The notes below the pieces were generated by a model, which had not been told where the DNA came from, made no database searches, and saw only the letters and a list, made by a program, of their open reading frames with translations. Source: an uncultured Bacillota bacterium (GTDB lineage: Bacteria > Sysuimicrobiota > Sysuimicrobiia > Sysuimicrobiales > Segetimicrobiaceae). From it: DNA of 64,000 nt. The position numbers and the translations under genes are program-made. Location of the stretch: assembly GCA_963804645.1 (NCBI GenBank), contig CAWDRG010000009.1:640001-704000 (forward strand), in the 5' to 3' direction. Shown here piece by piece: positions 1 through 64,000 of the stretch (its first letter is position 1; every line of letters starts with the position of its first letter).

Positions 1-364
1 CGCCCTCCAGCGCGACGAGCACCGCGATCTTGCCGGCGCCGTTGATCCGGCGGAGCTCCGCGGCCGAGCCGGCGATCTCGATCGCGTCCCGGTTCTCCTC
101 GATCTCCGTCAGGAGGCCGTCAAGGACCCACAGTGCGTGCCGCAGCGCCCCTTCCGGGACGTACACGCTGGGCGTGAAGATCGCGCCGACCACGGCGCTC
201 ACGCCGCCGGCGCGAAACTGCGGCAGCCAATACGTCCGCAGCGAATCGTAGACGCCGTCGAATCGCTGCTTGGCCATGATGATGGGGAAGTCGTCGTGGC
301 CGTTGATGATGCCGATCCGGCGCGTGAGTTCCGCGTCGGCGTCGGTGAAGTGGCGATCGGTCAT
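1..364 (-). CDS. Membrane dipeptidase (peptidase M19) family, N-terminal part, runs off the window
   Basis: Manual translation from ATG 364: MTDRHFTD...IINGHDDF...RAGGVSAVVGAIF...GKIAVLVALEG; HxD and LxxEG motifs of M19; GAGGAG upstream. Confidence 0.8.
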   Translation of the reverse strand, partial: MTDRHFTDADAELTRRIGIINGHDDFPIIMAKQRFDGVYDSLRTYWLPQFRAGGVSAVVGAIFTPSVYVPEGALRHALWVLDGLLTEIEENRDAIEIAGSAAELRRINGAGKIAVLVALEG

Positions 365-459
365 GCGCGCTCCTCTGCGTGGTTCCGCCGGTGCCGGGGA
401 AGGACGGGGCACCCCTGCCCCTTTCGAACCCGCCGGGCTAGGTCCTTCAGGCGTTCGCG

Positions 460-519
460 TCCGAGGAGAAGCCGGACGTGACGGCCAAATTCCACGGCAG
501 CCGGTCGGCGCGACCCGGA
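460..519 (+). ncRNA. Candidate yybP-ykoY-like (Mn2+) riboswitch aptamer
   Basis: TCCG-AGGAGAA-GCCG...CCAAATTC...CGGC-GCGACC-CGGA pairing pattern in the leader of a putative metal transporter; judged by eye only. Confidence 0.4.
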
Positions 520-545
520 ATCGGTCCGGGCGGGGAGGGACGTTC

Positions 546-1298
546 TTGCACAGCGTGCTGCTCGTGATTTCCACGTTCCTGGCATCCGGGGTCGAGTTTG
601 TGGAGGCGCTGACGATCGTGCTTGCCGCCGGGGTGAGCCGGGGCTGGCGGTCGGCCCTGGTCGGCGTCGGTGCGGCGACCCTGTCGCTCGCGGCGCTCGT
701 GGCGGTGTTCGGCCCCGCGCTGACGCTGATCCCGATCGGCGTGCTGCGGTTCGTGGTCGGCGCGCTGCTGCTCGTGTTCGGGCTGCAGTGGCTGCGGAAG
801 GCGATCCTCCGGGCGAGCGGCTACAAGGCGCTGCACGACGAGGAGGCCGCGTTCGGCCGGGAGCTGTCGGCGGCCCGGGCCGCGGCGCCGGTGACGCGCG
901 CCGGGCTCGATTGGTACGCGTTCACGCTCTCGTTCAAGGGCGTGCTGCTCGAGGGCCTCGAGGTTGTGTTCATCGTCGTCACCTTCGGGAGCGCCGAAGG
1001 CGCGCTGCCGCTCGCCATTGCGGGTGCGGCCGCCGCGCTCGTACTGGTCGGCGGCGTCGGGCTCCTCGTGCACCGTCCGCTGAGCGCCGTCCCGGAGAAC
1101 TCGATGAAATTCGCGGTCGGGCTCCTGCTCTCGACGTTCGGGACGTTCTGGTCGGCCGAGGGCGCGGGTGCCGACTGGCCCGGCGGCGACGCCGCGATCC
1201 TGGCCATCGTGGTGTTCTACGGCGCGGTCTCGTTCGGCCTCGTGACGCTGCTGCGGCAGCGGCGCGTTTCGGCGGCCGCCGTCGGCGGGGGAGACTGA
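546..1298 (+). CDS. COG4280-like membrane protein, putative metal transporter
   Basis: Multiple hydrophobic helices with two ExxE motifs (VEFVEA, LLEGLEV); TTG start after GGGGAGG, downstream of the ORF-track start. Confidence 0.75.
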   Translation: MHSVLLVISTFLASGVEFVEALTIVLAAGVSRGWRSALVGVGAATLSLAALVAVFGPALTLIPIGVLRFVVGALLLVFGLQWLRKAILRASGYKALHDEEAAFGRELSAARAAAPVTRAGLDWYAFTLSFKGVLLEGLEVVFIVVTFGSAEGALPLAIAGAAAALVLVGGVGLLVHRPLSAVPENSMKFAVGLLLSTFGTFWSAEGAGADWPGGDAAILAIVVFYGAVSFGLVTLLRQRRVSAAAVGGGD

Positions 1299-1299
1299 G

Positions 1300-1503
1300 G
1301 TGGGCGCCGTCGCGGGGTTCTTCCGGTTCTGGTACGATTTCATCGTCGGTGACGATTGGACCGTGGCCGCCGGGGTGATCGCGGCGCTCGTCGTCATCGC
1401 ATGGCTGGCGCGCGCGCGCGTGCCGTCGTGGTGGCTGCTCCCGCTCGCGGTCGTGCTGCTTCTGTTCGCGTCGCTGCGCCGGGCCACTCGGGAGACCGGG
1501 TAG
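1300..1503 (+). CDS. Small membrane protein
   Basis: 67 aa, two hydrophobic segments, FWYDFIVGDDW N-terminus, starts 1 nt after the upstream stop. Confidence 0.7.
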   Translation: MGAVAGFFRFWYDFIVGDDWTVAAGVIAALVVIAWLARARVPSWWLLPLAVVLLLFASLRRATRETG

Positions 1504-2038
1504 CGCGTTCAGTCGGGCACGCCGTCTCGCGGGGACTGAGGTGCGGCGGGCGGCCGCGACGGGTCCGCCGACGCCGCGTTCCCGCCGGTCCGGTCCAGGA
1601 GCAGCGCCAAGAGGGTCCCACTGGGTACAACCTGTGGATATCTGTGAGTCTTAACAGTTTCTTTTGTATTCATTCATTGTAGGTCGGACCCACTGCCCCG
1701 TGTCGCCCCGTTGGCGGCGCAAAGCGCCGCGGCCACCCATCGAAGGCGCCGATGTCCGTTCTTCCTCGGCGAGACGCTCATCCAGGCGTGCCGGGTCGCG
1801 ACCAGCGGCGGGCTCGGCTGCGGCCGTGCCTTGGGCAGCGGGCCGTGACGAACTGTGAGCGCAGGGCGTCCACACAGGGCCCGCGATCAGCGCGGCGCTT
1901 GACGACGTCGCGACGGGCGGTCGATACTGAGCGAAGGTCGTTCCTGACACTCCGTCGCCGGGGACGCGGCCCGACAGGCTCGGGACGGTTGATCACGGAT
2001 CCGGTCCCACGTGACGGATCTGGAGGCGAGCCGAGGTC

Positions 2039-3307
2039 ATGTGGTCTGCCGATTCCACGCGCGGCCGTGCCGCGCGGTCCATCCTGATCAACGGCCGCAT
2101 CCTGCGGTGGCCTGCGCAGCCCGTGGTCGTCGTCTGCGTCGACGGGTGCGATCCCGCGTATCTCGCCGCCGCACGTGAGGCCGGGGTCGTCCCGACGCTC
2201 GAGCGGATGATGGGCGACGGGTTCGCGGACACCGCGCTCGCGGCGATGCCCACCTTTACGAACCCCAACAACGTGTCGATCGTCTGCGGCGCGCCGCCGT
2301 CGGTGCACGGCGTCTCGGGGAACTACTACCTGGAACGCGAGACCGGGCGGGAGATCATGATGCTCGACGCGAGCCTGCTTCGGGCGCCGACGATCCTGGC
2401 GCGGTTCTCCGAAGCCGGGGCCGCGGTGGTGGCCGTCACCGCGAAGGACAAGCTCAGGCAGGCGCTGGGGCACGGCGTGCGCGGGATCGTCTTCTCCGCC
2501 GAGCGCGCCGACGTGTGCACGGAAGCCGAGCACGGCATCACCGGCGTCGTGGAGCTGGTCGGCCGCAAGGCGCCGGATCCTTACTCCGCGGATCTCTCCT
2601 TGTTCGTACTGGACGCGGGGCTCCGGCTCCTCGAGACGCGGCGGCCGGATCTCATGTACCTCTCGCTGTCAGACTACGTGCAGCACAAGTCGGCCCCCGG
2701 ATCTCCCGAGGCGAACGCGTTCATGCATGCGGTGGACGGCCGGCTGGGCCGCCTCGCCGCGCTGGGGGCGCGCCTCGGCGTGATCGCCGACCACGGCATG
2801 TCCGACATGGCGCTGGCGGACGGGCGGCCGAACGTGCTGTATCTCGGCGACCGGCTGGACGACGCGTTCGGGCACGGGGCCGCGCGCGTGATCTGCCCGA
2901 TCACCGATCCGTTCGTCAGGCACCACGGGGCGCTCGGCGGGTTCGTGCGCGTGTACGTGATGCGCCCCGGGCTCGAGTTAGATGAGGTGCTGCGGTACAT
3001 CCGCGCGCTGCCTGGCGTTGCGCTGGCCCTGGCGCGGGAGGCAGCGTGCGCGGAGTTCGATCTGCCGGTGGATCGCGAAGCCGACATCGTGGTGGTGGGC
3101 GAGCGGGGACGCGCGCTCGGCTCGCGCGCGGCGGAGCACGATCTGTCGGGGCTCGTCGGAGAGCGTCTCCGCTCGCACGGGGGCCTCGCCGAGCAGCCGG
3201 TGCCCTTCATCCTCTCGCGGCCGCTGACCCGCGCCGGCGCGGCGCGGGCGGCGCGGAGCCTCCGCAACTACGAGATCTTCGAGTACGCCCTCAACGAGTG
3301 TGAGTGA
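2039..3307 (+). CDS. phnA: Phosphonoacetate hydrolase (alkaline phosphatase superfamily)
   Basis: CVDGC, PTFTNPNN, DYVQH, ADHGM, VICPITDP and LRSHGG motifs. Confidence 0.88.
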   Translation: MWSADSTRGRAARSILINGRILRWPAQPVVVVCVDGCDPAYLAAAREAGVVPTLERMMGDGFADTALAAMPTFTNPNNVSIVCGAPPSVHGVSGNYYLERETGREIMMLDASLLRAPTILARFSEAGAAVVAVTAKDKLRQALGHGVRGIVFSAERADVCTEAEHGITGVVELVGRKAPDPYSADLSLFVLDAGLRLLETRRPDLMYLSLSDYVQHKSAPGSPEANAFMHAVDGRLGRLAALGARLGVIADHGMSDMALADGRPNVLYLGDRLDDAFGHGAARVICPITDPFVRHHGALGGFVRVYVMRPGLELDEVLRYIRALPGVALALAREAACAEFDLPVDREADIVVVGERGRALGSRAAEHDLSGLVGERLRSHGGLAEQPVPFILSRPLTRAGAARAARSLRNYEIFEYALNECE

Positions 3308-4547
3308 CTGTGCTGGCGGGCTCGTACGCGAGCCCGTCCTTCATCACGACCTTGAGCCGAGCGGGATCGGCGACAATTGAGATGTCGGCCAGCGGGTCGC
3401 CGTCGAGGAGGAGCAGGTCGGCCCGGCGTCCGACTTCCAGCGTGCCGATCTGATCGTCCATCGCGAGCAGGCGCGCGGCGTCCCGGGTGGACGCGACGAT
3501 CGACTGCATCGGGGTCATGCCCGCCTCGACCATGTAGACGAGTTCGCGCGCGTTCTGTCCGTGGCCGAGCGCGCCGGCGTCCGTGCCCATCGCGATCGGC
3601 ACGCCCAGCTCGAGCGCCCGGCGAAATCCCACGCGCTTCTTCTCCAACATCGTGGGCACGCGCGCGGCGGTGTACGCCGGGACCGAGGTCGGATCCCGGC
3701 GGATCCGCTCCACCATGCGTTGCGTCACGCTGAGCGTCGGCACCATCCAGATGCGCCGGCGGGCCATCTCCTCGAGCTGGAGGTCGCTCGCGAGGCTGCC
3801 GTGCTCGATCGTGTCCACGCCGGCCGCGAGGCACATGTCGAGGCTCTCGCCGCCGTGCGCGTGCGCCATCACCCGGACGCCCTTGGCGTGCGCCTCGTCG
3901 ACGATCGTCCGGACCTCGTCGAGGCAGAACTGCCGCGTCGTGTACCCGCCCCGGGGGGAGCCCCCGCCGCCGTTCGTCGCGATCTTGATCCAGTCGGCGC
4001 CGAGCCGGAGGACTTCGCGGACCTTGCGGCGCGCGCCGTCGACGCCATCCGCGGTCGCGTCCGGAATCCCCGGCAGGCGCGGGAAGTCCGTCGACAAACC
4101 GGCCGGCTGCGTGAGGTCGCCGTGGCCGCCCGTCTGGGAGATGATCACGAGGCTGATCAGGAGGCGCGGCCCGGCCACGATCCCCTGCTCGACCGCCATC
4201 TTGACGCCGAGGTCGACCCCCGCCGCGTCCCTGAGCGTCGTGACGCCGGCGCGCAGCGTGTCCTCCATCCAGCGGCCGACCTGCAGCACCGCGAGCGACG
4301 GCGCCAGCTGGAACCGCCGCTTGAGGTCGAGGCCGAAGTGCGCGACGTGATCGTGGCAGTCGATGAGGCCCGGCATCGCCGTGAGGCCGCGGCCGCCGTA
4401 GACGGCGGCGCCGGGAGGCGCGGCGTCCCCGGTCGCGGCCGGGTGCAGGTCGACGATGCGGCCGTCCTCGATCACGATCGCGGTTTCGCCGCGCGGGGGC
4501 GCGCCGGTGCCGTCGATCAGCCGGCCGGCCGTGACGACGGTCCGCAT
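3291..4547 (-). CDS. Metal-dependent amidohydrolase (prolidase-like)
   Basis: PGLIDCHDH, GADWIK, AHAHG, IEHG, MGTDAG motifs. Confidence 0.9.
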   Translation of the reverse strand: MRTVVTAGRLIDGTGAPPRGETAIVIEDGRIVDLHPAATGDAAPPGAAVYGGRGLTAMPGLIDCHDHVAHFGLDLKRRFQLAPSLAVLQVGRWMEDTLRAGVTTLRDAAGVDLGVKMAVEQGIVAGPRLLISLVIISQTGGHGDLTQPAGLSTDFPRLPGIPDATADGVDGARRKVREVLRLGADWIKIATNGGGGSPRGGYTTRQFCLDEVRTIVDEAHAKGVRVMAHAHGGESLDMCLAAGVDTIEHGSLASDLQLEEMARRRIWMVPTLSVTQRMVERIRRDPTSVPAYTAARVPTMLEKKRVGFRRALELGVPIAMGTDAGALGHGQNARELVYMVEAGMTPMQSIVASTRDAARLLAMDDQIGTLEVGRRADLLLLDGDPLADISIVADPARLKVVMKDGLAYEPASTVTHTR

Positions 4548-4554
4548 CGCGCGG

Positions 4555-5373
4555 CTATCCCCGGGCCGGCGACCGGCGGGCCTGCTGCTCCTGGCTCAGG
4601 CGCAGGAACGCCGGCACGAACTCCCGCGCGTACGCGACCATGCCGTCGAGGATCTTGCGGCCACGTTCCTCCGTGGCGACGGTCCAGTCGCCGCTCGCGC
4701 CGCTCGGCAGCACGTCCGAGGCCTCGTTGAACAGGCCGATCGTAAACCCCTTGAACGCGCCGGCGCGGAACGACGTGGCCGAGATCGGCCCCGCGGTCTT
4801 GACGTACCCGCGCGTCTCCGCATGGCCGTCCCGCGTGACGGCCTCCGGGTGGAGGCCCATCATCACCGAGATCGTCGGCTCGCCTCCGTGCCCGAACACC
4901 TTCGCGGCGTCGGGGATCACGTCGCGGCCCACGTGCTCCGCGAGCCGCCACGGGTACAGGATGCCGAGGACGATGCCGTGCTGCCGCCGCACCTCGACCG
5001 CGACCGGCTCGATCGCGGCCTCGTTCGGGCCGTGGTTGTTGACGATCAGGATGTGCCGGAACCCGTGCCCGATGTACCCGAACACGACGTCCCGCACGAG
5101 CGCCTGCAGCGTCTCGAGCCGCAGCGTGATCGTCCCCGGGAACGCGGTGTACGGCGTGTATCCGAACCAGAGCGGCGGCGCGACGTACACGTGCTCGAGG
5201 CCTTCCGCGGTCCGGTGGCACACGTACTCGGCGAGGATCGTGTCGGCGCCGACGTAGCCGGCCGGGCCGTGCTGCTCGACGCACCCGATCGGCAGCATCA
5301 GCACGGAGCGGTCCTTCGGGATCGCGCCGATCTCCTTGTAGCTCATGAGCGCGAGGCTCGACTTGCGCGCCAT
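4555..5373 (-). CDS. Creatininase family protein
   Basis: LPIGCVEQHG, GADT, VNNHGPN, GHGGE motifs. Confidence 0.88.
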   Translation of the reverse strand: MARKSSLALMSYKEIGAIPKDRSVLMLPIGCVEQHGPAGYVGADTILAEYVCHRTAEGLEHVYVAPPLWFGYTPYTAFPGTITLRLETLQALVRDVVFGYIGHGFRHILIVNNHGPNEAAIEPVAVEVRRQHGIVLGILYPWRLAEHVGRDVIPDAAKVFGHGGEPTISVMMGLHPEAVTRDGHAETRGYVKTAGPISATSFRAGAFKGFTIGLFNEASDVLPSGASGDWTVATEERGRKILDGMVAYAREFVPAFLRLSQEQQARRSPARG

Positions 5374-5374
5374 C

Positions 5375-6655
5375 TCACATCCTCCTGTGCGAGAGACCGG
5401 GAGCGGCCTGCCGCGGCGATTTGTAGACGATGCCGTCCTTCATCACGAGCTTGACGCGGGCGGGATCCGCGACCACGGAGATGTCCGCCAGCGGGTCGCC
5501 GTCGACCAGGATCAAGTCGGCCAGCTTGCCGGCCTCGACCGTGCCGAGCGCGTCCCGCAGCCCGAGCAGCTCGGCCGCGGACTTCGTGCTGGCCACGACG
5601 GCCTGCATCGGCGTCATCCCGGCCTGGACCATGTAGACCAGTTCCTTGCCGTTCTCGCCGTGGCCGAGGGCGCCCGCGTCGGTGCCCATCGCGATCTTGA
5701 CGCCGTGCTCGAGCGCGTACTTGAAGTTCCGGCGCTGCGTGTCGAAGACGAGCGGCAGCTTGGCGGCCACGTACGCCGGCAGCGACTGCGGGTCGGCGTC
5801 CAGGTGCTCCTTCATCCGCTGCGTGACGCTGAGCGTCGGCACGAGCCAGATGCCCTGGCGGGCCATGCGGGCGATGTCGGCCTCCTCGGCGACCGCGGCG
5901 TGCTCGATCGAGTCGACCTGCGCCTCCAGGCAGAGCTTGATCCCGTCGCCGCCGTGCGCGTGCACCATCACGCCCTTGCCGGCCGCGTGGGCCTCGTCCA
6001 CCATCGCGCGCAGCTCCTCGAGCGTGAACTGCCGGATCGCGGGCCCGCCCCGGGGGTTGCCGACGCCGCCGGTGGTGGCGATCTTGATCCAGTCGGCGCC
6101 GAGCCGGAGGACCTCGCGGACTTTCTTGCGGCACTCGTCGGGCCCGTCGGCGATGCCGTCCGGCACGCCGGGCAGCCTGGGGAAATCCGACGTGAGCCCG
6201 CACGGCTGGATGAGATCGCCGTGTCCCCCGGTCTGGGTGATGATCACGAGGCTGATGAACAGGCGCGGCCCGGCGATGATGCCCTGGTCGATCGCCATCT
6301 TCAGGCCAAGGTCCGCGCCCGCGGCATCCCGAAACGACGTGATCCCGGCGAGCAGCGTCTCGGTCGCCCAGCGGCCGACCTGCAGGACGGCGAGGCTCTG
6401 CGGCGTGTTGAACCGGCGCCGGAGGTCGTGCCCGAAGTGCGCGATGTGGTCGTGAGTGTCGATCAGGCCCGGCATCAGGGTGAGGTCCGGGTGCTCGTAC
6501 ACCGCCACCCGATCGCCCACCGTGCCCAGCTGGGACGCGGGCCGCACCTCGGCGATGCGGGCGCCCTCGACGACGACCGCCACGTCGCGGCGCGCGTCGC
6601 TGCCGGTGCCGTCGATCAGCCGCCCGGCCTTGATGATGCTCGTGGATGCTGCCAC
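5375..6655 (-). CDS. Metal-dependent amidohydrolase, paralogue of 3291-4547
   Basis: PGLIDTHDH, GADWIK, VHAHG, MGTDAG; GTG start at 6655 after AGGAG (ORF-track extension overlaps the next gene). Confidence 0.9.
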   Translation of the reverse strand: MAASTSIIKAGRLIDGTGSDARRDVAVVVEGARIAEVRPASQLGTVGDRVAVYEHPDLTLMPGLIDTHDHIAHFGHDLRRRFNTPQSLAVLQVGRWATETLLAGITSFRDAAGADLGLKMAIDQGIIAGPRLFISLVIITQTGGHGDLIQPCGLTSDFPRLPGVPDGIADGPDECRKKVREVLRLGADWIKIATTGGVGNPRGGPAIRQFTLEELRAMVDEAHAAGKGVMVHAHGGDGIKLCLEAQVDSIEHAAVAEEADIARMARQGIWLVPTLSVTQRMKEHLDADPQSLPAYVAAKLPLVFDTQRRNFKYALEHGVKIAMGTDAGALGHGENGKELVYMVQAGMTPMQAVVASTKSAAELLGLRDALGTVEAGKLADLILVDGDPLADISVVADPARVKLVMKDGIVYKSPRQAAPGLSHRRM

Positions 6656-6687
6656 GGATGCTCCTGTTCTGCGCGCCGTCCGGCGCG

Positions 6688-7767
6688 CTACGGCAGGCTC
6701 TTCCCGAGCCGGTTGATGAGGGTCTCGAGCTCGGCGAAGTTGTGCCAGCCGAGCTCTCGGTCGTGGTCCTCGATCTCGTAGATCATCCGGTGGAGCGTCG
6801 CGTTGAGCGGCACCGGGACGCCGACCTGCGCCGCTTTGTCTTCCAGGGGGCCGTGGCCCCACCGGACCTCCGACTTGCGCTTGCGGTAGACCAGGTCCCA
6901 GTGGATGCCGGACCCCTGCTTGACGTAGGTGTGGGTGCCGGCCCGCTGGTGCTCGATGGCGAACCGCGCCTGCTTTTCGACGGTGGCCCGGATCCACGCG
7001 AACAGCCGCTCCGTGTCCGCGTGGGTCTCGGGGAAGTACAGCGCCGGCTCGAAGAACGGGCCGCCGGGGACGTCGATGCCGTGCGCGCGCGCCACCTCCA
7101 GCGACTCCCGCACGAGCGGTCCGGTCACGCGCTGCGCGCGCGGGTCGGCGAGGACGACGTGATACGGGAGGTTTACGAGCGCGCTCGCGACGGTCTGCGA
7201 GCCGAAGCACGTCTTCGCCCAGATCCGCGCCGTGATGTCGGTGAGCAGGTGGCACTCCGCCATCTTCGAGAGTAGGCGGTGGACCGCTTCCGCGCGGGGC
7301 GTGATGCGGCCGTCGAGCTCGCCGACGTACACTGGTCCTTCGATCACGAACTCGAGATGGCCCGGGTCGACGTACGCCCCGCCGTAGTCCGGCAGGGCCC
7401 CGAGGGTGCGGTCCGCGCCGACCGCGGCGGCGATCACGTCCTCGTTCACCAGGCCGTTCTGCAGCGAGACGATGAAGCCGTCCGGCCGGAGCAGATGCCG
7501 GATCCCGTCCACCGCCTCGCGGGTGTGCTGGGACTTTACCGCGAGCAGCACGCACTCGAGCGGGTCGGTGAGCTCGTCCGGGGTGTACGCGCGCTGGGGC
7601 CCGAGGCGGTGGACGCCCCGCCCGCCGTCGATCCGGAGGCCCGTCGTCCGGAGCGCCTCGACGTGCTCGCGGTTGGCATCGACGAACGTGACGTCCTCAC
7701 CGCCCATCGACAGCCAGGCGCCCGTCAGGCCGCCGATCGCTCCCGCTCCGACGATCGTGATCCGCAT
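6688..7767 (-). CDS. Ketopantoate reductase-like oxidoreductase
   Basis: GAGAIGG Rossmann motif, AVKS, SLQNG, IWAK. Confidence 0.85.
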   Translation of the reverse strand: MRITIVGAGAIGGLTGAWLSMGGEDVTFVDANREHVEALRTTGLRIDGGRGVHRLGPQRAYTPDELTDPLECVLLAVKSQHTREAVDGIRHLLRPDGFIVSLQNGLVNEDVIAAAVGADRTLGALPDYGGAYVDPGHLEFVIEGPVYVGELDGRITPRAEAVHRLLSKMAECHLLTDITARIWAKTCFGSQTVASALVNLPYHVVLADPRAQRVTGPLVRESLEVARAHGIDVPGGPFFEPALYFPETHADTERLFAWIRATVEKQARFAIEHQRAGTHTYVKQGSGIHWDLVYRKRKSEVRWGHGPLEDKAAQVGVPVPLNATLHRMIYEIEDHDRELGWHNFAELETLINRLGKSLP

Positions 7768-7792
7768 GCGCCGGCCCTGGGCGCGGCGCGCC

Positions 7793-8872
7793 CTACGGGT
7801 ACTCCTTGCCGAGCGTGCGGATCAGCGCGCGCAGCTCGTCGAAGTTGTGCCAGCCGAGCTCGCGGCGGTGATCTTCGATCTCGTAGATCATCTGGTGGAG
7901 CTTGGCGTTGAGCGGCACCGGGACGCCGACCTCCCGGGCCTTGTCCTCGAGCGGGCCGTGGCTCCACTGCACCTCCGACTTGCGCTTCCGGTAGACGATG
8001 TCCCAGTGGATGCCCGAGCCCTTCTTCACGTACTTGTGGCCGCCGGGCTGCTGCTCCTGGCGCCGGTAGGCGCTCTGCTTCGCCTGCGCGTCATCCATAA
8101 ACGTGAACAGGCGCTGCGTGTCCGCGGCCGTCTGGGGCGCGTAGAGCGCCGGCTCGAAGAACGGGCCGCCGGGGACTGTCACGCCGTGCGCGGCCGCCAC
8201 CTCGAGCGCCTCGCGGACGAGGGGCCCGACGACCCGGCGGGCGCGCTCCTGCCCGACCACGACGTACGAGGGAGCGTCCACGAGCGCGCTCGCGACGATC
8301 TGCGCCCCGAAGCAGGTCTTCGCCCAGATGCGCGCGGTGATGTCGGTCAAGAGCTCCGCCGCCGCGACGTGCGAGAGGAGCCGGTGCACCTCCCGGACGC
8401 GCGGGGTCAGGCGGCCGTCGAGCTCGCCGACGTACACCGGCCCCTCGATTACGAATTCGAGGTGTCCCGGGTCGACGTACGCGCCGCCGTAGTCCGGCAG
8501 CGCCCCGATGGTGCGCGCCCGGCCGATCACGGACGCGATCACGTCCTCGTTCGCGAGGCCGTTCTGGAGCGAGACGACGAAGCTCTCGGGGCGCAGCAGG
8601 TGCTTGATCCCCTCGACGGCCTCGCGCGTGTGCTGTGACTTCACCGACAGAAAGACGCACTCGAGCGGGTCGCGGAGCTCGTCCGGCGTGTACGCCCGCT
8701 GGGGTCCGAGCCGCTGATCCCCCCGCCCCCCGTCGATCAGGAGGCCCTGCGTGCGCAGGTGCTCGACGTGCTCGCGGTTGGTGTCGACGAACGTCACGTC
8801 CTCGCCGGCCATCGACATCCACGCGCCCGCGATGCCCCCGATCGCGCCCGCCCCTACGATCGTGATGCGCAT
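7793..8872 (-). CDS. Ketopantoate reductase-like oxidoreductase, tandem paralogue
   Basis: MRITIVGAGAIGG start at 8872 after GGAGG; colinear with 6688-7767. Confidence 0.85.
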   Translation of the reverse strand: MRITIVGAGAIGGIAGAWMSMAGEDVTFVDTNREHVEHLRTQGLLIDGGRGDQRLGPQRAYTPDELRDPLECVFLSVKSQHTREAVEGIKHLLRPESFVVSLQNGLANEDVIASVIGRARTIGALPDYGGAYVDPGHLEFVIEGPVYVGELDGRLTPRVREVHRLLSHVAAAELLTDITARIWAKTCFGAQIVASALVDAPSYVVVGQERARRVVGPLVREALEVAAAHGVTVPGGPFFEPALYAPQTAADTQRLFTFMDDAQAKQSAYRRQEQQPGGHKYVKKGSGIHWDIVYRKRKSEVQWSHGPLEDKAREVGVPVPLNAKLHQMIYEIEDHRRELGWHNFDELRALIRTLGKEYP

Positions 8873-9195
8873 CGTCGTCCCTCCGGTGTGCGCGGTGACG
8901 CTGCGTGGGGATGCGGCGAGCGGCGCCTCGACCGCGCCGCGCAGACCGCACCGACGGCTACTTCTCGCCCGCCGGGCGCCAATACCTCTCGCCGGGGCGG
9001 GGAGGAGATCCGGGACGGTGACCAGAAGCACGCGTGCCAGTACGCGGCGGGCTCGACGCGGCACGGGTGGGGCGTGGACACGGTCACCGCCGGCGCAGAC
9101 GCGCGGCCGTCTCTGGAGGCGGGGCTGAGCGTGGTCGGCGGGGGGGTGCTCGGGATCGTCGCGCGGCCGGCCGGGGCGCCGTGGCGGGACCCGTC

Positions 9196-10137
9196 GTGAC
9201 CGTGTTCGTGCTGCGCCGGACGATCGGGCTCATCCCGCTCCTTGTCGGCGTGTCGATCATCCTCTTCTGTCTCCTGCAGTCGATCCCCGGCGGGCCGATC
9301 GCGGTCTACCTCGATAATCCCTACATCACCGCCAAGGATATCGCGCTGCTCCGCCACCAGTTCGGGCTCGATCAGCCGCTCTACGTCCAGTACTTGCGAT
9401 GGTTCGGCGCGTACGCGGCCGGGCACTGGGGCGTCAGCTACGCGTCGGGGCAGCCGGTCGCCATGCTGATCGCGGGCCGGGTGCCGGCGACGCTCCTGCT
9501 GATGGGCACCTCGTTTGCGCTGGCGCTCGCGTTCGCGCTGACGGCCGGGGTCTACAGCGCGCTCCGGCAGTACTCGGCGGCGGACTACGGGATCACCGTG
9601 GTGGCGTTCCTCGGGATCTCGATGCCGGTGTTTTGGTTCGGCCTGATGCTCCAGCTGGTGTTCGCGGTGCACTTCGGCTGGCTGCCCGTGGCCGGGTTTG
9701 GCGGCGGCAGCTGGGTCGACACCGTGCGGCACCTGGTGCTGCCCAGCGCGGCCCTCGCGATGTTCACGGCCGGGCGGTGGAGCCGGTACACGCGGGCCGG
9801 GGTGCTCGACGTGCTGCGCCAGGACTACATCCGCACGGCGCGCGCGAAAGGCCTGTCGCAGCGGCGGGTCGTCTCCCACCACGCGCTGCGCAACAGCCTG
9901 ATCCCCGTGGTGACGGTCGTCGCCCTGGACCTCGCGGCGCTCGTCTCGGGCGCCGTCGTGACGGAGACCGTGTTCGCGTGGCCGGGGATGGGCAACCTGC
10001 TGATTCAGTCGATCCGGAACGCGGACTACCCGACGCTCTTGGCGATCCTGATGCTCAGCTCGTTCGCGATCGTGGTCGCCAACCTGGCCGCCGACGTGTT
10101 CTACAGCCTGCTCGACCCGCGGATCGTCTACCGATGA
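9196..10137 (+). CDS. Peptide/nickel ABC transporter permease (OppB/DppB-like)
   Basis: FGLDQPLYVQY, DYIRTARAKGL, ETVFAWPGMG, LLDPRI. Confidence 0.92.
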   Translation: MTVFVLRRTIGLIPLLVGVSIILFCLLQSIPGGPIAVYLDNPYITAKDIALLRHQFGLDQPLYVQYLRWFGAYAAGHWGVSYASGQPVAMLIAGRVPATLLLMGTSFALALAFALTAGVYSALRQYSAADYGITVVAFLGISMPVFWFGLMLQLVFAVHFGWLPVAGFGGGSWVDTVRHLVLPSAALAMFTAGRWSRYTRAGVLDVLRQDYIRTARAKGLSQRRVVSHHALRNSLIPVVTVVALDLAALVSGAVVTETVFAWPGMGNLLIQSIRNADYPTLLAILMLSSFAIVVANLAADVFYSLLDPRIVYR

Positions 10138-11009
10138 GCATGCGCGCCGCAGCGCTGCCGCTCCGGCGGTCCGGCCTGTGGCTCGACGCGTGGCGCCGGT
10201 TCGCGCGTGACCGCCTGGCGCTGACAGGCGGCGTGGTGCTGGCGGTCCTCGCGCTCGCCGCCGCGGGCGCGCCGCTGTTCACGCAGTACGCCCCGGATCA
10301 GGTCGACCTCCAATCGCTGGACGCAGCGCCGTCGGCCGCGCACTGGTTCGGGACGGACGACCTGGGCCGCGACGAGTTCAGCCGGGCGCTGTACGCTGGC
10401 CGCGTATCGCTGTCGATCGGCGTCGCGAGCGCGCTCGTGTCCGCGAGCGTCGGCACCACGGTGGGCGCCGCGGCCGGCTACTACGGCGGGATCGTCGACA
10501 GCGCGCTGATGCGCCTGACCGACGTCGTGCTGTCGATCCCGCCGCTGCCGCTCGTGATCGTGCTGTCGGCCATCGTGAAGCCGTCGCCGCTGACCCTGAT
10601 CCTGATCATTGCGGGGATCGGCTGGATGGGGACCGCGCGCCTCGTCCGGGGCGCGCTCTTGACGATCCGGGAGACCGAGTACGTCGAAGCGGCGCGCGCG
10701 GTGGGCTGCGGCAGCCTGCGGGTCATTCTCCGCCACGCGCTGCCGAACGGGCTCGCGCCGGTGATCGTGGCGGCCACGCTGGCCGTCGGCAACGCGATCA
10801 TCACGGAGTCCGTGCTCTCGTTTCTCGGCGTCGGCATCCAGCCGCCGACGGCCTCGTGGGGGAACATGCTGCAGAACGCGGAATCGACGATGGCGAGCAA
10901 GCCGTGGCTGTCGGTGTTCCCCGGGGTGTTCATCCTGCTGAGCGTGCTCAGCGTGAACGGGCTGGGGGACGGCCTGCGGGATGCGCTCGACGTGAGGTCG
11001 AAGGAATGA
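10134..11009 (+). CDS. Peptide/nickel ABC transporter permease (OppC/DppC-like)
   Basis: HWFGTDDLGRD, EYVEAARAVG, LGDGLRDALD; ATGA overlap with the upstream permease. Confidence 0.92.
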   Translation: MSMRAAALPLRRSGLWLDAWRRFARDRLALTGGVVLAVLALAAAGAPLFTQYAPDQVDLQSLDAAPSAAHWFGTDDLGRDEFSRALYAGRVSLSIGVASALVSASVGTTVGAAAGYYGGIVDSALMRLTDVVLSIPPLPLVIVLSAIVKPSPLTLILIIAGIGWMGTARLVRGALLTIRETEYVEAARAVGCGSLRVILRHALPNGLAPVIVAATLAVGNAIITESVLSFLGVGIQPPTASWGNMLQNAESTMASKPWLSVFPGVFILLSVLSVNGLGDGLRDALDVRSKE

Positions 11010-11067
11010 GGGGCGGGCCAGCCCGCCGCCGGCCCACGGGGCCGGGCGCAGCGTGAGGAGGGAGCGG

Positions 11068-12138
11068 ATGTCGAAGATCGCGATCGTGGGGTGCGGGGCC
11101 ATCGGCGGCCTGGCCGGCTTCTACATGGCCCAAGCCGGGGAGCCGGTGCTGTTCATCGATCAGAACGCGGAGCATGTGCGCGCGATCCGGGAGCGGGGCA
11201 TCTCCGTGAACGGGATGTACGGGCCGATGGCGATCGGGCCACAGCGCGCCGTCACGCCCGCAGAGATTGAGGAGCCGCTCGACGGCTTGATCTTCCTCGC
11301 GTGCAAGTCGCAGGCGACGGCCGCCGCGATCCGTGGCATCGCGCCGCACGTCGCCCCGACCGGCTGCGTCGTGTCGCTGCAGAACGGCATGAACGAGGAC
11401 ACGATCGCCGAGGTCGTCGGCCGCGAGCGCACGATGGGCGCGCTGCCCGACTACGGCGGCGCGTACCTCGATCCCGGCGTGCTCGAGTCCGTCCACGCGG
11501 GGGTCGTGTACGTCGGCGAGCTCGACGGCCGCCTGACGCCCCGCGCGCGCGAGGCGGCGCGCCTCTTGGGAATCGGGAAGAACACGTGCGAGCTGCTGAC
11601 CGACATCGTCGGACGGGTGTGGACCAAACAGGTCTACAACTCGCAGATCGTCGTGACGGCGCTGATCGACTCGGCCGCGGTCCTTGCCGACAAGAAGATC
11701 CAGCGGCTGGCGGGGGCGAACGTGCGCGAGGCGATGCAGGTGTCCGACGCGGCCGGGATTAAGCTGCACGGCGACGAGTGGTTTCACCCGGAGCTGTACC
11801 ACCCCAAGACGCCGGCGGACACCGAGAAGCTCCTCGCTTCGTACGACCGGCTCGTCGAGCACCTGTCGGGCCACAAGCTGACGCCGGCGCCCGGAGGCTA
11901 CCAGTACGTCAAGAAGGCGAGCGGCATCCACTGGGACATCGTCTACCGGAAGCGGAAGAGCGAGGCCGCCTATCTCACGGTGGTGATGATCGCCGACAGG
12001 TACGGGGTCAAGGTCCCCCTCAACGAGCGGATCGTCGGGATGATCGCGGAGATCGAGGACGGGAAGCGGCAGCTCGGCTATCATAACATCGAGGAAGCGA
12101 GCGCGTACGCGGCGCAGCTCGGAGTCGCCCTCCCGTAG
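11068..12138 (+). CDS. Ketopantoate reductase-like oxidoreductase, third paralogue
   Basis: GCGAIGG, ACKS, SLQNG, GIHWDIVYRKRKSE shared with the other two. Confidence 0.85.
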   Translation: MSKIAIVGCGAIGGLAGFYMAQAGEPVLFIDQNAEHVRAIRERGISVNGMYGPMAIGPQRAVTPAEIEEPLDGLIFLACKSQATAAAIRGIAPHVAPTGCVVSLQNGMNEDTIAEVVGRERTMGALPDYGGAYLDPGVLESVHAGVVYVGELDGRLTPRAREAARLLGIGKNTCELLTDIVGRVWTKQVYNSQIVVTALIDSAAVLADKKIQRLAGANVREAMQVSDAAGIKLHGDEWFHPELYHPKTPADTEKLLASYDRLVEHLSGHKLTPAPGGYQYVKKASGIHWDIVYRKRKSEAAYLTVVMIADRYGVKVPLNERIVGMIAEIEDGKRQLGYHNIEEASAYAAQLGVALP

Positions 12139-12237
12139 GTGGCGCCCTTGGTGCCCGGCACTCCCGACACGTCACACTCGATGAGGCCCGCAGCATGACG
12201 GCCAGCGTGGTCGGCTGCAGGCCCGCGACTGAGAGAG

Positions 12238-13416
12238 ATGGAGGATAGGATGAGCGTAGAATTGTCAGATGATCAACGGTCGATCCGCGACGGCGTGCGC
12301 GATCTGTGCGAGAAGTTCCCCGATGCGTACTGGCGCAAACTCGACGAGACCGCCGCGTACCCGGAGGAATTCCTCAAGGCGCTCTCGGCGGGCGGCTGGC
12401 TCGCCGCGCTCATTCCCGAGGAGTACGGCGGGACCGGGCTCGGCATCACGGAAGCGTCGGTCATCCTTGAGGAGATCAACCACTCCGGGGGCAACGCCGG
12501 CGCGTGCCACGCGCAGATGTACATCATGGGGACGGTGCTCAGGCACGGGAGCGAGGAGCAGAAGCGGCGGTGGCTGCCCGAGATCGCGTCCGGGGCCCTG
12601 CGCCTGCAGGCGTTCGGCGTGACCGAGCCGGCCGCCGGCTCGGAGACGACGCGGATCCAGACGACCGCGGTGCGCCGGGACGGCCGCTACATCGTCAACG
12701 GCCAGAAGGTGTTCATCTCCCGGGCCGAGCACTCGGAATTGATGCTCCTGCTCGCGCGCACGACCCCGTACGAGGAACTCAAGGACAAGACGCGCGGTCT
12801 CTCGGTGTTCATGGTGGACCTTCGGGAGGCGGTCGCGCGGGGCACGGTGCAGATCAAGCCGATCCGCACGATGATGAACCACCATTCGACCGAGCTGTTC
12901 ATCACCGACCTCGAAATCCCCGCCGAGAACCTGATCGGCGAGGAGGGCCTGGGCTTCCGCTACATCATCGACGGGTGGAACGCGGAGCGGATCCTGATCG
13001 CCGCGGAGTCGATCGGGGACGGACGCTGGTTCATCGAGCGGGCATCGAAGTACGCGAAGGAGCGCGTCGTGTTCGGGAAGCCGATCGGCGCGAACCAGGG
13101 GGTGCAGTTTCCGCTCGCGCTCGCCCACGCGCACCTCGAGGCCGCGAACTTGATGCGGTTCCACGCGGCGGGCCTGTTCGATCAGGGGAAGCGCTGCGGC
13201 GCCGAGGCGAACATGGCCAAGCTGCTCGGAGCGGACGCTGCGTGGGAGGCCGCGAACGCGTGCCTCGACGCGCACGGCGGCTACGGGTTTGCCGCGGAGT
13301 ACGACGTCGAGCGCAAGTTCCGGGAGACCCGGCTGTACACGGTCGCCCCGGTCAGCAACAATCTCGTGCTCGCCTACCTGGGGCAGCACGTGCTGGGCCT
13401 GCCGCGGTCCTACTGA
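12238..13416 (+). CDS. Acyl-CoA dehydrogenase
   Basis: AFGVTEPAAGS, NGQKVFIS, FGKPIG, HGGYGF. Confidence 0.93.
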   Translation: MEDRMSVELSDDQRSIRDGVRDLCEKFPDAYWRKLDETAAYPEEFLKALSAGGWLAALIPEEYGGTGLGITEASVILEEINHSGGNAGACHAQMYIMGTVLRHGSEEQKRRWLPEIASGALRLQAFGVTEPAAGSETTRIQTTAVRRDGRYIVNGQKVFISRAEHSELMLLLARTTPYEELKDKTRGLSVFMVDLREAVARGTVQIKPIRTMMNHHSTELFITDLEIPAENLIGEEGLGFRYIIDGWNAERILIAAESIGDGRWFIERASKYAKERVVFGKPIGANQGVQFPLALAHAHLEAANLMRFHAAGLFDQGKRCGAEANMAKLLGADAAWEAANACLDAHGGYGFAAEYDVERKFRETRLYTVAPVSNNLVLAYLGQHVLGLPRSY

Positions 13417-13435
13417 GGATCCCGAGGCCGCGCCG

Positions 13436-14689
13436 ATGGGGGGCAACCGGATGACGCGCCGAAACACGAAGCAGGCCGACGACCGCAGCGCGGCGCCGAC
13501 GGCCGGGATCCTGGGCGGGATTCGCGTCCTCGACCTGACCCGCAACATCGCCGGGCCGTACTGCGCGATGATCCTCGGCGATCTCGGCGCCGACGTCATC
13601 AAGGTGGAGCGGCCGGGGAGCGGGGACGACTGCCGCGAGTGGCGGCCTCCGTCGTGGCACGGGTACAGCACCACGTTCGTCAACTTCAACCGCAACAAGC
13701 GCAGCCTGGCCGCGGACCTCGACAGCGCGGACGGCCAGGAGATCGTGCGCCGGCTCGCCCGGCGGGCGGACGTCGTCGTGGAGAGCTTCCGCACCGGGAG
13801 CCTCGCGAAGCGCGGCCTCGATTACGCGCAGGTGCGCGCCGACAATCCCCGCGTCATTTACTGTTCGATCACCGGGTTCGGCTCGACCGGCCCGCTGCGG
13901 AACCGGCCCGGGTACGACCCGATCGTCCAGGCCTACTCCGGGATCATGAGCACCACCGGCGAGCCCGGCCGCGCTCCGGCGCGGACGGGTCCGTCCATCG
14001 TCGACAACGGCGCGGGGATGTGGTGCGCGCTCGCGGTGCTCGCCTCGCTGTACGCCCGCGAGCGCACCGGCGAGGGCAGCCGCATCGAGACCAGCCTGCT
14101 CGAGACCGGCGTGGCGTGGATGGGATACCACCTGCTCGGCTATCTGGGCACCGGCCGGGTCCCCGGCCCGGTGGGATCCAAGGCGGTGATGATCGCGCCG
14201 TACGAGGGCTTCAAGACGCGCGAGGGCTACCTGCAGCTCGCGGCGGGGAACGACCAGATCTTCAGGCGGCTCTGCGACGTCCTCGAGGTGCGTGAGCTTC
14301 TGTCGGACGCGCGGTTCGGCACCAACGCGGACCGGGTCACCAATCGCGACGCGCTCCACGAGCTGCTCGAGGCCCGCTTCGTCGCCCGCACCGCGCGGGA
14401 GTGGGAGGACATCCTGCTCGAGCACGACGTCCCGTGCAGCTGCGTACGGACGCTCGACCAGGTGGCCGCCGACCCGCAGGTCGAGGCGCTCGACATGCTG
14501 CCCGCGGTGCCCTATCCGCCGATCCCGGATCTGCGGCTGGTCAACCAGGCGTTCCAGATCAACGGACAGCGCGCATCCCGCCTGGAGCCGCCTCCGGAAT
14601 TGGGGCAGCACACCGACGAAGTCCTCGCGGAATGCGGCTACACGGCGGATGAGATCGCGGTCCTGCGGCGGGAGAACGTCGTCGGCTGA
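13436..14689 (+). CDS. CaiB/BaiF family III CoA-transferase
   Basis: VLDLTRNIAGP, LGADVIKVE, NRNKRS, GYDPIVQA; start 13436 or 13451. Confidence 0.92.
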   Translation: MGGNRMTRRNTKQADDRSAAPTAGILGGIRVLDLTRNIAGPYCAMILGDLGADVIKVERPGSGDDCREWRPPSWHGYSTTFVNFNRNKRSLAADLDSADGQEIVRRLARRADVVVESFRTGSLAKRGLDYAQVRADNPRVIYCSITGFGSTGPLRNRPGYDPIVQAYSGIMSTTGEPGRAPARTGPSIVDNGAGMWCALAVLASLYARERTGEGSRIETSLLETGVAWMGYHLLGYLGTGRVPGPVGSKAVMIAPYEGFKTREGYLQLAAGNDQIFRRLCDVLEVRELLSDARFGTNADRVTNRDALHELLEARFVARTAREWEDILLEHDVPCSCVRTLDQVAADPQVEALDMLPAVPYPPIPDLRLVNQAFQINGQRASRLEPPPELGQHTDEVLAECGYTADEIAVLRRENVVG

Positions 14690-14707
14690 GGGCTGAGGCG
14701 CGCGCGG

Positions 14708-15703
14708 CTACGCGGCGCCGCCCCAGCGGATCGTGCACGCGCCCCACGTGTAGCCGGCCCCGAACGCCACCATCACGCCGAGGTCCCCGGGCCGCACGCG
14801 GCCGGCCTCGATCGCCTCGTACAGCGCCACCGGGATCGACGCCGACGACGTGTTGCCGTACCGCTGCACGTTCACGAAAAACTTACTCTTCGGCACGCCC
14901 AGCCGGACCGCGACGGAGTCGATGATCCTGAGGTTCGCCTGGTGCGGAATGACGAAGTCCACGTCGTCCGCGGTGAGGTGGGCGCGGCGCAGCGCCTCGC
15001 CGACGGCTTTCGGCATCTGCTGGACCGCGAACTTGTAGACCTCCGTGCCGTTCATCGCGAGAAAGTGCTCCCCGCGCTCGACCGTCTCGAGCGACGCCGG
15101 CGAGCGGCTGCCGCCGGCGCGCATGTGCAGGTGGTGCCGCCCCTCGCCGTTGCCGCCCAGCACGAATGACAGGAATCCGGACCCCGCCTTGGCGGGCCGG
15201 ACGACGGCCGCGCCCGCCGCGTCGCCGAAGAGCACGCACGTCGACCGGTCGCGCCAGTTGGTGATGCGGGAGAGCGTGTCGGCGCCGACCACGAGGACGG
15301 TCTCGGCCTGGTCGGACATGATCGCGCCGTGCGCGGCGCTCAGCGCGTAGACGAAGCTCGAGCACGCGGACGACACGTCGAGACAGCCCACGGTGCGCGC
15401 GCCGAGCCGCTCCTGCAGCAGACACGAGACGTTCGGGAACGACGTGTCCGGGGTCGCCGTGCCGACGATGATCAGGTCGAGGTCGCTCGCGCCCACGCCC
15501 GCCGCGGCGAGCGCCTCGGTCGCCGCCCCGAAGGCCAAGTCGGAACTCGCCTCCTCGGGCGCCGCGATCCGGCGCTCCTGGATGCCGGTGTGGCTCCGGA
15601 TCCATTCATCGGTGGAGTCGATCGTTGGGGCGAGCTCGGCGTTCGTGACGACCCGTGCGGGGACATACCGTCCCATGCCCACGATCGTGGATCCGCTGTG
15701 CAT
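14708..15703 (-). CDS. fabH: 3-oxoacyl-ACP synthase III
   Basis: Cys-His-Asn triad: SACSS, PHQAN, YGNTS; LFGDAAGA. Confidence 0.92.
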   Translation of the reverse strand: MHSGSTIVGMGRYVPARVVTNAELAPTIDSTDEWIRSHTGIQERRIAAPEEASSDLAFGAATEALAAAGVGASDLDLIIVGTATPDTSFPNVSCLLQERLGARTVGCLDVSSACSSFVYALSAAHGAIMSDQAETVLVVGADTLSRITNWRDRSTCVLFGDAAGAAVVRPAKAGSGFLSFVLGGNGEGRHHLHMRAGGSRSPASLETVERGEHFLAMNGTEVYKFAVQQMPKAVGEALRRAHLTADDVDFVIPHQANLRIIDSVAVRLGVPKSKFFVNVQRYGNTSSASIPVALYEAIEAGRVRPGDLGVMVAFGAGYTWGACTIRWGGAA

Positions 15704-16014
15704 CTCGCTGCCCTCGTCGTCGGTTCGTATGCGGCGCGTCCTGTCCGGCGGGTCGTGCGCGGGCACACGTGAACCCAGCACCACACTCCCGGCAAGGATG
15801 ACTGAGGCCGCCCGGCGTCAGGCCCCGAGGCCAGCTCGGCTTCCCCGTCTACTTCGAGACGGACGGGCCGGACCCTCCGCGCGGGCGCGTCTACTTGTTA
15901 ATGCCCGCGGGGGCGGAGGACCGGCGCGCCACGCGCCCGAATCCTACGCCCGCCGGCCCGGCCGCGCCGCGCGCCGCCGGGCCGGTCGAGGACCGCACGC
16001 GGGAGGATGAGCCG

Positions 16015-16467
16015 GTGAGCCTGTACTACGAGGACGTGGAGATCGGGACGGTGTACGAGAGCCCCGGCCGCACCATCACCGAGTCGGACGTCGTCGCGTT
16101 CGCCGCGCTGTCGGGCGATTGGAACCGGATCCACACCGACGCGGAATACGCGAAGACGACGCCGTTCGGGCAGCGGATCGCCCACGGACTGCTGGGCATC
16201 GCGATCGCCTCGGGCCTGGCCGTGCGGCTCGGAACGTTCGCCGACACCACGATCGCCATGCTGGGGGTGGAGTGGACGTTCCGCGCACCGGTATTCATCG
16301 GGGACACCGTGCACCTGCGCATCCGCGTCGTCTCGAAGCGCCGCACGTCCCGCGGCACCCGCGGGCTCGTCGTGCGGCGCCTCGAGCTCCTGAACCAGCA
16401 GGGTGCGGTGGTGCAGGACGGCACGATCTCCCTGATGGTCACGGCGCGCTCGGCGGAGGGTGAATGA
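16015..16467 (+). CDS. MaoC-like dehydratase
   Basis: SGDWNRIH, RIAHG, FRAPVFIGD. Confidence 0.9.
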   Translation: MSLYYEDVEIGTVYESPGRTITESDVVAFAALSGDWNRIHTDAEYAKTTPFGQRIAHGLLGIAIASGLAVRLGTFADTTIAMLGVEWTFRAPVFIGDTVHLRIRVVSKRRTSRGTRGLVVRRLELLNQQGAVVQDGTISLMVTARSAEGE

Positions 16468-17213
16468 TGGATCCCCTGCTGCGCGCGCGGCACGCGCTGG
16501 TGACGGGCGGCGGATCCGGGATCGGCCGGGCGATCGCGCTGCGCTTCGCGGAGGAGGGCGCGCACGTCTTCATCCTCGATCTGAACGACGAGGCCGCGCG
16601 GGAAACCGCGGACGCGGTGGCCGCGCTGGGGCGCACGTCCGGGTGGGCCCGCGCCGACGTCGCCGACGCGCGGCAGGTCGCCGCGGGGGTCGAGGCTGCG
16701 GAGGCGCGGCTCGGCCACCTCGACACGCTGGTGAACAACGCCGGGATCACGCGGGACGCGACGATCGCGAAGCTTGCCGAGGCGGACTGGGACCTCGTGC
16801 TTGGCGTCCACCTCAAAGGCACGTTTCTCTGCACCCAGGCGGCGGCGCCGCGCCTGCGCGCGGCCGGGGGCGGCGCGATCGTCAACATCTCGTCGATCTC
16901 CGGCAAGATCGGCAACTTCGGCCAGGCGAACTACGCGTCCGCGAAAGCCGGGATCGTGGCCCTGACCAAGGTGACGGCCCGCGAGTACGCCCGCTACGGC
17001 GTGCGCGCGAACGCGATCCAGCCTGGGCTGGTCGACACGGCGATGACGCGCGTCATGACGCCGGAGATGATCGCCCAGCGTGTCAAGGACACCCCGCTCG
17101 GCCGCATCGGGAAACCGGAAGACATCGCCAGCGTCGCGCTGTTCCTCGCGAGCGACCTCGCCGCGTTCGTGACGGGCGCGGTCATCGAGGTGACCGGCGG
17201 GCGGTTTATGTGA
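16464..17213 (+). CDS. FabG-like short-chain dehydrogenase
   Basis: TGGGSGIG, NNAGITRD, YASAK. Confidence 0.92.
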   Translation: MMDPLLRARHALVTGGGSGIGRAIALRFAEEGAHVFILDLNDEAARETADAVAALGRTSGWARADVADARQVAAGVEAAEARLGHLDTLVNNAGITRDATIAKLAEADWDLVLGVHLKGTFLCTQAAAPRLRAAGGGAIVNISSISGKIGNFGQANYASAKAGIVALTKVTAREYARYGVRANAIQPGLVDTAMTRVMTPEMIAQRVKDTPLGRIGKPEDIASVALFLASDLAAFVTGAVIEVTGGRFM

Positions 17214-17299
17214 CCACCCGGCCCGCGGCGGCGACAGGGACCCGTGCCGCCCCCGGAGAATCCGCGAGAGGTGCCTGACCCCTGCCGCTCGGTGAGCGG

Positions 17300-18535
17300 T
17301 TGACTTCCGATTCCCCGACTCCAGCCAAGCCCGTTCCACCGCCATCGCCCGCGGGCGGCGCGGCCCACATGCACACGCTGCTCACGGTCAACAACGCGCT
17401 GTCGGCGGCGTCATCGGCCGCGATGGCGATCGTGACCCCGTTCGTGCCGCTCGACATCGCCGCCCAGGGCGGATCCGACATCGTGATCGGGATGGCGGTC
17501 GGCGCCGCCGGCCTGCTGCCGCTCCTGCTGTCGGTCCACGTGGGCGCGCTGGTGGACGAGCGCGGCGTCGTCTTCGTGTCGAAGGCGGCGGTCGTGATCT
17601 ATGTCGTCGCCGGCGTGCTCCTGGTCGCCGGGCACAGCATCCCCGCGGTCACGGTGGCGTACGCGCTCATGGGGGTCGGCAGCATCGCGATGGTCGTCGC
17701 CACCCAGACCGTGATCGCCGCCGTCAGCGATCCATCCTCGCGCATCCGAAACTTCGGCTACTATTCGGTGTGGAGCGCGGCCGGGTCGATCATTGGGCCG
17801 GTCGGCGGCGGCTTCGTCGCCCAGCAGTGGGGGTTTCAGGCGGCGTTCGCGCTGGTGCTGGTCTGCATGGTGCCGGCCTATCCGCTCGCGGCGCTGATGC
17901 GGTCGGCGCCCAAGGCGCCGCGGCACACGGTGTCGCTCGCGACGGCGCACACGCACACGGGCACCGTGTGGCGGCAGGCCGGGGTGCCCGCGATCCTGAT
18001 CATCTGCTTCATCGTCGTGTGCGGCCAAACGCTGAAGCAGTCGTTCTTCTCGATCTATCTGCAGAAGGTCGGGCTCTCGGCGACCCTGATCGGGCTCGCC
18101 TACGCCGCGGACAGCCTGTGTCAGGTGGTGGTGCGCCCGGCGCTCGGCCCGAACGTGGTGCGGTTCGGCTACGGGACGCTGCTCGTGGCCGCCACCGCGA
18201 TGTCGGCGGTCGCGCTCGGGGTGACGCCGCTCCTGCACACGTTCTGGCCGCTCGTGCTCGCGTCCGGGCTGATGGGAGTGAGCACGGGCGTGACCCAACC
18301 GGCGACGATGAGCATGATGGCCGAGGCGGTCGGCGCGGAGTTCTGGGGGCTCGCGATGGGCATCCGCCAGGTCGCGCAGCGCTCGGCGTCCGTGCTGAGC
18401 CCGATCGTGTTCGGGGTGATCATCAATGTGTCGGGCATCGAGGCCGCGTTTTACGTCGGCGCCGCGGTGCTGGCGGGCAGCGTACCGATCGTCGGCAGCC
18501 TGACGCGGCAGTTTGGGGCTGAGCGGAGGGACTAG
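17300..18535 (+). CDS. MFS transporter
   Basis: About 12 hydrophobic segments, GALVDERG motif A; exact start uncertain. Confidence 0.85.
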   Translation: MTSDSPTPAKPVPPPSPAGGAAHMHTLLTVNNALSAASSAAMAIVTPFVPLDIAAQGGSDIVIGMAVGAAGLLPLLLSVHVGALVDERGVVFVSKAAVVIYVVAGVLLVAGHSIPAVTVAYALMGVGSIAMVVATQTVIAAVSDPSSRIRNFGYYSVWSAAGSIIGPVGGGFVAQQWGFQAAFALVLVCMVPAYPLAALMRSAPKAPRHTVSLATAHTHTGTVWRQAGVPAILIICFIVVCGQTLKQSFFSIYLQKVGLSATLIGLAYAADSLCQVVVRPALGPNVVRFGYGTLLVAATAMSAVALGVTPLLHTFWPLVLASGLMGVSTGVTQPATMSMMAEAVGAEFWGLAMGIRQVAQRSASVLSPIVFGVIINVSGIEAAFYVGAAVLAGSVPIVGSLTRQFGAERRD

Positions 18536-18588
18536 TTCTTGCCCGGCCGGTCGCGCGGCAGACAGGCCGGGGCGCCCACTGACTCGCG

Positions 18589-18630
18589 CGCCGCCAACAC
18601 GCCCGGCGTCACATAGGCGTGTTGGCGGCG
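18589..18630. terminator. 15-bp stem hairpin between convergent genes
   Basis: CGCCGCCAACACGCC ... GGCGTGTTGGCGGCG perfect inverted repeat. Confidence 0.65.
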
Positions 18631-18640
18631 GAGATTCCTG

Positions 18641-18799
18641 TCAGCGCGCGGCTTTGCGTACGGTCCGCGTGGCCTTTCGCGCCGTGCGACGCACCTTGCG
18701 TGTGGTCACCCGTGCGACCTTGCGTCCGGTGCGGCGTACAACGCGCTTGACTTTGCGGGCAGTGCGGCGAACCGTTCGGCTCGGTGAGGTATCGGTCAT
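18641..18799 (-). CDS. 52-aa Arg/Lys-rich small protein (histone H1/protamine-like composition)
   Basis: Manual translation MTDTSPSRTVRRTARKVKRVVRRTGRKVARVTTRKVRRTARKATRTVRKAAR; AAGGAG upstream and hairpin downstream. Confidence 0.7.
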   Translation of the reverse strand: MTDTSPSRTVRRTARKVKRVVRRTGRKVARVTTRKVRRTARKATRTVRKAAR

Positions 18800-18966
18800 G
18801 TTTCATCTCCTTTTTACGCGAAGTGTGGTTCGTAGTTCCCTTCTTCGGCCGCGCAAGAATTCCTGCGTGCGCGCACGGCGTTGTCCGCGCCGCCGCGCAC
18901 ACAGGGGCCGGCCGCGCTCCCGCAGAACGCTACAGCAAGGTCGCGGTTTCCCAGGGGTGGGCTTAG

Positions 18967-20148
18967 ATGGATGATCTGAACGCGCTGAAGCGCAGGGTGC
19001 GCGGCACCGTGGACGAGATGCGGGACGTATTGGTCTCGCTCAGCCGGCGGATCCACGAGACGCCCGAGCTCGGGATGCAGGAGCGCCAGGCGGCGCAGTG
19101 GCTGACCGCGATGTTGCGCGACGCCGGGTTCGAGGTCACGCAGCCGATCGCGGGCATGGAGACGGCGTTCCGGGCCGACGTGCCCGGGTCGGCGTCGCGG
19201 CCGCACGTCGCGCTGCTCGCGGAGTACGACGCGCTGGCCGGGGTCGGGCACGCGTGCGGGCACAACCTGATCTGCATGGCGAGCGTCGGCGCCGCGGTCG
19301 CGCTCCACCGCGCGATTCCGCGGCTGCCCGGCACGCTGACCGTGCTTGGGACGCCCGCCGAGGAGACCGCGGGCGGCAAGGTGCCGATGGTCGAGCAGGG
19401 CGTGTTCGACGGCGTCGACGCCGCGATGATGTTCCATCCGTCGAAGTCCAACTGGTGGGTGCGCGGCGCGTTGGCCGCGCAGGGGCTCACGATCACGTTC
19501 CACGGGCGGTCGTCCCACGCCGCCGCGGCGCCGGAGAAGGGCATCAACGCGCTCAACGCGCTGCTCCTGACGTACCACGCGATCGACTCGCTGCGGCAGC
19601 ACGTCACGAGCGACGTGCGCATCCACGGGGTCATCACGCACGGCGGCGACGCGGCCAACGTGGTGCCGGCGCTCGCGGTCGGGGAGTTTCTCGTGCGCGC
19701 GAACACCCAGGCGGCGCTCGTCGGCGTCATGGCCCAGGTCCAGCGCTGCGCGGAGGGCGCGGCGGTCGCGACCGGCGCGCGCGTCGAGATGAAGACGGGC
19801 GCCGTCTACGCCGAGCGCAACAACAACCGCACGCTCGCCGGACTGTTCGGCGACAACATGCGCGAGGTCGGCGTCGAGGGTGAGGAGCCGGCCGCGTCCG
19901 GCGGCGTCGGGTCGTCCGACATCGGCAACGTCAGCCTCGTGGTACCGACGATTCACCCGTACGTGAAGATCACCGACGACGCGGCCGGGCACACGCCCGA
20001 GTTTCGCGAGGCGTCGGCGTCCGAGCGCGGCTACACCGCGATGCTGAACGCCGCGAAGGGCCTCGCCACGACGGCGCTCGACGTCATGTACCGCCCCGGG
20101 GCCGTGGACGAGCTGTGGGCGGAGTTCCACGCGAGCCAGCGGCGCTGA
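18967..20148 (+). CDS. Peptidase M20 family amidohydrolase (ACY1L2/AbgB-like)
   Basis: EYDAL, HACGHN, GTPAEE, GSSDIGNVS. Confidence 0.9.
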   Translation: MDDLNALKRRVRGTVDEMRDVLVSLSRRIHETPELGMQERQAAQWLTAMLRDAGFEVTQPIAGMETAFRADVPGSASRPHVALLAEYDALAGVGHACGHNLICMASVGAAVALHRAIPRLPGTLTVLGTPAEETAGGKVPMVEQGVFDGVDAAMMFHPSKSNWWVRGALAAQGLTITFHGRSSHAAAAPEKGINALNALLLTYHAIDSLRQHVTSDVRIHGVITHGGDAANVVPALAVGEFLVRANTQAALVGVMAQVQRCAEGAAVATGARVEMKTGAVYAERNNNRTLAGLFGDNMREVGVEGEEPAASGGVGSSDIGNVSLVVPTIHPYVKITDDAAGHTPEFREASASERGYTAMLNAAKGLATTALDVMYRPGAVDELWAEFHASQRR

Positions 20149-20214
20149 TGTCCCCCGCGCCCGGGACCACGCTCGGATCGACGCTCGCCCGACGCTAGGA
20201 CAGGAGGAGCCCCA

Positions 20215-21363
20215 GTGCCGACGGATCCCCGTGACGCAGCACGCTCCGCGCCGGTCGCGGCGCCGGAGCGTGCGGAGGCGCCGCCGTCGCGGCCGCGCCT
20301 CTACCAGCCGATGGTCCTCCGCGGCGTGACGCTGCGGAATCGCATCGTTGTGTCCCCGATGTGCCAGTACTCGTGCGAGGCGCACGACGGCATGGCGACC
20401 CCCTGGCACCTGGTCCATCTCGGCACCCGGGCGGTCGGCGGCGCGGGACTCGTCTTCTCCGAGGCCTCCGCGGTGGCGCCCGAGGGCCGCATCGCACCCG
20501 AGGATCTCGGGATCTGGTCCGACGCGCACGGCGACGCGCTCGCGCCGATCGCGGCGTTCGTCCGGGCGCAGGGTGCTGCGGTGGGCATCCAGCTGGCCCA
20601 TGCGGGGCGCAAGGCCAGCACCGCGCGCCCGTGGGAGGGCGGGAAGGCCGTCCCGGACGACCGCGGCGGCTGGACCCCGATCGCACCGAGCGCGGTCCCC
20701 TTCAGTGACACGTACCGCGTACCGCATGAGATGACCGAGCGCGACATCGCCGACGCGGTCCGGGCGTTCGCGGCGGCGGCGGCGCGGGCGCGCCGCGCGG
20801 GCTTCGACGTGGTCGAGCTGCACGCGGCTCACGGGTACTTGTTCCACGAGTTCCTGTCGCCGCTCTCGAACCGGCGGACCGACCGCTACGGCGGCGGCTT
20901 CGAGAACCGCGCGCGGTTTCTGCTCGAGGCCGTGGACGCGGTGCGCGCGGCGTGGCCGGACGACCGGCCGCTGTTCGTGCGCCTCTCCGCGACCGACTGG
21001 GTCCCCGACGGTTGGGACGCGGAGCAGAGCGTCGCGCTGGCACGGACGCTCGCTGCGCACGGCGTGGATGTGGTCGACGTCTCGAGCGGCGGCACGTCGC
21101 CGGCCCAGCAGGTCCCGCTCGGGCCCGGGTATCAGGTGCCGTTCGCCGAGCGGATCCGGCGCGAGGCGGGCGTCCCGACGATGGCGGTGGGATTGATCAC
21201 GTCGGCCGAGCAGGGGGAAGAGATCCTCGCCCGGGGCCAGGCCGACCTGATCGCGATGGCGAGAGAGCTGCTGCGTAATCCCTACTTCCCGCTGCACGGG
21301 GCCCAGGCACTCGGCAGCCCCGACGCCGCGCCGTGGCCGCCGCAGTACGTGCGCGCGAAATGA
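20215..21363 (+). CDS. NADH:flavin oxidoreductase (old yellow enzyme, YqjM/NamA-like)
   Basis: SPMCQYS, QLAHAGRK, HAAHGYL, NRRTDRYGG. Confidence 0.92.
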   Translation: MPTDPRDAARSAPVAAPERAEAPPSRPRLYQPMVLRGVTLRNRIVVSPMCQYSCEAHDGMATPWHLVHLGTRAVGGAGLVFSEASAVAPEGRIAPEDLGIWSDAHGDALAPIAAFVRAQGAAVGIQLAHAGRKASTARPWEGGKAVPDDRGGWTPIAPSAVPFSDTYRVPHEMTERDIADAVRAFAAAAARARRAGFDVVELHAAHGYLFHEFLSPLSNRRTDRYGGGFENRARFLLEAVDAVRAAWPDDRPLFVRLSATDWVPDGWDAEQSVALARTLAAHGVDVVDVSSGGTSPAQQVPLGPGYQVPFAERIRREAGVPTMAVGLITSAEQGEEILARGQADLIAMARELLRNPYFPLHGAQALGSPDAAPWPPQYVRAK

Positions 21364-21448
21364 CCGCCGTGCCGGCGGATCAGATCGCGAACATCTCCGG
21401 CGTCGCGGCGCTCGTGCGGCGCGCGATCGGGCCGGCGTAGCACGAGCC

Positions 21449-22408
21449 ATGCCGACGACGGCGACCAGCCTGGACGATATCCGCGCCGCGCGGGAGGTCA
21501 TCCGGGGGCGGCTGCACCGCACCCCGATGCTGACCTCGCGCATCCTCGGCGAGCGCGCGGGCGTGCAACTTTTCCTCAAGGCGGAGAATCTTCAGAAGAC
21601 TGGGGCGTTCAAGGTGCGCGGCGTCCTGAACAAGCTCCACCACCTGTCGGACGAGGAGAAGCGGCGCGGCCTGATCACGATTTCCGCGGGCAACCACGGC
21701 CAGGCGCTGGCCTACGCCGCGGGCGTCGAAGGCCTGCGCGCCACGATCGTGATGCCGGGGAACGCGCGGGCGACGAAAGTTGCGGCGTGCAAGACGTACG
21801 GCGCGGAAGTGATCGTCGGCGGGACCGTGCACGAGGCGTTCGAGACGGTCGAGGAACTCCGGCGGACGCGCGCGCTCACCCTCGTCCACCCGTACAACGA
21901 TCCATTCGTCATCGCGGGCCAGGGCACCGTCGGCCTTGAGATCCTGGAGGACGTGCCCGACGTCGACGTCGTCTACGTCGGGATCGGCGGCGGCGGGCTG
22001 ATCTCGGGGGTCGCGGCCGCGATCAAGCTGAGCCGCCCCGGCGCGCGGGTGATCGGGGTCGAACCCGAGGGCGCGCCCACGCTCACCGCGGCGCTCCGGG
22101 AGCACGCGCCGGTGCGGCTCGAGACCGTGCACACGATCGCGGACGGCCTGAGCGCTCCCATCGCGGGCGAGCTGACGCTCGCGGCGGTCGAACGGTTCGT
22201 CGACGAGGTCGTGCTGGTGTCCGACGCCGAGATCGCCGAGGCGATGACGCTGCTGCTGCAGTACGCGAAGCTCCTCGTCGAACCGGCCGGGGCCGCGGGG
22301 CTCGCCGCGCTGCTCGCCGGCCGGGGCGCGCCGCCCCGAGGGGGCCGCGCCGTCGCCCTGCTGAGCGGCGGCAACGTCGACCTCAGCCTCCTCAAGGACC
22401 TGCTCTGA
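21449..22408 (+). CDS. PLP-dependent threonine/serine dehydratase
   Basis: KAENLQKTGAFKVRG, SAGNHG, GGGGLISG. Confidence 0.92.
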   Translation: MPTTATSLDDIRAAREVIRGRLHRTPMLTSRILGERAGVQLFLKAENLQKTGAFKVRGVLNKLHHLSDEEKRRGLITISAGNHGQALAYAAGVEGLRATIVMPGNARATKVAACKTYGAEVIVGGTVHEAFETVEELRRTRALTLVHPYNDPFVIAGQGTVGLEILEDVPDVDVVYVGIGGGGLISGVAAAIKLSRPGARVIGVEPEGAPTLTAALREHAPVRLETVHTIADGLSAPIAGELTLAAVERFVDEVVLVSDAEIAEAMTLLLQYAKLLVEPAGAAGLAALLAGRGAPPRGGRAVALLSGGNVDLSLLKDLL

Positions 22409-22427
22409 GCGGGCGCACGCGCCGCTG

Positions 22428-23615
22428 ATGAAGATCACCCGCGTCGACTGCCACGTGCTGCTCGATCCTGGGATGGACACGGGCGCGACCAGTTCGGCGC
22501 AGGACGACCTCGTCGTGGAGATCCACACCGACGAGGGTCTCACCGGCCTCGGCGAGACCGACTGCAATCCCTGGATCGCCCGCGCGTGCATCGAGGCGCC
22601 GGGCACGCACACGATGGGGCTCGGGCTCACCGAGATGCTGGTCGGCGCGGACCCGCTCGCGGTCGAGGCCCTGTGGGAGCGGCTGTACGTGGGCTCGGCG
22701 ATGAACGGCCGCCGGGGGGCGCTGATCCACGCGCTCGGCGCGATCGACATCGCGCTGCACGACCTTCGCGGCAAGGCGCTCGGGAAGCCGTGCTGGGAGC
22801 TGCTCGGGCCGGCGCGGGCCGACCCGATCGTGCCGTACGCCTCGCTGCAGCCCGACGTCTCGGGGTTCGACGCGTACGTCGCCGCGGTGGTCGACTGGGC
22901 GCGCGACGCGCAGCGCCGCGGTTTCACCGCGGCGAAGCTGGAGATCACTCCGGCGGGCCCGTACGCGCACAAGGGACTCCGCGCGCCGTACGCACGGATG
23001 CGGGAGCCGCTCGCCGCGGTGCGAGAGGCGGTCGGGCCGGCGTTCACGCTCATGGTCGACGTGCAGTACGCGTTTCCGGACGCCGACACGTGCCTCCGGA
23101 CGATCCGCGGCTGGGAGGAGTACGATGTGCGGTTCCTGGAGACTCCGCTGCCGTCCGACGACCTGGACGGGTATGCGCGGGTGAGCCGCGAGCAGCCGAT
23201 CCCGATCGCCGCCGGGGAGTGGCTCGCGACCCGGTTCGAGTTTCTCGAGCTGATGGACCGGGGACGGATCGGGGTCGTCCAGCCGGACGTCGGCCGGGTC
23301 GGCGGGCTCACCGAGGCCCGCCGGGTGTGCACCCTCGCCGGGCAGCGCGGTCTCCCGATCGTGCCGCACGCGTGGAAGACCGGGATCTCCATCGCCGCGG
23401 CCGCGCACCTGGCGCGGGCGACGCCGCACTGCGCCTTCATCGAGTTCCTCCCGGCGGAGCTGTGCGAGTCTGCGCTGCGCCGGGATCTCGTGCGGCGGGG
23501 CCCGGAGATGGTGGACGGCGCCGTCCGGCTGCCGGACGCGCCGGGCCTTGGTGTGGAGCTGAACCGGGACGCGCTCGAACAATTCAAGGAGGCGGCCGCA
23601 CGGCGCGGCCGCTAG
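22428..23615 (+). CDS. Mandelate racemase/muconate lactonizing enzyme family
   Basis: IDIALHDLRGK, LMVD, FLETP, AGE metal ligands. Confidence 0.88.
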   Translation: MKITRVDCHVLLDPGMDTGATSSAQDDLVVEIHTDEGLTGLGETDCNPWIARACIEAPGTHTMGLGLTEMLVGADPLAVEALWERLYVGSAMNGRRGALIHALGAIDIALHDLRGKALGKPCWELLGPARADPIVPYASLQPDVSGFDAYVAAVVDWARDAQRRGFTAAKLEITPAGPYAHKGLRAPYARMREPLAAVREAVGPAFTLMVDVQYAFPDADTCLRTIRGWEEYDVRFLETPLPSDDLDGYARVSREQPIPIAAGEWLATRFEFLELMDRGRIGVVQPDVGRVGGLTEARRVCTLAGQRGLPIVPHAWKTGISIAAAAHLARATPHCAFIEFLPAELCESALRRDLVRRGPEMVDGAVRLPDAPGLGVELNRDALEQFKEAAARRGR

Positions 23616-23655
23616 TCGGAACGCCCGCACCCCGTGCGGGGAGAGAGGAGACGGC

Positions 23656-25656
23656 ATGGACGTCACGCGCACCAAGGCGAAGCCCGCCACGCGGGCGATC
23701 ACGATCGAGGATCTCATGGAGTTCCGGATTCCCAACGATCCCCAGATCTCGCCGGACGGGTCCCTCGTGGTCTGTCCGGTGACGGCCGTCGACGCGCCGT
23801 CCAACGGGTACCGGACGCACCTGTGGATCGTGCCGATCGACGGCGCGCCGTGGCAGCTCACGGCGGCGGCGGCGCGCGACGTCAGCCCCCGCTGGTCTCC
23901 GGACGGCACGCGCGTGGCGTTCGTCTCCGACCGCGGCGGCAGCAAGCAGCTGTGGGTGATCGCGGCCACGGGGGGCGAAGCGCGCGCGCTCACGTCCGGG
24001 AAGCTGGCCCCGGGAGAGCCCGTCTGGTCTCCCGACAGCCGGTGGATCGCGTTCGTCGGCAAGCCCGAGCCGGAGGCCGGGCAGGAAGAGAGCGACGTGC
24101 GCGTGATCTCGCGGCTGCGCTACAAGCAGGACGGCGAGGGCTTCTGGGACGGCCGATGGAAGCAGCTGTTCGTCGTGGCCGCGGACGACGGCGCGCCGCG
24201 GCAGGTGACGCGGGGCGAGCACGATCACATCGCCCCGGCGTGGTCGCCGGACGGGCGGTCGCTGGCCTACGCCGGAAACCCCGCACCCGACGCGGATCTG
24301 AGCGGCGTGAGCGACGTGTGGGTCGTGCCGGTCGACGGCGGGAAGCCGGCGCGGCGGCTGACGGAAGGCGTCGGGCCGGTGCAGCAGCCGGCCTGGTCGC
24401 CGGACGGGTCCCGGATCGCGTACCTCGGGCACGACAACGAGTACTGGGGGGCGACGCACCTGCGGGTGTGGGTCGTGCCAGCGGCGGGCGGGGCGCCAGA
24501 GTGCCTCACGCGGGGATACGAGCGCAGCATCGGACATCATTTGAGCGGCGACGTCCGTCCGATGCCGTCGTCCGGGGGACTCACGTGGGCGCCCGGCGGC
24601 GGCCGGATCTACTTCCTGGTGACGGACGGCGGAAACACCCAGGTGGCGTCCGTCTCGACGGGAAGCGGCGAGGTGCGCCTCGAGACGCGGGGCGACCACG
24701 AGCTAGTGGGATGCTCGCTGGATCGCGCGGCGCGCCGCGTCGCCTGCGTGGAGAGTGATCCGGTGTCGCCGGGTGAGGTGGCGGTCGCCGACCTCGACGG
24801 GGCCGAGTCGGGCGCCGTCCGGCGCCTCACGCGGTGGAACGCGGCGCTCGTCGACGGCCTCGCCCTCAGCCGGCCCGAGCGGTTCGAGTGCCGCGGCGCC
24901 GACGGGTGGCCGATCGAAGGGTGGGTAATGAAGCCCGCGGGGATCGGGCCCGGCGTGCGCGTGCCCGCGGTGCTCGAGATTCACGGCGGACCGCACAGCA
25001 CCTACGGCAACGGATTCATGCACCAGTTTCAGCTGCTGTGCGCTGCCGGCTACGGCGTGATCTACTCGAACCCCCGCGGCAGCCACGGCTACACGCAGGC
25101 GTTTACCGCGGCGACTCACCACGATTGGGGCGGCAAGGACTACGAGGATCTCATACTGGCGCTGGATCACGCGCTCGGCGCGCACGCCTGGATCGACCCC
25201 GATCGGCTCGGCGTCGCCGGCGGCAGCTATGGGGGCTACATGGTCAATTGGATGATCGGCCACACCCAGCGGTTTCGGGCCGCGGTGGCGCTCCGCAGCA
25301 CCTGCGACCGCTACAGTCAGTGGGGCACGTCCGACATGGGCATGGAGAACGGACGCTGGGAGTTTCCGGGCGACCCCTGGACCGCGGAGGGCTTTTACCG
25401 GGAGCGGTCGCCGCTCACGTACGTGGCGCAGATGCGGACGCCGCTGCTCTTGACGCACGGCGAGAATGATCTGCGCTGCCCGATCTCCCAGTCGGAGCAG
25501 CTCTTCGTTGCGCTGGTCAAGCAGGGCACGCCGACCGTGTTCGTGCGGTTTCCCGGCGAGAGCCACAACATGTCGAGCGCGGGAAAGCCCAAGCACCGCA
25601 TCGAGCAGCTCAAGCACATCCTGGGGTGGTTCCGGAAATATCTGGTCGGCGGGTAG
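23656..25656 (+). CDS. S9 family peptidase (acylaminoacyl peptidase)
   Basis: PD40 WSPDG repeats, IHGGP, GGSYGG nucleophile, HGENDLRC, ESH. Confidence 0.93.
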   Translation: MDVTRTKAKPATRAITIEDLMEFRIPNDPQISPDGSLVVCPVTAVDAPSNGYRTHLWIVPIDGAPWQLTAAAARDVSPRWSPDGTRVAFVSDRGGSKQLWVIAATGGEARALTSGKLAPGEPVWSPDSRWIAFVGKPEPEAGQEESDVRVISRLRYKQDGEGFWDGRWKQLFVVAADDGAPRQVTRGEHDHIAPAWSPDGRSLAYAGNPAPDADLSGVSDVWVVPVDGGKPARRLTEGVGPVQQPAWSPDGSRIAYLGHDNEYWGATHLRVWVVPAAGGAPECLTRGYERSIGHHLSGDVRPMPSSGGLTWAPGGGRIYFLVTDGGNTQVASVSTGSGEVRLETRGDHELVGCSLDRAARRVACVESDPVSPGEVAVADLDGAESGAVRRLTRWNAALVDGLALSRPERFECRGADGWPIEGWVMKPAGIGPGVRVPAVLEIHGGPHSTYGNGFMHQFQLLCAAGYGVIYSNPRGSHGYTQAFTAATHHDWGGKDYEDLILALDHALGAHAWIDPDRLGVAGGSYGGYMVNWMIGHTQRFRAAVALRSTCDRYSQWGTSDMGMENGRWEFPGDPWTAEGFYRERSPLTYVAQMRTPLLLTHGENDLRCPISQSEQLFVALVKQGTPTVFVRFPGESHNMSSAGKPKHRIEQLKHILGWFRKYLVGG

Positions 25657-25692
25657 AGGCGCACGGGCCGGACGCGCGCCCGCGCCGGCGGG

Positions 25693-26235
25693 TCAGGGCT
25701 GTGCGTGCCGCGCGTACTGCCAGAGCGCCCGGTCGAGCGTCCGCATCGTGATGCCGCACCGCGACGCGGTGCCGCGGCACCACAGCGTGTAGCGCCGCCA
25801 GAACTCGAACTCGTACGTGGAGGGCGGCGACGCGATCCCGGCGGACCAGAGCGCCCGCACGTCCAGGATCGGGTACGGCTGCCGGTGGGTCCAGTGGAGG
25901 ATCGCCGAGGCGATCGGCCAGCCGACGCCCTGCAGCAGCGTGAGGACGGTGATGCGCAGCCGCTCGTTCGGCGTCGACAGCGCGGTCGCGGAGATGGCCC
26001 GGATGTCGGCGGCCTCGTTGCGCGCGCAGAGCGGCTGCGACCGCGGCGTCTTCCACCGCGCCAGCGCGAGGAACTCGGCTTTGGTCAGCCATCCACGCGC
26101 GCGCGCGCGGGCCGCGACGCCGGCTTCGAGCAGGGCGTCCTGCGACGCGTCGAACCGTGCGGCCCACCGCGGGATGTCGCGCGCCGGGAAGCGCAGGGCA
26201 AACTCCCACGGGACGGCGCGGGTCACGCGACTCAA
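25693..26235 (-). CDS. Hypothetical protein with helix-hairpin-helix-like motif
   Basis: LQGVGWPIASAIL followed by YPILDVRA. Confidence 0.6.
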   Translation of the reverse strand: MSRVTRAVPWEFALRFPARDIPRWAARFDASQDALLEAGVAARARARGWLTKAEFLALARWKTPRSQPLCARNEAADIRAISATALSTPNERLRITVLTLLQGVGWPIASAILHWTHRQPYPILDVRALWSAGIASPPSTYEFEFWRRYTLWCRGTASRCGITMRTLDRALWQYARHAQP

Positions 26236-26274
26236 CCGCCTTTGTTCAGCGGTGGGGGGCGATCAGGCCGGCGG

Positions 26275-26484
26275 TCACCCGCGCCCCGCCTGATCGGCCG
26301 GGCGCTCCCGCCGCGGGCGCCGCATGAGCCCCGTGAGGAACCCCGCCGCGACCGCGAGGGTCTGCCGGCGCGCCTGCACCTCGTCCCGCGCGTTGCGCCA
26401 GCGCCGGCCGAGCTCCGTCAGGTCCGCGTCGATCGCCGCCCGCAGTTCCGTCAGATGTTTTTGAGGATCTCGTTGCGCAGCCAT
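26275..26484 (-). CDS. Small hypothetical protein (DUF3618-like)
   Basis: MAAQRDPQKHLTELRAAIDADLTEL...; typical partner downstream of holin-like/DUF1469 genes. Confidence 0.5.
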   Translation of the reverse strand: MAAQRDPQKHLTELRAAIDADLTELGRRWRNARDEVQARRQTLAVAAGFLTGLMRRPRRERPADQAGRG

Positions 26485-26884
26485 TGGATGTCGCTCCTCA
26501 CCTGGGCGGCGACGGCGTGCAAGCGCCGCAGCGTGAACCCGCGTATGCCGATCGCGACCAGCACGGCGATGATGACGAGCGTCCCCGCGAACGTGATCAG
26601 GGCGGCGAGCCACGGCGGCAGCGTGAGCGCCAGCAGCAGCACCACGGTGAGAAGGATGAGTCCGACCGCGTACACGCCGATGACCGCGGCGAGCCCGATG
26701 CACACGAGTCCGCGGACGATCCCGCGCACCGTCGCGCGCGCCTCGTCCTGGGCGAGGTCGCGTAGGCCCGCGCCATCGCCGCGACGTTCGCCACAAGCCG
26801 CTGAATGATTGCCGCGGCCGACTCGTCGCGCGTCGGCGCGTCTGTGCCGCCGCGTGACGATCCGGTCGGCAGATCGCTGGCCAT
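26451..26884 (-). pseudogene. Phage holin-like/DUF1469 membrane protein, frameshift near 26760
   Basis: MASDLP...VAAMARAYA in one frame continues as DLAQDEARA plus two TM segments in another. Confidence 0.6.
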
Positions 26885-26997
26885 GCGCGTCACTCCCTCG
26901 CTCGGGTGCTGCCCGGATCTCGTTCCGGGGGTTGTTCGCCGCCCCGGCGCGGATGTCCCGCACCCCGCGCCGCGGGCCCGGCGCCGCCGGCGGCGCG

Positions 26998-27729
26998 CTA
27001 TCGCGCTTTGGTGATCAGGGCGACGTAGAGCGGTCCGCGCGGCGGCAGAAACCGGGTCGCGGTCCATCCGGTGCCGCGCAGGATCGCCCGCATCTCATCG
27101 CGGGACACGAGGAGATAGTCGAACCACGGCGTCGCGTAGCGCCGGTACCGGACCCTGATCCGCGCCTGCCCCGGCAGTCTGCCGCGGCGCCTGTTCGCGC
27201 GGTGATACGCGCGATGGGCCGGATTGTCGGTGTCGTGGGGGTCGAGACTCTCCGCGAGAATGCGGGCGTCCGGATCCGTGATCGCGTGCAGCCGCGCGAG
27301 CAGCCGCCGCGCCCGCGCGCGACTTCCAAAGAGCCCGAAGTTGTTGCCGAGCATGAGGACGGTGCCGAACGTCCCGAGCGACGGGCCGACGTCGCCGATG
27401 GACAGGACCCTCACGTGTCTGAGCCCGCGGCGGCGGCACACCGCGACGGCGAGCGGGGACACGTCGATGCCGAGCACGTCGAGCCCGCGGCGCTGGAGAT
27501 AGAGGGCGTGCCGGCCGGCTCCGCAGCCGATGTCCAGCACCCGGCCCCGCGCGAGCCGCACGGCCTGCCGGTGGCGCGGCGGCCAGTCGCGGTACTCGGC
27601 GAGGAACTGCTCGCGTCCGCCCGAGATATCGACGTAGCCGTCGTCGCGCTCGATCACCTCGTACCCGCGGCCACGGCCCCGTAGGTAGTCGCGGAGCGCG
27701 TGGCCGAAGGCGTCGTGCGTGTCGCGCAT
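26998..27729 (-). CDS. Class I SAM-dependent methyltransferase
   Basis: VLDIGCGAG, GIDVS. Confidence 0.88.
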   Translation of the reverse strand: MRDTHDAFGHALRDYLRGRGRGYEVIERDDGYVDISGGREQFLAEYRDWPPRHRQAVRLARGRVLDIGCGAGRHALYLQRRGLDVLGIDVSPLAVAVCRRRGLRHVRVLSIGDVGPSLGTFGTVLMLGNNFGLFGSRARARRLLARLHAITDPDARILAESLDPHDTDNPAHRAYHRANRRRGRLPGQARIRVRYRRYATPWFDYLLVSRDEMRAILRGTGWTATRFLPPRGPLYVALITKAR

Positions 27730-27762
27730 CCGGAGTCTCGCGTCCTCGGGCGTGTCGGCGGG

Positions 27763-27948
27763 TCAGTCGGGCGGCACGAACCGATAGACGGGCTCGAGCA
27801 TCCTCGACGCGTCGTCGGGCCGGAGGCGCGCCATCTGCGCCTTGATCATCGCCACCCGTTCGTAGATCGCGTCGGCGTCGGCGTCGTCGAGGCGCAGGCC
27901 CTGCTGCGCGGCCTCGGCCGCGAGCCACTCGCGCGTGAAGGACGTCAT
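27763..27948 (-). CDS. Small amidase-associated protein (GatC/AtzG-like)
   Basis: 61 aa MTSFTREW...LEPVYRFVPPD; GGAGG RBS and ATGA overlap with the amidase stop. Confidence 0.6.
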   Translation of the reverse strand: MTSFTREWLAAEAAQQGLRLDDADADAIYERVAMIKAQMARLRPDDASRMLEPVYRFVPPD

Positions 27949-29337
27949 GCGGTCACCTCCAGGGCGGGACGCCGTGTGTGCCATTCGGTGTGCTGCTCGT
28001 ACGCGCGGCCGATCCGGAGCAGCGTCGTCTCGTCGAACGCCTTGCCGACGAGCTGCATCGCGACCGGCAGCCCGCCGGCCGTAAACCCGCAGGGCACGCT
28101 GAGCGCCGGATGTCCGGTCAGGTTGAAGGGGATCGTGAACTTGCCGATGTCCGCGGGAGGCCCGGCCGCCTCGACCTCCAGCGTAAACGCCGGCGCCGGC
28201 ATCGTCGGGGTGACGATCGCGTCGACGCGCCGGAGCGCCTGCGAGAGGTCCTGACACCACAGGGCGCGGATCTGGGCGGCCTGCTGATACTCCGCGGCGG
28301 TGAAGAACGCGCCCGACGCGATGCGCCGGCGTGCGCGGGGTCCGTACTCCTCCCACTGCCGCCGCATCCGCGGGCGCGTGCACGCCGAACGCCTCCGCGG
28401 CGAGCAGCAGCCAGCCGGCCGGGGCGGCGTCCGCGGCGCGCGGCAGGTCGACGGGCTCGACCCGGGCGCCCAGCTCCTCGAGGCGCGTGAGCGCCGCGCG
28501 CACGAGGCGGCCGACCTCCGGATCGATCTGGTCGTAGAAGTACTGCGCCGGCACTCCGAGGGTCAGGTCCCGCACGCCCGCGTCGATGTCCGCGGCGTAG
28601 TCCGGCACCGGCCGGCCGGACGCGGTGGGATCGAGCGGGTCCGGGCCTGCCATCGCCCGGAGCAGGACGGCGCAGTCCGCGACCGAGCGGGCCATCGGTC
28701 CGACGTGGTCCATGCTCCAGCTGAGCGGGAACACGCCGTGCCGGCTGACCCGTCCGTAAGTGGGTTTGAGCCCGACGATGCCGCAGTAGCTCGCGGGCCC
28801 GCGGATCGACCCGCCGGTGTCGGACCCCGTCGCGAGGATCGCGAGCCCCGCCGCGAGCGCGTTCCCGGATCCGGCGCTCGAGCCGCTCGTGTACCGCGAC
28901 GTGTCCCAGGGATTCCGGGGAACGCCGAAGACGTCCGTGCCGCCGGTGGCAAACTCCGTCGTGTTGGTCTTGCCGAGCAGGATCATGCCCGCGTCCGCGA
29001 GCCGCCGCACGACGGTCGCGTCCGCGTCCGGCACGAAGTCCAAGAGGGTCCGCGAGTGGCACGTCGTCCGGATGCCCCGCGTGAAGATGATGTCCTTCTG
29101 GGCGACCGGCAGCCCGTGCAGCGGGCCCCGCCGGCGGCCGGCGGCGATCTCCCGCTCGGCCTCGCGCGCGTCGCGCAGCGCCGTCTCCCCGCACACCGTG
29201 ATGTAGCTGTGGAGCGTGTCGTTGTAGTGCGCGATCCGCTCGAGCAGCGCCGTCACGATCTCGACGGGCGAGAGCGAGCGGCGCTCGATGCGGTCACTGA
29301 GCTCGACCGCCGACAGGTAGCACAACTCGGAGTCCAT
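27945..29337 (-). pseudogene. Amidase signature (GatA-like) enzyme, frameshift near 28372
   Basis: QKD, GSSAGS, GSDTGGSIR; C-terminal half (PFNLTGHPALSVPCG) lies in a second frame. Confidence 0.85.
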
Positions 29338-29504
29338 CGAATCCCTCCCCGGGGGCGCGGCGATCCGCGGTGCGTCTTCTCCCGCCGTGATTCTCCTCGC
29401 GGCCCCGCGCTTCCCCCGCCCGCTCACCGTAGGAACGTGCGCGCGCCGCGTGGAACGTCAGGCGGGTTAGCGCGTTCATGTCGTGGGACCCTCGGAGGCG
29501 CATC

Positions 29505-29966
29505 GTGTCCGAAGTAGAACGAAAGCTCCAGGCGATGGGGTTGACGCTCCCCGACGCTCCGGCGCCGGTGGCCAACTACGTCCGCGCCGTGCAGGTCGGC
29601 GACCTCGTGTTCTTGTCGGGCCACGGTCCGACCAAGGACGGCGCGGCGGCGTATCGGGGCAAGCTGGGTCGGGAATTCTCGGTGGCGGAGGGCTACGAGG
29701 CGGCGAAGCTCGTGATGCTCAACTGCCTCGCGTCGCTCAAAGAGGCGATCGGCGATCTCGACCGGGTCCGGCGCATCGTGAAGCTGCTCGCGATGGTGAA
29801 CAGCACGCCCGACTTCGTCCGGCAGCCGGAGGTGATCAACGGCGCGTCCGATCTGCTGGTCGCCCTCTACGGGGATCGCGGTCGGCACGCGCGGTCGGCG
29901 GTCGGCATGGTCGCGCTGCCGTTTGACATCCCGGTCGAAATTGAGATGATCGTCCAGGTCTCCTAG
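29505..29966 (+). CDS. RidA/YjgF family protein
   Basis: PVANY, LSGHGP, NGASDLL, HARSAVG. Confidence 0.9.
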   Translation: MSEVERKLQAMGLTLPDAPAPVANYVRAVQVGDLVFLSGHGPTKDGAAAYRGKLGREFSVAEGYEAAKLVMLNCLASLKEAIGDLDRVRRIVKLLAMVNSTPDFVRQPEVINGASDLLVALYGDRGRHARSAVGMVALPFDIPVEIEMIVQVS

Positions 29967-29987
29967 GCCGGCGCGCGCGCGGCGCGA

Positions 29988-31229
29988 TCAGGCGAGGTGC
30001 GCGCGGTGCAGGACGGCGTAGATCGCCCCCATGAGCTGCCCGATGTGGTCGTCGTTGCGGCCCGGGATCGAGGTGGGCTGGCTGTTGAGGCCCACGGCGA
30101 TGATCGTGCCGGTGGTCGGCACGTAGGCGTAGAGCACGCGGTAGCCGAGCGTTTCCCCCTCGTAGAACCACACGGTGCCCGTCTCGGCCGTCGTCACCTG
30201 CGCCACCCCGAGTCCAAAGCCCCGGGGGTCCCGGAGCGTCGTCGTCACGATCGGGGCGCCGGTGTTGGTCGAGACGATGCGCAGCAGCTCGCGGCGCTGC
30301 GCGGGGGCGAGCGCGGGGCCTTCGTACAGCGCCCGGACCCACGTCGTGAGGTCTTCCATGGTCGAGACCATGCCGCCCGCGCCCTGCGCCCACGACAGGC
30401 TGAGCGCGCTCACGTCCCGGCCGATCAGTGACGCCGCCGGCCGCAGCGACGGATCGTCGTTGAAGTAGTATCCCGCCACCAGGCGCGCCATCACGGCCGG
30501 CGGGTAGTGGCTCGGGCTGTAATACGTCGCCCGCAGGCCGAGCGGCCCGAGCAGCCGGCGGGTCAGCTCGTTCGTGTAGGTGTCGCCGGTGGCCTTCTCG
30601 ACGATCATCTGCGCCATGATGTAGTTGGTGTTGGAATAGACCCAGCCCGGTCCCCGAGGCGGCGCCGGTCCGACCGCCGGGTAGGAGAACGCCACGAGCT
30701 CCGCGGGCGTCCAGTCGGTGTCCGGCCCGCTCCCCAGCGCGCTGATGAACTCCGGCGTGTCGTCGTAGGTGGGAATGCGGGTGGTCATGTCGAGCAGGCT
30801 CCGGATCGACATGTCCTTCCACGCCGGGTACTGCGGCAGCCAGCGGCCGAGGTGGTCGTCGATGCGCAGCGTTCCCTCCGCTTCCAGCTGCAGCAGCATC
30901 ACGGCCGTGAACGCCTTCGTGTTGCTGCCGATCTGAAAGAGGTCGCCGGGCGCGACCGGCGCCCCGCCGCCGATCCGGGTCCGGCCGGCCGTGACGTTGA
31001 TGTTCGTCGAGGCCCCGCGCACGCTGACGCTCAGCGACGCCGCGGAGATGTGCTCGATCGCCGAGCGCGTGGCCAGATAGTGGTCGAGCGTCTGCTGCAG
31101 CGCGGGGAGCACCGCGCGGGTGTCCGCCCCGGCGCCCGAGCTCCGGCCCGGCGCGAGCGTCACCACGAGCAACGCGGCGATCGCGAGCACCGGGGCCAGC
31201 GCCCGGCGGTGGCGCCCGCGGGCGATCAT
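29988..31229 (-). CDS. Secreted serine hydrolase (beta-lactamase/DD-peptidase family)
   Basis: Signal-peptide-like N-terminus, SNTK (SxxK), YSNTNY. Confidence 0.88.
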   Translation of the reverse strand: MIARGRHRRALAPVLAIAALLVVTLAPGRSSGAGADTRAVLPALQQTLDHYLATRSAIEHISAASLSVSVRGASTNINVTAGRTRIGGGAPVAPGDLFQIGSNTKAFTAVMLLQLEAEGTLRIDDHLGRWLPQYPAWKDMSIRSLLDMTTRIPTYDDTPEFISALGSGPDTDWTPAELVAFSYPAVGPAPPRGPGWVYSNTNYIMAQMIVEKATGDTYTNELTRRLLGPLGLRATYYSPSHYPPAVMARLVAGYYFNDDPSLRPAASLIGRDVSALSLSWAQGAGGMVSTMEDLTTWVRALYEGPALAPAQRRELLRIVSTNTGAPIVTTTLRDPRGFGLGVAQVTTAETGTVWFYEGETLGYRVLYAYVPTTGTIIAVGLNSQPTSIPGRNDDHIGQLMGAIYAVLHRAHLA

Positions 31230-32374
31230 GCAACCCCTCCGAGGGCCAGGCTCTGGATGACCGCGCTCGCCTTGAGGCCCGAGCCGGTGAGGATCAGGAC
31301 CGTCGCGCCCTCGAGGGCGCCGTGCGCGCGGCGCAGCTCGGTGAGGCCGGCGTACGCGACTGCGGTGGTGGGCTCGACGAACAGGCCGCGGCGCCCGAGG
31401 TCCGCGAGCGCGCCGGGGATGGCTTCGTCGGCGACGCGGACGATCGTGCCGCCGCTCTCGCGGACCGCCTCGAGCAGCGCCCGCCAGCGCAGCGGCGAGG
31501 CGGTCGCGATCCCCTCGGCGAGGAGGCCGGGCCGCGGCCGCACCGCGGGCAGGTGGTCCAGGTTGCGGTGGAACGCCTCGTAGAGCGGCGCGCACGCGTC
31601 GCTCTGCACCGCGACGAGCGCCGGCAGCCGATGAATGCGTCCGGACGCGAACAGCTCGCGAAATCCCTTCGCCAGCCCGAGCAGCATCGTGCCCTGCCCG
31701 ACCGGCAGCACCACGCGGGCCGGGGCGCCGTCAAGCTGCTCCGCGATTTCGAACGCCGTGGTCTTCAGCCCCTCGGCGTAGTAGGGATCCCACGCGTGGC
31801 TCGCGTAATACGCGTGCTCCGCGGCCGCGATCGCCGCGTCCCCCACGGCGGTGCGATCTCCGGGAACCGGCACCACCTCGGCCCCGTAGGTCCGCATCTG
31901 CGTGAGCTTGGCCGCGGACGCCGCCGCGGGCACGTAGACGGTGCACCGGATCCCGGCAACCGCGCAGTACGCCGCCATCGATGCGCCCGCGTTGCCCGAG
32001 GAGTCTTCGATCACGTGCCGGAGTCCGAGATGGCGGAAGCGCGTCACGACGACCGAGGTCCCGCGGTCCTTGAACGCGCCGGTCGGCGCCTCGTACTCGA
32101 CCTTGGCGTAGAGGCGGTCGGGTTCCCCGCCCACGGGGACGAGCGGAGAGCCGCCCTCGCCGAGCGAGACCGGCTCGACCCCGTCGGGCGCGGGCACGCT
32201 GTCGCGGTACCGCCACAGGCCCTGGCCCGGGCCGGGCCCTGTGAACCGGACGGTGTGCGCCACGCTCAGGAGGCCGCCGCAGCGGCACCGCCACACGCAG
32301 TCCTCGTAATGGTAGGTGGCGCCGCACGATTCGCACCGGCGGTCCCACCGTGCGTCACTCATGTGCTCCTCCAC
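31226..32374 (-). CDS. Threonine synthase-like PLP enzyme
   Basis: N-terminal CxxC..CxCGG, PTGAFKDRG, DSSGNAG, LTGSGLK. Confidence 0.88.
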   Translation of the reverse strand: MEEHMSDARWDRRCESCGATYHYEDCVWRCRCGGLLSVAHTVRFTGPGPGQGLWRYRDSVPAPDGVEPVSLGEGGSPLVPVGGEPDRLYAKVEYEAPTGAFKDRGTSVVVTRFRHLGLRHVIEDSSGNAGASMAAYCAVAGIRCTVYVPAAASAAKLTQMRTYGAEVVPVPGDRTAVGDAAIAAAEHAYYASHAWDPYYAEGLKTTAFEIAEQLDGAPARVVLPVGQGTMLLGLAKGFRELFASGRIHRLPALVAVQSDACAPLYEAFHRNLDHLPAVRPRPGLLAEGIATASPLRWRALLEAVRESGGTIVRVADEAIPGALADLGRRGLFVEPTTAVAYAGLTELRRAHGALEGATVLILTGSGLKASAVIQSLALGGVA

Positions 32375-32491
32375 TCGGAACCTGCGCTGCTCCGCCCCGC
32401 CCCGCTACTTTCGCAGGGACGGCGGGGTCTCCTTGGCGAAGCGCATCAGGCCAGCCCGCGGACTCGCGCCATCCTCGTGAGGTGATCGACC

Positions 32492-33682
32492 GTGGACGAC
32501 CTCAACGCGCTCAAGGACCGCGTCTGCAAGGAAGTGGACGGACTCAGCGGCGATCTCGTCGCGCTCGGCAAGCGGATCTTCGAGCACCCCGAGTTTCAGT
32601 TCGAGGAGCGCCAGGCCTGCGCGTGGCTGACCGAGTTCCTGAAGGCGGCCGGGTTCGCGATGGAGGGCAACATCGCCGGAATGGAGACCGCGTTTCGCGG
32701 GACCGTCCGCGGCTCGCGGGCGCGCCCGCACGTGGCGCTGCTCGCGGAGTACGACGCGCTGCGCGGGCTCGGCCACGCGTGCGGCCACAACCTGATCTGC
32801 ACCGCCAGCGTCGGCGCGGCGGTCGCGCTGCACCGCGCCGTGCCCTCGCTGCCCGGGACGCTGACGATCCTCGGCACCCCCGCCGAGGAGGGCGGCGGCG
32901 GCAAGGTGATCATGGCCGAGGCGGGCATCTTCGAGGGCATGGACGCCGTGATGATGTTTCACCCGTCGCGCTCGAACTGGTGGGCGCGCGGCGCGCTCGC
33001 GTCGCAGCGCCTCACGGTCAAGTTCCACGGCAAGTCCTCGCACGCGGCCGCGATGCCGGAGCGCGGCATCAACGCGCTGAACGCCCTTCTCCTCACGTTT
33101 CACGCGATCGACTCCCTCCGCCAGCACGTGACGAGCGACGTGCGCATCCATGGGATCGTCACCAAGGGCGGCGACGCGCCGAACGTCGTGCCCGAGTACG
33201 CGGAAGGGCGGTTCAGCATACGCGCGGCGACGCGCAGCGCCCAGCGGGAGGTCATGGTGAAGGTGAAGCGGTGCGCGGAGGGTGCGGCGATCGCGACCGG
33301 CGCCCGGGTGGAGATGGAGACCGGCCACACCTACGCGGAGCGCAACAACAGCCCGGTGCTCGTCGGGTTCTTCGGGGAGAACCTCGCCCGGCTCGGCGTC
33401 GAGGGCGAGGAGCCGCCGAAGTCGGGCGGCATCGGGTCCTCGGACATCGGCAACGTCAGCATGATCTGCCCGACGATCCATCCGTACCTCTCGATCGTCG
33501 ACGGCGACGTGGCCGGCCACACTCCTGAGTTTCGAGAGGCGGCCGGCTCGGACCAGGGGTACCGCGCGATGCTGAACGCGGCGAAGGGGCTGGCGATGAC
33601 GACCCTCGACGTGATGTACCGGCCGGGCGCCGCCGACACCGCCTGGACGGCGTTTCGGGCGAGCGTCGGCGCGGCGACCTGA
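32492..33682 (+). CDS. Peptidase M20 family amidohydrolase, paralogue of 18967-20148
   Basis: Same motifs and colinear sequence. Confidence 0.9.
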   Translation: MDDLNALKDRVCKEVDGLSGDLVALGKRIFEHPEFQFEERQACAWLTEFLKAAGFAMEGNIAGMETAFRGTVRGSRARPHVALLAEYDALRGLGHACGHNLICTASVGAAVALHRAVPSLPGTLTILGTPAEEGGGGKVIMAEAGIFEGMDAVMMFHPSRSNWWARGALASQRLTVKFHGKSSHAAAMPERGINALNALLLTFHAIDSLRQHVTSDVRIHGIVTKGGDAPNVVPEYAEGRFSIRAATRSAQREVMVKVKRCAEGAAIATGARVEMETGHTYAERNNSPVLVGFFGENLARLGVEGEEPPKSGGIGSSDIGNVSMICPTIHPYLSIVDGDVAGHTPEFREAAGSDQGYRAMLNAAKGLAMTTLDVMYRPGAADTAWTAFRASVGAAT

Positions 33683-33701
33683 GTCCCGCGGAGCGCACCC
33701 G

Positions 33702-35168
33702 CTAGGCGGATCCGCGCGGCGCCGGCATCGGGGGGCGCCGGGTGTGCCAGTCCGTCGCGTCCTGGAACGCGCGGCCGAGATCGATCAGCGTCGCGTCCTC
33801 GAACGGTCCTCCCACCAACTGGACCGCGGCCGGCAGGCCCGAGGTGCTGAAGCCGCAGGGCAGCGACAGCCCCGGCAGCCCCGCCAGATTCCCCGCGGGG
33901 GTGAGCGCGGCGTTGCCGCGCGCCGGCGGGAACGCCGGACCGGTGCGGGGCCGTTTGCCCGCGCGCGCCGGCCGCCACTCCGGATCGATCGGCTCGTCGA
34001 CCCGCGGCGCGGGACCCGGACGGGCCGGGGCGAGCAGGACGTCGACCTCGGTGAAGATGTGGGCGAACGCCTCCTGCAGCAGCCGGCGGACGCGCATCGC
34101 GTTCAGGTAGTCCCGGGCGGACACCTCGAGGCCCGCGACGAGGCCGAGCGCCTGCCGCTGGTCGGCCAGGTCCTTGAGGCGCGGGCTGTCGATCAGGTCC
34201 TGGAAGATCGTCGATCCCTCGGCGCGGATGACGATCCTCGCCGCTGAATCGATCGGCAGCGGCGGGAGCGACACCTGGCGGAGACGCACCCCGAGCCGGC
34301 GGAACTCCCGGACCGCCCCGTTGAGCGCGTCCCGGATCGACGGGTGGGCGGTCTCGTCGAAGTCCACCGGCGCGTAGCCGACGCGCAGCTCCGACGGTTT
34401 GCGGGGTCGCCGGTGCATCTCGAACCCGCGTCCGGCCGTTCCCGGGTCGCGCGGGTCGCCGCCCGCGATCGCCTCGAGCACGAGCCCGCAGTCCTCCGCG
34501 GTGCGGCACATCGGGCCGATCTTGTCCATCGTCCAGGCAAGCGCCATCGCGCCGTAGCGGCTCACGAGGCCGTAGGTCGGGCGCAGGCCGGTCACGCCGC
34601 AACTCGACGACGGCGAGAGGATCGAGCCCGAGGTCTCCGAGCCGATGCCGAACGGGACCATGCCGCCGCCCACCGCGGCCCCGGTGCCGCTCGAGGAGCC
34701 GCCGGTCCAGTGGTCGCGATTCCACGGGTTGCGCGCCGGTCCCGTCAGCGACGCCGACGGCCACCGATAGCCCCCTCCGCCCGCCAGTTCGATCATCGCC
34801 AGCTTGGCAGCGAGCACGGCTCCGGCACGTCGAAGCGACGTAATCACCGCGGCGTCGTAGTCGAAGATCTGCCGGGCAAATGGCGGCGCCCCCCAGGTTG
34901 TCGGGACGCCGCGGAGCGCCAGCAGGTCCTTCGCGCCGTACGGAATGCCGGTGAGGGGGCCTGCGCCGCGGGCGGCCCGCAGCCGGCGGTCGGCGGCCCG
35001 GGCCTCGCGCAGCGCGTGCTCGGGGAGCATCCGCGCGACGGCGTGGTAGCTCCGTCCCACGGTAGACAGGCGGTCGAGCGCGAGCCGCGTCAGTTCCATG
35101 GAGGAGATGCGCCGGCGCCGGAGCGCGCGGTGGAGCTCGCCGATCGTGGCGTACAGCGGATCGTTCAC
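33702..35168 (-). CDS. Amidase signature (GatA-like) enzyme
   Basis: GAKD, GGSSSG, GSETSGSI; GTG start at 35168. Confidence 0.88.
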   Translation of the reverse strand: MNDPLYATIGELHRALRRRRISSMELTRLALDRLSTVGRSYHAVARMLPEHALREARAADRRLRAARGAGPLTGIPYGAKDLLALRGVPTTWGAPPFARQIFDYDAAVITSLRRAGAVLAAKLAMIELAGGGGYRWPSASLTGPARNPWNRDHWTGGSSSGTGAAVGGGMVPFGIGSETSGSILSPSSSCGVTGLRPTYGLVSRYGAMALAWTMDKIGPMCRTAEDCGLVLEAIAGGDPRDPGTAGRGFEMHRRPRKPSELRVGYAPVDFDETAHPSIRDALNGAVREFRRLGVRLRQVSLPPLPIDSAARIVIRAEGSTIFQDLIDSPRLKDLADQRQALGLVAGLEVSARDYLNAMRVRRLLQEAFAHIFTEVDVLLAPARPGPAPRVDEPIDPEWRPARAGKRPRTGPAFPPARGNAALTPAGNLAGLPGLSLPCGFSTSGLPAAVQLVGGPFEDATLIDLGRAFQDATDWHTRRPPMPAPRGSA

Positions 35169-35359
35169 GGCAGCGTCCTGAACACGGAGGCCGGTTCGAG
35201 CGCGACCGCGATCGGGGCCTCGCGCAGGGTCCGGCCGGATAGGCCCTGCAGGCGGATCACCTCGCGGAGTTCTCCGCCCGCGGCGGGCCGCGCGCGGCGC
35301 GCGGGTCTGCGCCTGCGGGTGAGGGGCTTCGGTGCGCGTGAGCGTCGGCGTGTCGTCAT
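35165..35359 (-). CDS. Small basic amidase-associated protein
   Basis: 64 aa ending LEPASVFRTLP; GTGA overlap with the amidase start. Confidence 0.5.
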   Translation of the reverse strand: MTTRRRSRAPKPLTRRRRPARRARPAAGGELREVIRLQGLSGRTLREAPIAVALEPASVFRTLP

Positions 35360-35653
35360 GCCGGTTCACTACTACGCCGCGGTGGCGTTGTCCTATGCCC
35401 GCGGCTCTGAGCGTCCTCGGGTGCCGGCGTTCGCGAGACCCTGCGCTATACTGAAGGGTGAATTGACAGCCACCGCGGAACTGTCGTCGTCGAGACCGCC
35501 CTCGCCCGCCACACGCGAGGCACCCTGCCGCGCTCGGCTGGGTTAGACCCCGTGCCGCTCGCGTCGGCCCACCGACGTCCTCGCGCGCCGCGGGGATCGC
35601 GGGGCGCGCCGGATCCGCCGTGGGCTGACGCCGGAGAGGAAGGATCCCGAGCC

Positions 35654-37273
35654 GTGGCCATCGCGTGGTACAGGACGAAGTGGTTCCGGGTCGGCGGCAT
35701 CGTCCTCCTGCTCGGGCTGCTCGGGGCCGCCGCGGTGCCGTTGCTCGTCCCGGTCGACCGCGTCAGGCCGATGCTGATCCGGACGCTCGAGGCCAAGATT
35801 CAACGCCCGGTCCAGATCGACGCGGTGCGGCTTCATGTGGTGCCGACGGTGTATCTGCAGGCCATCAACGTCCGGATCGGAAACCCGCCGGGATTCCCGC
35901 AGGGCGACACGGTCCTCGTGAAGTCCGTCGATCTCAACCTTGCGCTGCGCGCGCTGCTGTCGCGCGAGCTGGACATCACGTCCATGACCCTGAGCGGCGT
36001 GCGCATGAATGTGCTCCGAGACACGACCGGGCGAACGAACTTGGAGCTGCATCTCCGAGGGGGCCTGCTGAAGCTTGGTCGCGTGGGCGCGATCGCGGTG
36101 ACGAACGCGGAGATCGCCGTGGCCGGCTTCGACGCGCACACGGGGAAGGTCACACCCCTACTCACGGTGAGCGGAGTGAGCGCCAGCGCGCGTCCCATCG
36201 ATCTGACCGCGCCCGATCCGACGAAGCAGCTCGACGCGACCGCCGTCCTGCGGGGCGCGCAGATCACGACGCCGTTGCTGGCCGCCCCGGTGCGGTTCGA
36301 CGCGGGCACCCTCGTCATCAAGGACGGCGCGGCGCGCGCCACGTTCGCCGCCGCCCTCGGTCCGATGCGCATGACGGGAACGGTCGCGATCGCCGAGCTC
36401 GAGCCACTCTCGGTGATCATGTTCGACGTCGCGGTTCCCGAGCTCGATGTCGCCGGCATGAAGCGGCTCGTGATCCGCGGTGCGCGCGGTGCTTTCGCCG
36501 TCGCGCCGGCTCGGCGCCTCCTCGCGAGCGGTATGATCGCCATTGACCGGGTCGTCCTGTCTCCGCTCGAGGCGACCGGGGTGCGCGGTCGGGTGAGCGT
36601 CTACACGAACGAGATTCAAGTGGCTCCGTATGCGCTCTCCGCCTACGGCGGGACGATCCGGGGCGCGGCCTCGCTGCAGTATACCGCCGCGGGCCTGCCC
36701 GTGGTCGCGACCACGACGGTGCGCGGCCTCAACGTGGCACGGGCGGTGAGCGCCCTCTCGGCCGGGGACGCGAGGCTGACGGGGTCGCTCGACGCGGACC
36801 TCGGGCTGGCGACCGACGCCGGAGGGGATCCCGAGGCGGTCCTGACGGGGGCGGGGACGTTTGCCGTGCGCGACGGCTCGTTCCCGAGACTGGAACTCAA
36901 GGGTGCGATGGTGAAGTTCGCCACGGCGGTGCGCCTGATCACCGTGCCCGCGGGGCCCACGCGGTTCAGCTACCTCGGCGGAGACGTGCGCATCGCGCAC
37001 CGGCGAGTGTACAGCAACGCCATTCGCCTCGATGGGGACGGGCTCGAAGGCACGGTCCGGGGCAGCTTCGGCTTCGATCAGACCCTGGATTACTCGGGGA
37101 CGGGTGCCTTGAGCACTCCGCCATCGGCCCCGTCGAAGGGCGTCCTCTCGGCGGTGGGGCGGCTGCTGCGCAAGGTTGTGCCGGGGACGTCGGGCGCCGC
37201 CGGGAAGCAGGTCGCGTTCTCGGTGCGGGGGACGTTCGACGATCCCAAGTTCTCGCGGGGCGGCGGGCGGTAG
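35654..37273 (+). CDS. AsmA family protein
   Basis: N-terminal TM anchor, beta-rich body, YGG and GSFGFDQTLDY C-terminal pattern; start estimated. Confidence 0.75.
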   Translation: MAIAWYRTKWFRVGGIVLLLGLLGAAAVPLLVPVDRVRPMLIRTLEAKIQRPVQIDAVRLHVVPTVYLQAINVRIGNPPGFPQGDTVLVKSVDLNLALRALLSRELDITSMTLSGVRMNVLRDTTGRTNLELHLRGGLLKLGRVGAIAVTNAEIAVAGFDAHTGKVTPLLTVSGVSASARPIDLTAPDPTKQLDATAVLRGAQITTPLLAAPVRFDAGTLVIKDGAARATFAAALGPMRMTGTVAIAELEPLSVIMFDVAVPELDVAGMKRLVIRGARGAFAVAPARRLLASGMIAIDRVVLSPLEATGVRGRVSVYTNEIQVAPYALSAYGGTIRGAASLQYTAAGLPVVATTTVRGLNVARAVSALSAGDARLTGSLDADLGLATDAGGDPEAVLTGAGTFAVRDGSFPRLELKGAMVKFATAVRLITVPAGPTRFSYLGGDVRIAHRRVYSNAIRLDGDGLEGTVRGSFGFDQTLDYSGTGALSTPPSAPSKGVLSAVGRLLRKVVPGTSGAAGKQVAFSVRGTFDDPKFSRGGGR

Positions 37274-37393
37274 CCGAGCCGGGGCCGCGTCCCAGACGAT
37301 ATCCACATCCCCTCACGCGGGGGCGGCGGACACCACGTACAGACGGCGAGCCGATGTGCGAGACGCGGCGGCGCGGCGCGATGACTGGGGGCT

Positions 37394-39286
37394 GTGATGC
37401 CTGGCACAGGATCTGAGGCTCCCATTCCTTCTCCCCGCGGCGCGACCCTAAGGGCGATGAGCCTCGCCGCCCTGGGTGTCGTGTTCGGCGACATCGGCAC
37501 CAGCCCGCTCTACACCCTGAAGACGGTGCTGAACCTTACCGGCCCGCACCCCGATCCGCCCGTCATCCTCGGCGCCCTGTCGCTGATCATCTGGACCCTG
37601 ATCATCGTGACCAGTCTCAAGTATGTCTCCGTCGCCATGCGGTTCGACAACGAGGGCGAAGGCGGCATTCTCGCGCTCATGGCGCTGCTGGTGCGCAAAC
37701 GCAACCCCGGGCCGGTCGTGCTCGCGGTCGGGCTGCTGGGCGCCGCGCTGCTGTACGGCGACGGCGCGATTACGCCGGCGATCTCCGTCCTGTCCGCGGT
37801 CGAAGGGTTGAACATCATCGCGCCGTCGCTCGGCGCCTACGTCCTGCCGGCGTCCGTGGTGATTCTCGTCGCGCTGTTTTGCTTTCAGCCTCAGGGCACG
37901 GCGCGGATCGGCAGGGCGTTTGGCCCGATCATGCTGGTGTGGTTCGTGGCGATCGGCCTGCTCGGACTCTGGGGCGTCGCGCAGCATCCGTCGGTGATGC
38001 TCGCAATCAATCCGGCGTACGGCCTGTCTTATCTGTTCTCCCACGGGCGGGCCGGGTTTCTCGTGCTCGGCGGCGTGTTTCTCTGCGTGACGGGGGCTGA
38101 GGCGCTGTACGCGGACATGGGGCACTTCGGTGCCGCGCCCATCCGGCTGGCGTGGTCGGCGCTCGTCTTTCCGAGCCTGGTCCTCAACTACGCGGGGCAG
38201 ACCGCGGCCGTCCTCTCGGGCGCGCCCACGTCCGACAACATCTTCTACCGCCTCTGCCCGCCCGCGCTGCTCATCCCGCTCGTTGTCCTCGCGACGGTCG
38301 CGACGATCATCGCCAGCCAGTCGATCATCACCGGCGCCGCGTCGATGACGCGCCAGGCGATCCAGCTCGGGTGGCTGCCGAGGCTGCGCATCACGCAGAC
38401 GTCCGCGGAAGGGTACGGGCAGATCTACGTCGGGACCGTCAACTGGATGCTCATGATCGCCACGTGCGGGCTGGCCATCGGATTTGGCAAGTCGGACAAT
38501 CTCGCGGCCGCGTACGGGATCGCCGTATCGGCCACCATGCTGGCGACCGACGTACTCGTGTTTCTCGCGATGCAGGCGGTCTGGGACTGGAGCCTCGCGA
38601 AGGCGGGCGCCGTCGCCGGCGCGTTTGTCGTGGTGGATCTGTCGTATTTCACGGCCAACCTGGCCAAGGTCGCGTCCGGCGGATACGTGCCGCTCGTGCT
38701 GGCGCTGTTCGTGTACGGCGTCATGCTCATCTGGCATCGCGGCGCGCGGGAGGTGACGGCGCGGCTTGGGGAAGTGGTCATTCCCGTCGGCACGTTCTTG
38801 GAGAAGGTCGCAGAGGGTGGCGTCCCGCGCGTGCCGGGCACGGCCGTCTTCCTGACCCGCACCAGCTTGGATGTGCCGCCCGTCATGATCTGGCACGTTC
38901 GGCACGACCGGGCGCTGCACGAGCGGCTGCTGGTGCTGACGGTCAACACGGAGCCGGTTCCCTACATCCGGGACGCCGCGCGGCTGACGTTCGCGGAGAT
39001 CGCCCCCAACTTCTGGCGCGTCTCCGCCCGCTACGGCTTCATGGAGCGGCCGGATCTTCCGGGCCTCCTGGCGCAGGCCCGGGCCGAAGGGTGCGCGATC
39101 AATTTTTCCGACATCACGTACTACGCTGGGTTTGAGACCATCGTGGCGCGCGACGACGGCATGGGAGTCCCGAAGTGGCTTGAGATGCTGTTTGGCTTCA
39201 TGCAGCGCAACTCCGTCCACGTGAGCGACTACCTGCGGATCCCGTCGGATTCACTGGTCGAGATCGGCCGCCAGGTCGCGATCTAG
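37394..39286 (+). CDS. kup: KUP/HAK/KT potassium uptake protein
   Basis: GVVFGDIGTSPLY, GEGG, ITPAISVLSA, YADMGHFG. Confidence 0.95.
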   Translation: MMPGTGSEAPIPSPRGATLRAMSLAALGVVFGDIGTSPLYTLKTVLNLTGPHPDPPVILGALSLIIWTLIIVTSLKYVSVAMRFDNEGEGGILALMALLVRKRNPGPVVLAVGLLGAALLYGDGAITPAISVLSAVEGLNIIAPSLGAYVLPASVVILVALFCFQPQGTARIGRAFGPIMLVWFVAIGLLGLWGVAQHPSVMLAINPAYGLSYLFSHGRAGFLVLGGVFLCVTGAEALYADMGHFGAAPIRLAWSALVFPSLVLNYAGQTAAVLSGAPTSDNIFYRLCPPALLIPLVVLATVATIIASQSIITGAASMTRQAIQLGWLPRLRITQTSAEGYGQIYVGTVNWMLMIATCGLAIGFGKSDNLAAAYGIAVSATMLATDVLVFLAMQAVWDWSLAKAGAVAGAFVVVDLSYFTANLAKVASGGYVPLVLALFVYGVMLIWHRGAREVTARLGEVVIPVGTFLEKVAEGGVPRVPGTAVFLTRTSLDVPPVMIWHVRHDRALHERLLVLTVNTEPVPYIRDAARLTFAEIAPNFWRVSARYGFMERPDLPGLLAQARAEGCAINFSDITYYAGFETIVARDDGMGVPKWLEMLFGFMQRNSVHVSDYLRIPSDSLVEIGRQVAI

Positions 39287-39400
39287 CCACCCCGGCGCGC
39301 CGGGCCGTCCACGCGCGCGCCACCCCGTCGACGAGGATCTGGCGCGCGCGGCGCGAAGAGCCTAGCGCGGCGGCGCGGTCGGCCAAGCGCCGGCGGGAGG

Positions 39401-41041
39401 GTGACGGCGATGCGTGAACGCAGTGCGCGACGCGAACGACACCGGTGGTTCGGCGGGGTGCTGGCCGCGGCGGCGATCCTGCTGCTCGGCGGCGCCGGCG
39501 TGGGCGCCGCGCCGGTCCCGGGCGGCACGCTCACGATCGGGCTCGATGTGGATCCGACGACCTTGGATCCCCACCAGTCCGCCGCGGCCGCCTCGTATCT
39601 CGTGGGCAGCCTCAACATCAACGAGAGCCTCCTGTACCAGGATCCCGCCGGCAAGCTCCTGCCGTGGCTCGCCACCCGGTACACCGTGTCGCCGGACGGA
39701 CGGACGTTCACGTTCGATCTCCGGACCGACGTGCGCTTTTCCGACGGCGCGCCGTTCGACGCGGACGCGGTCAAATGGAACCTCGACCGCATCGTGAACC
39801 CCAACTTCCGGGCGGGCGGATCCATTACCGCCCTGGTCGGCTACACGGGGACGACGGTCGTCGACTCCCACACCGTCGAGATCAGGTTCAAGGACCCGTA
39901 CGCGCCCTTCCTGTCGTACGCCGCCGCCGGCACGCTCGGCATGGTGTCGCCGAAGACGACCGCCACGCAGACGCCGGCCCAGACCGGCCGGGCGCCGGTC
40001 GGCACCGGCGCGTTCATGGCCTCGGAGTACGTGAGCGCCGACCACATCACGATGGTCCGGAACCCGTCGTTCACCCGGCGCGAGCCCTGGAGCGACCACG
40101 AGGGCCCAGCGTACCTCGATCGCGTGATCTGGAAGATCATCCCGGAGAGCATGACCCGCGCGATCACGCTGTCGTCGGGCGAGACGCAGATGATCTACAT
40201 CCTCGGCTACGGCACGACCACCGGGTCGATTTTGAGCCAGCTGCAGCGGGATCCGCAGATCAAGGTGGACTCGTACCCGTTTCCCGGATCCGCCTACCTG
40301 TGGCTGATCAACGTGCGCAAGCCGCCGACCGACGACGTGCGGGTCCGCCAGGCGATCCTGTACGGCATCAACCGCCGGGCGATCATCGCGGCGATCTACC
40401 GGGGGCTCGGCCAGCCGGCGTGCGGGTACGTCAGCCACATCCTGCTGCCCGACCCGGTGGCGTGCGCGTCGTATCCGTACGATCCGCAGAAGGCCGGCCA
40501 GCTGCTGGACGAAGCGGGATGGAAGATGGGACCCAACCACGTGCGCGTGAAGGACGGCAAGCCGCTGCAGGTGGTCATCAACTCGCTCAACTCGGGCGGC
40601 GGCGATCTGCCGGACATCCAGCCGGTCCAGGGCCAGCTGCTGGATCTCGGGTTCCAAGCGCAGATCAAGAGCCAGGCGTTCGGCGCCCGGACCCAGGACA
40701 ACTTCACCTGCGCGGACAACTTCGGCACGATCTTCCTGCGCGCGAACGATCCCGACACGCTCTACGCGCTGTTCGGATCGGCGAACATCGGCAGCAACTT
40801 CAACTGGTCCTGCTACTCGGACCCCGAGACCGATCGGATGCTGGCCGAGGGGCGCAGCACGCTCGATCCGGCCAAGCGCCGCGCCATTTATCTCCAGCTC
40901 GACCGGACGCTGCTCGACCGCGCGGTCGCGATTCCGATGATGGACGAGCTGGCGGTGTGGGTGCGCCGGCCGAACGTGCAGGGAGTCAAGTACAACTACC
41001 TCGTCTACCCCGCGTTCAGCGACGCCTACCTCGCGAAGTAG
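39401..41041 (+). CDS. Peptide ABC substrate-binding protein (family 5)
   Basis: Signal peptide, TLDP, FSDGAPFDADAV, GTGAF, DVRVRQA. Confidence 0.92.
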   Translation: MTAMRERSARRERHRWFGGVLAAAAILLLGGAGVGAAPVPGGTLTIGLDVDPTTLDPHQSAAAASYLVGSLNINESLLYQDPAGKLLPWLATRYTVSPDGRTFTFDLRTDVRFSDGAPFDADAVKWNLDRIVNPNFRAGGSITALVGYTGTTVVDSHTVEIRFKDPYAPFLSYAAAGTLGMVSPKTTATQTPAQTGRAPVGTGAFMASEYVSADHITMVRNPSFTRREPWSDHEGPAYLDRVIWKIIPESMTRAITLSSGETQMIYILGYGTTTGSILSQLQRDPQIKVDSYPFPGSAYLWLINVRKPPTDDVRVRQAILYGINRRAIIAAIYRGLGQPACGYVSHILLPDPVACASYPYDPQKAGQLLDEAGWKMGPNHVRVKDGKPLQVVINSLNSGGGDLPDIQPVQGQLLDLGFQAQIKSQAFGARTQDNFTCADNFGTIFLRANDPDTLYALFGSANIGSNFNWSCYSDPETDRMLAEGRSTLDPAKRRAIYLQLDRTLLDRAVAIPMMDELAVWVRRPNVQGVKYNYLVYPAFSDAYLAK

Positions 41042-41056
41042 GCGCGGGCGCGCCGC

Positions 41057-41683
41057 CTAGCGGCGCTCGACCGCGAGCCGCACGCCGAGGGCGACCATGA
41101 CGGTGCCGGCCGCGCCGTCGAGGGCGCGCCGCACCCGTGGGCCGAATCGCGCGGCCGCGCGGGCGACGACGGCGCCGTACAGCGTCAGCCAGGCCGTGAC
41201 CATGATCACGAAGGCCGCAGTCATCGCGGCGATGCGGAGCGGTCCGTCCGAGGGCTCGATAAACTGGGGCACGATCGCGATGAAGATGACGCCGGCCTTC
41301 GGATTCAAGAGATTCCCGAACAGCCCCTGCAGGTAGGCGTCCCGGGCGCCGAGCGGCGCCGGCCGCGCAGGGGCGGGGACCGCGGGCTCCTCGGATCTCC
41401 GGGCGGCCGCCCAGAGGCTGCGGAGACCGAGACACACGAGGAACAGCGCGCCCGCCAGCTTCAGTCCCGCGAACAGCGCCGCGGACGTCGCGAGCAGCGC
41501 CGCCAGCCCCAGGGCCGAGCACAGGCCCCAGCCGAGGATGCCGGTCCCGACGCCGAACGCGGTCGCCCGGGCCGCCCGCGCGCCGCCTTTGAACGCGTTG
41601 CGCGCGACGAGGGCCATATCTGGCCCTGGCGTCACGATCAGCACCGCCGCCACGGCGAGATAGGTCAGAAACCGCGCGTCCAT
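41057..41683 (-). CDS. LysE/RhtB family exporter
   Basis: TPGPD, NLLNPK. Confidence 0.9.
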   Translation of the reverse strand: MDARFLTYLAVAAVLIVTPGPDMALVARNAFKGGARAARATAFGVGTGILGWGLCSALGLAALLATSAALFAGLKLAGALFLVCLGLRSLWAAARRSEEPAVPAPARPAPLGARDAYLQGLFGNLLNPKAGVIFIAIVPQFIEPSDGPLRIAAMTAAFVIMVTAWLTLYGAVVARAAARFGPRVRRALDGAAGTVMVALGVRLAVERR

Positions 41684-41799
41684 CGGACCTCCTCTGGGTC
41701 GACCCCGCTGGGCTCGGTGAGGCCAAGCATCGCAGGGCGGATGCGTCCTGTCAACGGCGGCGTCTTGCCCGCGGCCCGCGGGCCTGCCAGAATGAGCGG

Positions 41800-42612
41800 G
41801 TGAGCGGCGCCGCGCACGCCCCGGTCCTGATCGTACCGTTTCGCATCGGACAGCCGATGCCGGTGCCGCGCGTCGACGTCGAGCACGAGGTGCTGCGCCC
41901 GTCGCTCCCCGACGGGACGCCGCAGGAGCGACTCGGGGTACTCTGCGACGCGATCGCCGCGCGCACGGCCGCGAACCCTGTGCGCGCCGTCTACATCGGC
42001 GACTGCGTGCTGACGCTCGGCGTGCTTGCCGGACTGCAGCGGCGCGGCGTGGCGCCGGCGCTGATCTGGCTGGACGCGCACGGCGACTTCAACACGTGGG
42101 AGACCACGCCCTCGGGGTTTCTGGGAGGGATGCCGCTCGCCATGGCGGTGGGGCGCGGGGAGCAGACCATCGCGCGCGCGGTGGGCCTCCGGCCGATCCC
42201 GGAGGACCGGATCGTGCTGGTTGACGGTCGAGATCTGGATCCTGGCGAAGCGCGGGCGATCGCGGAGTCGCGGGTGGCTCACGTGACCGTGCCCCGGCTC
42301 CTCGAGATGCCGCTGCCCGCGGGGCCGCTGTACGTGCACCTGGATGTCGACGTCGTCGATCCGGGGGAAATGCCCGCGGTGAGCTATCGCGCCTCGGGCG
42401 GACCCTCGGCCGAGACGGTGCGCGACGCGGTCGCGCGGCTCGCCTCGGCGGGGGACATCGCCGCGTTCTCCATGACGCTCTGGGAGCCCGGGCTCGCCGG
42501 AGCGGACCGGTCGGAGGCCGCGGCGGCGGGGCTCGCGCGGCCGATGCTGGGGAGGGGCGCTACGTCTTCGGCTTCGCCGCCTTCGTCTGGCGCTCGTCCA
42601 GCAGGGCCTTGA
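41800..42612 (+). CDS. Arginase family protein
   Basis: GDC, DAHGDFN, HLDVDVVD. Confidence 0.85.
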   Translation: MSGAAHAPVLIVPFRIGQPMPVPRVDVEHEVLRPSLPDGTPQERLGVLCDAIAARTAANPVRAVYIGDCVLTLGVLAGLQRRGVAPALIWLDAHGDFNTWETTPSGFLGGMPLAMAVGRGEQTIARAVGLRPIPEDRIVLVDGRDLDPGEARAIAESRVAHVTVPRLLEMPLPAGPLYVHLDVDVVDPGEMPAVSYRASGGPSAETVRDAVARLASAGDIAAFSMTLWEPGLAGADRSEAAAAGLARPMLGRGATSSASPPSSGARPAGP

Positions 42613-42949
42613 GCGTCCCGAACGCGTCATTGACCACGGGATACCCGGCGTAGAGCGCGACCTGCTTAAACATCGCGATCAGTTCCGCGGGCGTGACGCC
42701 GATGTTGAGGGCGCCGCGGAGATGGTTCTCGGCGTTCCGCCCGAGTGCGATGAGCACCGCGCAGGTCATGAGGCTCCGGGTGCGCAGCTCGATGGTCTCG
42801 TCGCCGTACACCCCGCCGTAGGCGTGCTCGGTGATGAAGTCCGCATACCCCGGGTCAAGGGCGCGGAACACCGCGATGCCGCCCTCGCGGTCAGGCCAGA
42901 GGCGCCGACGTATCGCGCGTCCGCGCTCCAGCAGCTCCTGGTCCGTCAT
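42560..42949 (-). CDS. Carboxymuconolactone decarboxylase family protein
   Basis: ERG..IRR, RTRSL, HLRGALNIG, YAGYP. Confidence 0.85.
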   Translation of the reverse strand: MTDQELLERGRAIRRRLWPDREGGIAVFRALDPGYADFITEHAYGGVYGDETIELRTRSLMTCAVLIALGRNAENHLRGALNIGVTPAELIAMFKQVALYAGYPVVNDAFGTLKALLDERQTKAAKPKT

Positions 42950-43010
42950 CCCGCCCTCCTCCTGCCCCGGCTCGTCGCGACGCGCACGTGGGCGAGCGCG
43001 TGGCCGCCTC

Positions 43011-43472
43011 TCAGAACAACTGCCGCTTCCCGAGGAGCGCCCGCAGCGTGGTCATCTTGCCGATGTGGTACCCGCGGTGGACGCACGCGCTCACCATCAA
43101 CTCACCGACGTTGGAGTAGGAGCGTCCCTCGCTCGGGGTCGGCGTGTCGTAGTCCGCGGTGGCGGCCGCCTTGAGGAGCGCCTCGTGCGTCCGCTCGAAT
43201 GCCTGCCGCACCTCGGCGAGCGGCGGGTACTCGGCCCGACCGCCCGTGCCCCGCTTGAAGAGGGTCGCGTACGATCCCGGCAGCTCGACCGGGACCCCCG
43301 CGAGCGTGACCCACCCGGCCTCGGTCAGCGTGATGTGCCCGAGCTGCCAGATGACCGGCGTGAGCCCGGCGATCACCCGGCCCGCCTCCTCGTCGGTCAG
43401 ATCCGCCGTGCACAGCTGCACGCGCTCGTGCGTGCTGAGAATCCCTCGGGCGGGCATCGAATTGGCGTTCAT
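43011..43472 (-). CDS. DinB family protein
   Basis: WQLGH and HRGYHIG; start estimated. Confidence 0.8.
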   Translation of the reverse strand: MNANSMPARGILSTHERVQLCTADLTDEEAGRVIAGLTPVIWQLGHITLTEAGWVTLAGVPVELPGSYATLFKRGTGGRAEYPPLAEVRQAFERTHEALLKAAATADYDTPTPSEGRSYSNVGELMVSACVHRGYHIGKMTTLRALLGKRQLF

Positions 43473-43527
43473 AGAGTCCCGTCCTTTCCGGCACACGGAT
43501 GGCCGTGCGTACAGCCCGGAGTGGAGT

Positions 43528-43989
43528 CTATCCGAACAGCCGCTTCTTCTCGAGGAGCGCCCGCAGCGTGGTCATCTTGCCGATGTGGTACGCGCGGTGG
43601 ACGCACGCGCCGACCAGCATCTCGCCCACGTTCGAGTAGCCGCGGCCTTCGACGGGGGTGGCCAGGTTTCCGGAGGCGGCGATCGTGAGGAGCGCCTGGT
43701 GCGTCGCCTCGAAGGCCGCCCGCACGTCGGCGAGCGGCGGGTACTTCGCCTGTCCGCCCGTGCCCATTTTGAAGAGAGCCTCGTACGACGACGGCACCTC
43801 GACCGGGACGCCGCCCCGTTTCGCGTAGCCTACCTCGGTCATCGCGACGTGCCCGACCTGCCAGATCATCGGCGTGAGTCCGACGACCACGCGCCCCGCT
43901 TCTTCGTCGCTCAGGTCGGCGGTGCACAACTGGACGCGCTCGTGCGTGTTGAGGAGGCCGCGCGTGAGCCCGGCTCTATAGTCGTCCAT
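43528..43989 (-). CDS. DinB family protein, tandem paralogue
   Basis: WQVGH and HRAYHIG. Confidence 0.8.
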   Translation of the reverse strand: MDDYRAGLTRGLLNTHERVQLCTADLSDEEAGRVVVGLTPMIWQVGHVAMTEVGYAKRGGVPVEVPSSYEALFKMGTGGQAKYPPLADVRAAFEATHQALLTIAASGNLATPVEGRGYSNVGEMLVGACVHRAYHIGKMTTLRALLEKKRLFG

Positions 43990-44064
43990 CTGGGTCCGTC
44001 CTTTCCGGCACCCGGGGGTGCCCGTCGACGTGATCGGCGCGCCGAGGGCGGCGGCCGACCCGGC

Positions 44065-45174
44065 CTACTGGACCTGCGCGCGGGCCGCGACGGCCCACGT
44101 CTCCTGTACGACACCTCCGCGGGCGACGACAAGGCGTTCGGCGAGGTTGACGGTGGGGCAGACGTGCGCGGGCAGGACGTGGACCAGATCCCCGACCCTG
44201 AGGCGGCGCGCGTCCTCGGTCAGCTGCACGCGTCCGTGCTCCTCCCAGAGGCGGTCGATCTGACAGTCCGGGTAATCGAGCAGCATCCCATGGCTCGGGC
44301 CTAGGCTGCTGTAGGGTCCGAACTCGCTCGTCAGCACCTTGCTGCCCGCGTCCAGGACCGCGACGTCGCGGGAGGGACGGCTGATCACGCGGGCGAGCAC
44401 GGTGAGGGCGCACTCGTCAAGCGTGGCCGATCCCCACTGCACCTGCATCGCGTCGTTGAACACGTACGTGCCGGGGCGGATCTCCGTGACGCCCTGCACG
44501 CGCGCCGCCGGCCGGCCGGTCGGCGTGGAGCCGACGCTGACCTCCGCGATCGGAAACCCCGCGGCGCGGAGGCGCTCCGCCTCGCGCACCATGATCTCCC
44601 CTTCTTCGCGCCCCGCCGCGTCCAGATCGGGGAGATACCCGCGGTAGGTGAAGATGCCCGCGATGCGCAGGCCGCGGAGGCGCGCGATCCCGCGGGCCAG
44701 CTCCAGCAGCGGCGCTCCCGGCGCCGCGCCGCAGCGGCCCAGGCCCGAGTCGACCTCCAGCATCACTTCGAGCTCGAGCCCGGCGTGCGCGGCAGCGGCC
44801 GCGAGCGGCTCGGCGCTCTCCAGGCTGTCCACGCCCACGCGGACGCGGATGTCGCGGGCCAGCGCGATCAGGCGCGGCAGTTTGGGGCCGCCGATGATTT
44901 CGTAGGCGAGGAAGACGTCCCGGACGCCGGCGGCGGCCATCACCTCGACCTCCCCGGTCTTCGCGAGCGTGAGCCCGACGGCGCCCGCGTCGAGCTGCCG
45001 GCGCGCGATCTCCACGCACTTATGCGTCTTGCCGTGCGGACGCAGCTTGACGCCCGCGTCCCTGGCGTACGCCGCCCACCGGGCGATGTTGCGCTCGAGC
45101 CGGTCGAGGTCCACGACCAGCGACGGCGTGTCGAGCAGGTCTACGCCCCGCGAGGGGGCCGCGACCGCCGGCAT
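44065..45174 (-). CDS. D-threonine aldolase/DSD1-like PLP enzyme
   Basis: DTP, RPHGKTHK, EIRPGTYVFND, EEHG, HVCPTVN. Confidence 0.88.
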   Translation of the reverse strand: MPAVAAPSRGVDLLDTPSLVVDLDRLERNIARWAAYARDAGVKLRPHGKTHKCVEIARRQLDAGAVGLTLAKTGEVEVMAAAGVRDVFLAYEIIGGPKLPRLIALARDIRVRVGVDSLESAEPLAAAAAHAGLELEVMLEVDSGLGRCGAAPGAPLLELARGIARLRGLRIAGIFTYRGYLPDLDAAGREEGEIMVREAERLRAAGFPIAEVSVGSTPTGRPAARVQGVTEIRPGTYVFNDAMQVQWGSATLDECALTVLARVISRPSRDVAVLDAGSKVLTSEFGPYSSLGPSHGMLLDYPDCQIDRLWEEHGRVQLTEDARRLRVGDLVHVLPAHVCPTVNLAERLVVARGGVVQETWAVAARAQVQ

Positions 45175-45782
45175 CAGCGGGCGGCCCGCGCGCCTTCGGG
45201 GCCGGTCATCCAGACGGTCTTCGCCGCGCCCGGCGCGCGCTTCCGCTGCGGCACGTCGACCGGGTAGCCGACGTACAGCATGCCGATGATGCGCTGGTCC
45301 GGCGTCACGCCGAGGTACTCCCGGAGCGGGCCGTAGCTGCGAAACTCGCCGGAGCGGAAGTAGGTGCCCACCCCGTCGCTCCAGGCGGCGAGCATCACCG
45401 CGTACGCCGCGCCGAAGGTGGACCAGACGTCTTCTTCGCCGAGCTCCGGATCGCTCGACGGCTTGACGGCGAACACGATGATCGCCCCCACATCGGCGGC
45501 GCCCGCGTAGGCCTTGTCCAGTACGGCCTGCGCCTCCGGCGCGCCAGGGTTCGGGAGCTTCGTACGCTGAAAGTCGCGCCGGAGCTCGGCGAACCTCCGC
45601 TTGGCGTCGCCCTCCAGCACGTAGAACGTCCACGGCTCCGTGACGCGGTGGTTGGGGACCCACACCGCGGCATCGAGCCACTGCTCGATCATCGCGCGGG
45701 GCACCGGATCTGGCTTCATGCGTGAGACGCTCCGCCGGGTGCGGATTGCGTCCAAGACGGTCGCGCTAGCCTGTCGGTCCAT
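45174..45782 (-). CDS. Nitroreductase family protein
   Basis: IRTRRS, PNHRVTEPW, LYVGYP. Confidence 0.85.
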   Translation of the reverse strand: MDRQASATVLDAIRTRRSVSRMKPDPVPRAMIEQWLDAAVWVPNHRVTEPWTFYVLEGDAKRRFAELRRDFQRTKLPNPGAPEAQAVLDKAYAGAADVGAIIVFAVKPSSDPELGEEDVWSTFGAAYAVMLAAWSDGVGTYFRSGEFRSYGPLREYLGVTPDQRIIGMLYVGYPVDVPQRKRAPGAAKTVWMTGPEGARAAR

Positions 45783-45874
45783 GAGGGCATGACCTCCGTG
45801 TGAGGGCGGACGTGAGAGAGGTTTCGCTGCGGGGGCTCGGGGCGCCTTTCGGGCGCGGTCACGCGGTGGCGCGG

Positions 45875-47254
45875 CTACACGGATGCGGGGTCGCCGACCC
45901 CTCGGGCCGGCTGGTCGCCCGCGTCGATGACGCGGCGCTCGAGCGCGGCGATCGCGTCGGCGTCGAACCGCTCGTCGGCCTCGCGCTTCAGCAAGAAGAT
46001 CGCGGTGTCCGGCGGGACCTCCGCGCAGTAGGGCCGCCAGGACGTCATCGCCTCGAAGGTGTCCGCCACGGCCAGCACCCGCGCCTCGGCGCTGAGCTGC
46101 GGGCGGGTGAGCCGCCACGGATACCCGCTGCCGTCGAGCCGTTCGTGGTGCAGCGCGGCCAGCCGCGCGACTTCCTGGAATGCGTCGACACGGGACAGGA
46201 GTTCCCACGTCCGGGTCGCGTGCTCGACGATGGCCTGACGCTCGTTCGCGTTCAGCGGGCCGGGCTTCTCGAGGATGCGGTTCGACACGGCGAGCTTCCC
46301 GATGTCGTGCAGCAGGCCGGCCCGGTAGAGGCGCCGCTGGGCGTCCGCGTCCATGCCGAGCATCTCCGCGATCCCGCGGGCGTACGCGGCGACCCGCGAC
46401 GAGTGCCCGGACGTGAAGGCCGTCTTCGCGTCGACGATCTCGGCGAACGATTCGGCGACCCGGTCGAGCTGCGACTCGTCGACGCGCCGCACCGCCTCGG
46501 CGGGCTCCGTGTCGCGCACCATCTCGCGCGCCTCATCGCTCCACGCGCGCGTCCACCACTCGTCGTCCTCGCCCCACCCTGCCAGGGTCTCGACGAGCGC
46601 GGGGTCAAACCACGTGCCCGACAGCGCGCGGATCGTCTGGAGGGCGGACGGCACGCCGCGGTCCGTCACGATCACCTCCACCGTCTGGGCGAGCCCGACG
46701 ATGCGCGCGAGGAGCGGGATCGCCTCCCCCACGAGTCCTTCGGGATGGCCTCGGCCGTCCCAGTGCTCGTCGAGCGCGTGGATCGCCTGGGCCGTGGCCT
46801 CGGGAAGTTCGAGCCGCCGCGCGATCTCGGCGCCCCGCTGCGCGCGCAGCTGGACGAGCTCCCGCGTGTTCCGGGATCCGGTGAGCGCGATCCGGCTCAT
46901 GTGGCGCACCCGCTCCGGCAGCGGACGCCCGATGCCAGCCGAGCGAATGCCGGAGATGACGGCATCGGTCTTGCGGGGCCAGTTGAGGGCGCGGAGCCGG
47001 CGCTTCACGATATGGTCGTCCGATCCGAACAGCGCGGCCATCCGCTCCGCGTTGCTGGATCCGCCGGTATCCTTCAGCAGGACCGCGTAGTGCAGCGCGG
47101 AGCGCGTCTCCGCGTCGAGGCCGACGGCTCCGGCCAGCCGCATCGCGACCAGGCACGATCGGATTGCGTGTCCGGCCGTCTGGCCCTCCGTGAGGTCCAG
47201 CGCGTACGACAGCGAGGCCAGCACGTCTGACAGGCTCACCGCGGCGGTCAACAC
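45875..47254 (-). CDS. HD-GYP domain protein (tandem HD domains)
   Basis: EHWDGRGHP, LLHDIGK, HHERLDGSGYP. Confidence 0.9.
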   Translation of the reverse strand: MLTAAVSLSDVLASLSYALDLTEGQTAGHAIRSCLVAMRLAGAVGLDAETRSALHYAVLLKDTGGSSNAERMAALFGSDDHIVKRRLRALNWPRKTDAVISGIRSAGIGRPLPERVRHMSRIALTGSRNTRELVQLRAQRGAEIARRLELPEATAQAIHALDEHWDGRGHPEGLVGEAIPLLARIVGLAQTVEVIVTDRGVPSALQTIRALSGTWFDPALVETLAGWGEDDEWWTRAWSDEAREMVRDTEPAEAVRRVDESQLDRVAESFAEIVDAKTAFTSGHSSRVAAYARGIAEMLGMDADAQRRLYRAGLLHDIGKLAVSNRILEKPGPLNANERQAIVEHATRTWELLSRVDAFQEVARLAALHHERLDGSGYPWRLTRPQLSAEARVLAVADTFEAMTSWRPYCAEVPPDTAIFLLKREADERFDADAIAALERRVIDAGDQPARGVGDPASV

Positions 47255-47433
47255 GCTCGCTCCTTTACTGCTGTTGTCCAGCGCGTGCCGGGATCACTCG
47301 GAGTTGCGATCCGGCACGCGCGGATCGCCGCGAGGGTTTCGCGATTACCATACCCCCGGGCGGACCGGCACAGACCTTTCGCGGTCATCAGTGCGGCCCC
47401 CGTCGGACGTCGGACCGTGGCACGCGGCCGCGG

Positions 47434-48768
47434 CTACGCTTTGGCCGGCTGGGGCCGAACGCGGATATGATCGAGATGCTGGCGCACGATCGGCTCCAGC
47501 TCCTCCCACTCGATCGCCGTCTGGCGGCCGCCGTCGAACTCGTGTTCCATCCAGGCGTGGATCTCGTGGAGTCCCGGGTCGTCCTTCGCCGGCTCGATGC
47601 CCATGTGCTGCTTGATCAGAAAGATCAGGCCGGCGATCCCCGAGTCTTTGGTCAGCGAGACCTCGAGCGGCCGGCCGAGCAGGGTCGGGACGTCAAACGG
47701 CGCGTACATCCACCAGAACTTGTTGAGTCCGTCGGCGTGGATGCCCGCCCGGGTCCGGTGCGCGTCGCGGCCGTACAGCGGATACTTGGCCGGCAGCGGC
47801 TCGCCCATCTCGGCGTAGAGCGCGGCGAGGTCGTTCAGCGCCGTGAAGTCGGGGCGCGCGGTCGGGAAGTATCCCATCCCGATGAGATGCAGGAGGACTT
47901 GCTCGAGCGGCGCGTTTCCGGTGCGCTCCCCTTTGCCGAGGCACGTGCCGTTGATCGCGCCGCATCCCTCGCGGATCGCGGCCAGACAGTTCGCGACCAC
48001 GAGGCCGGTGTCGTTGTGCGGGTGGAACTCCAGGTCCTCGGCCACGAGCCCGGCCTTGCGCATCGCGCGGAAGATCAGCGGGACGCTGCGGGGCAGCGCG
48101 ACGTCGTCGTACGGCAGTCCCAGTCCCATCGTGTCGCAGATCCGGAACTTCGGCCGCAGCGAGGGTCCATACGGCGCCGCGGTGTCCATGACGGTCTCGA
48201 TGAAGGCGAGCATGAAGTCCATCGACGCGCGGGTGGCGTCCTCGAGGTGCAGCCGCGGCCGGACGCCGGCCTCCAGGGAGATCTTCACCGCGTCGAGATA
48301 CGTCCCGGCGGCCTGCACGCGGCCGCCGGGCTTGAACTTGTGAAAGGTGTGGTAGTCGGAGGCGGACGCCAGCATGCCGGTCTCGCGCATCCCGAGGGTC
48401 TTGATCAGCTCGACGTCCTTCGGGGTCGCGCGGATCCATGTCGTCGGCTCGATCGGCGCGCCGCTGCGGAAGCGCTCGAGCGCGCCCTGCAGCGCGGCGC
48501 GGTCGGAGGCGCGGTAGACGAAGAACTCCGCCTGCCGGATCGCGCCCGAGGTGCCGGTAAAGCGGCACAAGAGGTCGTAGATCCGGAGACTCTGGCTGGT
48601 GGTCAGCGGCAGCCCGCCCTGCTGCCCGTCCCGGTGTGTCGTTTCGGTCGTCCACGCCTCCTGGGGCAGCGTCGCGGGGCGGTGCGTCCAGATGTACCGC
48701 GGGAAGTCATCCCGCGGGAAGCTCTCGAGGAAATATTCCGGGGCGCTCGGATCGGTGATCTTCGGCAC
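47434..48768 (-). CDS. HMGL-like (DRE-TIM) synthase, Re-citrate synthase/phosphinomethylmalate synthase-like
   Basis: ETTHRDGQQ, HLED, CDTMG, HPHND, GERTGNA, RAGIHADG; GTG start after GAGGAGG. Confidence 0.8.
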   Translation of the reverse strand: MPKITDPSAPEYFLESFPRDDFPRYIWTHRPATLPQEAWTTETTHRDGQQGGLPLTTSQSLRIYDLLCRFTGTSGAIRQAEFFVYRASDRAALQGALERFRSGAPIEPTTWIRATPKDVELIKTLGMRETGMLASASDYHTFHKFKPGGRVQAAGTYLDAVKISLEAGVRPRLHLEDATRASMDFMLAFIETVMDTAAPYGPSLRPKFRICDTMGLGLPYDDVALPRSVPLIFRAMRKAGLVAEDLEFHPHNDTGLVVANCLAAIREGCGAINGTCLGKGERTGNAPLEQVLLHLIGMGYFPTARPDFTALNDLAALYAEMGEPLPAKYPLYGRDAHRTRAGIHADGLNKFWWMYAPFDVPTLLGRPLEVSLTKDSGIAGLIFLIKQHMGIEPAKDDPGLHEIHAWMEHEFDGGRQTAIEWEELEPIVRQHLDHIRVRPQPAKA

Positions 48769-48895
48769 GACACCCTCCTCGCTGTCGATCAGCGTGTCCG
48801 GCCCCGTGCGACCGTCGGCCGCGCCCGGACCGGGCCCGCGTCGTGGGCCCAGCGTGTCTAGTATACTGCCGGCGCCGTCCGGCCGCCAGCACCCG

Positions 48896-50495
48896 TTACT
48901 CGGCGGATGCGACGTCCGACGCGGACACCCGCTGGCCCCGCCGCATGAACAGCACCAGCGGCAGGCACGCAAAAAACACGATGCCGATGACACCGAACGC
49001 GTAATCGTATGCGACCACGTAGGCCTGCTGGGTGATCCAGGCCTGGAGCGTCGCGAGCGCCTGCATGTGGGCGGTCGTGGCATCGCTGCCGTGCGCGATG
49101 AATCCCGCCTGCAGCAGCTTCCACCACTGCATGAACTGCTGATTGTAGATGGACGCGTACTTCATCAGATTGGCGCTCGCGGTCACGACCTTGTGGTCGA
49201 CCAGCGTGATCACGATCGCGGTGCCCAGGCTGCCTCCCAGCTGCCGGACCAGGTTGTACATCCCGGTGGCGTTCTGCATCTGCGGCCGCGGGATCGTGGA
49301 CAGCGACGAGGTGGACAGCGACACGAACATCAGCGAGAACCCGATCCCCTGTAAAAGTTGCGGCACGAGGATCTGCACTTCGCTCGTGTTCAGGTTGAAC
49401 TGCGCCATCATCAGCCCGGCGCCGCCGCTCAGCAGCAGGCCGCAGGGCAGCATGATGTACACGCCGAGTCGGTTGTAGAGCATGCCGGCGATCGGCATCA
49501 TCAGGAGCATGCTGAGCGATCGGGGGATCAGGGTCACGCCGGCCTGCGTCGCGCTGTAGCCGAGCAGCTGCTGGAAGAACAGCGGCATGAGAATCATGCC
49601 GCCCCACAGCGCCAAGCCGAGCACCCCGATCACGATCGTCCCGGAGGCAAACGACGCGTTCCGCAGCACGCGAAGGTCCACCACGGGGTCCTTCACGCGC
49701 AGCTCCCAGAGGACGAACACGGTCAGGGCCACGACCGAGACGATGACGAGCGTCGTGATGAACGGGCTCCCGAACCACCCGTCCGTTTCCCCCTGCTCGA
49801 GCAGGATCTGCAGCGAGGCGAGGCCGACCGCCATCAGGCCGATGCCGACGCCGTCGATGCGGCGGATGCCCTGCGCCCGCATGTACGGCGGGTCGATGAT
49901 GAACAGCGACGCCATGAACAGGCCGATGATCCCGATCGGGATATTGACGAAGAAGATGAACGGCCACGAGAGGTTGTCCGTGATCCAGCCCCCGAGGCTC
50001 GGCCCAAGCGCGGGGCCGAGCATGCCGATCATCGCAAACATCCCCATCGCCTGCGCCTGTTCGTTCGGCGGGAACGTCTCGCGCATGATCGCCTGGGAGA
50101 CGGGCTGGAGCGCTCCGCCGCCGATCCCCTGGAGGACCCGGAAGGCGATCAGCTCGCCGAGCGTGCGGGACATGCCGCAGAGGGCGGACGCGATCGTGAA
50201 GATGGTGATCGACAGCATGAACATGCGCTTGCGGCCGAGCACCGACGCCACCCACGCGGTGAGCGGCATGATGATCACGAGGGTGATCAGGTAGGAGGTG
50301 CTGACCCACGTCACTTCCTGGGTGGTGACCCCGTACGTCGCCTTAATATGGGCGAGCGACACGTTGACGACGCTCGTATCGATCGCGCCCATCATGCCCC
50401 CGAACAGGATGGAGGCGGAGACGACCCACTTGTTGGGCCGCGGCGGGAACGCCGCGTCCGCCGAGGGCCGCCGGGAGGGTCGCGGTCGCGGCCAT
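48896..50495 (-). CDS. emrB: DHA2 MFS efflux permease (EmrB-like); apparent frameshift in the first 100 nt
   Basis: IDTSVVNV, WVSTSY, FRVLQG, FFVNIPIG; frame is open upstream of 50395 (NKWVVSASILFGG) but the ATG at 50495 is out of frame. Confidence 0.85.
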
Positions 50496-50505
50496 TGCGC
50501 TCGGC

Positions 50506-51930
50506 CTACTTGTCCACCCGTCGCGTGTCGATCGCCACCTCGCAGGACAGGCCGACCTGCAGGAGCCGGCCGGGATCCGTGCCCTGAACCAGGGTGATCT
50601 TGACGGGGACCAATTGGACGACCTTCACGAAGTTGCCGGTCGCGTTATCGGGCGGCAGGAGCGCGACGGACGACCCCGTCGCCGCGCCCAGGCTTTGGAC
50701 GTGGCCCTGGAAGACGCGGCCGCGAAACGCGTCCACGGTGATCCGCACCGGATTCCCGACCTGCACGTTGCTGAGCTGCGTCTCCTTGAGGTTCGCGACG
50801 ACCCAGATGTCGTGGGCGATCGTCACCGACAACAGCGGCTCGTTCGGCTGCACGACCATCCCCAGCTCCGCCGTGCGGTTCGTGACCCATCCGTCGGCGG
50901 GCGCGCGGATCAGCGTCCGGTCGAGGTTGACTTGTGCCGTCGTGACCGCCTGCGCGGCCTGCGCGGCCTGCGCCTGGGCCTGGGCCAGCATCTGCGCCTT
51001 CTGCTGCACGAGCGTGTTGCCGGCCTCGGCCTGCGCCAGGGTGCCCCGCGCCTGCGCGATCTCCCCCTGATTCACCGTGATGTTCTGTTCCGCGATGGTG
51101 ACCTGCTGGAGGTTGGCCTTCGCCGACACCAGCGCGGATTGGGCCTGCCGCAGGGCATCCTGAGCCGAGAGATACGCCGCCTGCGCGGTCTCGTACGCCG
51201 CGTTGTCGGCGTCGACCTGGGCCTGGGCAATCGCCCCCTCGGAGAGGAGCTGATGGTCGCGGGCGAGCGTCTTTTGCGCCGCATCGGCGTTCGCCTTGGT
51301 CGAGGCGATGTTGGCTTGCGCCGTGGTGACCTGTTCCTGCGCCTGGGAGACCGCGGCGGCCGTCTGCTGCCGTTCCATGTTCAGCTGTGCCTGGGCTTGG
51401 GGCAGCTTGGGCGTGGTCGCCTGGAGCGCGCCGCGCGCGACGCTCAGGCCGGTGCTGTACTCCTCTTGCTGCGCGTTCAGCGCCGCCTGCCCGGCATTGA
51501 CCTGCGCCTGGGCGGCCGCGAGATTCGCCCGCGCGGACCCGAGCGCGAGACGGTAGTCCGTGGGATCGATCTGGACCAGGACCTGTCCCGCGCGCACCAG
51601 CTGGTTGTCGGTGATGTCGAGCTTGACGATCGTGCCCGTGATCAGGGCCGCGACGGGCGCGACATCGCCGGTGGTCTGGGCGTTGTCGGTCTTCACGATC
51701 CCGAGGTTCGACCGCCAGTACGCGAACGCCGCCGCCAGGATGATCAGGACGACCAGGGCGGCCACCGGAAGCGCGAGACTCCGTCGGGACCTGCGGGTCG
51801 CAGGAGGCGTCTGCGGCTCGGGCGCCGGGATGTCACCATCCCGCCCCGAGCCGGTGGGGCGCGTTTTCTCAGCGTCGGCGGCAATCGTCGGGCCAGCCTT
51901 CACGTCGACTGCGCTAGGTGCGTCGTTCAT
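50506..51930 (-). CDS. emrA: HlyD/EmrA family membrane fusion protein
   Basis: TM anchor, TDNA, long Q/A-rich coiled coil, LLPPDNATGNFVKVVQ. Confidence 0.92.
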   Translation of the reverse strand: MNDAPSAVDVKAGPTIAADAEKTRPTGSGRDGDIPAPEPQTPPATRRSRRSLALPVAALVVLIILAAAFAYWRSNLGIVKTDNAQTTGDVAPVAALITGTIVKLDITDNQLVRAGQVLVQIDPTDYRLALGSARANLAAAQAQVNAGQAALNAQQEEYSTGLSVARGALQATTPKLPQAQAQLNMERQQTAAAVSQAQEQVTTAQANIASTKANADAAQKTLARDHQLLSEGAIAQAQVDADNAAYETAQAAYLSAQDALRQAQSALVSAKANLQQVTIAEQNITVNQGEIAQARGTLAQAEAGNTLVQQKAQMLAQAQAQAAQAAQAVTTAQVNLDRTLIRAPADGWVTNRTAELGMVVQPNEPLLSVTIAHDIWVVANLKETQLSNVQVGNPVRITVDAFRGRVFQGHVQSLGAATGSSVALLPPDNATGNFVKVVQLVPVKITLVQGTDPGRLLQVGLSCEVAIDTRRVDK

Positions 51931-52454
51931 CGGGTCTCTCCCACTCCTTCGAGTGACGGTGCTCGGCCGGCCGCCTGCTCCTGCAATACCTGCTCGCGTA
52001 TTCCCCGGAGCCGAACCAGCCGTTCCTGCAGTTCCTTGTGAAGCTTCGCCAGCCGCGCCGTGCGCTCGTCAACGATGCGCATCTGAGACTGTGCCAGCGC
52101 CATGGCCTGATCGAGCAGCCCGAGGCGCGTCGCCGGATCCGTGGCCTGCTGGTACGCCTCGCGGATTTCCGCGCGCACCGCGTCCGCGTGGAGCGTTTCC
52201 TTGATCTCAGCGAGTGAAATGCCGAGGAGCGACTGCAACTCCTTGATCCTCAGCAGCAGGGCGATCTCCGCCTCGGTGAAGAGGCGAAACCCGCCGGCGG
52301 TTCTCCCTGAGGGGGACAGCAGACCCACTTCTTCGTAGTAGCGAATCGCGCGCGGAGTCAAGCTCGTCCGGCGGACAACTTCTTCCATGCGGTAGTTCGC
52401 TTGGGGTCCGGTGGGATCTTGCTCCTCTGAGATGGGTGCCTGACCGTCCGTCAT
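51927..52454 (-). CDS. MerR family transcriptional regulator
   Basis: RAIRYYEEVGLL, GFRLF, SLAEIK. Confidence 0.92.
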   Translation of the reverse strand: MTDGQAPISEEQDPTGPQANYRMEEVVRRTSLTPRAIRYYEEVGLLSPSGRTAGGFRLFTEAEIALLLRIKELQSLLGISLAEIKETLHADAVRAEIREAYQQATDPATRLGLLDQAMALAQSQMRIVDERTARLAKLHKELQERLVRLRGIREQVLQEQAAGRAPSLEGVGETR

Positions 52455-52499
52455 CCGCTCATTCTCCTACCCAAAGCTTAATCAAATAGCGCTTTAGGG

Positions 52500-52530
52500 A
52501 TTATAACATACTCTTCCGTTAACGTGACAT
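52500..52530 (-). promoter_or_regulatory. MerR-type promoter with 19-bp spacer and operator-like dyad
   Basis: Minus strand ATGTCA-cgttaacggaagagtatgt-TATAAT; spacer holds palindrome CGTTAACG. Confidence 0.65.
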
Positions 52531-52823
52531 TGCCCAAATTACTTCCGTTGTTGCCGCCCGTTTTCGGGGCGCCGGGACCGTCGCCATCCCTTCCGTCACG
52601 TAAACGAGAGATTCTACTCCTGCTCGCCGCCTGCCTTGACTTGCCTAGAATGGTTCGACCTGCCCCCCGAGGCGGTGCTGCCTCGGAAGGCGCCTGGTGA
52701 CGCGGGTCGAGGCCGGCACTCACGGGGTGATTCGTCCGTTGAAACTGGCATCGCTTCTTGCTATGCGCCGGCCGGAGCAATCCTGTTCCGGATGCCTATA
52801 TGTATTCGTATTCGCCTTCGACG

Positions 52824-52843
52824 TATAATCGAACACCGGTTCG
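52824..52843 (+). promoter_or_regulatory. -10 box and adjacent LexA-type (Cheo) box upstream of ku
   Basis: TATAAT 52824-52829 followed directly by CGAAC-ACCG-GTTCG 52830-52843. Confidence 0.7.
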
Positions 52844-52945
52844 CGTGGCGAAGGCGGCCGTTGCGCATGCGCGCCTGCGGGTATAAGATTCTCGTTGCCG
52901 CCCAAGGCGGCAGCGCGTGGGGGGCATAGCTGGGGGGATCGCGTC

Positions 52946-53809
52946 GTGCGACCGTCTTGGAGGGGCTACGTCAGCTTCGGGCTCGTGACGATTCCCGTTA
53001 AACTGTACACGGCGACCGAACAGAAAGACGTTCGGTTCCGACTGCTGCACACCGTCTGTCATACGCCCATCAAGAATCAGCGCTTCTGTCCTCACTGCGA
53101 CCGCGTGATCGAATGGGCCGACGTCGTCCGCGGGTACGAGGCGAGCAAGGGTCGCTTCGTGCTCGTGACCGACGAGGAGCTGGAGCAGATTCCGATCGAC
53201 ACCAGCGGCAACGTGAATATCGCCGGGTTCGTCGAACTCCAGGACATCGACCCGATCTACTACGAGCGGTCCTACTACGTCGCGCCGGACGAGGGCGGAG
53301 CCAAGGCGTTTCTCCTGCTCGAGGAGGCGCTGCGCGAGGCGAACCGGGTGGCGATCGGCAAAGTGGTGATTCGGGAGAAAGAGCAGCTCGTGTCGCTTCG
53401 CCCGTATCAAAAGGCGATGGTGCTGAGCACGCTGTTCTATGCCGACGAGGTGCGGTCGCTGTCCGGTCTGGAAGAACTGCCGGTGGAGGCCACGGTGCAT
53501 CCCAACGAGCGGAAGATGGCCGTGCAGCTCGTGGAGAATCTCGCGATGGAGTTCAATGTCGAGGAGTTCAAAGACGAGTACCGTGATGCCCTCATGGCGA
53601 TGATCAGTGCGAAGGGTAAGGGCGAGGAAGTCGCCGGGCCGAAAGAGGCGCCCGCCCCGGGCAAGGTCGTCGACCTGATGGAGGCGCTCAAGCGAAGTGT
53701 CGAGATGGCGAAGGGCAGCCATCGGCGGCCGGCGGCCGACGGCAAGAGCGCCCGCGCCGCGGGCCAGCAGCGGCGGGCGGCGGGCGGCATGCACGAGCGT
53801 CCGCGATAG
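52946..53809 (+). CDS. ku: Ku protein (non-homologous end joining)
   Basis: WRGYVSFGLVTIPVKLY, VRGYE, IDPIYYERSYY, VVDLMEALKRS. Confidence 0.95.
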   Translation: MRPSWRGYVSFGLVTIPVKLYTATEQKDVRFRLLHTVCHTPIKNQRFCPHCDRVIEWADVVRGYEASKGRFVLVTDEELEQIPIDTSGNVNIAGFVELQDIDPIYYERSYYVAPDEGGAKAFLLLEEALREANRVAIGKVVIREKEQLVSLRPYQKAMVLSTLFYADEVRSLSGLEELPVEATVHPNERKMAVQLVENLAMEFNVEEFKDEYRDALMAMISAKGKGEEVAGPKEAPAPGKVVDLMEALKRSVEMAKGSHRRPAADGKSARAAGQQRRAAGGMHERPR

Positions 53810-53840
53810 CGATCGTCCCCAAGCGCACGCGCGTGACGCG

Positions 53841-53872
53841 CCGAACGGCGGCCCGGAAGGGCCGCCGTTCGG
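53841..53872. terminator. 14-bp stem hairpin between convergent genes
   Basis: CCGAACGGCGGCCC-GGAA-GGGCCGCCGTTCGG. Confidence 0.7.
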
Positions 53873-53899
53873 ACTATCGTCGGAACTGCGCCGGCGCGC

Positions 53900-55510
53900 T
53901 TACTTCCAGGTCGCGTAGATCGCGGCCCACTTCTCGTTTGGCGTCACGCTCACGCCCTGCAGATGGTTGGTCGCGACCATGTAGAAGTCCTGACTCCAGA
54001 GGAAGATCCACGGCGCGTCCTTCCAGATCATCTGCTGCGCTTCCTTATACATCGCCTCGCGCTTCGTTTGATCCGGGACCGTCTGGGCCTGCAGCAACAG
54101 GTTGTCGACGTCGGTGTCCTTGTAGAACGACGGCGCCAGCCCGGTGGGCGGCCACTGCCCCGAGTAGAACTGGCCGAACAGCTCGCCGTCGGCGTCCAGG
54201 TACTGCGTCGCCCACCCGAGGATGAAGATCTGAAGCGGGCTCTGCGCCAGCGGAGTCACCATCCACTTCACGTACGTCGGCCAGTCGGAGGTCTGGACGT
54301 TCGCCTGGATCCCGACGTTGCTGAGCTGCGCCGCGACCGCCTGGGCGAACTGATAGTCCTGGATGTACCGCCCCGTGGGGGTCCGGAAGTCGAGCTGGAA
54401 GCCCTGGGGGTAGCCGGCCTCCGAGAGCAGCTTCTTCGCCAGCGTCGGGTTGAACGGCCACCCGCCCGCCTGCAGCTTGGTGTATCCAAACAGCGCCGGG
54501 GTCGTCGGCGACTCGAGCACGTGCGCGAGGCCGAACAGCACGCTGTGGATGATCGCATCCTTGTTGATCGCGTAGTTGAGGGCCTGGCGTACCCGGACGT
54601 CCTTCAGCGGTCCGTATTGGTTGTTGAGCCCGATGAAGACGTCGCGGTCGCTCGCTCCGGAGATCACCGTGAGCGTGTTGTCCTTGCGGAGCGTGGGAAC
54701 GTCCGGGGCGGGCGGTTCGTATGCCATCTGGACGTCGCCCGCGCGCAGCATGGTCTCGCGCGTGCCGGCGTTCGGCACGACGCGGAAGATCACCGTGTCG
54801 AAATACGGCTTCTTCCCCCAATAGTTCGGGTTCTTGACGAGCGTGATGTGGTCGCCGTGCACCCACTCCTTGAACACGTAGGGACCCGTCCCGGCATCCG
54901 TCGGGCCGAGCACGATCTTGTCGTTGCCGATCTTCTTGACCGCGGTCGGCGAGAGGATCATCCCCGGCCCCGCGGCCATCCGCTCGAGCAGCGTCGGACT
55001 GGTCTGCTTGAGGTGCAGCACCACCGTATACGGATCCGGGGTGTCGATCCGGGTGGCGTCGATGTCGGTGAAGTAATACCGGTTCGGATTGCGCACGCTG
55101 GTGTCGAGCCACCGCTGGACGTTGAACTTCACCGCGTCCGCGTTGAAGTCGGTGCCGTCCTGGAACTTGACGCCCTGCCGCAGTTTAAACGTGTAGGTCA
55201 GCCCGTCGGGGCTCACCGTCCACGACGTCGCGAGCTGCGGCGTGAGCTTCGTATACTGGGGCTGGCCCGGTTCCACGCCCGAGCGCTCGTCGTTCGGCCA
55301 GATGAGCGAGTCGAACATGTATTCCACCATGTTGGACACGGTGGTGGTCGTCTGCCCTTCGGGGTCGAGCGTGTCGGCGTCGATGCCGACGGCGATCGTC
55401 AGGGTGGTCGGCGCGGCGGCGAATCCTCCCCGGGGGATCACGAGGAGCACCACCGCCACGACGCAGGCCACCAGCAGCGCGACGACGGGACGTACGGCCG
55501 ATCGGATCAT
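53900..55510 (-). CDS. Peptide/glutathione ABC substrate-binding protein (family 5)
   Basis: Signal peptide, TLDP, FQDGTDFNADAV, GTGPY, DVRVRQALNYA. Confidence 0.92.
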   Translation of the reverse strand: MIRSAVRPVVALLVACVVAVVLLVIPRGGFAAAPTTLTIAVGIDADTLDPEGQTTTTVSNMVEYMFDSLIWPNDERSGVEPGQPQYTKLTPQLATSWTVSPDGLTYTFKLRQGVKFQDGTDFNADAVKFNVQRWLDTSVRNPNRYYFTDIDATRIDTPDPYTVVLHLKQTSPTLLERMAAGPGMILSPTAVKKIGNDKIVLGPTDAGTGPYVFKEWVHGDHITLVKNPNYWGKKPYFDTVIFRVVPNAGTRETMLRAGDVQMAYEPPAPDVPTLRKDNTLTVISGASDRDVFIGLNNQYGPLKDVRVRQALNYAINKDAIIHSVLFGLAHVLESPTTPALFGYTKLQAGGWPFNPTLAKKLLSEAGYPQGFQLDFRTPTGRYIQDYQFAQAVAAQLSNVGIQANVQTSDWPTYVKWMVTPLAQSPLQIFILGWATQYLDADGELFGQFYSGQWPPTGLAPSFYKDTDVDNLLLQAQTVPDQTKREAMYKEAQQMIWKDAPWIFLWSQDFYMVATNHLQGVSVTPNEKWAAIYATWK

Positions 55511-55681
55511 GGCTCACATCCCTCCTTCTTGCGTATGAGGCTATGCGGCCGGAGCCGCCGATCTGGGCGCGGAGGGTCCCGCGCGACAGGGCTATCTACA
55601 GTACGCGCTGCCGGGGAGGAATTCCTTTGGACGAGGCTTGCGGACTAGGCAGACGACTGCCACCGAAGTAGAATATGCCCC

Positions 55682-55773
55682 GGAGGGGTGCGAGAGCTCG
55701 GCTGAATCGGGCGGTCTCGAAAACCGCTAGGCGGGCAACTGCCTCGGGGGTTCAAATCCCTCCCCCTCCGCCA
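55682..55773 (+). tRNA. tRNA-Ser (anticodon CGA)
   Basis: GGAGGGG/CCCCTCC acceptor stem, GCGGT-CTCGAAA-ACCGC anticodon arm, long variable arm, GGTTCAAATCC, encoded GCCA; TAGAAT just upstream. Confidence 0.96.
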
Positions 55774-55967
55774 ACGACCCATGAGTGCCATGGGTCGGCG
55801 CACAGGCTTATCGTCCGAGCTGAAGCGCGTCCCGCTGGAGAAATTGCCGCCGTGTACTACATTGTACTGCGTTGTACCATGTACTTTAGACGACGGAAGA
55901 ACCAACCCGTTTTATTATCAGGTCCGCCGTGTTCGTCCAGCGGAGTGCGTCGATGACTTGATCCTGA

Positions 55968-56378
55968 CTACCGCGGTTGTACGTCGATCGGGGGCCCACT
56001 CACGTGCATCTGATCGCGGATTCGGCCCGCAAACTCTGCCGCTCCGTAGCAGCGGAACTTGAACTCCGTGCCGTCGCGTAGCGCCACGGTCACGACGCGC
56101 GTGCCGATTCCGAAGCGATCAGTAACCGACGTAATGTCCGCCAGGGGTACGCGACGGCTCATATTGTCTTTGTGAACGAATCGGTTCATTGCATTCGGTC
56201 GGAAATCGAGACAATCTGGCAAGAGATACATGGTGCCACCGACCCATAAGCCCCTATAGTTTGCCTTGAAAAATTTAAGAGCGATCTTTACTTCCGCGTC
56301 CATTGGAAATCCCAACTCAGCGGATTTGATGAGAGCGTTTACTATCTTTTTGGCAACAATGTTTGCTGGCTCCTCCAT
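55968..56378 (-). CDS. Hypothetical protein, possible PH/GRAM-like fold
   Basis: ATG 56378 after GGAGGTGA; GGTMYL..L.F.P and VPLADITSV pattern; AT-richer codons. Confidence 0.65.
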   Translation of the reverse strand: MEEPANIVAKKIVNALIKSAELGFPMDAEVKIALKFFKANYRGLWVGGTMYLLPDCLDFRPNAMNRFVHKDNMSRRVPLADITSVTDRFGIGTRVVTVALRDGTEFKFRCYGAAEFAGRIRDQMHVSGPPIDVQPR

Positions 56379-56490
56379 GAATTGTTCACCTCCGTCATCT
56401 ATGTTAGGCACACCATGATTTGCAAGCAATAGGCGCGGTGGAGGACCGGCTCGCGCCCTTGACCATGGAACGTATGCTTGCCGTGATGAG

Positions 56491-56525
56491 CTGCCTCGCG
56501 GAGTTCACATCCTTCCCCTTCGCCA
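56491..56525 (+). repeat. Degenerate copy of the tRNA-Ser 3' end (att-like)
   Basis: CTGCCTCGCGGAGTTCACATCCTTCCCCTTCGCCA versus tRNA CTGCCTCGGGGGTTCAAATCCCTCCCCCTCCGCCA. Confidence 0.75.
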
Positions 56526-56601
56526 AGAACCCATGAAAGACATGGGTGCGCACGCAGCGCCTCTTGTCCGACTCCGATCGCTTCTCGCGCGAACACTCCG
56601 A

Positions 56602-56748
56602 CCATGGTAACCGCTTGTACTACTCCGTTTCGCTATGGCAGGCCGCCGCGCGGACTCGGACGGATGCCCATTTCGTGACGCGGACGTGATCTGGACCGGC
56701 ATGGGGCGCGCGCCCGATATCCTGGTGGCTGTGGGGAGCGTATTCTTT
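56602..56748 (+). repeat. Conserved non-coding block, copy A
   Basis: Hand alignment to 58105-58251: about 11 mismatches and 1 indel over the first ~140 nt. Confidence 0.9.
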
Positions 56749-56761
56749 GAATTGAGGAGAG

Positions 56762-57844
56762 ATGTCAAAACCTGCAGGGGGATGTGCCGTGTCGACTTAC
56801 GTCACCGTCCCGATCGACGAGAATGGCATCATTTCCGATTTATACCTCCCGTCAATTATCTCCGAGTCAACGCACGACCCGTTCCGATTTTCCGATGTGT
56901 TCGTCTACTCGCACGGTTGGTGGACCAATGCCGCGCAGGCCATGACGGACTATAACCACTTCGTCGTGGATCTCACAAGATGTCTCCTGCAGATAGCTCC
57001 GGCGCCGCCGTCCGATCTCGCCCTCCCCCGGTCGTCATTTCCGATTGCGCTCCATTGGCCGTCTATGATTAGCGAGGACCCAGGTTCTCTTGCGAACGCT
57101 GCGGAACTCGCGACCTTTTTCTCAATGGGGAAGCGCGCCGACGTTGTCGGCCAACATGGGGTATCATCGCTCGTGAGAATGCTCTACAACGACTGGAACC
57201 CGCCGACGTCGGACATGAAGTTGCGCCTCAACTTGATCGGGCACAGCTTTGGCTGCCGTGTGGTATGTTCCGGGTTGGCCACGGCGCTCACGACGATTGC
57301 TCAGGAGCAGCGCCGACTTCCCCAGTCAATCCAGTTGAGAGTGGTACTGCTTGCGCCGGCCTTCAACAGCGATGAGCTCCAACATGACCAGGATTACGCT
57401 GCGCTCACCGAACCGGAATTGGACCTGCGCATCCTGGCAACCCGTTCCGACGGGGACACATCGCTCTGCACGTGGTATCCGCGGGCCGAAGCGCTGAATT
57501 TCTTCGCAAAGGAGCCCGTGACGGCGTTGGGCGGCGCAGGTCCGAGCGCACAGACTCTTTCTGACTTTGCCTCAAGCGGTACCGGTATTTCGGTGGGCCC
57601 CGGGTTTACGTATAAAGGGGTCGTCACGAACACCGAGCGCCTCGTCGTCGCAGATCTCAGCGCATTGCATGCCGCGAACCCCGATCATGTGACGAGCAAG
57701 TTCGCCGGCCATCACTCCGACATTTACTACAACGAGATTTACGAGCTGATCGCGGGATTTCTGTTCACGCGTTATCCGTTGGGGGTCGCGCCGCCTCCGG
57801 AATCACGCACCCCTGTTTTAGAATCGCCGGTGACCGCTCGGTAA
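56762..57844 (+). CDS. Alpha/beta hydrolase
   Basis: VYSHGW, LHWPS, IGHSFG nucleophile elbow, GHHSDI; GAGGAG RBS. Confidence 0.8.
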   Translation: MSKPAGGCAVSTYVTVPIDENGIISDLYLPSIISESTHDPFRFSDVFVYSHGWWTNAAQAMTDYNHFVVDLTRCLLQIAPAPPSDLALPRSSFPIALHWPSMISEDPGSLANAAELATFFSMGKRADVVGQHGVSSLVRMLYNDWNPPTSDMKLRLNLIGHSFGCRVVCSGLATALTTIAQEQRRLPQSIQLRVVLLAPAFNSDELQHDQDYAALTEPELDLRILATRSDGDTSLCTWYPRAEALNFFAKEPVTALGGAGPSAQTLSDFASSGTGISVGPGFTYKGVVTNTERLVVADLSALHAANPDHVTSKFAGHHSDIYYNEIYELIAGFLFTRYPLGVAPPPESRTPVLESPVTAR

Positions 57845-57973
57845 GCGGGCGCGCCGACAAGCCCCGAGATGCTCGGCGAACGGGACGGCTCGAAGGTGTA
57901 AATTCAATCGCCGGGCCAGAATGTCGAGGACGTTCCGCGAGGTCAATCAAACTGGCACAGCTATGGCGGGCGC

Positions 57974-58028
57974 AAAACTGCTAGGAGGGTAACTGCCTCC
58001 GGGGGTTCAAATTCCTCCCCTTCCGCCA
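57974..58028 (+). repeat. Degenerate copy of the tRNA-Ser 3' half (att-like)
   Basis: Matches 55720-55773 with 5 mismatches and 1 insertion by hand count. Confidence 0.9.
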
Positions 58029-58104
58029 ATGCCCCATCAACGACATGGGTCGGCACACAAGCGTGCCCGTTTGATTCGAACCGCGTCTTACCCGAGAACT
58101 GCGG

Positions 58105-58251
58105 CCATGGTAACCGCTTGTCCTGCTTCGCTTCGTTATGGCAGGCCGCCGCGCGGACTCGGACGGATGCCCCACTTCCTGACGCGGACGTGATCTGGAA
58201 CGGCATGGGGCGCGCGCCTGATACCCTGGCGGCTGTGGGGAGCTATTATTT
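58105..58251 (+). repeat. Conserved non-coding block, copy B
   Basis: Direct repeat of 56602-56748 at the same 1503-nt offset as the tRNA fragments. Confidence 0.9.
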
Positions 58252-58357
58252 AACTTTTGCACGAAATCGATCAGTAGGTGAAAGGTACAGCCGCGGGACG
58301 AGAGCCGGAAAACGTCGAGGGGCGCATCGCAGTAGGCTTTGGGGAGGTGAACCTACA

Positions 58358-60200
58358 ATGGGCGAGCCGGGTGGAAGCTCAGGGGCACCTGATTACGTGA
58401 TCCGGCCGCCTGCTGCATTTCGGCCGGAATGTCCATCAAACTATTGGTGCGACGGAACCGTTAGATCTAACGCCTGCTGCGGGTAGTGGACTGCTCCTCT
58501 CGGTCGGTGCCCGCAGGGTGTGGGTCCGGGGAATATGTTCCTCTCGATCGGTGCCCTGCTTGTTTTGAGTGCGGGCATTGGGCTCGCCCTCTCGATTCTC
58601 ATTGCGGTGATCTTCCGCAAGTATGCGACGCCTGAGCATGCCGTCGCTGACAGCTTCAGTGAGTTTCACACACGCCTGAGCCAGCTGCAAGGTCAGTTCT
58701 CGAGCGATTGCGCCAATCCGGTGGTGCCAAGCGGTGGCTCAGCCGACGCGGCCCGGAGAGAGGTAGGCGAACACCTGCATAGCATCAACAAAGAGCTTCG
58801 TCGGAACGGGCTGCCGTGGGTAAGGGGGACAGGCTATATTAGCCTCTGGGAACGCCTGCACCGTGCCGAAGAAGCCCTCATCGAATTTCAGCCTTCGGGG
58901 GCGGTCGTCGCGGGGGCGATCCTGACGCGCAGCGGCTTCGCGGTTCAAAAATTCCACGCTGCGAAGACGTGATCAAGCAACTGGGGCAGGCTGTCGAGGC
59001 CATTGATCCGTCCGCTCGGAAATACCTTTTTGATCCTCCCACAGCGGCTCTGCCACTAGTCATCAAGAGCCAGCGCAGGCTGGACGACGCAATTGTCGGT
59101 GTCACGTGGTTTAGAAGCTCTCGCGGCGAGCGGGGGCACGCCCCCGTACCATTGGACGTCCGACGACGCGACGCTGCCGCAGTGGGCAATGCTGAGCGAT
59201 ACGGGCGTGGTGGGCGGCACGCCGCCACGGCAGACGGTGGGGCCATGCGGATTTACTGCTCGCGTGACGGATAGCGCCAGCGTGACGGCCACCAAAGATT
59301 TTGCTCTAACTGTCCGCGAGCTGGAGAATGCGACGCTGCTCGATGCGACGTTGGAAGGGCGTACAAGGGAGTCGGGAATCAGCAAGCGGCGTCCGCATAC
59401 ACGAGTGGTCTGATCAAAACTCCTTGCAAGGCGGAGTGGGACTTGCGCGAGAGGGCGTGCTGACCGGCGCGCCGGCGACTGCCGGGATGCTTCGCGTTTC
59501 GGCGCGGGTCGAAAGCGAAGGGCAAGAGATCACCGAAGATGTCACATTAGTTGTGAAGACTCCAGCGGATCGGATTGGTGACAGTGACGCAGATCGAGGC
59601 ACATTGGCGCGGGGTGTGTTGCGCACTGTTCGCCTCGTCATCGATGAGTTCGCGACCAAAACTGGAACGCGATCGTGCTCGCCCGCAATCGCCTCGCGGA
59701 ACTCATGTTTCTCACGGGACTGCTTGGGTACGCGTTACTCGCGATTGCCATCGGGGTGAAGGCGCAACGGAACTCGAAATTGGCTGCTGCAGCGGTTTTC
59801 TATCTGGCTGGTGCGACAACGGGGCTGCTCAGCCGACTGTACAGTGAGTCCCAAGGATAACGCGGTCGTCGGGAGCATTGATCGGACTATGGTCTTGTGC
59901 CGATGCGGGTCTGACATGCTGGTAGTGTCCGGTTTGGCGGCAATTTTCGGTGTGGTGTTGGTGGCGATGCTGCCGCAAGCTGTGAGTGCGTTCACGAGCG
60001 CGGTTGGGGCGGTGGTAACGCGACCCAGCATGCCGTCGTTGGCAGATATTCTCGATCTCGAAGGGCACCTCGCTTACATCATTGTGGCGGCGGTTTTTGG
60101 CCTGACTCCAGGCTGTTCTTTAACCGGCTCAGGGCCTGGCCGACACTTTTCAAGAAGGATTTGAAATCCACCAGCGCCCATCAGAACGAGGCGTCGATGC
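58358..60200 (+). pseudogene. Multiply frameshifted membrane protein with Ig-like (He_PIG-type) repeats
   Basis: GGGGAGGTGA RBS; fragments in successive frames: TM segment, ASGGTPPYHW...FTARVTDS Ig-like repeat, C-terminal TM segments; end approximate. Confidence 0.6.
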
Positions 60201-60797
60201 GGCAGGGGCGTCGGTGTGGGGCGCCAGGGTTCAACGGCGGCCCTTCACCATCGCGGAATAGATTACGCGTTGATCCTTTCCGAGTGTAGGATGTGATTAT
60301 ATCGTTCAGTATGCCCCCCCACATAATATGGGATTTTGAATGCTCTGCCAAAAAAAGGATAGTTTTGAATTTTTCCGTCGAAGAAATGTTCGATCACCAA
60401 GCGGTAAGCGCTCGGTGCCTACCGCCATGTGCCGACGGTCCACACTGACACCCGCCGGACTGCGGCGGATGACGGTACTCGCTGCGCGGCTGTGCTTCCG
60501 GATCGAGGGAACGGGGGGCAGTCAAATGCGGCGTGGCTGGATGCTGACGGTGCTGATCCTCGGTTGCGTGTAAGGTGTCGACGGCACCATCGCTGGCTGA
60601 AATCACCGGCATGCTCCGCCTGATTAAAGCGTCCACGTTGGCGGATACTTTGGAAGAACAGGGATTTGATGGTCTGAAGATGAAGCCGCAGCGCGGCGGC
60701 GCTGCCATCTCGCGGCGAGGACAGGTGCAGCGTCGCAAGCGGGCGGCAGACAGTTGACGACGTAGTCAATGCAACCCTCCGCGAGGGGGGCGTGGAA

Positions 60798-61581
60798 ATG
60801 GGGACGCGGCTGCAAGGGAAGGTGGCCCTTATCACCCGGGCATCTCAGGGAATGGGACGCACCGCGGCGATCTGTTCGCGAAGAAGGGGCGCGTGTCGCG
60901 ATCGTCGACGTGGACGAGGCGCAGGGCGTCGAGGTCGCCGGCATCATCACCTCCGCCGGCGGGGAGGCGCTGTTGGTCCGCGCGGACGTCAGCGACGCCG
61001 GGCAGGCCCGCGCGGCCGCCGATGCGACCGTCGCCCGGTTCGGCCGCCTCGACGTGCTCTTCAACAACGCGGCCGTCCGCGCGAACGGCGCGCTCCACGA
61101 AATGTCCGAGGAAGACTGGGATCGCGTCGTCGCCGTCAACCTCCGAGGCGTGTTCCTAATGTCCAAGTTCGCCATCCCGTATATGATGAAGCAGGGAGGC
61201 GGCTCGATCATCAACATGTCGTCGGCTGTAGCGTTCGTCGCCATGGAGCGGCGGGCGGCGTATATTGCGACGAAAGGCGCCGTGCTGGCGCTCACGCGCG
61301 CGATGGCGACGGACTACGCGGACCACCACATCCCCGTGAACGCGTTGTGCCCCGGGACCGTGGCGACACCGCGTCTGGTCGCGTCCCTCCGGCCGCCGGG
61401 CGCCGGGGCGCAGGCAACATACTGCCGGTCATCTACACGTCAGGGGACGCTGGCCCGGCCGGATGAACTTGAGGCCGCGGCGCTGTTTCTGGCTTCCGAC
61501 GACTCCAGCTTCATGACGGGCGCCCCGCTGAACGTCGACGGCGGGTTCATCGCTGGCCGGCGGGCGTGGCCGGCCCAATGA
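60798..61581 (+). pseudogene. Short-chain dehydrogenase, frameshift near 60875
   Basis: LQGKVALIT in one frame; EEGARVAIVD, NNAA, YIATK, VDGG in another. Confidence 0.8.
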
Positions 61582-61951
61582 CCCGCAGACCACCGCGCCG
61601 CACCCACGGCGCGGTCGGGAAAGAGGCGTGAGAGCTGTGGCAACGGTGATCGAGGCTCCGGCGCAGGCACCTACCGCATCGCTGGCCCGGTTCATCGCCG
61701 GCCTCGGGGACAGCCGCTGCACGCATATCGATGAGGCCGCGTGCTGGGCGCCGTCCCCGAAAGCTCGCGGCCAGGAAGCCTGGGCGAGCTCGTCCCTGCG
61801 GAAGGCGCGGACGACGGATTCGAGCGGTGTGACGCCGCTCTTGAAGAGTCCGCCTCCTCCTAGAGGCCCTTCGCTCCTCCGGCATCAGGTTATGCCGTCA
61901 CGTGCGGCTTACCGTCCACTACCTCCCACTACCCGTCTGTTACAAGACGCT

Positions 61952-62587
61952 CTAGCCGTTCCAGCGTGAGGTCGCACAAGAATTAACAACCAGCGTCGCG
62001 GAGGAGAAATCATTGGTCCGTGTGTGCGCGGTTGGAACGGCGACCACTGGCATTCCAGCATCTCGGGCAGCTAGCACGCCTTTTTCCGCGTCCTCCAGCA
62101 CCACACATCTGGCAGGCTCCGCCCCGAGATGTTGAACGGTATGAAGAAACACATCGGGATAGGGTTTGGCGCGCGGGACACTTTCTCTGGTCGCAATCAC
62201 GTCAAACACACTTGCAGCACCGATCTTGCGAAGCACGGGGTCGACATCCACCCGAAACGCAGACGTGGCCAGCGCGAGGCGCACGTGTGACCGCAGGGCG
62301 TCAATCAGTTCGAGCGCACACGGCATCGGTTGCAGTTCGGCCTCCAGCAGCGTCGAATAGTAAATCAGCTTGCGTCCTCTCAGCACCTCTGGGTCGCGTC
62401 GGACGCCACGGGCGCGTAGGTAACTCGATGCCACCGGCGCTCGGATCGACAACGCATATCATCAACCGAGCGGCATGCCAATTTCTGCGAGCGTGTCTAG
62501 CCAAGACCGGTAACGCAGGCCTTCCGTGTCAACGAGAAGTCCGTCAAGGTCGAAAATAACGGCCTGCAGCGCTGCCGCGGATGGCAT
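61952..62587 (-). pseudogene. HAD family phosphatase, disrupted
   Basis: Manual translation from 62587 gives AVIFDLDGLLVDTE then a stop near 62460; ATS, KPYPD, LED motifs follow in the 61952-62452 ORF. Confidence 0.78.
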
Positions 62588-62592
62588 GATCG

Positions 62593-63334
62593 TTAGCGGT
62601 ACCCGCCGTAGATCGCGTGTCCGGCATACATCCAGAAACAGTCAACGATCTGGAATCCGACTTCGCGTAGCCAGTCCAACTGGTCGACGAGGCGAGACGG
62701 CTGATCCACCGGATCCGGCACATCCAGCCGGTAGTGGTTCCAGCGATCATCTCCAAACCCATCGCGCGCGCGCGCATCGCCGAACCTGCGCAGGCTCCGC
62801 TCTTGGACCGCCTCGTCCCACTGCGAAGCAAAGAGACGCGCCACATGAGGCGTCGCCGCCTCGACGAGATCAGCGACGAGGAGCGCGCCCCCGGGCTCCA
62901 AGCGCGCGGCCAAATCCGCGAACAGACGCCGTTTCTCAGGCCCAGGGATATGGTGAATCGCAAGCGAGGAGATCACACACCGCAACGATACCGGAAGAGT
63001 GGCCCGCCAATCGTCGGTACTGTGAGCAACATCTGCGTGCTGCACACGTCGCCGAAGATCCGAGCAACCGCCGCTCTCGCTCCAGCATCACGTCGGAACC
63101 GTCGAACGCGAGCACCTGGCACCGGGGAAATCGCTCGAGCATCTCCTTAGCAAACGTCCCATCGCCCGCAGCGAGCTCGACGATCGTGAACGTTTCGTCA
63201 GCGTCAGCCGGGATCAGGTCGAGAAGAACGCGCCGCTGCTCTTCGCGTGCAGGAACGTACCCGTCGCCGATCTCGGCGAATCGCTCAGAGTCGGCTTCAG
63301 TCCAGCGCGACGGATCGCCGGGATTGCGTAACAT
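62593..63334 (-). pseudogene. Class I SAM-dependent methyltransferase, frameshift near 63045
   Basis: VELAAGDG and FDGS in one frame; SSLAIHH, LEPGG in another. Confidence 0.78.
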
Positions 63335-63445
63335 GATCTCGGCAAAATTCGCGATTGTCAGTGATTGCTCCCGCTCTACCAACGGTAGAGGGTGCCACAC
63401 AAGTGTTTGCTGAAATGATACATGCCGTTCGCTGAACGTTCGCTG

Positions 63446-63840
63446 GCGTGCCCAGAGAACGGGACGCCATGAAAGGAGGTGGGTTTTCGGAACGAGGCGA
63501 TCTCGTGCAAGCTCGTGTTCGCCTACCGGTGGAAGTCCGGTCCGGGTAAGCGCCAGGGCGCCCGGTAGCAGGCTCCTGGTGCGAGGTGGAAACGCCTGGC
63601 ACTGAAGCGGAGCGTCGAAGGCCTGAAGTCGAGGAAGCGACCGCTCAGCCCGTAACATGACGTGAATCCTGCCGCCTCGTGAAGTTAACCCCGCAAGGGG
63701 ACCAGAGGGAGCCGAGTCGGGTAGTTCGCGACGAAGGCCATGGAAAGCGTGAAGCGCTTGGAGATGCAGCGCTGAAGGACCCTCCGGGGTATGGGGAGCG
63801 GGATGAGCGGAAGGTGGACACGGGAACTGGGGACACCCGC
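63446..63840 (+). mobile_element. Probable group II intron 5' fragment (domain I region)
   Basis: GCGTGCCC..GGG start, CCGGTGGAAGTCCGG hairpin, GAGCCGAG..CGAAGGC and GGGAACTGGGGACACCC resemble bacterial group II intron domain I; no RT or domain V seen. Confidence 0.6.
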
Positions 63841-64000
63841 CCCCCGGGTGACGGACCGTTTCCGGCCGTTGTACTTCTCCCCGGCTGTGACGGGAGCTTC
63901 GACACGATCAACGAACACTACTTGGCGCTCTTTCAGCAACAAGGGTACGTCGTACTCGCGCTTGATGTGCACGGGTCGAGACACGTCTGCCCAAACTTGT
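63841..64000 (+). CDS. Dienelactone hydrolase-like fragment, runs off the window
   Basis: Manual translation PPGDGPFPAVVLLPGCDGSFDTINEHYLALFQQQGYVVLALDVHGSR. Confidence 0.65.

Follow-up and report, generated by a model that had tools for sequence, protein, structure and literature searches.

Integrase-free units stacked at a tRNA-Ser(CGA) gene as probable remnants of serial integration and decay

The tRNA-Ser(CGA) Anchor and Its Displaced Copies

We analysed a stretch of 64,000 nucleotides (hereafter referred to as the window) from an uncultured bacterium of a poorly known peat lineage. ARAGORN calls a single tRNA in it, an intact tRNA-Ser(CGA) on the plus strand at 55682–55773, which is the only tRNA-Ser(cga) gene of the genome and forms the attL-like anchor of an array of displaced tRNA ends. 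Directly 3' of the tRNA lies a plus-strand hairpin, GACCCATG-AGTG-CCATGGGTC (55776–55796, from sequence and alignments), degenerate versions of which also follow copies 2–4, and ~80–110 nt beyond the tRNA end there are four direct TGTAC repeats on the plus strand (55853–55884) with a spacing of 10, 10 and 7 nt. A genome-wide scan for at least 3 TGTAC/GTACA within 45 nt listed 90 clusters, of which no other combines four same-strand repeats with a position beside a tRNA end; the repeats are candidate protein-binding (arm-type) sites, a role proposed from their sequence.

When the tRNA is aligned with those of seven relatives, positions 1 to ~46 match all of them, whereas the variable and T arms differ from five (G002, G005, G016, G018 and G020). 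The gene is thus chimeric, with a relative-like 5' half and variable and T arms of a different type, which supports the repeated insertion at the tRNA proposed in the first-pass annotation, here with replacement 3' halves brought in from outside. All displaced copies have the G000-type arm and none matches the 3' arm of the same-genus relatives in this alignment, so the original host 3' end is not identified among them.

A repeat search recovers a direct three-copy family at 55745–55807, 56497–56559 (67%) and 58000–58062 (84%), spaced 752 and 1503 nt apart, which reproduces the coordinates of the three direct tRNA 3' ends and the two units first described. With the tRNA-Ser and 57 nt of its flank as the BLAST query and the whole 5.3-Mb genome as the target, copy 2 (76.8% over 82 nt, E 1.7e-7) and copy 3 (82.8% over 99 nt, E 1.6e-20) were recovered together with a fourth copy at C9:704528–704582 (window coordinate 64528–64582; 87% over 55 nt, E 2.3e-12), which starts 528 nt beyond the window end. 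The third unit, initially taken to be open-ended, therefore closes at copy 4, and the tRNA and its copies bound units of 752, 1503 and 6554 nt; a search of the interval between copies 3 and 4 gave no additional tRNA-Ser copy.

The copies are degenerate (identity about 67–87%), with acceptor strands that have lost their match to the tRNA. Copy 2, the tRNA 3' end with T arm and acceptor (56491–56525, plus strand; repeat search, BLAST and alignment), is the most decayed and carries a 1-nt deletion. Copy 3 extends from the anticodon stem-loop as far as the CCA end (57965–58028, plus strand; repeat search and BLAST) and begins at tRNA position 29–39, in agreement with the anticodon-loop start noted at first. 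Thus the copies begin inside the tRNA, in the anticodon stem-loop or the variable arm, and the tRNA 5' half has no significant presence in any of them (p 0.13–0.78).

Past the tRNA end, a flank of ~60–95 nt is common to all four copies, and copies 2 and 3 have ~250 nt of downstream flank in common (81% overall, ~93% in a 138-nt core). In this core, conserved block A (56602–56739, plus strand; from the alignment with block B) is ~93% identical to its partner, the non-coding block B (58105–58243, plus strand; repeat search and alignment). Block A ends 23 nt upstream of the unit-2 start codon and is non-coding, since it differs from block B by a 1-nt indel; RNA folding gives no excess of structure (z +0.7 to +2.0), and no Rfam family matches. 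Among 94 genomes of the order it is present in this genome alone, and its 26-nt core had 0 exact matches in the viral and genome collections.

Contents of the Units

The GC content of unit 1 (54.3%), unit 2 (59.3%) and the first part of unit 3 (59.5%) lies 9–14 points below that of the genome (68.6%), which upholds the lower GC initially reported for the units. Their contents are mutually unrelated and gene orientation is mixed, the unit-1 gene being on the minus strand and that of unit 2 on the plus strand.

Unit 1 (55774–56490; 752 nt between successive copy ends, delimited by repeat search and composition) holds an intact minus-strand gene (55968–56378, from translation) for a 136-aa protein. 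Eight homologues, most of 132–136 aa, occur among 5.8 billion clusters, no Pfam or NCBIfam family matches, and the AlphaFold model (pLDDT 65) gives Foldseek matches to PH domains (best E 8e-7); the protein belongs to a rare family with a predicted PH/GRAM-like fold. It is not a recombinase. Unit 2 carries a plus-strand gene (56762–57844, Pfam) for a 360-aa alpha/beta-hydrolase-like protein, whose match to DUF900 is marginal (PF05990, E 1.1e-4, 22.2 bits where the cut-off is 20.5) and which is full length relative to its homologues (open frames of 340–350 aa in G012 and G005). Both units thus consist of one intact low-GC gene apiece with short, defined ends.

Unit 3 is a multi-gene, eroded block, so that the initial description of one gene per unit holds for units 1 and 2 and fails here. 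What was taken for an Ig-repeat membrane protein gene is a pseudogene, derived from a gene for a membrane protein bearing a He_PIG (Ig-like) domain (58559–60214, plus strand; Pfam and tblastn), with an in-frame TGA at 58970–58972, a second in-frame stop at 59411–59413 that closes the open frame, and frame changes near 59900–59920 and 60113. The domain was assigned by Pfam on one fragment of this region, and tblastn places homologues of 439–806 aa on its frames 3, 1 and 3. The unit also contains a short-chain dehydrogenase gene of host-like GC (60769–61581, plus strand; Pfam adh_short_C2, E 1.5e-58, and composition), a HAD-hydrolase fragment covering only profile positions 68–178 of 178 (61952–62452, minus strand; Pfam), and a gene of a multi-copy family with a weak methyltransferase match (62936–63658, minus strand; Pfam and genome search), the upstream end of which is spanned by a 400-nt stretch (63446–63843) with ~6 paralogous copies elsewhere in the genome (69–74% identity). 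A truncated peptidase S9-like alpha/beta hydrolase (63679–64000, plus strand; Pfam profile positions 5–81 of 213) extends to 64257, beyond the window end, and is followed by copy 4.

Recombinases and Displaced tRNA Ends in the Genome

A Pfam scan of 32 ORFs gave no integrase gene in the array, PF00589 (tyrosine recombinase) had no match in C9:695–705 kb even at E ≤ 10, and PF00239 (serine recombinase) had none on the array contig, so the initial statement that the array is integrase-free stands. No intact tRNA-type integrase and no cognate enzyme for the tRNA-Ser site were found in the assembled genome. Its three full-length tyrosine recombinases are weak Xer-like matches away from tRNAs, none of them near the array, and they reach 35–58 bits with integron-integrase models whose cut-offs are at least 265. 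The genome is a metagenome bin, and assembly often misses elements that carry integrases and vary between strains, so that the integrase counts are biased towards low values. A whole-genome search found no unit of the array elsewhere, and contig-level reads gave no joints at the tRNA-Ser copies.

Displaced tRNA 3' ends number at least 46 in the genome, which has 51 tRNAs, and the nested pattern occurs at ~20 different tRNAs. The intervals below 40 kb number 38, with a median of 3.5 kb (9 below 1.5 kb and 18 below 3 kb). Recombinase matches occur in units of at least 10 kb, at tRNA-Pro(tgg) (25.6 kb), tRNA-Met (21.5 kb) and tRNA-Arg(tcg) (10 kb), and among the other units only as an 83–122-aa fragment adjoining tRNA-Pro(cgg). 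Many cargo genes of the other arrays are split or truncated, and IS copies and pseudogenes are frequent. The tRNA-Thr array has near-exact repeats, e.g., a 1170-nt unit with an aldo-keto reductase only, and its flanks share nothing past the tRNA part; a conserved flank past the tRNA end is found in four arrays. An APH-like gene (86%) is common to two arrays at different tRNAs, and a sulfatase unit at tRNA-Ala(tgc) is tandemly duplicated as a whole (98.9% identity over 3.6 kb).

The Site in Relatives and Strain B

Between the same SBP-tRNA and FMN-reductase flanks, G002 and G005 have Usp/HxlR/NIPSNAP/GGDEF genes; in G005 there is also a separate 3-kb islet without an integrase that ends in a partial copy. 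Five relatives have an assembly reaching 2 kb or more past the tRNA, and one of them shows such a partial copy; the contigs of G003, G007 and G020 end within the tRNA or less than 600 nt after it. In strain B (L069/L079), a near-identical metagenome lineage, unit 3 is absent and a short tRNA-Ser remnant is found instead, which means that array content varies between lineages; the differing content in G002, G005 and strain B likewise makes the tRNA-Ser site a variable one. Strain B matches unit 2 at 96.4% over 56755–57851 (L069) and 97.6% over 56755–57007 (L079), and this homology ends 7 nt beyond the gene on each side, reaching neither the att-like copies nor the conserved block. In the comparison of the locus across relatives suggested by the first-pass annotation, content does differ, but the sequence shared with strain B ends at gene edges and not at the repeats.

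In five same-genus genomes, 15 stretches were picked around PF00589 matches, and in 11 of them the match lies no more than ~720 nt from a tRNA gene or tRNA fragment; ~9 of these 11 matches are fragments (low profile coverage, short open frames). A unit-1 homologue in another genus (G017, 81% nucleotide identity) sits in a tRNA-Gln island, with a 93-aa C-terminal integrase fragment ~500 nt away, and unit-2 homologues occur in tRNA-Val-bounded regions of G006 and G012/L071. The tRNA-Thr array of G004 has different content, on a contig without a PF00589 match.

Origin of the Array

The array was probably built by serial site-specific integrations and then eroded by deletion, as in CIMEs and tycheposon-type islands. 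At least three successive insertions would have entered the 3' part of tRNA-Ser(CGA), each element bringing its own tRNA 3' part and some flank, and the incoming 3' part would have repaired the tRNA gene and displaced the older end downstream; the chimeric tRNA and the nesting of the direct copies lead us to infer this replacement step. The elements would then have lost their recombination genes and most other content, leaving the PH-like gene, the hydrolase gene and the 6.5-kb eroded block as integrase-less remnants that may now be carried passively. They most likely correspond to what are known as CIMEs (cis-mobilisable elements), or to decayed islands, arrayed in tandem with putative att sites. 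A tyrosine integrase like those adjoining other tRNAs in the genus is the most likely enzyme, although its former presence in the array is something we infer, as no integrase remnant is detected there.

This seems reasonable given the stops and frame changes of the He_PIG gene, the truncated HAD and S9 genes and the 67–87% identity of the copies, all of which indicate erosion, and the genome and genus show a decay series in which integrases give way to fragments and then to none. The usual marks of a tRNA island are an intact near-end tRNA with a 3' direct repeat at the far end, foreign composition with presence or absence among relatives, and an integrase inside the element; the array has all but the last. 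As in CIMEs, attL/attR-like copies are kept, in degenerate form, and integration and transfer genes are absent. It is also important to consider what argues against decay. Units 1 and 2 are each exactly one intact, tightly bounded gene, which random deletion would not yield unless selection kept the gene, and the 138-nt block is ~93% conserved against ~70% in the adjacent tRNA-like parts, which hints at constraint or recent exchange beyond simple decay. Also on this side are the missing integrase remnant, the lack of a displaced copy with the relatives' 3' arm, and the low bias of integrase counts in a metagenome bin.

The units could instead be minimal non-autonomous cassettes, an att site plus one gene, moved in trans by the integrases of transient elements in an integron-like or dif-module-like economy, with the 138-nt block and TGTAC repeats as arm sites. 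The single intact genes of units 1 and 2, the many small intervals, the near-exact repeats of the tRNA-Thr array, the conserved flank in four arrays, the shared APH-like gene and the G004 array, with its different content and a contig lacking a PF00589 match, all point this way, but we consider it unlikely: the tRNA-Ser copies are degenerate with mismatched acceptor strands, no unit recurs in the genome, the three full-length recombinases are Xer-like and distant from tRNAs, strain B homology to unit 2 stops at gene edges, the flanks in the near-exact tRNA-Thr array share only the tRNA part, and the arrays are rich in pseudogenes and IS copies. Extended to the genome, such a scheme would make miniature cassettes at tRNA-derived sites generally captured, shuffled and lost via trans-acting integrases of transient elements, a chromosomal multi-site analogue of integrons if true; we regard this as quite improbable. 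That wider proposal cites the 46 displaced ends, the ~20 tRNAs and the roughly half of intervals below 3.5 kb, and takes the tRNA-Ser 138-nt block and phased TGTAC repeats as arm-type binding sites.

A homologous rather than site-specific origin, by RecA-type single crossover of circular or linear DNA carrying a tRNA 3' part and flank, or by local unequal crossing-over that duplicated this stretch with the gaps filled later, appears less probable still. The common stretch is long by att-core standards (60–95 nt in all copies, 250 nt in copies 2–3) and the sulfatase unit is an evident tandem duplicate, but copies that begin inside the tRNA follow the usual tyrosine-integrase pattern, unit contents are unrelated, the nested pattern recurs at ~20 tRNAs, and integrase genes or fragments adjoin tRNAs in the genus. 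The first-pass annotation had favoured an undescribed integron-like system driven in trans and named eroded tandem islands as its alternative. The degenerate repeats, the pseudogenised unit 3, the lack of unit recurrence and of an assembled intact tRNA-type integrase, the gene-edge limits in strain B, the visible decay series and the earlier description of stacked integrase-less att-flanked units as CIMEs speak against the former, and the latter fits better.

Relation to Known Systems

Serial integration and decay has close precedents in the literature cited here. CIMEs of ICESt1-type elements in Streptococcus thermophilus are described as att-flanked units at the 3' end of a target gene that lack integration and transfer genes and are stacked by successive site-specific integration, i.e., accretion (PMC5704250), so that stacks of att-flanked units without an integrase at a single site have been described before (PMC5704250, PMC3146451). 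On that account the array is alike in its attL/attR-type direct repeats, missing integration and transfer genes and tandem stacking at the target 3' end, and differs in having single-gene units down to 0.75–1.5 kb, degenerate repeats and no functional partner element, cis mobilisation being putative. In Dehalococcoides, the cited study describes tandem ssrA-specific islands delimited by many direct 3'-end repeats in a highly variable region, 15 of them without an integration module and discussed as possible CIMEs or fixed remnants, with tmRNA as the target, a 20-bp repeat and a CcrB-like serine recombinase in 16 islands (PMC3146451). As there, direct repeats of a small-RNA-gene 3' end bound tandem units; here, however, the target is a tRNA, the copies span 35–64 nt plus flank and the array retains no enzyme. 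For Prochlorococcus tycheposon islands, successive integrations at one tRNA are reported to drive older elements inward, scattered partial tRNAs and fragmented integrases marking the older events (bioRxiv 10.1101/2020.12.28.424599). Successive integration at one tRNA and the partial tRNAs left behind are common to both, whereas the tRNA-Ser array lacks a large tyrosine recombinase and a replication/primase module and belongs to another lineage and habitat than those in this description.

Integron cassettes are often single-gene and integrase-free, lie in one orientation with an attC site at the end of each, and are moved by an enzyme encoded elsewhere. The integron platform adjoining such an array comprises attI, a common promoter and an IntI-type integrase. 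Acinetobacter plasmids carry Xer-dependent dif modules, similarly described as integrase-free, often single-gene units between short recombination sites with the enzyme elsewhere (PMC13141974, PMC7399989, PMC6449649). The earlier cassette proposal would work in this way, with integrase-free and often single-gene units between short sites; the tRNA-Ser separators, as compared with these descriptions, are tRNA-derived and not attC hairpins or XerC/D sites. Unlike in integrons, gene orientation in the array is mixed, and there is no platform integrase or common promoter.

As read here, the array is an ordinary integration scar. It serves mainly as a clean example of tRNA-linked islands shrinking to single genes, and it cautions that tRNA fragments are traces of old events, successive insertion of mobile elements being a known route of genome growth; if such units were shown to move, they would constitute a cassette system without a resident integrase. 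What is worth remembering is the scale, with almost one displaced tRNA end per tRNA gene and very small units in this genome and, again, in a same-genus relative.

Structure of the tRNA-Ser(CGA) Array

The only tRNA gene of the window, tRNA-Ser(CGA) at 55682-55773, is present once in the studied genome (G000; 5.3 Mb, 22 contigs, 51 tRNAs) and heads a direct family made of its own 3' end and flank. A repeat search reproduced exactly the three copies claimed in the first-pass annotation, at 55745-55807, 56497-56559 (67%) and 58000-58062 (84%), with spacings of 752 and 1503 nt. BLAST of the tRNA and flank against the whole genome, the check that annotation had proposed, recovered copy 3 (E = 1.6e-20) and copy 2 (E = 1.7e-7) and added a fourth direct copy (E = 2.3e-12) at 704528-704582 of the same contig (C9), 528 nt past the window end. 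The third unit, formerly thought to be open-ended, is therefore closed at 6554 nt, and no further tRNA-Ser copy was found between copies 3 and 4. Copy 3 starts at the anticodon stem-loop, copies 2 and 4 start in the variable or T arm, and all four have a hairpin in common together with some 60-95 nt of flank, a stretch that extends to about 250 nt between copies 2 and 3. Since the tRNA 5' half is not significant in any displaced copy, we rejected tandem tRNA pseudogenes as their source.

The flank of copies 2 and 3 contains a 138-nt core (block A, 56602-56739, and block B, 58105-58243) that is about 93% identical between the two, with the tRNA-like parts beside it only near 70% identical. A 1-nt indel means that the blocks are not coding, and a structured RNA was discarded as folding is no better than that of shuffled sequences; no Rfam family matched. 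The blocks were found nowhere else in G000 and gave no BLAST match in 93 other genomes of the order (a tally that takes in the unpublished genome G034), and an exact-pattern scan of viral and genome collections with their 26-nt core returned no match. The copy-1 flank has four phased TGTAC repeats instead, and either these or the blocks could be candidate arm sites for a binding protein. The motif GTCCCGCTGG, common to the copy-1 flank and a tRNA-Gln flank in G017 (a different genus), lies beside only 1 of 97 tRNA-end sites of G000 and occurs 50 times genome-wide, so we set it aside as possibly a chance match.

Units 1 and 2 and the first part of unit 3 are poorer in GC than the genome (68.6%), with 54.3% in unit 1, 59.3% in unit 2 and 59.5% in the first 2.4 kb of unit 3. 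The description of one gene per unit is accurate for units 1 and 2 and fails for unit 3, which is multi-gene. Unit 1 holds a minus-strand gene for a 136-aa protein without a match in Pfam or NCBIfam; a search of 5.8 billion clusters puts just 8 members in its family. The protein's AlphaFold model (moderate confidence, pLDDT 65) matches PH domains, and because of this predicted PH-like fold we rejected a hidden recombinase or excisionase. Unit 2 holds a plus-strand gene for a 360-aa hydrolase-like protein with a marginal DUF900 match, full length relative to its homologues. Compared with homologues of 439-806 aa, the He_PIG membrane-protein gene of unit 3 is interrupted by two in-frame stops and shifts frame at least twice; beyond it lie genes for an SDR, a truncated HAD hydrolase and a truncated alpha/beta hydrolase, the last two separated by a member of a multi-copy family. 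The absence of an integrase noted at first pass holds, with no PF00589 match in the array even at E ≤ 10 and no PF00239 match on its contig. A 400-nt stretch at 63446-63843, part of a gene family of roughly 210-250 aa, recurs as about six paralogous copies in other parts of the genome (69-74% identity) and shows very high summed depth among peat metagenome contigs.

Comparison With Relatives and a Near-Identical Lineage

The tRNA itself appears to be chimeric. In an alignment of the G000 tRNA-Ser with those of seven relatives, two of them of the same genus, positions 1 to ~46 agree throughout, and the variable and T arms of G000 are unlike those of five of the seven, both same-genus genomes included. 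The G000-type arm is present in all displaced copies, a pattern expected if incoming elements brought replacement 3' parts; the genus-typical 3' end has no match among the copies. However, a second genus of the family has this arm type as its native one (G011, 97% identical, no common flank), and an exact 39-nt search with the tRNA 3' half gave two native tRNA-Ser genes with neither a common flank nor a partial copy.

In the same-genus genomes G002 and G005 the locus is bordered by the SBP gene and tRNA at one end and by FMN reductase and TonB-receptor genes at the other; Usp, HxlR, NIPSNAP, GNAT and PAS-HD-GAF-GGDEF genes lie in between, and none of the G000 units is present. G005 has its own integrase-less 3-kb islet closed by a partial tRNA-Ser copy; G002 has the HxlR-NIPSNAP part of this islet, where the tRNA-Ser copy is no longer detectable. 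Five relatives have 2 kb or more of assembled sequence beyond the tRNA (G002, G005, G012, G016 and G018), and one of them shows a partial copy; the contigs of G003, G007 and G020 stop within tRNA-Ser or less than 600 nt after it.

A near-identical metagenome lineage, strain B (contigs L069 and L079, overlapping by 324 nt at 100% identity), carries the unit-2 gene at 96.4% (L069) and 97.6% (L079) identity to G000. The homology is confined to 56755-57851, the gene plus 7 nt at either end. Downstream, about 135 unrelated nt lead to a short tRNA-Ser 3' remnant, beyond which the sequence matches the G000 region past copy 4 (73-92% identity), so that strain B lacks unit 3 together with the next 1.2 kb. 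The content of the tRNA-Ser site does differ between the two lineages, and the cross-lineage comparison suggested at first pass bears out variable content; the shared sequence nevertheless stops at gene edges and not at the att-like copies (displaced tRNA 3' ends). Upstream of the gene lies an IS110-family transposase, followed by a segment that matches, at 97% identity, a locus 350 kb distant, and because of both neighbors we rejected cassette movement for the left side in favor of IS-mediated rearrangement. The IS110-family element itself (L079:430-2105) has a 44-nt end matching G000 at C9:1395368 and C20:3624 (89-91%), one of which falls downstream of tRNA-Leu(gag).

Short low-depth contigs from public peat-metagenome sets (X2 records 10 and 11, X1 record 4, X5 record 28) reproduce the order tRNA, unit 1, copy 2. 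One run may be the source sample, and uncovered parts carry no meaning in this comparison. The contigs of sets X1, X2, X4 and X5 show no joint at an att-like copy and are unable to reveal rare excision products. A single peat contig of depth 2.8 skips 117 nt inside block B.

The cargo has relatives in other mobile contexts. The G017 match to the unit-1 gene (81% nucleotide identity) lies downstream of tRNA-Gln(ctg), at a distance of 2.2 kb, and has a 93-aa C-terminal tyrosine integrase fragment some 500 nt away. The unit-2 homologue of G006 lies within a 5.2-kb islet between tRNA-Val(tac) and its partial copy, those of G012 and another metagenome contig (L071) lie 2.1 kb from a tRNA-Val(gac) fragment, and other homologues adjoin IS630-type or IS110-type transposases. 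These neighborhoods mean that the cargo genes travel with tRNA-targeting elements and other mobile DNA.

Origin of the Array

The simplest account, and in our judgment the probable one, is that elements integrated site-specifically at tRNA-Ser(CGA) one after another and later decayed by deletion. Each incoming element would supply a replacement 3' part and then shrink to an integrase-less remnant. The trans-driven cassette system proposed at first pass seems unlikely to us: it draws on the single intact genes of units 1 and 2, the conserved block A/B and the many tiny units genome-wide, but the att-like sites at this locus are degenerate, none of its units is duplicated, no integrase is available to act on them, and the strain B breakpoints fall at gene edges. 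We give little credence to a third, still weaker possibility, in which homologous recombination or local duplication built the array.

The array is real, well delimited and of an already known kind. In the passages cited here, tandem integrase-less att-flanked units are described as CIMEs formed by accretion (PMC5704250), 15 Dehalococcoides ssrA islands lack an integration module (PMC3146451), older tycheposon insertions have left partial tRNAs and integrase fragments strewn through Prochlorococcus islands (10.1101/2020.12.28.424599), and integration-derived tRNA fragments are called pervasive (PMC9897764); dif modules are the closest integrase-free cassette system described (PMC13141974, PMC7399989, PMC6449649).

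Displaced tRNA Ends Across the Genome

Scanning every G000 tRNA against its downstream 40 kb (G000 being the sole genome scanned whole) gave direct partial 3' copies at about 20 tRNAs. A stricter scan found at least 46 displaced 3' ends beside the 51 tRNAs, a lower bound because it misses the degenerate copy 2. The 38 intervals under 40 kb have a median of 3.5 kb, with 9 below 1.5 kb and 18 below 3 kb; of all aspects of the array, only this wealth of tiny units across the genome might reward experiments. Array cargo includes a beta-lactamase-fold protein, an S41 peptidase, an aldo-keto reductase, toxin-antitoxin and arsenic-resistance genes, sulfatases and IS elements, many of the genes split or truncated. 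What different arrays have in common is mostly IS copies, with one APH-like gene (86% identity) besides.

G000 has 11 tyrosine-recombinase matches at E ≤ 0.001, and its three full-length tyrosine recombinases are weak Xer-like matches away from tRNA-end sites. Recombinase matches within arrays sit in 10-25-kb units, namely one at tRNA-Pro(tgg) (a tyrosine fragment and a serine recombinase), a tRNA-Met-type unit (a serine recombinase) and one at tRNA-Arg(tcg) (tyrosine fragments); elsewhere in arrays there is only an adjoining 83-122-aa stub at tRNA-Pro(cgg). We also picked 15 stretches from 40 PF00589 matches in five same-genus genomes, a non-random sample chosen for matches that were short or close to the start of a contig. 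A tRNA gene or fragment is found no more than about 720 nt from the match in 11 of the 15, and of these 11, judged by profile coverage and open-frame length, one is full length and about nine are fragments. G001 provides an example of a full-length integrase next to a tRNA fragment, here of tRNA-Ile. The decay of an integrase, first to a stub and then to complete loss, can thus be followed within the genus.

The tRNA-Thr(tgt) site has other content in G004, with 63 kb between the same flanks that enclose 12 kb in G000, partial copies at +21.6, +22.5 and +36.1 kb, and no PF00589 match on that contig. The G000 array there (C6:87595-99600, L029) consists of the tRNA and five partial or near-full copies (84-100% identical) delimiting units of 3.5, 1.8, 1.17, 1.8 and 3.6 kb, one of which holds only an aldo-keto reductase gene, and no recombinase is present in it. 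In the tRNA-Ala(tgc) array (C9:178065-192802, L032) a sulfatase-bearing unit of 3.6 kb is duplicated in tandem (98.9% identical), and an arsenic-resistance-like unit contains an ACR3/SBF transporter, a low-molecular-weight phosphatase and a methyltransferase. The islet at tRNA-Pro(cgg), integrase stub included, occurs twice, 98-100% identical (C8:110034-113510 and C17:12743-14957), as either a true duplication or one region assembled twice.

Two adjacent same-strand Xer-like tyrosine recombinase genes lie at C15:12800-15950 (L062) with a third weak match 3.5 kb off, a layout that resembles recombinase-in-trio elements. Two full tRNA-Arg(cct) genes 1.1 kb apart surround an APH-like phosphotransferase gene (C9:6376-7591), of which an 86% identical, partly fragmented copy of 881 nt lies just after tRNA-Lys(ttt) (C9:482700-483200; L030, L031). 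ARAGORN reports a 98-nt 'tRNA-???' with a four-base anticodon (ggcg) at C22:22618-22715.
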